A stretch of DNA of 64,000 bases. Origin: Octopus vulgaris. Taxonomy: Eukaryota. Shown in pieces: positions 1-64,000 of the stretch. The position numbers were made by a program, and so were the translations under genes. Numbering within the stretch: position 1 is the first letter of the stretch; each line of letters begins with the position of its first letter. Location of the stretch: NCBI GenBank assembly GCA_951406725.2, contig OX597840.1:34658001-34722000 (forward strand), read 5' to 3'. The notes beneath the pieces were generated by a model. That model saw nothing but the letters and a program-made list of their open reading frames with translations, was not told where the DNA came from and searched no databases.

Positions 1-1769
1 ACTATCCACCCCATGCCAGCATGGAAAACAGACATTAGAGGAGGAGGAGAAGGAGGATGCTGTGCTCTACCTGGAAGTATTGGAATATGTAATAACAAAA
101 GAGTAGTAGGAATAATGTTGATCTGTGTCTTGAGAGTGAAGCCTACAACTGGATTTGGGGGTATCGGAAGTGTCTTTTGTCAGTGCTTGAGTAGAAAAGG
201 GGTTTCTGGGTATAACTAGTAACAACAAGCAGAACACCATCTAATGACCTCAAGAACAACAACAAAGCTAATGTCTCCACTGGTAGATGAAACAAACATT
301 AACACCACTACCAGGACCCTCTTTACAGCTGCTAGAAATATCAACCAAATCTTCCAATTCTTCTTTGCTATCTTAAAAGTGATGCATTAGATGATGCAAT
401 GCTATAGAGATGTAATGGTGTACAAAACAAAATGGCATTCCGTCGGTTCCGATAATAAGGGTTCCAAGTTGATCTGATCAAAGGAACAGCCTCCTTGTGA
501 AATTAACACGTAAATGGCTGAGCACTCCACAGACATGCGTACACTTAATGTAATTTTCAGGGAGATTCAGAATGACACAGAATGTGGCAAGGCTGGCCCT
601 TTGGAAATACAGATATTTTTGCCAGCTGAGTGGACTGGAGCAACATGAAATAAAGTGCCTTGCTCAAGGATGCAACACATAGCCAGGAATTAAAATCGCA
701 TCCTTACAATGGTGTGGTGATTACCCTAACCAATAAACCATGCACCTCCACTGTAGTAATGTATCGTTTATCAGGGGGTTTGGTTCCAAAACACACAAAT
801 GCTAGATTCAGTCGCATTAAGCTCTGGGCCCACAGCAGTGAGGCTTCGACCATCACTTTTTCTCTTGGTCATTTCTACTCTTGTCTGCATCATTTGTTAG
901 GATCAGGTGCCTTTGTGTTTTTTTCATATTCACAGGTCCCACGTTGACGGGTACGAGTATGTAAATGCATGTTAAAAATACGCTTGCAACCTCAAAGCAC
1001 AGTCTTCTGAGCACAAACCGTGGTCAGTGAATTTTGGGTAACTGAGCATTATGGGTGATCATTGGGGTGCATTTTTGTGGTACAAGCAGAACCTTTGATT
1101 GCTGACCCACAATTTAGCATACTGTGTGATCCTGGATAAGAGATGAGTGAATCAGTAATAATTGAGAAGAGATGTGCTATGCCTGCAAATAAGGTGAGAT
1201 GGTCATGGTTAGAATGCCACTGATCATAGGTCTGCTGGATGAAGGCTGATCTAGCAACATCATACCTGGGATCATTTTTCAGAGTTACCGTTGCCCCAAG
1301 GACAAGTTAATAAAACAAATATACTTCTCATACATTGTGGCACTTGGGGTAATCACCGTTCTGAAGGACATGGTTTTAAATGCTTTAAGAAGGACTGTGG
1401 CATTTATTTTTGTAGGCAAACAGGATGAAAGGCAGGGCAAAGCCCTTTTATGCAGGCTGGAAAATACCCGAGTGTTGCACCGAACATCGGAAACCTGACA
1501 TAATTTGTGATGGTGGAAGCCGTGTGCCTCAAGGAAGAATTTTCAAATTCATGATAATTTGTCTTTGTTCCAAAGTTCCAGATGACTCTGATGCACCATT
1601 AGTGCTGGTGGAACTGTGTGGGTCTACCTCCTAGTGGAACATATTCAAAATAAAGAGGATTATATAAACATTTCATATGCCTGGAATCAGTATATTCCCT
1701 CAAAGGTAGTCTCCTTCAGTGAGGGAGCAGAGTACAGGCAAAAGTTATAACCCCACCCCAAAGGTAAAG

Positions 1770-2080
1770 GGTGAAAACCCCCTTTGGTCATGAAATGACT
1801 GGGATTACACCTAGAAAGTTCCCCTCTCAGGTACAACCAGTAGTTGCCCATGCATACCAGCCTCCCCTCTTCATGCCACCAGTGTCATCCAATGGAAAGG
1901 CAAAGGGGCCGATACAGCATGGCACCAGTGACGTCACAACTCTTTTCTACAGCTGAGTGAACTGGAGCAACGTGAAATGAAGTGTCTTGCTCAAGAACAC
2001 AACACGCAGCCCAGTCCAGGAATTGAAACCACAACCTCATGATAGTAAGCTGACACTCTAACCACTGAGCTGTGCACCTT
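1770..2080 (-). mobile_element. tRNA-derived SINE family D
   Basis: Minus-strand head gctcagtggttagagtg...ggtttcaattcc, then ttgtgttcttgagcaagacactt core; related pieces at about 620-750, 30270-30395 and 36070-36170. Confidence 0.7.
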
Positions 2081-2712
2081 ACTGCAGCGTAAACAATACA
2101 CGGACATACTCTTGCCCTCCTCTGCTTTGTTATCAATGACAGGGATCTGATAAAGAGGATGAAAACATCTGGACTTCAAGAACCAAGATGTAGGTAGATG
2201 TTAAGTTGTTGAAGTTGGGGTGGATGGGTACCAACTAAATAGGTGGAACAACAGGAGCCCCTACTGCAAATGCTTTTTATCTTTGCTGTTGTTTGAGAGA
2301 AGGTGGAGTTGATAGAAATAGGGAAAAAAAATTTTTAATCAAAGTAGAAATCGAAAGTATGAGAAGGGAATCATCCTTCCTAAAAACTACCAAACACAGG
2401 TGTGTATAAAATTGCTGGGAGCCCATATAAAAAGACCCTATTTGTCTGAATGCTAGAGGGGAGCCCTAGTGGAAATAAACCCTATTTTCATCTACAGCAA
2501 TGTTGTAAGTGGAGTTCATGAATTTCTATGTTTTGGGTTCGTTTGGGACCAAGAACACTTGTTAAGTGATACCAGATGCACACGTCCACCAACGACACCA
2601 AAGCTGTGTGCACTTGCACTTCTTTGATATAAAGTTTGCACCATGCTAACAAACGAACGATATTTTGTTATGGAAAGTTTTGAATGTGGAGGTAAAGATA
2701 TATATTTGTGGA

Positions 2713-2931
2713 AGGCGGTGAGCTGGCAGAAATGTTAGCACGCTGGGCGAAATGCTTAGCGGTATTTTACCTGCCGTTACGTTCTGAGTTCAAATTCCGC
2801 CGAGGTCATCTTTGCCTTTCATCCTTTCGGATGAAGTACCAGATACGCACTGGCAATGTAATCGATTTAACCCATTTTTCTGTCCTTGTTTGTCCCCACT
2901 GTGTTTAGCCCCTTGTGGGTAGTAAAGAAAT
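2713..2931 (+). mobile_element. tRNA-derived SINE family B (GGCGGTGAGCTGGCAGAA head) with 17-bp TSD
   Basis: A-box-like head and B-box GAGTTCAAATTCC; TSD agatatatatttg(t/c)gga at 2696-2712 and 2932-2948. Other copies near 12533, 12765, 24490, 24770 and 45805. Confidence 0.85.
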
Positions 2932-3566
2932 AGATATATATTTGCGGACCTGGTGGTAGGTCAGTAAACCTAGACATTATTAATAGCAGTTACAGAAATG
3001 CTGTGAGGCCAGTATCTGTTTCTGATTTGATTTCAGGCTGGATGGCCTCATTTATTTAGACATCTGGGAACATATTGTTCATTTGTGGGGGAAAAGGGGT
3101 TGTGAGGATCTTTTAGACAAGTAACTGATAGGCGGTGGAGTTAAAGCTTCTCAAATTGGCTGAGGCAACTTGCAGCTGATCTTATGATGTTGCTCAGACT
3201 GAGCTGAGAGGAAGCTGCTTCTGAGAGGTTGGACGAAATTAATAAATGAATAGCAGGAAATATCTAATCAGATTAGATAGAATGTCTGCTAGTTCGCTTT
3301 TTATGCATGGAACTGGCTTCACTTGGTCACAAATTCCATCCATCACCAACTCCAAATTTGAAAGGAGTAAGGATTTACAAAGATTGTAACATTTGCAAAG
3401 ATGTCTGAATGGTGAGCAAGGGGACAACCCCAGCTGTACTCTTTCGCCACAACTTTCTCTCACTCTTTCTTCTGTTGACCTGCTCGCGTCATTTGAAGGC
3501 TAAAACAATGCAAAGTGCATTGTGACCAGCGATGTGTAGCAACATCTGATAGCCTGGTTGGTCACG

Positions 3567-3646
<80 letters not shown>

Positions 3647-3960
3647 CATACATACATACATACATGTATATACACATATGTATATACATGTATATGTATG
3701 TACATAAGAAGGCTACACCAAGCTCCAGTGTCTGCTTCAGCATGATTTCTACCGCTGGAGGACCTTCTTGGTGACAACCACTTTACAGAGTGTACTGGGG
3801 TATTTTTAAAATATTTTTTTGTTGCAGCACCAGTGAGATTACCAAGTATTTGCAATACAAGACCCCTCGACTGAGTTGTCTATAATAAATAAATAAATAT
3901 ATATATGTGTATATATATATGAATAAGATATAAATGAGTAACAGTAGAGGTACAAGTGTC

Positions 3961-4049
3961 AATCCATTACAGCTGTTTCTAACGACTCCTTTAACTAATT
4001 AATGAAAACATTACATCATTATAAAGAAACAATTTTCGTCAGCTGAATT
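3961..4049 (-). ncRNA. Type I hammerhead ribozyme motif (Penelope-type, degenerate)
   Basis: Minus strand: AATTCAG-CTGACGA-[long pairable stem II]-GAAA-CAGCTG-TA-ATGGATT; core intact, palindromic minimal stem III. Confidence 0.6.
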
Positions 4050-5272
4050 CACAAACTTCAAAATATTATGGACTGTATGTATTCGATATATTGTACATGT
4101 CTGAATAGCTCAAGAGTGGGTTTCTTCACTCAGCTGGGTCTACCTGTCTACATACACTTGCAAGTATATCATTTGGCCGGTAAATTATGTCCCAAGTTTG
4201 ATATTTACATAATTTTGTTGTGTGTGTATATTATTATCCCGACCTAACTAGGTGTCTCAATTTAACAACCTAATTCAACTGAATCTTACTTATATCTATT
4301 AATTCCAACAGGCTATATATTTATCTCCACTCAAACCATGGATGTTCTGTTGGAACAAACTATACAGCGGTAGTTACCACGAGAGAAACTCACTGCACCA
4401 AAAACCAGTATGAGAATTTCTCTCCTGGTACCTATGGCTGTATACTTTGTTCCAACAGAACGTCTATGTTTAAGTGGGGACAAATATGTATATATGTGTA
4501 TATACATTTCATTATATATATATATATTTGTGTGTATTGTTTTTCGTATATATGTTATTCCTATTTCTTTGTATATAATTGTATATGTGTACATGCTTAT
4601 GTATACATATAATGTTCACATTCCATGTAAAATTTACTGTTATTTTGGCCCTCATTTTTTTATTTTGCTCAGTGGAATTGTTTTTGTTAAAACAAATATA
4701 CTTGTATTAATTCTACTATTGCTGCTGTCTCTATCTACCATTACTTAAGTATGTATTTTTTCTTGTGTGGTCACTTGTTTTTTATGTCATGTCTTGTTTA
4801 AATTATGAATGTTTATTGTTTGTGACACCTGACACATTCCACACTCTTTGATCTCCCATTTTGTGTTTTTTTGTTTTTTTCTATTTAGATGCGTCACTGA
4901 TCTCATGCTCGCTGTCTGTATCACCTGTAGTAGTTGTAACAGTAGTAGTATTAATAGTGACTACTACATGTATCACCATCATTACCACCACCACCACCAC
5001 TGTCGTCGTCATCATCATCATCATCATCACCATCATCATCTCTCTGCTGCATCCTGTTGCAAAAAAAACAAAAACTTAAAACCTTCCTAACTTGACTGGA
5101 AGAAATTATATTTAAAAAGAAAGTAAAGACATTATCTATACACCCACTCACACCCACACAAAAAGCTCATACTGGAGCATGGTATTGCACAAGCTGGTTA
5201 AATCAAACTGAAGAATACACAAAACATATACACATGCAAGTGTGTGTGTGTGCATATATGTGTATGTATATG

Positions 5273-5303
<31 letters not shown>

Positions 5304-5402
5304 CTCTCTATATATATATAAGTATCTATATATGTAAATATATGTCTATATATATATGTATATATATATGTCTCTCTCTCTCTATGTATATATATATATA
5401 TG

Positions 5403-5452
<50 letters not shown>

Positions 5453-5546
5453 TATATATATATGTATATATATATAAATATATGTATATATCAATATATG
5501 TATATATATATATATATGTATATATATAAATATATGTATATATCAA

Positions 5547-5667
<121 letters not shown>

Positions 5668-7079
5668 GTATACACACACACACACACACATACATATATG
5701 CTGTTTGTTATTTGCTGATTGCTTAAGATATTCTTTTAATCAGACATATCCACTCAAAATTCCATTTCTTTCAGCTCTTTGCTCTGCGAATTCAAATGCT
5801 TCCAAAATTGATTTTGCCCTCCTTCCTTTCAGGGTTGACAAAATAGGTACCAGTTACACATTGAGGGTTGCTGCAATCCACAAAATGTCAGGCCTTGGGC
5901 TTATAGTACAAAGTAACATAAGACTTCTACTGTCCATGCTACGACAATTAAAATTTAAAATATTTACAATTTGGTAGATATTAATTGATGAAATGAAATT
6001 ATTTATAGAAATATAATAGTGAAATTGGTCTGTCGAATCAGAAATGTCTTGGGGGGTTAATAGTGCAGCAAACAAAAAAAAAAGAAAAGAGAAAAAAGGA
6101 TCGTCTGCCTTATTTATGGAAGTGTTGTGCTCCAGAAAATATTGCAGCAATGTGGATTTGTGTTTTGAAAACTGCAGCCCTATCTTCTCATTGATTTCTG
6201 TTACATGGAAATCAATGGGAAAAATATATTTTGCAGTGTGGAACTCAATGTTACAACAAGATTTTCATAAGTTTATGTCATTAACTTGATCCCCTCCCTT
6301 CAAAATTGCTGGCCTTGGACTGTGCAACAGATTGACATCTCATTCAGAGATGGGGATGTTGTGATCTGGGTCACGTATACACCATGGAAACAAAATAGCC
6401 AGCTCTAAGGGTCCTGTGGTGCAATAACAAAAGAGGAGAGACTACCTATATTTCATACACTATTTTTCTTTTGTAATGTTATATTTTAAATTTAACACAA
6501 ACTGTGTACAAAACTATATATCCATATGTGTGTGTGTGTGTGTGTATAGATATATAGAAAGTCCTTTTAATCCTGAATTACTTTTGTTCCATCCCACCCC
6601 CATTTCATGCCCTCCACTATTATCATCTAAATTATTCACTAATTTCCAAATCATATGCAAAAATATAAACATCGAACCCCTGTAATTTGCATTCAAATCA
6701 CTGTACTCTTTCTATTTATCTTGGGTATTTTGCATTGACCTGGAGTCCCTAATTTTTCATTTACTTCATAATTTGCTTTATACATATACATACATGCATG
6801 CATACATGCATATTTATATTCATGCATGTGTGCATGCACAAAAACACACAAACACAGATACCTAACTTGTTTTCTGAAGAATTATTAATTGTTTTACTTC
6901 TCTGAGTGCTTGGTCTTGTTTGCTCTGGTAGATTCTGTGAGAGCAGACAGCAACCTGCTGTCAGAGGTCTCACAGGGTCTCTTTTATGCACATTATAAGC
7001 TTTGATACTTGGTTGTTAATTATCATTGGGTGACATTCAACATCCAACTACCAATCTCAAAATCCGAGCTGTTCCCAGC

Positions 7080-7110
<31 letters not shown>

Positions 7111-7664
7111 GAGTGAGAGAGCCGTGCATGCCAACAAAGTGACACTGGGGTAAAATATACGAAGCCCAGTATACCCATCATGACTACCCGTCTGATAAGG
7201 GTTCACCAGGCACAGGCATCACAAGCATATGTGCGTGACATGGTGATCTCATATCAAGATAAACAGCACATGACCTTGCAGGTGGGGCCCAGTTAAAATT
7301 TTCTTCTAGTTGAGTAGCCCATCCCGCTCAAAAGGTCCTTGAATAAGGGTTGTTTAAGGATGTTGAACAGACCACCCATGTTTCCAAAGGTGAATTATCC
7401 AAACCTCCTAGAATCCCTCTCAACACAAGGCTATGATGCTCCCCCACTACTTCTGCTCGTGATCAGAGATGCACATATCGTCAGCCACTAAGGGACATGC
7501 TCAACTGGTTAAGGTCAAACAACTGACAAGCAAATCTGTGGTATTGAGCAGAATATTTGCTGTAGCCCATCTTTTATACCAAGACAAAACAATGTACATG
7601 ATAACACTTCCAATCAGTTAAGATCAGAAGCCATGAGAGCCACTGCCTGGTATTGCATCAGGGC
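7111..7664 (-). mobile_element. 554-bp non-coding element inserted in (ATT)n, copy 1
   Basis: Same termini (gagtgagaga...catcagggc) and high similarity to the copies at 20942 and 22005; ATT repeats on both sides. Confidence 0.85.
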
Positions 7665-8559
7665 ATTTATTATTATTATCACCACCACCATCATCATCAT
7701 CATCATCATCATGGTGGTGAGCCGGCAGAGTTGTTAGCATGTCATACAAAGGTGTGCAGTGTCATTTCTTCCAGCTTACATTCCAGGTTCAAATATTGCA
7801 AGGGTTTTAACTTTGTCTTTCATCCTGTCAAGGTTGAAAAAATAAGGTAACAGTCAAGTTAAACCCTACTTCCCTAAAATTAGCCTTGTGTCAAAATCAA
7901 CCAGCTCCCCTCCTCACAAAATTTCTGGCCTTCTACCTAAAGTTAAAGGATTCATCATCATCACCACCATCATCATCGTCATCACCATTTTCATCATCAT
8001 CATCATCATCATCTCATCCTCAGTGTCACTTGTACTAAAAAAAAAAATGATCTGTAAAAATAAAAAAAAAATTGGCCTTCCTGCTCTGTCAGTATTTTGT
8101 TGTAATGTCTGTCACACTTGATTGATCTCTTCTGTAATAAAATCTCTGTGCTGTGGAAACGTTGCCTTATTTGGTGTTGACTGATTTTATTTGACGAGTT
8201 TTCGAACAGCACAAAATACAATCAGAGAAAACAACACTACTATAGCTTTTGATGAACCCTCCTTGCACACCCACAGCCATAAAATGAGAAGAGCTATGCT
8301 CCACAAGAGGCTAGGGAAAAAAAACTCCAGCTCTCACCCTTCGCAAGGCCCTGCTCCTACAATTTGTATGGTGTTGATGTGATATAAACGTTCAAGTGAG
8401 ATCTTTTGGTTCGTTCTTTCCTGTTGCTGCTGCTTACAACAGCCTGGACGTGGGGTCGTGTGGTTTCAAGTTCAGTCCCACTGCATGGCACCTTGGCTAA
8501 GCATTTTCTACTATAGCCTCGGGAGTGTGTTTGGCAGGTGTTAAACTGTGAGAAGCCCG

Positions 8560-8617
<58 letters not shown>

Positions 8618-8842
8618 ATATGTCTGTGTGTATATATATATAAAATATAATATATATGTATCTATATATATAAAACATGACATATATATATATATATATA
8701 TATATACATACATATATATATATATATATATAAAATATAATTACATATACATGCATATAACATGACATACACATATATACAACATATTTAACACGCGCTG
8801 ACACACACACATAATGTATATATGTGTGTGTGTGTGTGTATG

Positions 8843-9540
8843 TATTGGTTTGAGGAATAATTAATGAGCGTTTTTTTTTTTCAAATTTATCTTAAGCAAA
8901 AAGAAAAATACAAATTAATAATATACTCTCCATTGTTTACGACTTCCTCTCATCGTATAATAAGTTTTTCGCTGCCTCGGCGATAGAATTCTGCCGGCCT
9001 TGACACAAAAAATTCTTCCAACCAAGCCCTCAATTTCACGTCACTATTGAACGATACACCGCACAAAGCGTTCAAAAGCAATGAAAATCTGACGGAGAGT
9101 ATGGAGGATGAGGCAGCATTTCCCATCTGAGTTCTTGAATCGCGGCTTTGGTCATATTGACGATGTGAGGACGGGTGTTGTCTTGTTGCAGAAGAACGCA
9201 ATTTCGTGTATTCGGTCTTTTTTGCTAAATTTCTTCGTTGAGTCGATGCAGTAGAGCTCTGCACCCAAGCAGTTCCTAATAAATTATGCCTTTCCTGTCC
9301 CACCATACACACAACATGGTCTTACGAGGACGAAGGTCTTTTGTTTTGCTCGCGGAGTCACTTGTTTGTCGGGGCTGAGCCATTTTTTTCGCTGCTTCAA
9401 ATTGACGTAAAGGCATCGTTTTTCATCGCCAGTGACAATGCGGTAAAGAAAATGTTGTTTGGGGTCATGTATTGAGCGATATCGAGCGAGCCAACTGGCG
9501 GCGATTGTGGAGTGTTGATTTTTGTTGTTTTCGCTCAAAG
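8843..9540 (-). mobile_element. Decayed mariner transposon (3' half with TIR)
   Basis: Frameshifted motifs FLYRIVTGDEK, QQDNTRPH, LPHPPYSPSDF, FYRRG.EKL..R; TA plus mariner-like TIR (ttggtttgaggaataa) at 8843; cut at about 9540 by a SINE fragment. Confidence 0.88.
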
Positions 9541-10107
9541 GTTTTGGTCGGTGAGGCTATGGTAGAAGACACTTGCCGAAGGTATCACACTGTGGAACTG
9601 AACCCAGTACCATGTGGTTGGGAAGACTAGCTTCTCAGTTTTTACGTCTGCAAAAACATGTTTTTCTGTTTTTTTGTGTGTGTGGGTTTTTTCCCCCCGT
9701 TGTCATCCACTCACTGCAAATTGTTGGCAAGTGACGAAAGTTGAACATTCCATTCACCTTTCCATGAGAATATTTCGTTTACGTAATTAAAAACAACAAA
9801 ACTGTTTCTTGAAGATAATCACAATCTTCAAATAATGTGAGACACATCAGGTGTGGGTTACGTGTGCCGGGGGGAGAGGGTGTAAACGAGATGATGTGGC
9901 CTCTGCACATATCTCCTAACATACTGTAAGCCAATTCCTCATAAGTTTCTGCTATTTTGGCTGGTTTTCAGTATTTTATCATTAGTAACTATTATTGTGT
10001 CTATCCAGCTCCCCGGCCTATGACACGGAGTTTCCCCCCTCCATCCCAAATAGTACGGCCTCATTAGAAAAAAAAAACGTCTTGTACACTGGCAAATACA
10101 GTGGTTT

Positions 10108-10480
10108 GTTCATCCATCCATCTTCGTCCACTATTCTTGTAAAGGTCGTTGGGCGTCGAGTCTCCAGAAGGAACTGTCCTTACGCTTTCCCTCTGGATTT
10201 CCCAAGCGTGTCCAGCTGAGACTATGGATATAAATCCAACCATCTCGCCCTTGGTCACCTGCTGGTTAGCGATTCTTTCACCTTGGTCACCTGCTGGTTA
10301 GCGATTCTTTCCTGGGACATTTTAATCCCATGTCCGTAGTACTGGAGCTGTGACATCTCAATGCGGAGGAGTAGCGACTCGACCTGGGGAGGTTCCCTGA
10401 TCTTCAAGCTTTGTACGTCGTTGCGTAACGTTATTCTGGTGACCCTTTCGAGTAAACCCCATTTCGGCCGCTCATATTCA
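10108..10480 (-). mobile_element. RTE-clade LINE 3' fragment
   Basis: Minus-strand translation AEMG..ERVTRITLRNDVQSLKIRE..QVESLLLRIEMSQLQYYGH..RWLDYI resembles the RTE ORF C-terminus; (GGAT)n tail; 32-bp internal tandem duplication at about 10249-10312. Confidence 0.7.
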
Positions 10481-11504
10481 CCATCGCACTCTTTCCGTCA
10501 TTATCCAACATTTATGACCAGGAGTGATTTGGGAAGTAGGAATTCATTTCGGGACAGTCGTCATGCCAATGTTAATAACACACGCACTGGTTCATTTCCA
10601 CTCCTTTATTATTAATCAATTGGCTAAAATTGTTACAACACGATTTCACAAAAAGAATCTTGCAAACCAGATACAAAAACGAAGTAATTTTATTTGGAGA
10701 GGAATGTCTGGAATTGTACTGAAGTCTTCACGTTACAAACGTTTCTTGGATGCATTATAGTCTTCGAAATTACTGTGATTCATTCCTGAAAATAACATCT
10801 GTTGATTCTTTTCTCTTATTCCAAATACCTAGTCTTCAGTAAGGCATTTTAATGAAGACTACGTTTTTGGATGAATTTACATCACATTCCTGGCAAAATA
10901 ACGTTGGTTAATTCCTTTCCTGTAACCGTTGTCATTGTTCCACTGAAGACTGCAAGTTTGGTTTGTGCCAAGTTCCTAGCGATAACAGGTTTTCTTTCAG
11001 CTAGTCATGGACTCGTTAGTGGAGTTATTTAACTCTTACTAAATAAATATCGTTGTACATATATATACTTCGAATCAGAGAGAGAGAGATACCTCCTATC
11101 TTATTTCAGTTATCTCTCCGGCAGAAGGTAATGGCGAACTTCTGCTGGCTCTTTCCCCTCAACTTTCTCTCACTCTTTCCTCTTGCAGCTCACCTGCGAC
11201 GGACCGGTGTCCCGTCCAGGTGGGGAACCTATACGCCAAGGAAACCGAGAACCGGCGCTATGAGTCATGCATGGCTCGAGAAAGAACAAACATGTTAAAG
11301 TAATCTTCAGTTTAACAGAAATTTTGATAAAAAATCTTTTCGTAGTTTCTGTTTCCATGGAGAAATCCTGATTGTTTGTAAGAAACGGGAGCAGGTAGGT
11401 ATTCATCTCAGATTAATTTTAACATCAACTGATTTAAATATTTTCCTTCGGAGAGACGTTAATTTTGTCTGTTGTTCCACCATTTGCAATGACCATTAAT
11501 AAAT

Positions 11505-11700
11505 CTAACGCAGAGGAGAGGAAGATAAACAAATACAGGAGCTTGACTGGCCGCTATCAGTTTCTACCGGTCGTCCTCGACACCTCGGGGCTTCTCAGAC
11601 CCCGCACTGCTGATTTTCTCCGCAAAATCGAGATAACTGCGGCCCATCTGAGGAATGAGCCTCGGCAGGTGGAGTGGCTGTGACAGGGAGTGTCACTGAC
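11505..11700 (+). mobile_element. Non-LTR retrotransposon restriction-like endonuclease fragment (CRE-like)
   Basis: AEERKINKYRSLTGRYQFLPVVLDTSGLLRPRTADFLRKI matches the K..KY..L...F.P...ET.G pattern of RLE C-termini. Confidence 0.55.
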
Positions 11701-14700
11701 CCCGGTCTGGGAATCGAAACCTAATACGTCTTTCTCTTTTTCAAGACAATAGGATGTGATATGAGGGAAATTTGGCTGCGGTTTCTAGCAGATATTGCAA
11801 CAACATTGCTCGGGTTCTTATTTATTCGTTAATCTACTAATGTGAAACTAAGCAGTGAAAGCGGACAATGGACAATGAATAGTCCATTTCTTTATCCAAC
11901 TGGACGAACTACTTCCCAGCTCATAACCTACCGAGTTATAACAACATTGATTTCAAACTTTTGCACAAGGCCAGCAATTTCAGGGACGGGGTAAGTCGAT
12001 TACATCGACCTCAGTGTTCAACTGGTACTTATTTTATCGATGGAGGCACAATGGCCCAGTGGTTAGGGTAGTGGACACGCGGTCATAGCATCGCGGTTTC
12101 GATTCCCAGACCGGGCGTTGTGATTGTTTATTGAGCGAAAACACCTAAAGCCCCACGAGGCTCCAGTCGGGGTTGGTGGCGAACCCTGCTGTACTCTTTC
12201 ACCACAACTTTCTCTCTCTTTCTTCCTGTTTCTGTCGTACCCGTATTTCAAAGGACCAGCCTTGTCACGCTGAATCTTCCCGAGAACTACGTTATGGGTA
12301 CACGTGTCTGTGGAGTGCTCAGCCACTTGCACGTTAATTTCACGAGCAGGCTGTTCCGTTGATCGGATCAACTGGAACCCACGTCGGAGTGCCACGATTT
12401 TATTGATCCCGAAAAGATGAAAGGTAAAGTCCACCTCGGAGGAATTTGAACTCAGATCATAAAGACGGACGAAATGTCGCTAGGTATTTTGTTCGGAGAG
12501 AGAAGTAAAATAAAGACAAATAAATATGATTAGGGTGGCGAGCTGGTAGAATCGTTAGCACGCCGGGCGAAAAGCTTAGCGACATTTCGTCTGTCTTTAC
12601 GTTCTGAGTTCAAATTCCACCGAGGTCGACTTTTCCTTTTAAACTTACGAGGTCGATAAATCAAGTACCAGTTGAACTCGGGAGTCGATGTAATAGGTTT
12701 ACGTCTTGTCCGAAATTGCTGGCCTTGTGCCAACATGTGAAATCGATATCTGTTTATAACTTAAGGCGGAGGGTTGGCAGAATCGTTAGCACACCGGACT
12801 AAATGCTTTGCGACCACTTTGTCCGTCTTTACTTTCTGAATTCGTATTCCGCCGTCCGACTTTGTCTTTCATCCTTTCTGGATCGATAAAATAAGAACCA
12901 GTTGAACACTTAAATCGATGTAATCGACTTAACCCCTCCCCCGAAATTGCTGGCCTCGTGCCAAAATTTGTAATCAGTGTGTTTTTATAACCCGATGGCT
13001 TATGAACTGGGAACTGCCGTGAAGTGTACCAACACACAACAGTTCTTTATGGTTAGTCCAATTGAATAAGGAAGTGGAGTGTTCATTGTCCATTGTATCA
13101 TTTTAAGGCCAAGCAGAAACGCTTTCACTGGTTCGTTTCACATGAATAGATTAACAAATCGTGGCACTCCGTCGGCTACGACGACGAGGGTTCTAGTTGA
13201 TCCGAATCAACGGAACAGCCTGCTCGTGAAATTAACGTGTAAGTGGCTGAGCACTCCACAGACACGTGTACCCTTAACGTAGTTCTCGGGGAGATTCAGT
13301 GTGACAAGGCTGGGCCTTTGAAATACAAGTACAACAGAAACAGGAAGAAAGAGTGAGAGAAGGTTGTGGTGAAAGAGTACAGCAGGGTTTGCCACTATAC
13401 CCTGTTGGGGCCACGTAGAGCTTTAGGTGCTTTCGCTCAATAAACACTGACAACGCCCAGTCTGGGAATCGAAACCGCGATGCTATGACCGCAAGTCCAC
13501 TGCCCTAACCACTGGGCTATTGCGCCTCCACGATTAAGAAATAACCTGCAAATAAAATAAAAGTCGACACCATGAACGAAGGGCACCTGTATGGTGCTGT
13601 ATGATACGTCAACAGAGGGCAGCAGCGTGGGTAGTCGTTGAATCGGGTGTTCAGCTGATCGAATGACGCAATACTCATCGTCGAACTCGGTGGAGATCCA
13701 TTTACCTTTTATTTGCAAAGAGAAAACAACGGGAAATATATACATAGAAGCTAAGTAGACAGAGTCAGGGCTGTGTGGTTAAGAGGCTCGCTTCGCAACC
13801 ACACGGTTCCTGGTTCAGTCCCACTGCATGGCACCTTAAGCGACTGTCTTCTATTATAGCCCTGGGTCGACCAAAGCCTTATCAGTGGATTTGATTGACG
13901 GAAAATGTGTGGAAGCCCGTCGGTTTACATGTGTGTGTGTGTGTTTGAGTTTATTCTCCGTAACTTAACAGTTCGACAACACAGATCCGATATGACATGT
14001 ACGAGATTCAAGAAATAAATTCTGGGATCGATTTCGACTAAAACACATTCAAGTGCCCCAGGATGGCCGCAATCCAAGGAAAGAAAAAAGTAAAAAATAA
14101 AAAGTCATATCTTGCAAGGGAGGTAACTCTACTTAGCTTATGTATTTTCAAGGGAGACAATTCCCATAAATCGATTTCAAGTTTTTGCTTTTGCTCTTCA
14201 GTTATTGAGTTCGATACAAAATCACTTTTGCTGTTCAATTTTAAATTGAAATTGTTTGTTCGAGCCTTTTTTTTTTTTGGTTTTCTTAAAAAATAATTTT
14301 CACGGTTTTGTATTTATTAACGAATATTTAAGTGGAAAAAAAAAATATTTACTTTACTAACTGTAACATTGAAAAGTGTTATGAAACGCTTTTTTATCTC
14401 TCATTTTCCTCTTTTACTCTTTTACACGCTTCAGTAATTTGACTGCGGCCGTGCTGGAGCAACACATAAGCCTAGTACTTATTCTATCGATCTCTTTTTC
14501 CGAACCGTTAGATATTGGGGACGAAAACACAGACACAAAGACACACACACATAGATATATATACAATATATATACGACGGGATTCTTTCAGTTTCCATCT
14601 ACCAAATCCACTCACAAGGCTTTGGTTGGCCCAAGGTGCCAAGCTGTAGGACTGAACTCGGAACCATGTGGTTGGTAAGCAAGCTTCTTACCACACAGCC

Positions 14701-15961
14701 ACACCTGAATAAAAATGGAATACAGTTTTCACTGAAATGTTACGTTAATTTTTTGAGCGAAATTAATATTTAAAAAACATTTTTTTGAAATCCGTCGTGT
14801 GTCAGAAATATTGCTTTCAAATTTTGGCACAAGGCCAGCAATTTCGAAGGAGCGGAACATCAATGATATCGACCTTGTTGTTTAATTGGGACTTATTTTG
14901 GGGTCTACTGTTGGCAATATGTATTTTTTGTGGGGGCTGGGAGCAGTAAAGAGAAGGGCCATCCTGGGCAGAGATTAAGAGAACAAATATTGAAACAACA
15001 AAGCCAAACAATAAATATGCGTAACATGGGCCCCTTCTTATGCTTTGAAGAACGAGATGTGTGACCAACTTCATTACAAACAGAACAACTTGGGCTGGGA
15101 CCTTTCAAAGGAATTGCAGGATACAACATGATGGATATTCTTCTGAAGATATCATGGATGTTATCCTTGATTCAAAGCTGGCGAGATCTTGCAGATAATT
15201 ATTTTTAACTGCAATATACCAAAAAGGGAATTTTGATTGATATGCCCTGATTTGCTTATTTGAACCCAGTTTCCCATAAACAAAAGAAAAACAAATAGTT
15301 TTGGTTCCAGCTGATAGCCCTTAAAATTGTGGTTCAACCAAGCCCTCAACCACTATCAGGTGATTATTTTAACCCAAGATATGATTTTTTTCCCTCAATT
15401 AGCCAGTCTTGGGCACAATGTGGTCTGGTGCAGCAATTTGTATGGAGTTGTGTTTTATTAGATGCACAAGTAAAGAGCTGAAGGGCTCCATCTACCCTGA
15501 GTCCATTGGGATGTCTGTGAGGGACCTTCTGCCAATGGAAATTCAATGACATGACAATTAACCCATGATTAGGATCCTGACAAGTGCTACTCCTCTGGAT
15601 TATAGTAGATCTGGGGACAGTAGTAACCAAGAGATGGTTCCTCGTTCTTTCAAAACCCTGGAATTCCTGAACTAGGGCCTCACTACCAGATGCAGCTTAA
15701 AGACACACCCAGGACAAGGATTAATACATAACTTCTGGGTATATATATATCGCTTTCAAATTTTGACACAAGACCAGCAATTTTGAGATAGGAAACTAAT
15801 TGATTACATCGACCCCAATGCGTAACTGGTGTTTATTTTATCAACCCCGAAAGGGTGAAAGGCAAAGTCGACCTCGGCAGAATTTGAACTCAGAACACGT
15901 TAAGGGTTTTGACATAATGTTACTGACTATTGCACTTGCCAATATTCTTCTGACAACATAA

Positions 15962-16596
<635 letters not shown>

Positions 16597-16597
<1 letters not shown>

Positions 16598-16732
16598 CAC
16601 CATGTTGCACACATATGGTTGTGATGCATGTGCCTGGTGTACCCTTATCAGACGGGTAGTCATGCTGGGTATGCTGGGCTTCGTATATTTTACCCCAGTG
16701 TCACTTTGAATACATGCACTGCTCTCTCACTC
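16597..16732 (+). mobile_element. 5'-truncated copy of the 554-bp element, opposite orientation, in (AAT)n
   Basis: Reverse complement of the first ~135 bp of the plus-strand reading of the other copies, ending ctctctcactc followed by AAT-rich sequence. Confidence 0.8.
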
Positions 16733-16996
16733 AACAATATTAATAAAATTAATAATAATAATAATAATAGCAATAACAACAACAACAATAATAATAATTC
16801 TTTCTACTATAGGCTTGGGGCCTGAAATTTGTGCAGAGGGGTGGAGTCGATCACATCGACCCCCAGTACTCAACCAGTACTTAGTTTATCAACCCTGAAA
16901 GCACAAAAGGCAAAGTTGACCTCATTGGAATTTGAACTCAGAACACGAAGACAGGTGATATAGCGTTAAGCATTTTACCTGTAGTGCTAATGATTC

Positions 16997-17787
16997 TTAT
17001 TTCTTTACTACCCCCAGGGGGCTAAACATAGAGGGGACAAACAAAGACTGACAAAGGGGTTAAGTCGATTATATCGACCACAGTACGTAACTGGTACTTA
17101 TTTAATCGACCCCGAAAGGATGAAAGGCGAAGTTGACCTCGGCAGAATTTGAACTCAGAACGTAGCGGCAGACGAAATACCTATTTCTTTATTACCCATA
17201 GAGGGGACAAACACAGAGGGGACAAACAAGGACAGACATAGGTATTAAGTCGATTACATCGACCCCAGTGCATAACTGGTACTTAATTTATCGACCCCGA
17301 AAGGATGACAGGCAAAGTTGACCTCGGCGGAATTTGAACTCAGAACGTAGCGGCAGACTAAATACCTATTTCTTTACTACCCATAGAGGGGACAAACACA
17401 GAGGGGACAAACAAGGACAGACATAGGTATTAAGTCGATTACATCGACCCCAGTGCATAACTGGTACTTAATTTATCGACCCCGAAAGGATGACAGGCAA
17501 AGTTGACCTCGGCGGAATTTGAACTCAGAACGTAGCGGCAGACTAAATACCTATTTCTTTACTACCCATAGAGGGGACAAACACAGAGGGGACAAACAAG
17601 GACAGACATAGGTATTAAGTCGATTACATCGACCCCAGTGCATAACTGGTACTTAATTTATCGACCCCGAAAGGATGACAGGCAAAGTCGACCTCGGTGG
17701 AATTTGAACTCAGAACGTAAAGACAGACAAAATACTGCTAAGCATTTCACCCGGGGCGCTAACGTTTCTGCCAGCTCACTGCCTTCT
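16997..17787 (-). mobile_element. SINE family B concatemer (one head, four bodies, 185-bp period)
   Basis: Identical junctions at about 17181, 17366 and 17551; the head is present only at about 17735-17787. Confidence 0.85.
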
Positions 17788-18461
17788 TCTGGGTACCTAT
17801 TAATATCTAGAACTTGTATAGAATGCAAGGCTACACACTCTGCTTTCAATCCAGGATCAATCCCAAACTGTGTGTCACCCTCCAAGCATTCATTTCAACT
17901 TTGATGTTTTACGTTCCTTTTTCTCTCTAATCAGTAAATTCAGTCCCGGTCTTCTAATTGGCTGAGGTTTTGGTCCTATCACTTATGCGCTTGTAACGTG
18001 GGTGTGTTTGTCTTTTATAAAATTCCCAGCAATAAACATGTTATCAATAACTTATCTATCCTTCTTTTTACTCTCCCCTCCTCCCCTCTCTCCTCCTCAT
18101 CTCTCTCTCCCTTTCTGCTTCCTTGCATAGCTTTGTTGTTTTCCCTCTTCCCTTCATCATGTTATCAATGACTTAAGTAAAGGAAGTGAAATGGCAAGGG
18201 TTTTTTTTTTTTTTTGTTTTTCTTATTACAAAACCCAGATGGAATGCATTGATCTATTTATAATTTATTCTAGATCTCTGCATTCTGAGTTCAAATCCTG
18301 CTGAGGCCAATGTTGCTTTTCGTGTCTTCAGGGGTGGTTATTAAAGCACAGCCCAAGCACTAGGTCTCACTGTCTCTGTTCAGCTATCTGTGTGTGTGTG
18401 TGTGTGCGTGAAAGTGTGAAAGTGTCTGTGTATATATGTGTATATATGTGTGTGTGTGTGT

Positions 18462-18502
<41 letters not shown>

Positions 18503-18912
18503 GGCATAGGAGTCGCTGTGTGGTAAGTAGCTTGCTAACCAACCACATGGTTCCGGGTTCAGTCCCACTGCGTGACACCCTGGGCAAGTGTCTTCTGCTA
18601 TAGCCCCGGGCTGACCAAAGCCTTGTGAGTGGATTTGGTAGACAGAAACTGAAAGAATCCCGTCGTATATATGTATATATATGTATATATGTATGTGTAT
18701 ATGTTTGTGTGTCAGTGTTTGTCCCTCCAACATCACTTGACAACCGATGCTGGTGTGTTCACGTCCCCCGTAACTTAGCGATTCAGCAAAAGAGACCTAT
18801 AGAACAAGTACTAGGCTTGCAAAGAATAAGTCCTGGGGTTGATTTGTTCGACTAAAAGGCGGTGCTCCAGCATGGCCGCAGTCAAATGACTGAAACAAGT
18901 AAAAGAGTAAAA
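18503..18912 (+). mobile_element. tRNA-derived SINE family A (GGCGCAGGAGTGGCTGTGTGG head), representative copy
   Basis: Head with GGGTTCAGTCCC B-box-like motif, ccttgggcaagt-type core, internal (TA/TG)n, tail gactgaaacaagtaaaaga. Further copies at about 14410-14705(-), 35880-36065(-), 52500-52898(-), 53180-53563, 54240-54620, 60483-61085 and 61626-62025. Confidence 0.88.
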
Positions 18913-18916
18913 CAAT

Positions 18917-19013
<97 letters not shown>

Positions 19014-19031
19014 TATATATGTATATATATA

Positions 19032-19086
<55 letters not shown>

Positions 19087-19282
19087 AGGCACAATGGTTC
19101 AGTGGTTAGGGCAGTGGACTCCCAGTCATAGGATCGCGGTTTGAGGTTCTGTCCCACTGCTTGGCACCTAGGGCAAATGTCTTTTACTATAGCCCTGGAC
19201 TAACCAAAGATTTATCAGTGGATTTGGTCGATAGAAAATCTGAAAGACGTTTCTTATGTGTGTGTATGTGTGTCTATATATA

Positions 19283-19318
<36 letters not shown>

Positions 19319-19588
19319 TGGACACAGGCATGTCTGTGTGGTAAGAAGCTTGCTTCCCAACCATGTGGTTCTGGGTTCTGTCCCATCATGTGGCACCTGG
19401 GGCATGTGTCTTCCCCTATAGCCTCGGGCTGACCACAGCTTTGCAAGGACTTATAGACCAACATCTACAATATCGGAAAGATGAACTGTGAACTTTTATG
19501 CTCCTTTTTTCTTCTTTTCTTTACTCCTTTTCTCCTGTCCTCCGTGTCATTATTTCCTTGATCTATACCCTTCACATTTTCCCTATTT

Positions 19589-19644
19589 GTCTCTGATGAC
19601 AGAATATCCCATATTTTGGGACATCTCCGAAACAGCTGTAAAAC
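19589..19644 (+). ncRNA. Type I hammerhead ribozyme motif (Penelope-type, degenerate)
   Basis: GTCT-CTGATGA-[tccca/tggga stem II]-GAAA-CAGCTG-TA-AAAC; one stem I mismatch. Confidence 0.6.
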
Positions 19645-20820
19645 TTTAAAATTTTTCCAATAATAATAACATATAAGGCTTGAGATATTTGTCTTGCCTT
19701 AGTGTTTGTTCTCCTCTTTAACAATTATACATCCGCTATATCGTAAATCTACAATGGTTCCATAACTCCCATCTCAGCTAGGAGCTTGGAGCCCTGGTAA
19801 TCTGTTATAGCACCTACTGAGCGTACCTAGTCGTTTAGATCACCTGTGAACTAAACCCCCATATTTTGCATATATACATATGTGTGTGTGTGTATATCTG
19901 GCCTTTGACCCACAGACATAACGTCCCCCCTTTCTACCTGTTCTACTTTTATTACTATAACCTAGCAGCTTGGTATAAGAGACTGATAGAATAAGTACCA
20001 GGCTTATGAAAAGTATATAAATGCTGGGGGGGGGGGGCCATTTATTTGAGTAAAACTTCTTCAAGGCAGTGCCCCAGCATGGCCGCAGCCTAATCACTGA
20101 AACAAGCTAGATATTCTTATCTACTCTAGGCATAAGGCCTGAAATTTTAGGGGAGAGGGCCAGTTGATTAGATTGACCCCAGTTTGCAACTGGTACTTAA
20201 TTTATTGACCCCGAAAGGACAAACGGCAAAATTGACCTTGGCGGAATTTGAACTCAGAACGTAAAGACAGATGAAATGCCACAAAGCATTTCGTCCGGTG
20301 TTGTAATGATTCCACCGGCTTACCATTTTTGAAACAAGTTAGGTATTAAACATGAAAGGTAACTTCAACCATCTTGTCTAACATTTATGGCCTTGTGGCT
20401 GTTATTGGGAAGAATTATAACAGGAACCATAGGAGTGAGCTTGCAGAGTCATTACCATGTGGTGTTCATTCTAGCTCTGTACGTTGTGGGTTCAAATCCA
20501 GCCAGCCCCAAACTTACCTTTCATCCTTTCAGGGTTGATAAAAATAAAGTAACAAATGATAGCAGCTAACCCCTCCTCTCAAAAATAAAGGATTTTTACC
20601 TAAATTAGAACCATTAACGAGTTGGCAGAATTGTTCAACAAAATGCTTAGTGGCATTTTGCTTGTTTCAATGTTCTGAGTTCAAATTCTGCAGAGGCCAG
20701 CTTTGCTGTTCATGCTTTCAGGGTCAATAAAATAAGTACCAGTTGAGTACTGGGGTCGATGTAATTGATTAACCCTTCACCCATAACTTCAGGCCTTGTG
20801 CTAATAGTAGAAAGGGTTAT

Positions 20821-20894
<74 letters not shown>

Positions 20895-20941
20895 TTACTA
20901 CTACTACTATTATTATTATTATTATTATCATTATTATTACT

Positions 20942-21495
20942 GAGTGAGAGAGCAGTTCATACCATCAAAGTGACACTGGGGTAAAATATACGAAGCCCAA
21001 TATACCCATCATGACTACCCGTCTGATAAGGGTACACCAGGCACATGCATCACAACCATTTGTGTGTGACATGGTGATCTCATATCAAGATAAACAGCAC
21101 ATGACCTTGCAGGTGGGGCCCAGTTAGAATTTTCTTCAGGTTGAGTAGCCCATCCCGCTCAAAAGGTCCCTGAATAAGGGTTATTTAAGGATGTTGAACG
21201 AAACACCCATGTTTCCAAAGGTGAATTCTCCAAACCCCAAAGAATCCCTCTCAACACATGGCTATGATGCTTCCCCACTACTTCTGCTCGTGATCAGAGA
21301 TGCACATATCGTCAGCCACCAAGGGACATGCTCAACTGGTTACGGTCAAACAACTGACAAGCAAATCTGTGGTATTGAGCAGAATATTTGCTGTAGCCCA
21401 TCTTTTATACCAAGACAAAACAATGTACATGATAACACTTCCAATCAGTTAAGATCAAAAGCCATGAGAGCCACTGCCTGGTACTGCATCAGGGC
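20942..21495 (-). mobile_element. 554-bp (ATT)n-inserted element, copy 2
   Basis: Same termini and body as copy 1. Confidence 0.85.
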
Positions 21496-21514
21496 ATTTA
21501 TTATTATTGTTGTT

Positions 21515-21982
21515 GTTTGATTTTTGCTTTACATTTGTACAAGTTGGCTCCAAGTCTCGCCCAGAGACCTCAAGAGACAACAGGTTGGAAGTTCATGTTG
21601 GTGTTATGCCTAGTGTGCCATATATTAGGTTTTGTACTTAGTGTTGTTCTAGAGAATGTTTAAGAAACCATAAGAAAATTATGTTTGTTTTAAAACTTGA
21701 GATTACATCGAAAGTATTTTACATAGGATATGGGCAGTTCCCATGAGCACTATCTTTTGAATTTCTGCCATTTGGGGATTTCTTGATATCTGAGCTAGGT
21801 AGGAATCGGCTCCTTTTGCTATCATTCCCAGGGCACCTATGACAACAGGTATTGTTTTAGTCTTCAGGTTCCACATTTTGCTGATTTCTATTTCAAGATC
21901 TTTATATTTGCTCAGATTTTGGTAGGTCTTGACAGATACGTTTCTATCGATTGGGATAGTCATATCAATGAGGAGGCATGAT
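21515..21982 (-). mobile_element. R4/Dong-like LINE 3' fragment in (ATT)n
   Basis: CLLIDMTIP...SKYKDLEIEISKMWNLKTKTIPVVIGALG...IQKIVLMGTAHIL is the RLE C-terminus; its 3' UTR recurs truncated at about 25090-25195; flanked by (ATT)n. Confidence 0.85.
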
Positions 21983-22004
21983 TTTTATTATTATTATTAT
22001 TATT

Positions 22005-22557
22005 GAGTGAGAGAGCAGTGCATGCCATCAAAGTGACACTGGGGTAAAATATACGAAGCCCAATATACCCATCATGACTACCCGTCTGATAAGGGTACAC
22101 CAGGCACATGCATCACAACCATATGTGCGTGACATGGTGATCTCATATCAAGATAAACAGCACATGACCTTGCAGGTGGGGCCCAGTTAGAATTTTCTTC
22201 AGGTTGAGTAGCCCATCCTGCTCAAAAGGTCTCTGAATAAGGGTTGTTTAAGGATGTTGAAAGAACCACCCATGTTTCCAGAGGTGAATTATTCAAACCC
22301 CAAAGAATCCCCCCAACACATGGCCATGATGCTCCCCCACTACTTCTGCTCGTGATCAGAGATGCACATATCGTCAGCCATTAAGGGACATGCTCAACTG
22401 GTTAAGGTCAAACAACTGACAAGCAAATCTGTGGTATTGAGCAGAATATTTGCTGTAGCCCATCTTTTATACCAAGACAAAACAATGTACATGATAACAC
22501 TTCCAGTCAGTTAAGATCAGAAGCCATGAGAGCCACTGCCTGGTACTGCATCAGGGC
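22005..22557 (-). mobile_element. 554-bp (ATT)n-inserted element, copy 3
   Basis: Same termini and body as copy 1. Confidence 0.85.
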
Positions 22558-22590
<33 letters not shown>

Positions 22591-23021
22591 CATTATTAAG
22601 ATGGCAAGTTGGCAGTATTATTAGTGCATTGAGCAAAATAATTAACAATATTTCTCCCAACTCTGTGTTCTGAGTTCAAATTCCTTCAACATCCACTTTA
22701 CCTTTCAGGGTTGATAAAATAAAGTACCAGTCAAGTACTGGGGTTGATGTAATTGCCTGACCCTCCCTTCCGCCATAATTGCTGGCATTGTGCCAAAATT
22801 AGAAAGGATTATAAGGTCAACTGTCTCCAGACCAGGGACCTCTATATGGTTGCTAGAAACAGCAGCCAAACCTCCTGTAAATCACACTTCACGGTTTCAA
22901 ATTAAGAACAGAGCGCAATAAGATAACTGTAATCCTAGATACACATAGACAGACAATATTCATGACTAGAATGCTTCTGATTGTAGGTTTGCTCTCAAAC
23001 AGGATTGACTTGGGTCTAACT

Positions 23022-23055
<34 letters not shown>

Positions 23056-23419
23056 GCAAATGCAGATGTAATTTGCCAAAATGGAAAAGTTATGAAGCAC
23101 CTTCCTTTGTTTAACATTAATAAAAGTTTATCAGATTGTTTTTGAGGGGAGGGGGAACAACCACTTGTATCTTTTTTTTTTTTTATCAATCAACCATTCC
23201 TTTATCCACCCTGCCTCTCTTCCACCTCACCCACCCTCCACTCCCTGGTCTCTCTTTTTCTTCATCATCACCACCACCACCACCATGGCCACCACTTCTA
23301 GATATTTCGAGTTCTAATTACATCCTCATTAGCGATTTTTTGTTTTCTTTTCTGTTTTTTTTCTTTTTAATAATTCTTTAAAATTGCTCCTTTGTTTGTC
23401 TCTCTTATCATCATTAACA

Positions 23420-23590
23420 CCATCATCATCATCATCAACAGCATTGCTGACGCTTCCGTCGCCGCTGCAACCATCTCCGCCACCACCACCACCACCACCA
23501 CCTCTGCCGCCGCGACCACCACCTCTGCCGCCACCACCATCACCACCACCAGCACTTTTGCTGTTGCTGCTGTTGAAGTTTCCACCATCG

Positions 23591-23628
<38 letters not shown>

Positions 23629-24030
23629 GTCATCATCATCATCATTATCATCGTCAGCACCACCACCACTGAAATCATTATCACCCCTCCGCGTATTGAC
23701 CACTACCATCATCGTCACCATTGACTTCACTTTCATGATGATGGTAGTGATGATGATCACCACCACCACCACCACCACCACCACCACCACCACGACTACC
23801 ATCATCACCATCATCGGTGTTGGCGTTGTGCTCATCATCATCATCATCAGGAATGTCATCATTACCCACTACCACTACCACTACCACCACCACCACCACT
23901 ACCACCACCACCAACACCAACACCACCAATAACTCCACCACCAGCACCACCACCAACAACAACAACAACAACAACACCAATAACTCCACCACCACCACCA
24001 CCACCACCACTACCACCACCATCACCAGCC
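23420..24030. repeat. Compound (CAC/CAT/CAA)n trinucleotide region
   Basis: Directly visible; a similar tract lies at about 43720-43880. Confidence 0.9.
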
Positions 24031-24267
24031 CACCCCCACCCCCCACCCATTTCTGCTACTGCTCCTAAAATTAGATGCAATATTTGCTCCTTGATAAAGA
24101 AAGCCCAAATCCTCTTATTTTACGTAATTTCTATAAAAATATCCACAATTTACCAAACCCCCTTCTGCCCTCTCGGTTCTGGTAATTTCTACACAAAACA
24201 CCACTTCTTCTGCCACCAACCGGACATTCCTCCACCCCTGCCCCCTTTTCTTTTGGCCGATTCTTGC

Positions 24268-24275
24268 TATAAAAA
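24268..24275 (+). promoter_or_regulatory. TATA box of IL-17-like gene A
   Basis: TATAAAAA about 135 bp upstream of the exon-1 ATG, in unique non-repeat sequence. Confidence 0.55.
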
Positions 24276-24403
24276 CCGATGCCGACCAAACCTTCCATCT
24301 GAATCTGCTCTGATTCCTTCGAACAACTATTTCAGTGACCACCACCAGTGAAACTGTGTCTGACTTCTTATTTACAGCAACTGAATTGAATTTGATTGAA
24401 ATT

Positions 24404-24442
24404 ATGTTGGCATACATTTATATTTCCATTCTGCTTCATGTG
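24404..24442 (+). CDS. IL17: IL-17-like gene A, coding exon 1 (signal peptide start, MLAYIYISILLHV)
   Basis: ATG at 24404, 13 codons, then a consensus donor GTG|gtaaga at 24443 in phase 0. Joined to the phase-0 acceptor at 29292 it gives a plausible signal peptide MLAYIYISILLHVSTLMQPTIMA. TATAAAA lies upstream at 24268. The splice is inferred, not observed. Confidence 0.75.
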
Positions 24443-24736
24443 GTAAGAATTCCTTATTTTTATTATTATTATTATTATTATTAATCTGCAAGTTGGCAGA
24501 ACTGTTAGCACGCCGGGCGAAATGCTTAGCGGTGTTTTGTCTGTCTTTACGTTCCGAGTTCAAATTCCTCTGAGGTTGACTTTGTCTTTCAAACTTTTGT
24601 GGTTGATAAATTAAGTAACAGTTGCGCACTGGGGTTGATGTAATTTGACTAGTACCCTCCCCCGAAATTTCAGCTCTTGTGCCTAGAGCAGAAAGGATTA
24701 TTATTATCATTACTATTATCATTATCATTATTATTA

Positions 24737-24770
<34 letters not shown>

Positions 24771-25040
24771 GGTGGCGAGCTGGCAGAAATGTTAGCATGC
24801 TGGGCAAAATGCTTGGCTGTATTTCATCTGTCTTTACGTTCTGAGTTCAAATTTTGTCGAGATCAACTTTGCCTTTCATCCTTTTGGGGTCGATAAATTA
24901 AAGTACCAGTTGCATACTTGGGTTGATTTAATCAACTGGCCCCCTCCCATCAAAATTTCAAGCCTTGCGCCTAGAGTAGAAAAGATTATTATTATTATTA
25001 TTGTTATTATTACTATTATTATTATTATTATTATTATTAC

Positions 25041-25086
<46 letters not shown>

Positions 25087-25424
25087 GTTATTCTATGTTT
25101 GACTTTTGCTTTACATTTGTACAAGTTGGCTCCAAGTCTCACCCAGAGACCTCAAGAGACAAGTTAGAAGTTCATGTTGGTGTTATGCCTAGTAATTTTT
25201 CCCAACTCCATATTTCTGAGTTCAAATCCCACTGAAACTGACTTTGTCTTTCATTCAATTGGAGTCAAAGAAATAAGTACCAGTCATGCACTGAGGCTGA
25301 TGCAGTCAACTAGCCCTCTCTCCTCACATTTCAGGCCTTGTGCCTATCATAGAAAAAAAATTGTTGTTCTTGCTATTATTTTTATTATTGTTGTTGTTGC
25401 TGTTATTATCATTGTTGTTATTGT

Positions 25425-25770
25425 TGTTTTACTTCTCAGAACGTTTGGTTTCATTGGTTTTGGTAGATTCTGTGACAGCATCCTGCTGCCAGAGATCTCA
25501 AAGGGTCTCTTTCCGCACATTACAAGCTTTGATACTTGGTTGTTAATTACCGAGGGAGACATTCAACATCCAAGTACCAATTTCAAAGTCCTAGCTGTCC
25601 CCAGCAGAGCAGTTTTGGAGGGGCTTGCTCTGCTCTCTTGTCAATTCCCATTTCTTTGACATATTTCTCAAACTTGGTTCTTAATATTCCAAGTGTCCCA
25701 AAGACTATTAGAACGACAGATACTCTTCTCATAGTTCACATTCTTGCAATTTCCTTTTAGTAGTCTGTAC
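25425..25770 (-). mobile_element. R4/Dong-like LINE 3' end (related copy at about 6890-7080)
   Basis: LLGTAR-type terminus and a 3' UTR shared between about 25425-25610 and 6890-7080. Confidence 0.55.
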
Positions 25771-25989
25771 TTTCTTCTTCTTCTTCTTCTTCTTCTTCTT
25801 CTTCTTCTTCTTCTTCTTCTTCTTCTTCTTCTTCTTCTTCTTCTTCTTCTTCTTCTTCTTGTCATTGTCGTTGTCGTCGTCTTCATCATCATCATCATCA
25901 TCATTATTATTATTATTATTCCACATATGCACAACAGAGTAAACTTGAAAAGTAAATATTCCTAACATTGGTCTACAACAAGTAACCTT

Positions 25990-26197
25990 AGATGCCAAGA
26001 ACTCTCCCAAGTATCCTAGCTGTCCCCTAACAACACTGTTTTCTGGAGCTGTACTAAACTGGGTTTTATGCCTATTTCATCTATCCAGCTGTTCAGATCT
26101 TTAGGGGATAGTTCCCAATGCCCCTATAACTACATTCTACCCACACTTTCCATAGTCTCTGTAATTTTTTCATCATTTTCTATTCTCTTTATCTACT

Positions 26198-26252
<55 letters not shown>

Positions 26253-28165
26253 CACCACCACCACCACCATGACCACCAAATCAGTTCTTCTAGCTTCTAT
26301 TACTTTGTCAGTCTGAATGTTAAAGTCCCACAACATCTTATACTTCTTACTTTCTAGTAATTTTACTAGGTTCATCAATATGTTCAAATCCTAGTTTTCT
26401 ACATAGCTCCCAGTGAATTACTCTCCCTAGGTTGTCAAGTCTTTTCTTGCCTTCATTCTTGATACAGTCACTCACTAAATGATCCACACTTTTCTCTTTT
26501 TATTTACAAAACCTACGTTGGGAATCTACCTGCTTTTTGTCTATCTTGGCAGTCATCCAATTAGTCCACAATGTTTGATCTTGTGCTGCTACTAACAAAC
26601 TCCCTGTCTCCCTTTTCAGCCTTCCCTTCTGCAACCATAACCATGTCTCACTATTACTATTTTCTATAGAAATTTACCATGTAAAAAGCCTTCTCTTGCC
26701 AGTCAGATTATCTTGCTTCTTTTTTTCCTGGTTTTTAACCTCATTTAGCGTTTTGGTTTCCCTATCTCCTACTGTTACTCTTGCAGCTCTTTACAAAATC
26801 TCTTCCCTATCACCTACATAGGAAGCTATATTTATTCTAGATAACTCCACACAATCTTCTACTGATATCAAAGCTCTGCCACCTTCCTTTCTGAGTAAAT
26901 ACAATTTTGTTGCTCCTGCTCTAGGATGAAGTCCTCCATATTGAATTCCTTCCTAGTTCTACCTAGATTTTCTAATTCAGGTTTTGTCCAATGTACAAAT
27001 ATTTGCTAAATATCTAAATAACTATTTACTACCTTCACTAGATTCAGGCCATTTAGCTCTGACTTCATCAACTTCCTCATCCCACCGAGGTACTCCTTCT
27101 CAATTTTCTTTCTCATTTCTATGATTAGTACTCTGTTAGATTCTGTAACAGGATGAGAGTTTAGGAACACTGGAGGGGTGTCCGATCTGATCTTGTTACA
27201 TACAAGTTGAAGAAACGGAACCAAAGTCAGGCTGTCTTCGATAACAACAAATAGTTTATTCAGCGGTTCACAGGTAAAACATATACATGTGAGTGGATTT
27301 GGTAGATGGAAACTGAAAGAAGCCTGTCATAATTATGTATATATATATTTATGTATGTGTGTATATATGTTTGTGTGTCTGTGTTTGTACCCCTAGCATT
27401 GCTTGACAACCGATGCTGGTGTATTTATGTCCCCATCACTTAGCGGTTCGGCAAAAGAGACCTATAGAATAAGTACTGGGCTTACAAAAGAATAAGTCCC
27501 GGGGTCGATTTGCTCGACTAAAGGTGGTGCTCCAGCATGGCCGCAGTCAAATGACTGAAATAAGTAAAAGAAAGAAAGAAAATATGTATTTCTTGTGGGG
27601 AAACCGGCAGCCGAGTCCACAGGACAGTTTACAATGTTCACTCGTGTGAGCCAAGAAGATACGGTGTTCGTTGAGAGAAGTCGAGCCACGTTCGATCGCT
27701 AGCGCTGCTCTGCCAGAAAGGGCTGATTTAGTGGTCACGCTTTCAGCCTGCAGTTCCTGCGCATGAGCATGAGGAAACTTCCGGTGGCCAACCGGAAGTA
27801 ATCCAATTCAGCGCATGTGCACTGAACCTTACACAGTAGCGTTACTACAATTCTAATACTCCTAGATACATATATCTTCCTCCTTTCCTCAATAATTTTA
27901 GTGTCTGGCCATCTGGTCAGTGGACACCTTCACTGCTGACTACCTGTCCATTTTTTTATGACTAACATGCCTCCTCTCATCTATGCCAAATTCCATGCCT
28001 TTATCTTTGCTGAAGAGTCTTACAGTCTGTTTTAAGGAATCCCTTTTCCATTCTTACTAAAAAGCTTCAGATCATCCATGTACATCAAATGGTTAATTGT
28101 TCCTTTGTTATCTCTAAACTGACACCCTGCCTTTGCCTTTCTTAATATTAAACTTAGGGTAATAA
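25990..28165 (-). mobile_element. Decayed R4/Dong-like LINE (RT to RLE) inside the IL-17 A intron
   Basis: INHLMYMDDLKLF (about 28060-28100), YMYLGVLE-SNRV across the LTR insertion, MLWDFNIQTDKVIEARRTDLVV (about 26280-26340); many stops and frameshifts. Confidence 0.85.
27144..27849 (-). mobile_element. Solo LTR (Gypsy-like) carrying an inserted SINE
   Basis: TGTA...TACA termini, 4-bp TSD ATTC (27140-27143 and 27850-27853), minus-strand AATAAA at about 27255-27260. Removing it restores the LINE frame YLGVLESNRV. SINE fragment at about 27288-27575. Confidence 0.8.
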
Positions 28166-28334
28166 GCTGACTACATCAGCCCCACTATTCAACTGGTACT
28201 TTTTTTATCAACACCAGAAAGGACGAAAGGTAAAGTCGACCTCATCAAAATGTGAACTTAGAACAAAATACTGCTAAGGGACATAACATAAATATTAAAG
28301 GGAATAGCGAGTGTCCCTTGAAAATTCCGCTCTT

Positions 28335-28397
<63 letters not shown>

Positions 28398-29292
28398 GTT
28401 ATATATGTATGTATGTATATATATATATAAACTTACATATGAGTGTGTGCGTGTATATATATAAATATATAAGTATATGTGTGTATATATATCACATGAT
28501 CACGTAACTGACCAGACCATCAGATGTTGTTACACATCGCTGGTCACAATGCATTCGCATTGTTTTAGCCTTCGAATGATGCCACCCCGCTGGCTAAGCG
28601 AGCAGGCCAACAGAAGAGAGGGTGAGAGAAAGAGTGGTGAAAGAGTACAGCAGGGATCACCACCACCCCACTGCCGGAATCTCGTGGAGCTTTAGGTGTT
28701 TTCGCTCAATAAACACTCACAACACACGGTCTGGGAATTGAAACCGCGATCCTACGACCGCGAGTCCGCTGCCCTAACCATTGCGCCTCCACGTGTATAT
28801 ATATATTGTTATATATGTATGTATGTATGTATGTATATATATATATATATAAACTTACATATGAGTGTGTGTATATATAAATAAAAATATATAAGTATAT
28901 GTGTGTGTATATATCACGTGATCACGTAACCGACCAGACCATCAGATGTTGTTACGCATCGCTGGTCACAATGCGTTCACATTGTTTTAGCCATCGAATG
29001 ACGCTAAGATGGGGGTATGATATCCAGGTAGATATCGAATTCTCAGAGTAAAATGCCAATACACACACACACACACAAATTTCTATTTGTACTTTTATAA
29101 TCAGTTGTTCATAATCTAACAAGGAAATGTAGACATTAAATTAACGATCGGGTAAAGTAGAGTATATGAGTTGGAGTTGAGGGGGTGCAGCAGTGAATTG
29201 ATAATTTAATGACCGAAAATTCTAGAACGAATCCAATGGCAACGTATTTTTTTTTGATTTCCTAACCTTGAGTCTGTATTCCTCTGTTGCAG

Positions 29293-29763
29293 TCCACACT
29301 TATGCAACCGACAATAATGGCAGCAACAATTCCTGTAGACGAAACTGCACGCGGTGAACTTGAATCAAATATGGTACCAGATGTTCCCTTGCCGTCGAAC
29401 CTTACCTATGCCTCGGGGCAATCTCAGGTGTGTAACAGCAGTCTGTTATCAAGCAATGCGGACGAAGCGATGAGAGAGAAATCTTGCAGCATCAACACAT
29501 CCAATGAGGAGGTCAACAAATTGGCGCTGTGCCCCTGGAGGTACGTGATCAACAGGGACGTGAACCGTGTTCCGCAAGACATCAAAGTGGCCAAGTGTTT
29601 GTGTGGCAAGTGTGCCGAAATGAGCAATTTCCTGAAGGAGTGCCGGACCATTTACAAAGACATGAAGATTTTTCGCCTCAACACTGCGACCGGTTCGTAC
29701 CAGCCAGAACTGGAAATGGTGCCAATCGCATGCGGATGCGGAATCTATTCCAAACAAGTGTAA
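29293..29763 (+). CDS. IL17: IL-17-like cytokine A, main exon (cystine-knot domain)
   Basis: Acceptor cctctgttgcag ends at 29292. The translation has IL-17 hallmarks LCPW...D.NRVP....AKCLCGKC...C..IY....FR....Y......VPIACGC; stop TAA at 29761-29763; GC-rich against the background. Confidence 0.92.
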   Translation, partial: STLMQPTIMAATIPVDETARGELESNMVPDVPLPSNLTYASGQSQVCNSSLLSSNADEAMREKSCSINTSNEEVNKLALCPWRYVINRDVNRVPQDIKVAKCLCGKCAEMSNFLKECRTIYKDMKIFRLNTATGSYQPELEMVPIACGCGIYSKQV

Positions 29764-29858
29764 ATTTTCGAAATGTTTGGTAAAAGGAAAGAAAAAAGAA
29801 GAAAAGAAACAGAAAAAGAAAGAAAGAAAGAAGGAAAGAAAGAAAGAAAGAAAGAAAG

Positions 29859-29864
29859 AATAAA
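29859..29864 (+). terminator. Candidate polyadenylation signal of IL-17 A
   Basis: AATAAA about 95 nt after the stop codon, followed by T-rich sequence. Confidence 0.45.
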
Positions 29865-31283
29865 CTGTATTGTAATTTATCAGAACTTTTCACATCTCGG
29901 ACAAAATTCTTAGCGGCATTTCATTTGTCTTTGCATTCTCAGCTCACATCCATTGAGGTTGACTTTCCATTCAGCTTTTAGAGATTGATAAAATAAGAAC
30001 CAGTCAAGTACTGCGCTTGATGTAATTGCCTTCTCCTTCTCTTTAAAAAAATTCTGGCCCTTGACCAAAATTTAAAACCATTATCATAAAGACAGAAAAT
30101 TAATTTCAGCCTTCATCTGAAGCAGGTTCACATGTTGGAATATGTTTTGGTATTGAGTGAAGTTACCTTCTTCAGTCAGAGCCACACATAAGGGCCGGTT
30201 TCCTGGTTTCATGGCGTATATCTTCCTCCACCTGGATAGGACGCTAGTCCATCGCACAGTTTACTCCATTTTTCCTGCTGAGTAGACTGGACCAATGAGA
30301 AATGAAGTGTTTTGCTCAAGAACACAATCCATCGCCCGGTCCAGGAATTGAAACTACAATCTTATGATCACCTTAACCACTAAGCCATGCACCTCCATAT
30401 TCTTTGCTTTCGACCCCCCCCCCCTGCACCAAGAGACTTGTTGGTAGTTTCAAATGGTTTAAAATAGAATCACAAAGTTGTTGGTGCAGAGGGGGTGGCA
30501 TGGAAGCTTCTCTCTGCTCACCAGACAGATGCGTGTATATCTGTATCTGTCTGTCTGTCTATCTATCTATGTATAAATACATACATACATATATATATGT
30601 ATATATATATCTATATGTATATTTATATGTATATGTATATATATATATATGCACACACACACATATATTTATATACACTTACATATATACATATACATAC
30701 ATGCATATACACATATACATACATGCATATACACATATACTTACATGCATATATATATATATACATACATGCATATACACCCACCCACATACACAGCTAT
30801 TGTTGAATAAATAAAAATATTAAATATTTAATTGTCTGAAATAAAGAGTTGTTGTTAATTGATTATAATTTTACCATCCTAATTAGCCTCTCTGCACAGA
30901 GATGAATTTTTTTTTTTTTGTAATTAACAGAATAATTGAAGTGTTGGACTAAATACCTTGCAGTAATTAGGTACACCCTTTTACGTTCTCTGTTCAAGTC
31001 CCGTAGAGGTCAAGTTTATCTTTCAGTCGTGCAGGGTTGGTGAGAAATAAAGTACCAGTTATATATTGGGGGTTGATGTGAATGACTCTACCCTTTTCTT
31101 CAAATTTCTCACCTTGTGTCATCATCATCATCACCACCACCACCACCACCACCACTGTTGTCATCATTGTTGTTGTCGTCATCACCACCACCACCACCAT
31201 CCCCCCCCCCATCCTCACCACCACCACTGCCACCTCTTCCACCATCTAATACTGACTCATATCAGACGGCTGAAATAATATAA

Positions 31284-34149
31284 TCTATATATATAAAACT
31301 CTAGTTGTGTGAATGTCTGTCCCCTTCGATTTAGATTCCTAACTACTCCCACATTTTGTGGTGCAGTGTAACCAAAACCGGGTATCTTATAGTCGTGATT
31401 CATATCAAGCCCTTCTGGGTATTAGCACGCGTCTACGATGAGTCTACGATTTTAAAAATAATTTACCATCATTCTTTCCCATTTTAATGCATTTTTTTCG
31501 CTATTATATAAGGGAAGTAACTCTCTAAAAATGTCTACGATGAGTCAACGATTTAAAAAAAATTTACTATAATTCTTTTTCCATTTTTAATACATTTTTT
31601 TGCTATTTTTTGGCTATAACTCTCTAAAAATGCTTTATAGTTATTTCCCTTACAAACCCGAGCAACGCCGGGCGATACTGCTAGTAATCTATATATATAT
31701 AAAACTGTAGTTGTGTGAGTGTCTGTCCCCTTCGATTTAGATTCCTAACTACTCCCACATTTTGCGGTGCAGTTTAACCAAATTCGGGTATCTTATAGTC
31801 GTGATTCATATCAAGCCCTTCTGGGTATTAGCACGTGTCTACGATGAGTCAACGATTTAAAAAAAAATTTACCATAATTTTTTTTCCATTTTTAATGCAT
31901 TTTTTAATTTTTTTGCTATTTTTTTGCTATAACTCTCTAAAAATGCTTATATAGTTATTTCCCTTACAAACCCGAGCAACGCCGGGCGATACTGCTAGTA
32001 ATCTATATATATAAAACTGTAGTTGTGTGAGTGTCTGTCCCCTTCGATTTAGATTCCTAACTACTCCCACATTTTGCGGTGCAGTTTAACCAAATTCGGG
32101 TATCTTATAGTCGTGATTCATATCAAGCCCTTCTGGGTATTAGCACGCGTCTACGATGAGTCAACGATTTAAAAAAAAATTTACCATCATTTTTTTTCCA
32201 TTTTTAATGCATTTTAAAATTTTTTTGCTATTTTTTGGCTATAACTCTCTAAAAATGCTTATATAGTTATTTCCCTTACAAACCCGAGCAACGCCGGGCG
32301 ATACTGCTAGTAATCTATATATATAAAACTGTAGTTGTGTGAGTGTCTGTCCCCTTCGATTTAGATTCCTAACTACTCCCACATTTTGCGGTGCAGTTTA
32401 ACCAAATTCGGGTATCTTATAGTCGTGATTCATATCAAGCCCTTCTGGGTATTAGCACGTGTCTACGATGAGTCAACGATTTAAAAAAAAATTTACCATA
32501 ATTTTTTTTCCATTTTTAATGCATTTTTAAATTTTTTTGCTATTTTTTGGCTATAACTCTCTAAAAATGCTTATATAGTTATTTCCCTTACAAACCCGAG
32601 CAACGCCGGGCGATACTGCTAGTAATCTATATATATAAAACTGTAGTTGTGTGAGTGTCTGTCCCCTTCGATTTAGATTCCTAACTACTCCCACATTTTG
32701 TGGTGCAGTTTAACCAAATTCGGGTATCTTATAGTCGTGATTCATATCAAGCCCTTCTGGGTATTAGTGCGCGTCTACGATGAGTCTACGATTTAAAAAA
32801 AATTTACCATCATTTTTTTTTCCATTTTTAATGCATTTTAAAATTTTTTTGCTATTTTTTGGCTATAACTCTCTAAAAATGCTTATATAGTTATTTCCCT
32901 TACAAACCCGAGCAACGCCGGGCGATACTGCTAGTAATCTATATATATAAAACTGTAGTTGTGTGAGTGTCTGTCCCCTTCGATTTAGATTCCTAACTAC
33001 TCCCACATTTTGTGGTGCAGTTTAACCAAATTCGGGTATCTTATAGTCGTGATTCATATCAAGCCCTTCTGGGTATTAGCACGCGTCTACGATGAGTCTA
33101 CGATTTAAAAAAAAATTTACCATAATTTTTTTCCATTTTAATGCATTTTTTTGCTATTATATAAGGGAAGTAACTCTCTAAAAATGTCTACGATGAGTCA
33201 ACGATTTAAAAAAAATTTACTATAATTTTTTTTCCATTTTTAATGCATTTTTTTGCTATTTTTTGGCTATAACTCTCTAAAAATGCTTATATAGTTATTT
33301 CCCTTACAAACCCGAGCAACGCCGGGCGATACTGCTAGTAATCTATATATATAAAACTGTAGTTGTGTGAGTGTCTGTCCCCTTCGATTTAGATTCCTAA
33401 CTACTCCCACATTTTGTGGTGCAGTTTAACCAAATTCGGGTATCTTATAGTCGTGATTCATATCAAGCCCTTCTGGGTATTAGCACGCGTCTACGATGAG
33501 TCTACGATTTAAAAAAAAATTTACCATAATTTTTTTCCATTTTAATGCATTTTTTTGCTATTATATAAGGGAAGTAACTCTCTAAAAATGTCTACGATGA
33601 GTCAACGATTTAAAAAAAATTTACTATAATTTTTTTTCCATTTTTAATGCATTTTTTTGCTATTTTTTGGCTATAACTCTCTAAAAATGCTTATATAGTT
33701 ATTTCCCTTACAAACCCGAGCAACGCCGGGCGATACTGCTAGTAATCTATATATATAAAACTGTAGTTGTGTGAGTGTCTGTCCCCTTCGATTTAGATTC
33801 CTAACTACTCCCACATTTTGCGGTGCAGTTTAACCAAATTCAGGTATCTTATAGTCGTGATTCATATCAAGCCCTTCTGGGTATTAGCACGCGTCTACGA
33901 TGAGTCTACGATTTTAAAAATAATTTACCATCATTTTTTTCCATTTTAACGCATATTTTTTTAAATATAAGGGAAGTAACTCTCTAAAAACGTCTACGAT
34001 GAGTCAACGATTTAAAAAAAAATTACCATAATTTTTTTTCCATTTTTAATGCATTTTTTTTTTTTGCTATTTTTTTGCTATAACTCTCTAAAAATGCTTA
34101 TATAGTTATTTCCCTTGCAAACCCGAGCAACGCCGGGCGATACTGCTAG
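31284..34149 (+). mobile_element. Head-to-tail array of 8 non-autonomous Helitron units
   Basis: Each unit starts TCTATATATATAAAA and ends with hairpin CCCGAGCAACGCCGGG followed by CTAG. Starts at 31284, 31688, 32002, 32314, 32626, 32938, 33342, 33746; periods about 404/314/312/312/312/404/404/404. Confidence 0.9.
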
Positions 34150-34260
34150 TGTGTATATAATATAATGTGCCAGTTGGAAAAGAGAAGAGACACAACCGAG
34201 TAGAAGGCTTATGGAAGATTTATTCATATATTTACAGGCATTTGTCATCACAACCACCAC

Positions 34261-34301
<41 letters not shown>

Positions 34302-34334
34302 CCACCATCATCATCATCATCATCATCATCATCC

Positions 34335-34635
34335 ACAAAGTTACCAACCACCTCACCAACAACAACAACACTGAACACCTTTTTGATCTCCATGTGTCCA
34401 ACACCCGTGGACATGCCTACAAAGTCAGAAAGCAACACAGCTCCTTCCATGACTTTCGGAAACATTTTCTTCACGCTCAGGGTTGCTGAAGCATGGAACA
34501 AACTGCCTGCGTCAGTTGTTGACTGCCATGACACTGCATCCTTTAAGGCCCTCATGCTTTCCGAAATCCGCCGAAACTACACCTGATTATATATACACTT
34601 TAGATGAGTTGTAGTGCACCTGAGCACTGTATACA

Positions 34636-34637
<2 letters not shown>
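34335..34637 (+). mobile_element. CR1-clade LINE 3' fragment
   Basis: NTRGHAYKVRKQHS..FFTLRVAEAWNKLP, followed by an (ATT)n tail. Confidence 0.8.
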
Positions 34638-34700
<63 letters not shown>

Positions 34701-34820
34701 TCATCATCATCATCATCATCATCATTGTAACCATTGCTGTCGTCATCATTGTCATCATTTAATGCCCATGTTCCGTACTGGCCCATGGACATTAATAATT
34801 ATAAATAATTATCGTTACGA

Positions 34821-35300
34821 CTATTCCGAGGGCTGAAGCCATTGCTCTTTTGCGTTGACATATTGTATCTGAGGGGCGTGGCACGTGCAGGCTATCGGCA
34901 CCTTGTCCCAGGCGTGCACATAGGACCCCTGGTCTGTATCGTACCTGAGCACGTTCATCACCCTGTATATGGGGGAGCAGACGTTCAGCGACTCCGGTAT
35001 GGCACACTTCTGGCAGCGGCATTTCGCGGCGTTGATGTGTTTCGGGATGCGGTTGACGTCGGTGTGAACGTAGCTGGTCCACGGACAGAGGGAGAGTTCG
35101 GATACGGCATCGCTGGACACGTTGATGTTGCAGGATCCGTCCGATTCCGCTTGGCTCGCGTTGACGTCGAGGATGTGCAGGCAGCCGTCGAGCGACGTCT
35201 TGTGGTGTTCGCTGCATGGACTGGATGGCAACGAGGCAGCGTTTGGGTGGTGCGTTGGGAGAAGGGTCAGCGTTAACAACAAGACGGAACAGACTTGAAG
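34821..35300 (-). CDS. IL17: IL-17-like cytokine B, main exon (cystine-knot domain)
   Basis: Minus-strand acceptor tatatttcag (AG at 35302-35301). Hydrophobic LQVCSVLLLTLTLL, then LCPW...D.NRIP....AKCRCQKC...CSPIY....LR....Y......VPIACTC; stop TAG at 34823-34821. The N-terminal 39 aa of the tracked ORF are intronic microsatellite. Confidence 0.92.
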   Translation of the reverse strand, partial: LQVCSVLLLTLTLLPTHHPNAASLPSSPCSEHHKTSLDGCLHILDVNASQAESDGSCNINVSSDAVSELSLCPWTSYVHTDVNRIPKHINAAKCRCQKCAIPESLNVCSPIYRVMNVLRYDTDQGSYVHAWDKVPIACTCHAPQIQYVNAKEQWLQPSE

Positions 35301-35339
35301 CTGAAATATAAGTGTTGTCATCATCATCATCATCATCAT

Positions 35340-35790
35340 AAACATACATACATATATACATACATACATGCATGCATACATACATTCATACATACATACA
35401 TACATGCATGCATACATTCATACATACATACATAAATACATGCATGCATACATACATACATACATACATACATACATACATACATACATACATACATACA
35501 TACGTACATACATACATACATACATACATACATACATGCATACATACATACATACATTTATACATACATTCATACATACATACATAAATACATGCATGCA
35601 TACATGCATGCATACATACATACATACATACATTTATACATACATACATACATACATACATACATACATACATTCATACATACATACATAAATACATGCA
35701 TGCATACATGCATACATACATACATACATACACACACACATACATACATACATACATACACACACACATACATACACACACACAGACAGA
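35340..35790. repeat. (TACA)n tetranucleotide tract in the IL-17 B intron
   Basis: Directly visible; inverse (TATG)n tract at about 36595-36890. Confidence 0.95.
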
Positions 35791-36217
35791 TAGATAGATA
35801 GATAGGCAGATATATAGGCAAGCAGACAGACAAACAGATAGACAAATAAACAAACACACAAATAAACAGACAAATAAACACACACAAACACATATATACA
35901 TATATACAACGGGCTTCTTTCAGTTTCCGTCTACCAAATCCACTCACAAGGCATTGGTCGGCCCGGGGCTATAGCAGAAGACACTTACCCAAGATGCCAC
36001 GCAGTGGGACTGAACTCGGAACCATGTGGTTGGTAAGCAAGCTACTTACCACACAGCCACTCCTGTGCGCCAGCTGAGGGGCCTGGAGCAACGTGAAATA
36101 AAGTGTCTTGCTCAAGGACTCAATGTGTCGCTAGGAATTGAACTCATGACCTTAAGATCACGAGCCGAGTGTAGAAATTTGTGTATAAAAATTAGAAAGA
36201 AAAGTTCTTAAACTCAC

Positions 36218-36241
36218 CAAAGAAACTGGTTTGGCTAACAT
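36218..36241 (-). CDS. IL17: IL-17-like gene B, coding exon 1 (MLAKPVSL)
   Basis: Minus strand reads aagcATG TTA GCC AAA CCA GTT TCT TTG|gtgagt, a consensus phase-0 donor. Joined to 35300 it gives MLAKPVSLLQVCSVLLLTLTLLP, a typical signal peptide. A possible acceptor tttttttatag at 36351-36350 suggests a further upstream UTR exon. Confidence 0.75.
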
Positions 36242-36617
36242 GCTTGTTGTTGTTGTTCTTGGTGTTGTTTTGGTTGTGGGATGTTGCAAACGGTTCTTCT
36301 TGTTGTTGCTGTTCTTACTGTTTCCAGATCTTTCCGAAAATAAGGAATTCTATAAAAAAAGACTATGAAACAACAAAATTTTTATTGGGTATCAGGAACC
36401 CTAGTAATATCAATAGTAGCAGCCACAGTAGTAGTAGTAGTAGTGGCAGTAGTAATAATAGTAGTAGTCTGGGATTTATTCTATTGGAGTCTTTTGCTGA
36501 TCTGCTAAGTTACAGAGATGTAAACACAGTAACACCGGTTATCAAGCGGTGTTGGGGGACAAACACAGACACAAAGGCAGACACATATACATATATGTAT
36601 GTATGTATGTAAGTATG

Positions 36618-36648
<31 letters not shown>

Positions 36649-36885
36649 GTATGTATGTATGTATGTAAGTATGTATGTATGTATGTATGTATGTATGTAT
36701 GTATATATGTAAGTATGTATGTATGTATGTTTGTATGTATGTATGTATGTATGTATGTATATATGTAAGTATGTATGTATGTAAGTATGTATGTATGTAT
36801 GTAAGTAAGTATGTATGTATGTATGTAAGTATGTATGTATGTATGTATGTATGTATGTATGTATGTGTGTGTGTATGTATGTATG

Positions 36886-36927
<42 letters not shown>

Positions 36928-37111
36928 TAGATAGATAGATAGATAGGTTGATAGATTGATAGATAGATAAAATGCTAGAGATACAGAGATAAATAGACAG
37001 ATAGATAAATAGATAGATGTGTCACTAGGAATTGAACTTACGACGTTAAGATCACGAGCCGAGTGTAGAAATTTGTGTGTAAAAATTAGAAAGAAAAGTT
37101 CTTAAACTCAC

Positions 37112-37135
37112 CAAAGAAACTGGTTTGGCAAACAT
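37112..37135 (-). other. Duplicated copy of IL-17 B first coding exon (MFAKPVSL|gtgagt)
   Basis: 37018-37148 is a near-identical copy of 36124-36253 with ATG and GTGAGT donor intact; one codon changed (TTA to TTT). Confidence 0.7.
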
Positions 37136-37724
37136 GCTTGTTGTTGTTAAATAGATAGATAGATAGATAGATAGATAAATGGATTGCTATACAGGTAGTA
37201 AATAGATAAATAGATGGACATATAGGTAAATAAGTAGATAGATAAACAGATGGGTAGGTCGATAAATAGAGAGAGACTTTATAAATTTCTCTCTGTCTGT
37301 CTGTCCGTCGCCTAGTTATGTAATTACATAATGAAATAAATATACAAAGCTAAACCATTATAACTAATTGGCATTCCCATTCTGCAAGTGCCATAAACAT
37401 AAAATCATTTCAGTGACTCTCTGGCTCCTCATTTACAATCCTTAAACATTATTTAGATAAACCTGTCTGCTGTATCGATTATGATCTTAATCTGACACGA
37501 GACAGGAGGAAAAGTTGTGAAGCTCGTCCGACAAAAGAAGACGTTTGTGTTTGACATTTCAATGGCTGAGAGTGTTCACGGTCTGCCACGTGTAATTGGT
37601 TGCAAGTTTACCCACCAAGTAATTGACTGCCGGTTCAATTTGTGGGTTTGTGTGTCACCCTTACACATGAACGCTTTTTCTTCCTTGTTTTTTTACTACT
37701 GAAGGCTGCACAAGCATGTCATGC

Positions 37725-37771
<47 letters not shown>

Positions 37772-37786
37772 CATATATACACATAC

Positions 37787-37818
<32 letters not shown>

Positions 37819-37873
37819 ATATGTATGTATATGTATGTATATGTATATGTATATAGGTATATGTATATATATG

Positions 37874-37914
<41 letters not shown>

Positions 37915-37932
<18 letters not shown>

Positions 37933-38699
37933 GGCAGTTTGTCTGTCTGTGTGTCTGTGTGTCTGTCAGGTTGTACCCTCACCCTAACCACGGCTTTCAA
38001 CCGATTCTGATGAAACTTGACACACACATAGCCCAATGTCATAATTCAAAACTAATGCAGCGAAAATTTTGAAAAGTTCCCCCAGTTCTGAAAAAAATCG
38101 ATAAATTTGACATGGAGTCAAGAATCTAAGCTTATCATATGCAACACATTTTCCGTTGTAGTTTTCGCAACATGCAATCGATTTTCACCAAACTCATGGT
38201 GAAGCTTAATGTTACCCTAAGGAACTTAATTCTGTCGTTAGTTTTCCATGCAATATCTTACCATCAGAAAAAATCGATAAAATCATGCCATTTTGGGAAA
38301 TCGCGTTCAAATTCAAGATGACATATTTTCGACAATATCTTTCACAAATTGGCAGGAATTTTTTTTGAAATTCACAGCGAGCATCATGTCTGCTCCAAGG
38401 AGCTATATGGCCCTTTTGATTCCAATAGGATACGTTATTACTTGAAAAAATCGGTTAATTACATCATATGTGGCACACATAGCAAACCGATGTTTCTGTG
38501 ATATTTTTTGAAAGTTCACATAGATTGTCCCTACTTCTTCATGCATGCAAGGGAACGGTGCCTTGAATGCCTTAATGTCTTTTAGGCTTCATTTTACAAA
38601 ATAACGGTTCAATGAGTACAAAAATGGGTAAAAAGGTAGAGGGCATTGCTTATCGACAAAGTTTCTTACATACCGGGCAACGCCGGGCTATGCTGCTAG
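37915..38699 (+). mobile_element. Non-autonomous Helitron (second family)
   Basis: (TA)nAAA start merged into a microsatellite, (GTCT)-type tract, 3' hairpin CCGGGCAACGCCGGG at 38673-38687, CTAG|T end at 38696-38699. Confidence 0.75.
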
Positions 38700-38717
38700 T
38701 ATATATATATATGTGTG

Positions 38718-39020
38718 TGGAGGCGCAATGGCCCAGTGGTTAGGGTAGCGGACTCGCGGTCGTAGGATCGCGGTTTCGATTCCCAGACCGGGCGTTGTGA
38801 GTGTTTATTGGGCGAAAACACCTAAAGCTCCACGATGCTCCTGCAGGGGGTGGTGGTGATCCCTGCTGTACTCTTTCACCACAACTTTCTCTCACTCTTT
38901 CTTCTGTTGGCCTGCTCACTTAGCTAGCGAGGAGGGGTCATTTGAAAGCTAAAACATTGCGAAGCGCATTGTGACCAGCGATGTGTAGCAAAATCTGATA
39001 GCCTGGTCAGTCACGGTGAT
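38718..39020 (+). mobile_element. tRNA-derived SINE family C (GGAGGCGCAATGGCCCAGTGGTTAGGG head), representative copy
   Basis: A-box TGGCCCAGTGG and B-box GGTTTCGATTCCC. Other copies at about 12040-12395, 13160-13530(-), 28495-28790(-) and 62788-63085. Confidence 0.85.
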
Positions 39021-39962
39021 ATATATATATATATTATGAAGATGTACTTGCATAGCAAGTGACTTGATCTGAGATCGTATGCTGGAGTGAAAACAATTGC
39101 AGCGTGGAAGGTGTTTATAAGCCATTTAAGAAACACACAAAACCGTTAGATTCACTTCAACATTTAAATTTAATTTGTCAAAATATTTTTGTCGCTTTGA
39201 GACTGCGACCTGTTCACTGACAAAAATCCGTGCTGCATCTCATGTTGTATATATATATATATATACATATATAGTTGAAAGGCTTAACCAGTTTCACAGT
39301 GTTTTCTGTTTTTAAAAGCTAAGATGGGGCTATGCCCCGACTGTCTTGCTTCTCTATATATAGACATAAACTTCTATAGTTTTGATCCAAAATTGGCCCC
39401 AGGCCATGTATGAATTATTAGCACCATCTGATAGAATCTACTAAGTCATTTTTAAGTCAAGTTTTGTGGTATCATAGCCTTTTCAAGAAAGGAGTTTTTG
39501 TTGATAGCTGGCTTATCTTGTATACCTTGAAGAAAACTTGTCCAGGGATTGTTTGAAGGTGATGGGATCTTTTCCTTTGACTTGTTTGGGGATGATGTTA
39601 ATTAGGTAAGGGCCAGACGAGGGAAAGAAATTGTATTACAGTGTGTTTATGAGTTGTGAACCTGAATTCTGTAGGGAGCGTACGATGCAGGGTCCCAACC
39701 TTGGATAAATTCTGAATTTGATTTTAAGGTCCCTTGGGCAGTGCTGGTGGTATAGCTTCAACATCATGCAAATAATGTAGCTCTCATTGCATTGGTGGAG
39801 AGAATAAAGTTCCATTGTTTTAAGGCAACCCCAAAAACCAGGATCAATCATGCAACTCTATAACTTAGCAGTTCAGCAAAAGAAACCGATAAAGCAAGCA
39901 CCAGGTTTGAAACAAAATAAATGCAAATCGTGTAAGCACTGATATATTATGAAATATCTTAC

Positions 39963-40072
39963 CACAAAGACGGTCTTCAAATGGTTGAAATAGAATCGTG
40001 ATTTCTGTCTGAGAAAGATCAAAATCAGTCGTGGACCAAATGGATTTGACTGCTTCCCTCTCATATATAAGG
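39963..40072 (-). promoter_or_regulatory. Candidate TATA-like promoter plus non-coding first exon of IL-17 B
   Basis: Minus strand: cttatatatga, then unique sequence with no ATG beyond the TATA-like motif, ending TTTGTG|gtaaga (donor at 39962-39957). It could splice to the acceptor at 36350. Confidence 0.3.
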
Positions 40073-40099
40073 ACATTTATATACACTCACCAGTCCTCT

Positions 40100-40158
<59 letters not shown>

Positions 40159-40348
40159 CATATATACATACACACATATATATAGATTATTTTATTTATT
40201 AGGGAATAAAAATTCCGGCATCACAGGGATTCAAATAAAATGAATTATACATACATATATATATACATATACATACACACATATATATACATATATACAT
40301 ACACATACATACATACATATATACATACATATATACATACATACATAT

Positions 40349-40403
<55 letters not shown>

Positions 40404-40419
40404 TACACATGCATACAGG

Positions 40420-40467
<48 letters not shown>

Positions 40468-40599
40468 CTTAGGTTATACATCTGGATTCTTTGGTTGGTG
40501 AGAAAGATGACAAGGGTCTTTAATAAATTGATTTCAATCTATAAGGAAGGATGTCACATAACTTTCGCAGTGGGTAAGATGCATACATGAGTAGGTATA

Positions 40600-42030
<1,431 letters not shown>

Positions 42031-44531
42031 ACAGACACATGTATGTCCCTTATTTTATCTTTCATATCTTGCTCCAGTCACCCAACAGCAGCCATCCTGG
42101 GGTACAACCTATTTATTTTAAGTATGTTAGGTAAACAGTATGTCTCTTTTGTTAACGGGGACATAAACAAACCAACACCAGTTGTCAAATTCTTGCAGGT
42201 GACAAACACAATCTCACACACACACGCACATGCACACATACACACACACGTCCTTGCCCCTGCACTCAATCTGCCCCTCTCCCCAATAACCCAGCTTCCT
42301 AACACCTCTCCCTCCCTGGCTCAGCTCTCCCTGTATTTCTCCCCTTTCACACCCCTGTGAACCCATCCACACAGTGTATATCCCTGTCAAGTCTCTTCCC
42401 TGCAACATATCCACCCCACCCCCTAAAACCCCCTCCTTCTACCCTGCTGCTACATTCCTTCCCCTTCCCTCCATCTCCATCTCCATCTCCCCTCCCCTCC
42501 ATCTCCATCTCCCCTCCCCTCCATCTCCATCTCCCCTTCCCTCCATCTCCATCTCCCCTTTCGCAATCTCACGAACTTACCCACCCACTCCACTCCACTC
42601 CACTCCACTCCACTCCACTCCACTCCACTCACCCTATCCAATCCTGTGTTCCACTTCACTTATATACACCTCTCCAGAATTTGAGTTTATCCCCCATCTC
42701 ATCACAGCTCTATCTTCTCTCTTCCCACCTCCCTCTCTCTCTCTCTCATTCTCTCTCCTCTCCCCCTCTCTTTCCTCTCCTCCTCTTTAGCCTCTCCCTC
42801 TCTCTCTCTCCTCTCCCCCTCTCTCCTCCTCGTCTCTCCCTTTCCCCTCTCTCCCCAATTGATGTAGCTACGTATCCCCTTTACTGCAAGACACCTGCTT
42901 CTATCCCCCTATTTTTACTCTAACCCCTCATCACATGGCACAAAGCCATCTCCTTCAATGTCATTCCTCTCCTCAGCTGAGGGATCTTGTTTTGCAAGTT
43001 ACTTGGTTTCTGCACTGGTGATGGTACCACACGAAAAGCACCTCCTGTCCACACTCTGTAAAGTGGTTGGCATTAGGAAGGGCATCCAGCCACAGAAACC
43101 ATGCCAAAACAGACAACTGGAGCCAGGCGCAGCCTTCTGGCTTTGCCAGTTCCGGTCAAACCGTCCAATCCATGCCAACATTGAAAAAGGATGCTAAATG
43201 ATGATGATGATGATAATGATTTGAGTGTGTATTTGCACATGTGTAAGCATATGCCTCTACACACATACAGCATACTCAGAGATAATCTCATACAGCTGTA
43301 CTTATTCACTGCTGACAGAATTTCCAGGCACCTATTAATTCCTCGTAATCCTCTAACAAAGATTATGGGATGTGATATTTATAAAAGCACTGTGATGATG
43401 GTGGCGGCGGTGGCGGTGGTGGTGGTGGAGAAGGATGTGGTGGAAGCGGTGGAAGATGTGGTGGTGGTGGTGGTGGTGGTGGTGGAGAAGGATGTGGTGG
43501 AAGCGGTGGAAGATGTGGTAGTGGTGGTGGTGGTGGTGGTGGTGGTGGTGGTGGTGGTGTATCGGAGTGTTCTATCAAAAGGAGGAAGCAAACAAGGACT
43601 TAACGGATAATAATTTGTTGGTTTAACTTGGCATTTCCATTATGAGCTTCTATATCCTTGTGTTAATTAATTAATTAATTGACATGATGTGTTTTCTAAT
43701 TACTATCGCTCTTCCGTTGTCATCATCATCACCACCACCACTGCCGCTGTCGCCACCACCACCACCACCACCACCACCACCACCAACACCACCACCAACA
43801 CCACCACCAGCACCACCACCACCACCAGCACCAGCACCACCAGCACCACCACCACTGTCACCACCACCACCACCACCACCATATAATGTCTGACTTCTAT
43901 GCTGGTTTGGATTGGACAGTCTCACAGGATCTGATGAACCACATGGCCCAGTGGTTAGAGTGTCGGGCTCAAAATCATGAGGCAGTGAGTTCAATTCCCG
44001 GCCTAGCTGGTTAATGCCTTGCTCTGATGTTTATGACCAACGGCTGATGACTTTTGTAAATTTTGTTTCTCTTTTTTTCACAGGTGTCACTGTGTGCTTC
44101 CCAACTGTATGGTTTTCGGTTCAGTTTGTGTGTGTGTGTTTGTCCCCTACCCCCAACATCGCTTACGTCCCCGTTACCTAGCGGTTCGGCAAAAGAGACC
44201 AATAGAATAAGTACTAGGCTTACAAAAATATTCCTGGGGTCGATTTGCTCGACTAAAGGCGGTGCTCCAGCATGGCCACAGTATGAAGATGATTTAGATC
44301 TCATATAGAAGCAGTTGTTGAAGCTGAAGGTGGCTTTATTGAATAACATTAGAGAAAAGAAGGTTTATTTTTAACCTCATAACATTTTTTTTAATAAATA
44401 AAGTTATCTGGGTTTTTTTTATAAGCACAAATCTGTCCTCAAATATTTTATGCACCCTGTATATATGTGTGTATGTATATATGAAGAGCTTACTTTCAAA
44501 ACCAGACATATGCATTGGAATGAGTTTTGAG

Positions 44532-45048
44532 TACCGTAAATCCTCGAGTATAGTCCGCCCTTGAGTATAATACTCAGGGGATTTTTAGGGGGCTGTACCT
44601 CTGAAAAACCTAAACTTTGTGTATAATATGCATCCCTTCTCTAACATGAGTCAAGGAGGTCTATATAACATCCTTGGTTTGTAAAACTGTATACGGTAAC
44701 GTCCTTTATTATTATTGTATATATAACATAATGCAAACGTGTAGCTTTTTTGTGCATTTTGTTTGCAGAAAATAAAGAAATAACAGTAATAACGTTTAAT
44801 AAATGTTGCTTACTGCAAGTTATGGATGATTCTTTTATGACTTCATTGCTTTCAGGCTTAGCTTAAGGTATTTTCGCGCCCGACATCACAAAATGCGTCT
44901 GAATAAACATTGCCGGACACAAAAAAGAGACTTGGACATTGCTTAGAAAATATTTTTCATTTTTAACCTCATATATATAGAACGCACTAGGGATTTTGAC
45001 CTTTAAATTCTGGGGAAAAATGCAGATTATACTCGAGGATTTACGGTA
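44532..45048. mobile_element. Tc1/mariner-pogo-type MITE
   Basis: Perfect TIR TACCGTAAATCCTCGAGTATA ... TATACTCGAGGATTTACGGTA with TA ends. Confidence 0.85.
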
Positions 45049-46275
45049 ATTATTTAAAATGACAACTTGAATATGTCTGATTTTGATTGTAAGACTAAAT
45101 TCAGCAAGGTGGTGCCTCAGTTTGGCTGCAATCCAATGATTGAAGCCGGTAAAAGATAGACGATGTATTTTTAACTAAATGGCTCTCAAGCTGTCTATTT
45201 TTTCTTATTTTATCAGGGTACTAGTTTTGTCATATTATAAGCCCAAAATGCAGGGTCACAAAAGAATATTTTGAGGTTGACAACCTGGAGAATAAAAATT
45301 TGTAAGGTGTGATTTGTGAAGAAGACAGAGGCCTTTGGGTGGATACCAGGTGAGGGGGTACTTGTGCCTTTCATCCTTTCCGGGTGGATAAATTAAGTAC
45401 CAGTTGTCGCACTGGAGTGAAGCAGAAATGTAATTGACTAATGAGATCCCTTATTGCTGTCCTTGTCACTCTTGACACTGTCGTCGTTAGTAGTCATGGT
45501 GATGGAGGTGGGGAGCGAAGAAGGAGGAGGGCCTGCCGACAGTGGCACTACACACAAATCTGACAACCGTAACTAATTAACAAGGTGATTACATGTATTA
45601 GAGCATGCCTAATTAAAACGAACATGAAAAACATAATGGTGTGTGTGTGTGTGTGTGTGTGGGAATGCATCTAAGTATGCATAGATGTGATGGGCATACA
45701 TGGACGTTTGGATGTGTGTGCTTGGTCTGTGTTGATATACATATGGTTGTACGTGTATAAAGATATATACATACAGGTGTGGCTGGGTGGTAAGAAGCTT
45801 GCGGCGACCTGGCAGAAACGTTAGCATGCCGGGCGAAATGCTAAGCGGTATTTCGTCTACCGTTACGTTCTGAGTTCAAATTCAGCCGAGGTCAACTTTG
45901 CCTTTCATCCTTTCGGGGTTGATCAAATAACTACCAGTTACACACTGGGGTCGATGTAATCGACTTAATCCCTTTGTCTGTCCCATCTATGTTTAACCCC
46001 TTGTGGGTAGTAAAGAAATAAGAAGCTGCTTCCAAACCACACGGTTTTGGGTTCATTTCCACTGTGTGGCACCTTAGGCAAGCCTTGTGAGTGGATTTGG
46101 GAGGTGGAAATTGAAAGAAGCCCATCATATACATACATGCATACATACATACAAACATACACTCATACATACATACATATATACATACATACATATATAC
46201 ATACATACATACATACATACATGCATACATACATACATACATACGTACATACATACATACATACATACATGCATG

Positions 46276-46307
<32 letters not shown>

Positions 46308-46374
46308 AAAGTTTGTCTCGTCGACTAACCGTTTCCCACAAAAATTTTTTTTTTAAAACCTCTTTTAGAAATAA

Positions 46375-46753
46375 CTAGCAGTATAGCCCAGCGTTGCTCG
46401 GGCTTGTTTTCTTTTCGACCCTTTAGAATTGGAATTTTTGAAAAGTAAAAATTTTGCATTATGTAGCTTGTTATTCTCTTTAAGTGAACATTTTTCTGGT
46501 TGAAATACACCGAAAAATGGCGACACAGCAGTCAAAAAATCGTAAAAAAATAGGGATTTTCATAGAAAAAAAGCACCTTTTTGATGTAAATAATTTTTGG
46601 TGTTAACATGGTCCGATTTGAATTGAAGAGCAAGCCTTCTTCTATCATACTCTCAATTTTGGTCAACTTGTGCCGCAGGGTCTCAGAGGAGATAGTGTTA
46701 GTTGAAGGCTACCAAACCTGCCACACACAGACAACTTCAGCTTTATATATAGA
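46375..46753 (-). mobile_element. Non-autonomous Helitron (third family)
   Basis: Minus strand starts TCTATATATAAAG and ends CCCGAGCAACGCTGGG-ctatactg-CTAG|T. Confidence 0.8.
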
Positions 46754-47450
46754 GAGATAATGACATCAATATAACTAGACACTTTTTGGGCTGCTTCCTT
46801 CTCAGGATGTGCCTGGAAAATAAAGGTTTTTGTAAAACATTCCGCATTGTTAACAGCTTTTTATGTTTTTCTTTTCTTTTTCTGTACAACAATGCTCTTA
46901 AAAAAAAAAAAAAAACTAACATTTATTAAATCAGAATTAAGTCACAATTAAAAACAAAAATCTATATTTTTTAAAAATGATTTATTAAAATATATAAATT
47001 TATATATATTCGTAGTCACATATTGTCCAATCACCGAATAGTATTATTATTACTATTTTTATCAACATCACTTAAAAGATAATACTTGTAGATGAGTGTA
47101 TATACAGTAGTCAAAGAGTGTGTCCACGATGTGGTCAAGGTCAGGATGAGATGATTGGGTACAGCATTTTAGGACATTGACAATTTGGCATGGCTGACTG
47201 GACGCTGGACCTGTTTTGCCTACAGTGCTTTTCGGCACTGGAGACAACGACTCCCACACATACACAGAAATATACATGCAGAGAGAGAGGGGGAGGGAGA
47301 GAGGCATTACAATTTATTAATTGAACACAGCTGACATAAAGACTTCTCCTCTCCTCATAAACAGGGAGAGAGTGAAAGGGAGAGACAATACAATTGCAAA
47401 CACGATTTACAGACACTTTCTCTCTCCTCTGTCACGTAAGGAAAAATATG

Positions 47451-47880
47451 GGATCTTTTCGGTTTGAACGGCAGTTTTTTAAAATAATTTCTAGGTAACT
47501 AAACACTTTTAAACTTCGTATTCTGGTAGAATGTGTTTATAAAACATCTTTTTCTCTTGGCTTTATTGAGAAAATTCTATAGTTTGTAACATATTTGTTT
47601 TTTTGTTTTTTTCAATTTCTGCAATTTCAACCAATCACTGACGTCTATTGAGGTAAAAATAAAACATTCTGTGCTGTATGAATATGTCCCTCATTTAAGA
47701 AACAGATTGGGTTTATTTACATTTGTGAAGCAAAAAAAGATACCCTTCCCCCAACCCCTAACCCTAACCCTAACCCTAAAATAGATTGAAATGCAATAGA
47801 TCGATACTAGGGTCATAATTATGGGTGACAATTTCATATGACACCGCTGGAAAAAACTGCCGTTCAAACCGAAAAGATCC
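47451..47880. mobile_element. MITE with ~30-bp TIRs and 8-bp TSD (Merlin- or hAT-like)
   Basis: GGATCTTTTCGGTTTGAACGGCAGTTTTT and its reverse complement at the ends; AAAATATG duplicated at 47443-47450 and 47881-47888; internal (CCCTAA)n at about 47753-47778. Confidence 0.88.
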
Positions 47881-48391
47881 AAAATATGTCCTCTCACATA
47901 AACAGAAAGGGGGCGGCGGACAAGAGAAACATTAAACCAACCCAAATATTCTATCCATTCTTATGTTCAAACCGGCCAGATCCAGCCTCTCACACCTACC
48001 CTACAATGTCATTCTAAAAATAAACAAGCACACCATCGATATGTTAATTCTAGAAGATAACTACAAGATTATTTCAAAACAATATGAATAGATAAGCATT
48101 GCATTTGACAGGATAATCTGAATGCTAAAGGGTTGGAAAATCCGGTGTCAAATAAGTCAGCATCGACTCAGTGACGCCAAAGAGGCAGTGCCGAAACGGC
48201 TGTGCCGTAACGTCTCATACTTAGTCAAAGGGATGTCAATGCAGGGGGTGGGTGGGTTTTGGTCAGGATAAAAAGGTGAAAATGTGAAGAAGCAGTTTTA
48301 ATAGAAGAGAGGAAGATTCAAAAACAGGAATGAGAAAAGTTTGAAGTCTAAAAAGGTTTTTCTAGAAATTCTGTGAAATTTTATGTAAGTT

Positions 48392-48503
<112 letters not shown>

Positions 48504-48550
48504 TACATACAGATATATAAATATATATGCATATATACACATATGCATAG

Positions 48551-48600
<50 letters not shown>

Positions 48601-48643
48601 TCGTTTAACATCCGTTTTAAATGATGATATATATATATATGAA

Positions 48644-48845
48644 TGTGTGTGTATTCTTGTGCATGTATATATGTATTCATATGTCAGTATATTTATGTAG
48701 TATATATAAATATATATATATATATATCTGAATAGATATATGTATACACACATTCATATATATATATATATTGTCGTTTAACATCCGTTTTAAATGATGA
48801 TATATATATATATATATATGAACGTGTGTATACATATTTCTATTC

Positions 48846-48906
<61 letters not shown>

Positions 48907-49247
48907 GAAATGAAGAAAATGCTGACAAAATAATTTAAGTAATTTAAGTAATTTAATTAGGTGAAAGTTCTAGCAAACCCAACATAAAGTCAGATAAGAG
49001 GGAAAAAATCTATCTCTCTTAAAAAAATTATCTTTTGATAAGCATAACAAATGCACAACCGGTAAAAAGAACTTTCACCTAATTAAATTACTTAAGTTAT
49101 TTTGTCAGCATTTTCTTCATTTCCTTTTTTATATATCACAACTCGTGTTCCACATCTCCTTTTTTAAAAAAAAAAATATATATATATATACTACATAAAT
49201 ATATTAACATATGAATACACATATACATGCACAAGAACACACACACA
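48644..49247. repeat. Nested inverted repeat (fold-back) 3' of heme oxygenase
   Basis: Outer arms 48644-48708 / 49183-49247; inner arms 48902-48971 / 49068-49130. Confidence 0.8.
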
Positions 49248-49622
49248 CACACACACTGACATGCATCATTGAACTAGGTTTGACTGTGACATAAAAAAAA
49301 AAGAAACACCAGTCAAACGAGCTGTCAGATAAAACTTGAAGTCTTCGTGTAAAACAAATTTATTTTCCTAATAAATTTAACTCTACTTTTATTAACGAAT
49401 ATCCCATTAACGAATATTATTATTAACGAATATCCCATTCACAATTTTTTTTAATAGGAAGACAGGTTTCTTTACGAAAAAGAATGAAGAGCACTGAACC
49501 ATATTTTGAGTTTATTTTTCTCTCTTTTCCTTATCACATTTGTGGAAGCTTTGAGGAAATAATCTTAAACTATGGGGGGGTGGAAAAAATAATTAGAAGT
49601 CAACAGAATGGATCACAGCTCA

Positions 49623-50372
49623 TTATGAGGAACTGAATAGACTTTTGAAATGATTATAGAACGTTTCCATCTTCGATGGATCGCTAGAAATGTTTTCTTG
49701 GGGCAATTTCATTTTCTGAACAAAATCATTCATGTCCTTAAAGAGATCGATATTGAACTGGAACGACTTCTTTGCTTCGGCGACCAGCTCTGCCAGTTGG
49801 TCGTCGTCAATGTTGATGGAATTCATGCGGCCGAAATAATACTCTTTGAAGTGGGCCACGTTGTCGATCTGGTCAAAGACAAAGAATGCAACGCCATCGT
49901 CCGAAGAACCCAAATTAAAATGCTTCATCAATTTATACTTTATTTGCCGGCCGCCCGACATGTCACCAAGGTACCGCACGTAGCAGTGAGCAATCAACAG
50001 AGTCGGGTTAGTTTTGCCCACCTCTTTTATTCTGGCCACGTATTTAGTTGTCGTCGGCGCTTGACTCTTTGCTTCTTCCTTCCAGTTGGCGCCATAGTAA
50101 TACTCCAGATCCTTCTCGATTGCTCCAACACGGTTGAACTCGGTCGGGAAATGTGTCACTCCGAATGTCTCGTGTTCTTTGTTGAGTTCAGCCGCTTCTT
50201 CGATTGCCTTGTAGATTTCGTAAAGTTCTGCAAGGAACTGGCGGTAGATAGCAGGGGTCACAGTCCCTTTCATAATCGACTGAGTGAAGATCCCATTTTC
50301 GGCTTCCTCGTGCTCTTTCGCTACTCCGGTTTTCAACGAGTCGTGGATGCTCAAACTCTCAACAGCGGCCAT
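49623..50372 (-). CDS. HMOX: Heme oxygenase (single coding exon, 249 aa, no C-terminal TM anchor)
   Basis: Proximal-His helix LKTGVAKEHEEAEN and distal helix LLIAHCYVRYLGDMSGG, plus YKAIEE, IEKDLEYYYG..W and EAKKSFQFNIDLF, match the HO fold. In-frame TGA two codons before the ATG; strong acceptor tttctctctttcag at 50396-50395 indicates a 5' UTR intron. Confidence 0.96.
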   Translation of the reverse strand: MAAVESLSIHDSLKTGVAKEHEEAENGIFTQSIMKGTVTPAIYRQFLAELYEIYKAIEEAAELNKEHETFGVTHFPTEFNRVGAIEKDLEYYYGANWKEEAKSQAPTTTKYVARIKEVGKTNPTLLIAHCYVRYLGDMSGGRQIKYKLMKHFNLGSSDDGVAFFVFDQIDNVAHFKEYYFGRMNSINIDDDQLAELVAEAKKSFQFNIDLFKDMNDFVQKMKLPQENISSDPSKMETFYNHFKSLFSSS

Positions 50373-50479
50373 CTTTCAATGTTTCTGATATTGGCTGAAA
50401 GAGAGAAAAGAGAAAAGAGAAATGGATAAATACAGAGTCACTGAAACGCATATATACATGCATGCATACATAGATACTA

Positions 50480-51167
50480 TACGAGGGGTGGGGCTGAACA
50501 GTTCCTGGCTTTGGGTAAAAGAAAATACAGGAAGAATCAGTTAATTATGATTTTATCCAACATATTCCCCCCTCAGATACACACACTTATTGCAGCGGTC
50601 CTTCAGTTTTTCTAAGCCCTGTTAAAGAACTCAAAAGGTCAGGCCTCTAATCAGGCATATAATGACACCCTTAAAGCCAGGGAATTTTCTGTACCCGCTT
50701 ATATATATATTTTATACATACATATGAGGGGTGTTGAAAAGTTCCTGGCTTCAGGTAAAAGAAAATCCAGGAGGATCAATTAATTATGATTTTATTCAAC
50801 ATATTCCCCTCTCAGATTCACACACTTATTGCAGTGGTCCTTCAGTTTTTCTGAGCCCTGTAAAAGAACTTGGAAGTTTGGGCCCCTAACCAAACATTTC
50901 ACGACACCCTTAAAACCAAGAACTTTTCTGCCCCCACCTCATATATATATCTTTTATATACATATGAGGAGTGTTAAAAATTTCCTGGCTTTGGGTAAAA
51001 GAAAATAGAGGAGGATCAGTTAATTATGATTTTATCCAACATATTCCCCCCTCAGATTCACACACTTATTGCAGTGGTCCTTCAGCTTTTCCAAGCCCTG
51101 TTAAGGAACTCAGAAGAGGCCTTCCATGATACCCTTAAAGCCAGGAACTTTTCAGCACCTCCTTGTA
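50480..51167. mobile_element. Three tandem mariner-derived MITEs (~240-bp period)
   Basis: Copies at about 50480-50703, 50723-50943 and 50963-51167; TIR resembling TACGAGGGG.GCTGAAAAGTTCCTGGCTTT; minus strand retains a transposase tail of the KLKD.CNKCVNLRGEYVE* type. Confidence 0.8.
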
Positions 51168-52689
51168 CATTTTATATATATATATATACATAATTAATAA
51201 TATCAGGGTAATAAAGATTTTAGAAATTTTTACCACCAGTGTCCTAGCGTATAGGAAAATTAGTCAATAGATTATATATTATTCATATAAAAGTACAGTG
51301 TAAATTTAAACACATTAAGAGGTTTCCATCACAGGAATTCTTTTTGCTAGAAAGAACAGCTAAAGTCCAAACCACTAATTAGGGATAAATTCTCGAAGGG
51401 AATGAAAAATAAAAACAGATGGTAAATACAAATAACAAAGACAACTGAAGTCAAAGGTAAATGTTATTAGGAAGATAAAAAGACATAGAATAACGGTCCC
51501 TTGTTGGATAGGAGAGGAAATTCCAGGGAAGAGAGGAAAAGAAACGAAAAGGGGAGGACCAGGAAAAATCTCATGTGGTTTAGAGATACATGTTCAACCT
51601 GTGACTGAGGTGTATGGATATGTATCTTTTACTCTTTTACTTGTTTCAGTCATGTGACTGTGGCCATGCTGGAGCACCGCCTTTAGTTGAACAAATTCAC
51701 CCCAGGACTTATTCTTTGTAAGCCTAGTACTTATTCTATCGGTCTTTTGCCGAACCGCTAAGTGACGGGGACGTAAACACACCAGCATCGTTTTCTTAAT
51801 CCCAGCCTATAAAAAAGGCGGGGCTTCTGTTAGGGGCCCACGAAATTCAAGTCTCATGGAACGGAACCAAACTGTTTTAAATAACATTAGTAGCTCTCAC
51901 TAAATTGGTCGAGGGCCTTTCTGCTTTGTTTGTCCATTCTCTCTCGAGTGTATGTGTGTGCGTGTGTATGTATGTGTGTGTATATGTGCGTGTGTGTGTG
52001 TGTGTGTGTATGTGTGTGCGTGTGTGTGTGTATGTGTGTTAGTGTGTGTGTATGTGTGTGCATGAGTGCGTGCGTGTGTATGTGTGTGCGTGCGTGCGTG
52101 TGTATGTGTGTGCGTGCGTGTGCATGCGTGCGTGTGCGTGTGTGTGTGTGTGTGCGTGCGTGTATGTGGGTGCATGCGTGTATGTGTGTATGCGTGTGTG
52201 TGTGTGTGTTGGTTCATTTTTACGGTCGGATTTCCCAAGTTTGCCCGAGATGAACGAATTAGTTATTGAGGTCATATTTACAGCCAAATGTCGTCGTTCT
52301 TCTTGTTGTTTTTTTCTTTTTTTTTTTCCAGAAACAGGGATTCCTTAATCCGTGCGGCTTCGAAGGCACGAAAAAAGCGGGCGATTTATTGACGGAAAAC
52401 TGTCAACAGCAACAACAACCAGGACGATCACGAGACGTAAATAAACGCACGTGCGTACACACACGCATGCGCAAACAGACAGACACACACACACATATAC
52501 TCTCTTTTACTTGTTTCAGTCATGTGACTGCGGCCATGCTGGAGCACCGCCTTTTAGTCGAGCAAATCGACCCCAGGACTTATTCTTTGTAAGCCGAGTG
52601 CTGCTTATTCTATCGGTCCCTTTTGCCGAACCACTACGTAACGGGGACGTAAACACACCAGCATCGGTTGTCAAGCAATGCTAGGGGGA

Positions 52690-52737
<48 letters not shown>

Positions 52738-52924
52738 CACGATGGGTTTCTTTCAGTTTCCGTCTACCAAATCCACTCACAAGGCTTTGGTCGGCCCGGG
52801 GCTATAGCAGAAGACACTTGCCCAAGGTGCCACGCAGTGGGACTGAACCCGGAACCATGTGATTAGTAAGCAAGCTACTTACCACACAACCACTCCTGCC
52901 ACACACACACACACCCATTATCCA

Positions 52925-53816
52925 GACATGTGGCAGTAATTAAACTTCTAAAGCAATTATCATGAAAGTTTAACATTCATTTTGTTCAATTAATTAATTT
53001 TTTTTTTCAATTAAAAATGTACATCGTTGAGGTATCGCAGTACACTTAAAAACTATTAGGTACTACTTAAGAAGAGTGGTCCCGGAGCGCGCACTCGCGT
53101 ACTCGCGCTAGCTAGTCGTGACTAGTAGATCCTACAAGGACTACCTAGCAAAGTAAATAATTTTTTTAAAAACAAAGTAGGCGCAGGAGTGGCTGCGTGG
53201 TAAGTAGTTGGCTTACCAACCACATGGTTCCGGGTTCAGTCCCACTGTGTGTCACCTTGGGCAAGTGTCTTCTACTATAGCCTCAAGCCGACCAAAGCCT
53301 TGTGAGTGGATTTGGTAGACGGAAACTGAAAGAAGCCCGTCGTATATATGTATGAGTATATATATGTGTGTGTGTCTGCGTTTGTCCCCCCAACATTGCT
53401 TGACAAGCGATGCTGGTGTGTTTACGTCCCCGTTACTTAGCGGTTTGGCATAAGAGACCGATAGAATAAGTACCAGGCTTACAAAGAATAAGTCCCGGGG
53501 TCGATTTGTTCGACTAAAGGCGGTGCTCCAGCATGACCACAGTCAAATGACTGAAACAAGTAAAGAAAACAACACACAAAAACACAAAGTAAGGATCGAC
53601 TAGTCACGTCTAGCTAACGCGGATGCGCAAGTACGCGAGTGCGCACACCGGGACCGCTCTTCTTAAATAGTACGGACATGTGGCCAGTAATTAAACTTCT
53701 AAAGCAATTATCATGAAAGTCTAACATTCATTTTGTTCAATTAATTAATTAATTATTTTTTCAATTAAAAAACTACATCGTCGAGATATATCGCAGTACA
53801 CTTAAAAAAACTATTA
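52925..53816. repeat. ~135-bp direct repeats bracketing the inverted-repeat element
   Basis: gacatgtgg...aactatta at 52925-53058 and 53675-53816. Confidence 0.8.
53060..53673. mobile_element. Inverted-repeat element (~75-80 bp arms) with a SINE inside
   Basis: 53060-53133 is the reverse complement of 53592-53673 with few changes and one small indel; full SINE at about 53180-53563. Confidence 0.7.
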
Positions 53817-54390
53817 TACCTATCAGCAATTTTCAGGCTTTTGGTGCGGAACAAAACGACAAAGAGTCGGGCCTTCCCTACCAAAAACCCACATGGGACT
53901 TTCCCTCATGGTATCCCTCGCAGGGAAGCCTTTTCTAAAAGAATATCCAGGTTTTAAGTGAGAATAAATTTGAAGACCAAGTCCAGTAATCCAGCCTTTC
54001 TTCTCATTATGGTAAGTAAAAGTTATTCCTCTTTGATAAGAAATAAAATCGGGAGGACAAGGCTGCCCCGTCCCTCCATCGTCCTATTCAAAGCAATATG
54101 ATACAAGGCAATGAAGGGCCACCGTGCAGTCATCCCATTTGCTAGAAATAACAGCTGTATCTTCTACTGTTTTCGGTTATTGGAGCGCGGGAATGCTTGG
54201 GCACCAGCTTGAAGGGTTTATTCTAAGAAGTTCGCAAAAGCTGTGTGGTAAGTAGCTTGCTTACCAACGACACGGTTCCGAGTTCAGTCCCACAGCATGG
54301 CACCTTGGGCAAGTGTCTTCTACTATAGCCCCGGGCCGACCAAAGCCTTGTGAGTGGATTTGGTAGACGGAAACTGAAAGAAGCCTGTCG

Positions 54391-54427
<37 letters not shown>

Positions 54428-55137
54428 CTGTGTTTGTCCCCCCAACATCGCTTGACAACCGATGCTGGTATGTTTACGTCCCCGTTACTTAGCGGTTCGG
54501 CAAAAGACCGATAGAATAAGTACTAGGCTTACAAAGAATAAGTCCTGGGGTCGATTTGCTCGACTAAAAGGCAGTGCTCCAGCATGGCCGCAGTCAAATG
54601 ACTGAAACAAGTAAAAGATAAAAGAGAGAGAAAGAGAAAAGCAATTAATTTCTGACGTATATTTGCCATTGAAATATGGCTAACCCCTAAGGGTAGATGC
54701 TACTGTAGCTTGTAGCCCCAGGAGGATACACCCTCCAGCTGGCTATAGACACACTTTCTGTGCCCTATCAGTATTTGCCAAGGGAAGCCTTTATTTTCTG
54801 TAAAACGGAAGCAAAAAAAGAAAAGCTTGGTACTTTATTCTACTGGTTTCAGTGACGATACGGGAACATAAATAAACCAACAATGGTTCTCAATTATCAA
54901 GCGATGGTGGGGGACAAACACACACATACACACATCTACCTGTCTATTATTCTGTCTATTTATCTACCTACCTATCAACCTACCTGTCTATCTATCTATC
55001 TGTCTGTCTATCTATCGGTCTAGCTATCTATCCATCTATCGAAAACCAACCCCGCTTTTTTTTAATCCCCAAAAGAAAAGCTCTACCTTGTAATTTTTCC
55101 CGTCTGTGTGCAGCCCTGTGTGGCTAATAAAGAAACA

Positions 55138-55189
<52 letters not shown>

Positions 55190-55211
55190 AGTCTCTCTCT
55201 CTATCTATCTG

Positions 55212-55277
<66 letters not shown>

Positions 55278-55295
55278 AGTCTCTCTCTCTATCTG

Positions 55296-55382
<87 letters not shown>

Positions 55383-55399
55383 GTCTGTCTATCTATCGG

Positions 55400-55465
<66 letters not shown>

Positions 55466-56271
55466 AGTCTCTCTCTCTCTCTCTATCTATCTGTCTGTCT
55501 ATCTATCTATCTATCTATCTATCGATCTATTTGTCGCCGTAAACATTTTTTTGCCGTGAAAATACTTTTATTGCTTGTCCCACGATGATAAGGTCGCTTT
55601 TTTTCTTTGTCTATCTACTCCATTAACAATTACAACCTCCCGTGGATATCTACTGCCCAGGTATGTTCCCAGCAAGTACTACACAACAACAAAAACAACA
55701 GCCTCTCTCAACACACCAACTTCCTTGTCAATTCCACCAGCACCCCGCCTACCATGACCACCACTGGCAATTATGTGATAAGATAAGTTCCTTACAAAAT
55801 TTACCCTCTGCTATCATCAGGAACATTAATTTATCTGACCTGCATTATGCCCACTCGATCCCCCCACCCGCCGCTAACCAGGTTGTCTAATCTTGACACC
55901 CTTATAAGAACAACAACGAAGAGGGTCGCACACGGTCGTTTCAATCACTAGAAATAACAGTCGAATCTCCTTCAAACCGTATCACATCGTACATTCTGCT
56001 CTCTTTAAAAAAAAAGTGGGGGAAAAACAGAAAATGTTATATAATAGCAACAAACATGGCTGTGTGTGGTTAAGAAGCTTGCTTTGTAATCCATGAGGTT
56101 TTGGATTCAGTTCCAGGCCCAATCCCATTGGGTGGCACCTTGGGTAAGTGGCTTCCCACAATAGCTCTGGGCTGACCAATGCCTTGGCAGCGGAGCTGGG
56201 AGAGAGAAACTGTGGGAAAGCTCATTACACACACACATTATATATATAGGTATATATATATAAAAGGCATA

Positions 56272-56321
<50 letters not shown>

Positions 56322-56694
56322 TATATATACATACACATACATACTGATACTCCAGCATGGTCGCTGTCAAATGGCTGATACAAGGAAAAGAAATACACAC
56401 ATACACACACACACCACGTATAGTAACAGGTGAGTATGATCCAGGGGACATAAGTATTGGAAGTTAGTGAGTTCTGATCCCTGATAAAGCTAGTATTCAT
56501 ACATACGTACAAACATACGTACGTAAATACATACATACATACAAACGTACGTACATACATACATGCACACACACACACATATATACGCACACACACACAT
56601 ATATGTACATATATATATAAACATATATACACATGCACACATGTACATATATATATATATATATATGCATATATATGTGTGTGTGTGTGTATAC

Positions 56695-56747
<53 letters not shown>

Positions 56748-58311
56748 ATTAGGGAGTATAACTCCAAACTTACAGGGAAAAATTCAATTTAGTATTAAAT
56801 CAAATTTCACAATATAAATATGAGATCTAGTATTATGTTTTATAAAAATATATTTTATTTGTTATTTATGTTTTGGTTAGGGTTAGGTTAGGTCTATCAC
56901 TGTTTCAGTCGCATAGTAGTGGTTTTATCTCTAATTTATATTTTATATATATATGTATATATATGCCAAATCAAATAAACGACCATAACAAATCTAACAA
57001 TAGGATGTGTTGCACATGGAGTGTCTTGGTCTGACGCTCAGTAAAAAAGAGTTTTGATGTTTCAAGCATGGCTCTTTATTGGAAAGAAGAAAGGGGGAAA
57101 GAAAAAGTCCAAAGAAGGGAAAAAACAAATCCTCAACAGCACGTGTGTAGTTACATTGCTGGTGTGTGTATATATATATGTGTGTGTGTGTGTACACATA
57201 CATGCAATGGGCATCTTCTGGGTTTTTTGTCTACCAAATCCACTCACAAGGCTTTGGTCAGCCTGAGGCACTTGCCCATGGTGCCACACAGTGGGACTGA
57301 ACCTGGAACCATGTGGTTGGGAAGCAAGCTACTTACCACACACAGTCACGACTGCACCTATGTATGTGTGTGTATGTATGTGCATGTACGTGTGTATGTA
57401 AGTACGTGTATGTAAGTATGTGTGTATATGTATGCATGTATGTGTGCTTGTATGTGTATGTGCATGTATGCATGTGTATGTGTGTATGTATGTGTGTGCA
57501 TGCATGTGTGTGTATGTACATGTGTATGTATGTATGTGTGTATGTATGTGTGTGTGCCTGAGTATGTGTGACGGTTTGTACCCGTGTGTTAGGAGTCTTC
57601 ATACCCTGACATTGTGTGATAATTGTGAATGAATGTCACCGACATACAAGTGGTGTCCATTTCCAATCTTCTGCAAAAACATGTCTGGTCATAGGGAAAT
57701 ATCCTTTGACATGGAAACGGGTGATGGTTGGTGACAGGAAAAGCATCCAGCTGTACAATATACACCTCAACAAATTCCGTCCAAGCAAGAATGGAAATGT
57801 GAACGTTCAAATGATGATGGTGACAACATATAAGTCTTTCTGGTTTACCTAATCTGAAAGAAATAGCAGCCAAAATTCCCTCAACTCAGAAAGAAATAAC
57901 AGCCCAAATTCGCCAAGTCCTAGCTATATTGTATCTAAGCAAAGAGAAAGGATGGTCACAGGTGGTTTAGCTTTGATCATTTACCTGCTTTATCAGGGCT
58001 AATCTAGGCTGAGAAAAGACAATGAACAAATGAGGGAACCTCAATGTGGTACACCAATCTGCTAGACATAGTGCTTGTGTTAAGTCCTTCATTCCTTATG
58101 GAGAATAGGCTATCAGTGACTCTTCTCCACTCTTCTTGAATCTAGGATATTTTTACTGTCTTCTCTCCAGATGGATCCCTACTTTTAGGGGCCCCTGCCT
58201 CTGAATTCTGCTTCCAGTTATTTTTAGGGTATCCCCTCTTCTGGTTCCTTTGTGGGTTTCAGGTCAGGGTCAGACGTGTGATGCAGGTTATAATAATGAT
58301 AATGAAATTAT

Positions 58312-58897
58312 TGTATACAGTGCTCAGGTGCACCACAACTTGTCAAAAGTGCATATAAAGCATATGCAGTAATGTAAAAATGTCTGGAAAGTAAACAGTG
58401 TATGAGTCAGATCCATGCTTGTGTGTGTATGGAGGGGAGAAAGATCAGGTGTAGTGTTGGCGAATCTCAGGAAGCATGGAAGTTTTGAAGGATGCAGTGC
58501 TCCGACAACTAACAACTGATGCCGGCAGTCTGTTCCATGCTTCAGCAACTCTCAGCGTGAAAAAATGTTTCCTAAAGTCATGGGAGCTGTGCTGTTTTCT
58601 GACTTTGTAAACATATCCACGGGTGTTAGACGGGTAGAGTGTGAACAGGTGCTCAGAGTTATTGTTTGTAAGATGGTTAATAAATTTATGGGTGTCTGCT
58701 AAGTCAGCTGCCAGACGTCGGAGTTTCAATGTATCCATGCCCAGGGAAGTAAGGTGTTCAGAATATGGCAAATGCCTGATGGAGGGTATTCTCTTGGTTG
58801 CATGTCACTGAACGGCTTCCAGACGATTGATATCCTGGACAAGATAGGGGTTCCAGATCAGTGATGCAAATTCCAGGTGAGGCCCCACCATAGCTAT
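58312..58897 (-). mobile_element. CR1-clade LINE 3' fragment
   Basis: LPYSEHLTSLGMDTLKLRRLAADL...NTRGYVYKVRKQ..RKHFFTLRVAEAWNRLP. Confidence 0.85.
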
Positions 58898-59232
58898 TGT
58901 TGCTTTCCAAGTGGATTTTACAGCTTTGTGTCATGTGAAGGCCTTCTTCTCCGGACTCTTGTCGGGTTTAAATTGTCACCAAAGTTTTTGTAAGTTTGCT
59001 TTTTCCTAGCTAAGATTGTTGGCCCTACACAAACCCATTTTTACCTCTGGGGAGAGGTGGCCCATATTAGTTTGATCTCTATCTTTTGACCTGTCCAACA
59101 TGCGAAGCCCTACCAGGAGCTTGTGATCTGCTGGCACAGCTCTCAGGGTCATTGAAGCACATAAGCCAGTCCACCACAACGACTGGACCTCGTAGTAGAC
59201 CTGCTAGATATAGCAACCAAATATTCCTTAAG

Positions 59233-59455
59233 TTAACCCTTTCATTACCAACCCGGCTGAAACCGGCCTTGGCTCTGAGTACAAATGTCTTGTTTTCATA
59301 AGTTCTGAATTAAAATCTTCCACCAAACCTTAGTCACAATTTATGTTCCTAACATAAATGATAATAAAGTTATTTTACTAAATTCTTTGTTATATTTAAA
59401 GTAATTGAAAGAAACTCAGAGCATCTCAAAATAAATACAGTAACAAAAGGGTTAA
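59233..59455. mobile_element. piggyBac-type MITE
   Basis: TTAA-CCCTTTCATTAC ... GTAACAAAAGGG-TTAA. Confidence 0.78.
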
Positions 59456-60000
59456 ACTCTACAATATTCCATAAAACATTCCCAAGAAGACAGGACAGTC
59501 ATAGGTGGAATGTCTTTGACCTCTAGAATAAGCTGGAACTAAAAAACAACAGCAAAATTGGCAGAATTTTTAGAGAATCAGATAAAATTCCTTGTATTCA
59601 GTGATATTCCATGACGTTCAAAGATCAGATTCTGCAAAGGTCAACATAACCTTTCCTCTTCCAACTAAACAAACAAAACCTGCCAAGGGTTGCATATTGG
59701 TATTCTAACCTTGATAAGGTATCGCAGATCTTTTATCCTCTACTGGTTTCAGTTCATTTGACCGCGGCCATGCTGGAGCATTGCCTTGAAGAGTTTGGTT
59801 GATAGAATAAATCAACCCCAACAGTTATTTTCAAGTCCAGTACTTAATCTATCATTCTCTTATATGTTGAATTGCTAGGTCGTGGGGGATGCAAACAAAC
59901 CCACCCCAGCTGTCAAGTAGTGATGGGGGGGATGAATACACACACATCATAAGTGTCTTGGTCAAGAACACAACACGCGTGTGTGTATGTGTACATACAT

Positions 60001-60039
<39 letters not shown>

Positions 60040-60634
60040 CACTACACTCATGGAACACTACACTCACGGTGTGGTCGGCATTAGGAAGGGCATCCAGCCG
60101 TAGAAACTCTGCCAGACCAGACTGGAGCCTGGTGCAGCCTCCTGGCTTCCCAGACCCCAGTTGAACCGTCCAACCCATGCCAGCACGGAAAGCGGATGCT
60201 AAACAATGATGATGATGTATACATAAATACACACACATACACACACATATGTATACAGACAGACGGACAGCCACACACACACACATGTGTGATGGGCTTC
60301 CTTACAGTTTCTGTCAACCAAATTTACTCAAAAAATTGGCCAGGGGCTATAGGTGACGATATTTGCCCAGTGTGCCACACAGTGGGATTGAACCTGGAAC
60401 TAAACAGTCGGAAAGCACACTTCTTAACCACAAAACAACATCTGTGCCAAAAATAGAAAACAAACCAAAAAAAAACCCCCAAGGAGTGGCTGTGTGGTAA
60501 GTAGCTTGCTTACCAACCACATGGTTCCAGGTTCAGTCCCACTGCGTGGCACCTTGGGCAAGTGTCTTCTACTATAGCCCCGGGCCGACTAAAGCCTTGT
60601 GAGTGGATTTGGTAGACGGAAACTGAAAGAAACC

Positions 60635-60677
<43 letters not shown>

Positions 60678-63172
60678 TATAGGCGTAGGAGTGGCTGTGT
60701 GGTAAGTAGCTTGTTTACCAACCACATGGTTCCGGGTTCAGTCCCACTGCGTGGCACCTTGGGCAAGCGACCTCTACTATAGCCTCGGGCCGACCAAAGC
60801 CTTGTGAGTGGATTTGGTAGACGAAAACTGAAAGAAGCCTGTCGTATATATGTATGTGTATATATATATGTGTGTGTATGTGCGTGTTTGTCCCCCCAGC
60901 ATCACTTGACAACCGATGCTGGTGTGTTTACGTCCCCATCACTTAGCGGTTCGGCAAAAGAGACCGATAGAATAAGTACTAGGCTTACAAAGAATAAGTC
61001 CTGGGGTTGATTTGCTCGACTATAAAGGCGGTGCTCCAGCATGGCCGCAGTCAAATGACTGAAAACAAGTAAAAGAGTAAAAGAGTAATAGAGTAAGTAA
61101 AGAAAAATTACCGTATTTTCTCTTAGTTTTTTTTCTCTCCAAAGATTTCGGAACAAATGAAGAATTTGGAATCGGAAGATTTCTTCCCTGACAATCCTCC
61201 AAAGACGTAAATCTTAGGTCCACAGGCAATTAAACACTCACAGACAATCAGATTATCACAAACTGTAATATTTGATGTCTTTAGTAAACAAGCAATTATG
61301 AAATATAGATTTCACAGCGTACGCTTATATATGCTCCCCCGGTTTAGCAAAATCATTGAATTAGGAGATAAGACTCCAAAGTAGAATAGATAGATAAATT
61401 GAATCAAACAATTAATTAAGATTTAGTGGGAGTGGGGAGGGGGACGGGGTGGAGGTGGAGGTGTAACGAACCATTTTAGGAAAACAATGGAACTGATAAC
61501 AAATTTTAATTACTTAATCAGCAGGTATTTCCAATTTCAATTATTAATGCATACACACATACATTCATATATACACACACATACATATATATGCATTCAT
61601 ATATACATGGATATAATACACATGTGCGCAGGAGTGGCTGTGTGGTGAATAGCTTGCTTACCAACCACACGGTTCCGGGTTCAGTCCCACTGCGTGGCAC
61701 CTTGGGCAAGTGTCTTCTACTATAGCCTCAGGCCAACCAAAGCCTTGTGAGTGGATTTGGTAGGCGGAAACTGAAAGAAGCCCGTCCTATGTATGTATAT
61801 ATATGCAAGTGTGTGTTTGTGTGTCTGTGTTTGTACCCCTAGCATTGCTTGACAACCGATGCTGGTGTGTTTATGTCTCCGTTACTCAGCGGTTCGGCAA
61901 AAGAGACCGATAGAATAAGTACTGGGCTTACAAAAGAATAAGTCCTGGGGTCGAGTTGCTCGATTAAAGGCGGTGCTCCAGCATAGCCGCAGTCAAATGA
62001 CTGAAACAAGTAAAAGAGTAAAAGAGCATACGTATATATACACATGTAGACACACACATGCACATACACACACACACACTATAATTATCTTAATTTATTT
62101 TTTGGTGATTATTGCTCGTCAAATAAATAAATAATTGTTTTTTTAAAAATCGGTGAAGACTGCAAGTCATAGTTTAAAATGATAACGACCACCCGTCACC
62201 ATCCTACCATCCTCCCCTGTCACTTTTGAAACGTTAACTTGTTTATAAATTTCCATTTTTAGATTTATGTTTCAGACTTTGGAAATAATTATAATTCTGG
62301 CCAAAAATAAATTCACAAACTCAAGATTTTTGCAAATCTTTCTCTTCTCCAGGAAACCTTACGCTAACCTCAAACTTAAAATCTGACCCCTAAATTCTAA
62401 CTTTAAAGTTAGGGTATATTTTTTTTAATCAGCCACTCATTCTCATTTCAAATTACTCTTTTACTTGTTTCAGTCATTTGACTGTGGCCATGCTGGAGCA
62501 CCGCCTTTAGTCAAACAAATCGACCCCAGGACCTATTCTTTGTAAGCCTAGTACTTATTCTATCGGTCTCTTTTGCCAAACTGCTAAGTCAGGCCGCACC
62601 GTAGCTATATAAACCCTCAGATAGATAGCCGAAGAGCGGCTCACAAAGGCCAACCATTGTTGCCGGCTTGGGTGTTCATTTCTTGAGACATCATTTGTTG
62701 CCCGACAAGTTTTATGTTTGGAAAATTGTTTGTAAAATGATTTGTTCATGATGAGAGGCATTTGTAAACTGTATAGATCGATAGTGTGGGGGCGCAATGG
62801 TCCAGTGGTTAGGGCAGTAGACTCGCGGCTGGAGGATCGCGGTTTCGATTCCCAGACCGGGCGTTGTGTGTGTTTATTGAGCGAAAACACTTAAAAGCTC
62901 CATGAGGTTCCGGCAGGGGGTGGCGACCCCTGTTGTACTCTTTCACCACAACTTTCTCTCAATCTCTCTTCCTGTTTCCTGAGTATTGCGATGGACTGGT
63001 GTCCTGTCCAGCTGGTGGGGGGGAGGCACATATGCCACAGAAACTGGGAAACCGGGTCCATGAGCCTGGCTAGGCTTGAAAACGGCGAGATTACTCATTA
63101 TATATTGATAGTATTGAACATAAATCATGAGTGATATAGTTTTGAGAGGAATATAAAAAAAAAAAACAGAAA

Positions 63173-63750
63173 TAGTGTGGCCATACTTGGAATTTGCATC
63201 ACCAGTCTGGAACCCCTATCTTGCTCAGGATATTGACCTCCTGGAAACTGTTCAGCGACGTGCAACCAAGCGAATACCCTCCATCAAGCATCTACCATAT
63301 TCTGGATGCCTTGCTTCCGTGGGCATAGATACATTGAAACACCAACGTCTGGCAACTGACTTGGTAAACACCTGCAAAATTATTAACCATTGCACCAACA
63401 ACCACCTTGAGCACCTTTTCAAGCTGCATGTGTCTAACAACCGTGGACATGTTTACAAAGTCAGAAAACAGCACAGCTCCTTCCATGACTTTCGGAAACT
63501 TTTTTTCAGATTCAGAGTTGCTGAAGCCTGGAACAAACAGTTGTTAGTTGCCGAGACATTGCGTTCTTTAAAGCCACCATGCTTCCTGAAATTCACCAAC
63601 ACTACACCTGATATCCACCCCGCCTCCATACGCATGCACACCTGTATATTATGACTCATACACTGATCACTTACTTGGACATTTGCACATAATTCTATGG
63701 ACTGTACCTGCACCTTTGACGAGTTGTAGTGCACCTGAGCATTATACACA
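63173..63750 (+). mobile_element. CR1-clade LINE 3' fragment
   Basis: PYLEFASPVWNPYLAQDIDLLETVQRRATKRIP...RGHVYKVRKQ..RVAEAWNK, then (ATT)n tail. Confidence 0.85.
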
Positions 63751-63756
63751 ATAATT

Positions 63757-63824
<68 letters not shown>

Positions 63825-63893
63825 TCATTACACAATAGAGTGTGTAAGAGAAAGATATAAAAAACATACACATAAATATATATATATATATGC

Positions 63894-63928
<35 letters not shown>

Positions 63929-64000
63929 TATACGTACACATACATAACATTATACATACATATATATGCACATATATTTATACATCAGTTATATGTACAC

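What the first reader, a model, noticed from the sequence alone, without database searches (positions are those of the whole stretch)
31284..34149. Eight-unit Helitron concatemer with a fixed TAA spacer, wedged between two converging IL-17 genes
Seen: eight complete TC...hairpin-CTAG units head to tail in the order long-short-short-short-short-long-long-long. Long units carry an extra ~92-bp internally duplicated segment. All seven junctions read CTAG-TAA-TC, and the first unit is also preceded by TAA. Known: Helitrons move by rolling circle and insert between A and T; a simple circle junction would be CTAG|TC. Inference: the constant 3-nt spacer and two interleaved unit types point to a circle that captured flanking bases, repeated self-targeted insertion, or unequal-crossover expansion from a long/short dimer, i.e. 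a Helitron turning into a satellite. Its position could insulate or couple the two cytokine 3' ends.
Basis: partly seen in the sequence, partly recalled or inferred. Interest (0 to 1): 0.72.

Follow-up and report, generated by a model that had tools for sequence, protein, structure and literature searches.

The report
Helitron pair grown into eight-copy array
Eight copies of a very common rolling-circle transposon (Helitron) sit head to tail with the same three host-like bases at every joint, likely because two separate copies landed three bases apart and ordinary unequal recombination then multiplied that one joint, so it is likely a small transposon-to-satellite step rather than a product of rolling-circle copying.

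Summary
The array is real: eight TC...CTAG units (L-S-S-S-S-L-L-L, 31284-34149), and all seven joints read CTAG-TAA-TC. The element is a non-autonomous Helitron with about 24,800 exact 3' ends in this 2.8-Gb genome. TAA is not part of it (4 of 68 monomers have it 5') and is no family-wide joint: 7 of 11 such joints genome-wide lie here, against 248 gap-free ones. This is the only run of three or more spacered joints that the census pattern found. The units are mosaics of two founders (U1 and U8 differ at 18 sites; U6 equals U7; the four short units share a private 8-base insert). That fits two insertions 3 bases apart, then unequal exchange, as shown for hobo and R1 in Drosophila. It does not fit a one-step concatemer. 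Elsewhere, 27 of 28 head-to-tail pairs are dissimilar copies, so most such joints here likely come from insertion at a resident's head. The array sits inside an older repeat. How the TAA before unit 1 arose is unresolved. Nothing links the array to IL-17 function. The scan noted similar stacking and unequal-exchange cases elsewhere in this genome.

The parts
31284..31684 (+). Unit 1, long; founder A. Its head differs from all other units at 5-7 of 135 sites
31688..31998 (+). Unit 2, short (one internal repeat); 2 substitutions from unit 8 over the shared length
32002..32310 (+). Unit 3, short; carries the array-private 8-base insert
32314..32622 (+). Unit 4, short; carries the private insert
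32626..32934 (+). Unit 5, short; carries the private insert; most diverged short unit
32938..33338 (+). Unit 6, long; head like unit 8, body from position 200 like unit 1 (2 substitutions against 7 to unit 8): likely recombinant
33342..33742 (+). Unit 7, long; identical to unit 6; internal repeats at about 33489-33590 and 33590-33689
33746..34149 (+). Unit 8, long; founder B; 3' hairpin at about 34122-34137, end CTAG at 34146-34149
31685..31687 (+). First of seven TAA spacers (others at 31999, 32311, 32623, 32935, 33339, 33743); likely one host remnant copied by recombination
31241..31283 (+). Left piece of an older dispersed repeat that the array interrupts; ends in TAA
34150..34245 (+). Right piece of the same older repeat; 34157-34169 is one copy of a 13-bp local duplication whose other copy is split by the array
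29272..29763 (+). IL-17 open frame (stop to stop; Pfam domain 29527-29739); stop 1.5 kb left of the array; candidate poly(A) signal at 29859
34821..35417 (-). IL-17 open frame (stop to stop; Pfam domain 34881-35093); stop 0.67 kb right of the array; candidate poly(A) signals at 34758 and 34669

Best explanation
The array is eight copies of a non-autonomous Helitron, likely formed when two separately transposed copies landed three bases apart inside an older repeat, after which unequal recombination likely copied their single TAA joint six more times. Shown: element ends, the family's A|T insertion rule, the two distinct founder sequences, the mosaic inner units and the locus-private spacer. 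Inferred step 1: copy B (unit-8 type) inserted at an A|T with an AT-rich right flank. Inferred step 2: copy A (unit-1 type) inserted just upstream, drawn there because the family's own AT-rich head resembles its preferred target, which left TAA between the two. Inferred step 3: out-of-register exchange between A and B, and between the 101-bp internal repeats, made the B-head/A-body units (6, 7) and the one-repeat units (2-5). The transposase likely took no part in step 3, because its joins are precise CTAG|TC. The array is likely neutral.
For: Spacer private to this locus: 7 of 11 CTAG-TAA-TC matches genome-wide are here. Of the other 4, three are joints to a second element and one has none, against 248 matches of the gap-free pattern (2 of the 20 fetched had no second element). 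Census of spacered joints: 86 found, 6 here; the other 80 carry many different spacers, and only two lie within about 1 kb of each other. TAA is not element sequence: it is the 5' triplet in 4 of 68 monomers and the 3' triplet in 2 of 68; A before in 65 of 68, T after in 68 of 68. Two founders: U1 and U8 differ by 18 substitutions, more than either differs from its nearest dispersed copy (13 and 12); the U1 head differs from U2-U8 at 5-7 sites, while U2-U4 heads are identical; 0% of 200 bootstrap trees hold all eight heads together. Local amplification: U6 = U7 over 401 bp; the short units carry a 15-base run where 106 outside copies have 5-10. The U6 body is 2 substitutions from U1 and 7 from U8, the hybrid that unequal exchange in an A-B dimer predicts. 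Double insertion is common here: 262 head-to-tail joints for one head type against about 3 expected by chance (rough sum); 27 of 28 measurable pairs differ at 12 or more sites. Precedent: the hobo array with one 8-nt motif at all joints (PMC5932611, passages). Helitron circle joints are mostly precise (PMC4778049, PMC5876387, passages).
Against: The flanks joined directly give a perfect 13-bp duplication with a single TAA. A plain double insertion needs TAA twice in the empty site, so one extra slip is required; the site is slippage-prone (a 13-base insert replaces one base of the paralogs), but no empty allele was seen. The head tree is weakly supported, and one outside copy is only 1-3 differences from the U2-U4 head. 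The U6 body is equally close to outside copies (1 substitution, 3 gaps), so a third founder is possible. Four of 13 neighbouring pairs in seven other clusters differ by 9 or fewer substitutions, so some multimers elsewhere could be rolling-circle products. About half of the Helraiser circles in one assay had aberrant joints (PMC5876387, passage).
Confidence: 0.75

Rival explanations
1. The second insertion was staggered and duplicated three target bases (a target-site duplication, which Helitrons are not known to make); recombination then expanded the dimer.
For: The spacer equals the triplet just 5' of unit 1, and the directly joined flanks give the best local duplication (13 bp, against 10 and 7 for the alternatives).
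Against: Among 17 spacered joints elsewhere, 12 had a measurable upstream flank; the spacer matched it in 3, all pure TA runs, and in neither of the two measurable TAA cases. Helitrons lack target-site duplications (PMC4778049, passages).
Confidence: 0.1
2. Three insertions on different haplotypes at sites 3 bases apart, with allelic crossover inside the element putting TAA on both sides before expansion.
For: Explains TAA before unit 1 without a slip; a third founder is not excluded; the family is abundant and site-selective.
Against: Needs more events at one site; 27 of 29 paralogs of the host repeat read through this site and none carries the element there.
Confidence: 0.07
3. Rolling-circle concatemer from a circle that captured TAA by 3' read-through, inserted in one step and later diverged.
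For: Fixed spacer and complete units; 3' bypass and imprecise circles occur in Helraiser; Helitron arrays are usually ascribed to rolling circles (bioRxiv 10.1101/2024.11.21.624632, PMC12001565, passages).
Against: Units differ by up to 18 substitutions and fall into two founder types; no sister array elsewhere; a circle of the A-B dimer would alternate TAA with gap-free joints, and 0 of 7 are gap-free.
Confidence: 0.05
4. Assembly artefact inflating the copy number.
For: Units 6 and 7 are identical; no read spanning the array was examined.
Against: Seven of eight units are distinct sequences; the assembly has 227 contigs for 2.8 Gb, so a 2.9-kb array is likely spanned by single reads (inference).
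Confidence: 0.03

Closest known systems
Double insertion followed by unequal exchange: hobo array in D. melanogaster line I03 and R1 tandem array (McGurk and Barbash 2018, PMC5932611; passages read)
   Same: Complete elements head to tail, one identical short motif at every joint, one locus, dimers common because of target preference.
   Different: There the motif is a target-site duplication. Here the element makes none, so the spacer is likely host sequence left between two insertions. Polymorphism was shown there and is untested here.
Non-autonomous canonical Helitrons (Helibat/Helraiser type; PMC4778049, PMC5876387; passages read)
   Same: 5' TC, 3' CTAG, subterminal hairpin, insertion between A and T, no coding capacity, a RepHel-coding element with a like 3' end in the genome.
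   Different: Helraiser circle joints are mostly precise CTAG|TC; this array has none. The shared sequence with the RepHel element covers only the last 36 nt.
Rolling-circle Helitron tandem arrays (Xiong et al. 2016, seen only as described in review PMC12628747, passages; Xenopus arrays of 2-7 units, PMC12001565, passages)
   Same: Head-to-tail Helitron arrays of a few copies.
   Different: The plant arrays are described as often truncated, with many 5' ends and one 3' end. Here all eight units are complete, spacered and mosaic.
Helitrons inserting near other Helitrons (Yang and Bennetzen 2009, seen only as cited in review PMC12477314, passage)
   Same: Strong clustering of family members.
   Different: Here it is resolved to the base: new copies sit directly at, or a few bases before, the head of a resident copy.

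Membership tests
Non-autonomous canonical Helitron | 5' TC and 3' CTRR termini | tested here: met
   8 of 8 units
Non-autonomous canonical Helitron | Subterminal hairpin | tested here: met
   6-bp stem ending about 12 nt before the end, -4.5 kcal/mol; no shuffle control was run
Non-autonomous canonical Helitron | Insertion between A and T without target duplication | tested here: met
   A before in 65 of 68 and T after in 68 of 68 dispersed copies; lack of duplication judged from the flanks listed, not from empty alleles
Non-autonomous canonical Helitron | RepHel-coding partner with matching ends | tested here: inconclusive
   8 of 11 fetched RepHel loci share the last 36 nt (30-32 identical); two proteins scanned carry Helitron_like_N and PIF1; no match to the 5' head was found
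Non-autonomous canonical Helitron | Mobilised by RepHel | not testable with these tools
   Needs a transposition assay
One-step rolling-circle concatemer | Precise CTAG|TC joints | tested here: not met
   0 of 7 joints
One-step rolling-circle concatemer | Units from one template | tested here: not met
   0-18 substitutions between units, two founder types
Double-insertion array expanded by unequal exchange | One joint motif at all joints of one locus only | tested here: met
   7 of 7 joints here; no other run of 3 or more among 86 spacered joints
Double-insertion array expanded by unequal exchange | Distinct terminal founders and hybrid inner units | tested here: met
   a third founder is not excluded
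Double-insertion array expanded by unequal exchange | Joint motif derived from the target site | tested here: inconclusive
   Paralogs of the host repeat lack the local duplication, so the exact empty site is unknown
Double-insertion array expanded by unequal exchange | Copy-number polymorphism among individuals | tested here: inconclusive
   Contigs of other runs were swamped by paralogs

The most novel reading that the evidence does not exclude
The Helitron transposase can join the two ends of an incoming copy at target sites three bases apart when it inserts at the head of a resident copy, creating a 3-bp target duplication that rolling-circle elements are not thought to make; this array would have preserved and multiplied such a joint.
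Probability: 0.1. Interest if true: 0.6.

Novelty: new variant of a known kind. Interest (0 to 1): 0.28.

Why it matters
It extends the double-insertion route to transposon arrays to an element that makes no target duplication, with the founders still readable in the units. It also carries a caution: head-to-tail Helitron joints are often read as signs of rolling-circle concatemers, but in this genome most measurable pairs join dissimilar copies (27 of 28), so joints alone do not show that. The array itself is small and likely neutral, and no link to IL-17 regulation was found.

Tried and rejected
Empty-allele search in other sequencing runs: the look-up of sequencing runs listed 24 runs. Contigs of five of them, laid on the left flank and right flank, were dominated by Helitron and host-repeat paralogs, and no listed contig settled the state of this locus. 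One search did reveal the host repeat. No RNA data were examined. 'TAA is the true 5' end': rejected (4 of 68). 'Short type came from the dispersed short subfamily': such copies exist (89-93% identity among the best of 40 scored candidates), but 0 of 26 carry the 8-base insert and most have a different head, so it was rejected; this sample is the best hits, not all copies. 'Eight insertions into a TAA microsatellite': rejected, because inner units share private markers. One sub-test (exact run context for U2-U4) failed through an empty motif and was redone. IL-17 coupling: with one exact 3' end per 113 kb, a 5-kb gap holds a copy about 4% of the time, the genome has 64 IL-17 matches, and candidate poly(A) signals lie outside the array; not supported, not excluded. 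Literature: 7 searches listed no paper on this array or on spacered Helitron arrays from double insertion. The octopus repeat paper PMC13282606 (passages) mentions Helitrons only as a class. Supplements were not read, and Xiong 2016 and Yang and Bennetzen 2009 were not read directly.

Full report
Observation. The window lies on contig 27 of a 2.8-Gb genome in 227 contigs; earlier scan notes on this genome call it the common octopus (not checked by me). Positions 31284-34149 hold eight complete units of 401, 311, 309, 309, 309, 401, 401 and 404 bp. Each starts TC and ends CTAG, and all seven joints read CTAG-TAA-TC. Unit 1 is preceded by TAA and unit 8 is followed by T. Long units have two internal repeats of about 101 bp (88% alike); short units have one. 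The neighbours are two facing IL-17 frames, 44% identical to each other, the only two on this contig among 64 matches in the genome.

The element. The last 21 bases occur exactly 24,779 times in the genome, with 0 for the reversed control. I delimited 79 dispersed copies most like these units (53 long, 26 short) and dropped 11 that did not start with TC or directly followed another copy. Of the remaining 68, 65 follow an A and 68 precede a T; the 5' triplet is ATA in 35 and TAA in 4; the 3' triplet is TAA in 2. Positions +6 to +12 of the right flank are almost all A or T, as is the element's own head. A hairpin folds near the 3' end. The genome has many RepHel frames (150 scored). Of 11 that I fetched for their long frames, 8 carry the same last 36 bases (30-32 identical), 7 of them ending in CTAG just after a 1,500-1,740-residue frame; two scanned proteins have Helitron_like_N and PIF1 domains. 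No match to the unit's head was found in them. So this is a non-autonomous canonical Helitron; its exact mobiliser is not shown.

The spacer. CTAG-TAA-TC with this head occurs 11 times genome-wide, 7 of them here. Three of the other four are single joints to a second element, and one has no second element. The gap-free pattern occurs 248 times. For one head type, 262 joints with a gap of 0-30 bases exist; by my count of the 100 listed, 51 are gap-free, 35 join a head lacking TC, 11 have a spacer, 3 are other, and none has TAA. A census of spacered joints found 86, all listed: six belong to this array (joint 1 is missed because unit 2 has an extra TA), two more have TAA, and the rest have many spacers, mostly TA runs. 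Only two of the 80 outside lie within about 1 kb of each other. The fixed spacer is therefore a property of this locus, not of the element or of its transposition.

How pairs form in this genome. About 3 close head-to-tail joints are expected by chance (rough sum), against 262 seen. Of 38 joint loci examined, 28 could be delimited on both sides; 27 of these pairs differ at 12 or more sites, often joining different subfamilies (two of the loci look like one duplicated segment). That points to separate insertions at the head of a resident copy, which matches the target preference (inference). Against this as a universal rule, 4 of 13 neighbouring pairs in seven further clusters differ at 9 or fewer sites. 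The largest cluster among 73 fetched joint loci of 3-7.6 kb had four 3' ends (some loci overlap).

History of the array. Units 1 and 8 differ by 18 substitutions, while their nearest dispersed copies differ by 13 and 12. The unit-1 head differs from the other seven at 5-7 of 135 sites; heads of units 2-4 are identical and those of 6-8 are one step from them. No bootstrap tree of 200 groups all eight heads, though support is weak and one outside copy is 1-3 differences from units 2-4. Units 6 and 7 are identical; their head is of the unit-8 type, and their body from position 200 is 2 substitutions from unit 1 and 7 from unit 8. This is the hybrid expected when an A-B dimer recombines out of register, though outside copies are as close to that body, so a third founder is possible. 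The four short units share a 15-base T/A run where 106 outside copies have 5-10 and unit 8 has 12; unit 2 is 2 substitutions from unit 8. The short type thus likely arose here from founder B by loss of one internal repeat, not from the dispersed short subfamily (0 of 26 carry the insert). A join made by the transposase should be gap-free (PMC4778049, PMC5876387, passages), and none of seven is; homologous exchange, by contrast, copies the dimer's single joint into every new one.

The site. Contigs laid on the right flank ran on into sequence like the left flank. The flanks are two halves of an older dispersed repeat: 27 of 29 fetched paralogs read straight through the site, without the Helitron. 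This copy differs from them by a 13-base insert in place of one base, forming a local duplication. Joining the flanks directly gives a 13-bp perfect repeat; adding or removing three bases gives 10 or 7. This slightly favours an empty site with a single TAA, which a plain double insertion does not explain without one extra slip. A staggered insertion or allelic crossover would explain it. In other pairs, spacers matched the upstream flank in 3 of 12 measurable cases, all pure TA runs, so target duplication is no habit of this family. The point stays open.

IL-17. The array lies 1.5 kb and 0.67 kb beyond the two stop codons, and candidate poly(A) signals lie between each stop and the array. At the family's density, a copy in a 5-kb gap is unremarkable. 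No RNA was examined, so an effect is neither shown nor excluded.

Comparison. The closest case is the hobo array of McGurk and Barbash (PMC5932611, passages): a double insertion expanded by unequal exchange, with one motif at every joint. Helitron arrays of a few copies are known and usually ascribed to rolling circles (PMC12001565, bioRxiv 10.1101/2024.11.21.624632, PMC12628747; passages), and Helitrons are reported to insert near each other (PMC12477314, passage). Seven searches listed no report of this array; supplements were not read.

Verdict. Real, well explained by a known route applied to a Helitron; one detail (the TAA before unit 1) is unresolved. Interest 0.28.

Noticed in passing
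window 31241-31283 and 34150-34245; L123-L151: An older dispersed repeat of unknown class (at least 40 scored copies, 81-95% identity, about 250 bp shared among paralogs) hosts the array; this copy is a fragment between CAC/CAT microsatellites.
   Followed up: partly
G000, joints listed; L255-L266: About a third of head-to-tail joints lead into heads that lack the TC, often in TA microsatellites; the new copy sits at a nearly fixed distance from the resident's A-run, which suggests the target is measured from a downstream AT motif.
   Followed up: partly
L231:1182-7343 and like loci (L229, L233, L239, L245, L247, L248): A young autonomous Helitron family (copies about 99% identical upstream of the frame, frames of 1,500-1,740 aa with STPR repeats) shares the last 36 bases with the small element.
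   Followed up: partly
window 38665-38699 (+) and 46375-46407 (-): Two further Helitron 3' ends; the first resembles the autonomous family's end.
   Followed up: no
G000:C20:47213007-47214074: Two joints with the same 6-base spacer 1,038 bp apart: possibly a second, smaller locally expanded array.
   Followed up: no
L188, L186, L191, L198, L200, L201, L059, L087, L252, L253: Many ~400-bp copies share one identical upstream flank, which looks like a fixed internal site of the ~500-bp subfamily (nested insertion or a composite element); L188 does not share it.
   Followed up: no
window 34370-34590: Fragment resembling the 3' end of a LINE reverse transcriptase (recalled motif; similar DNA in L127 and L131).
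   Followed up: no
G000:C1:14.76-15.02 Mb and C1:131.7-132.5 Mb: Two large IL-17 clusters hold most of the 64 matches; the pair in this window is isolated from them.
   Followed up: no
window 16998-17735, 50495-51116, 60482-60869, 12544-12975: Other short tandem runs of 185-240-bp units (2-4 copies), probably SINE-like repeats.
   Followed up: no
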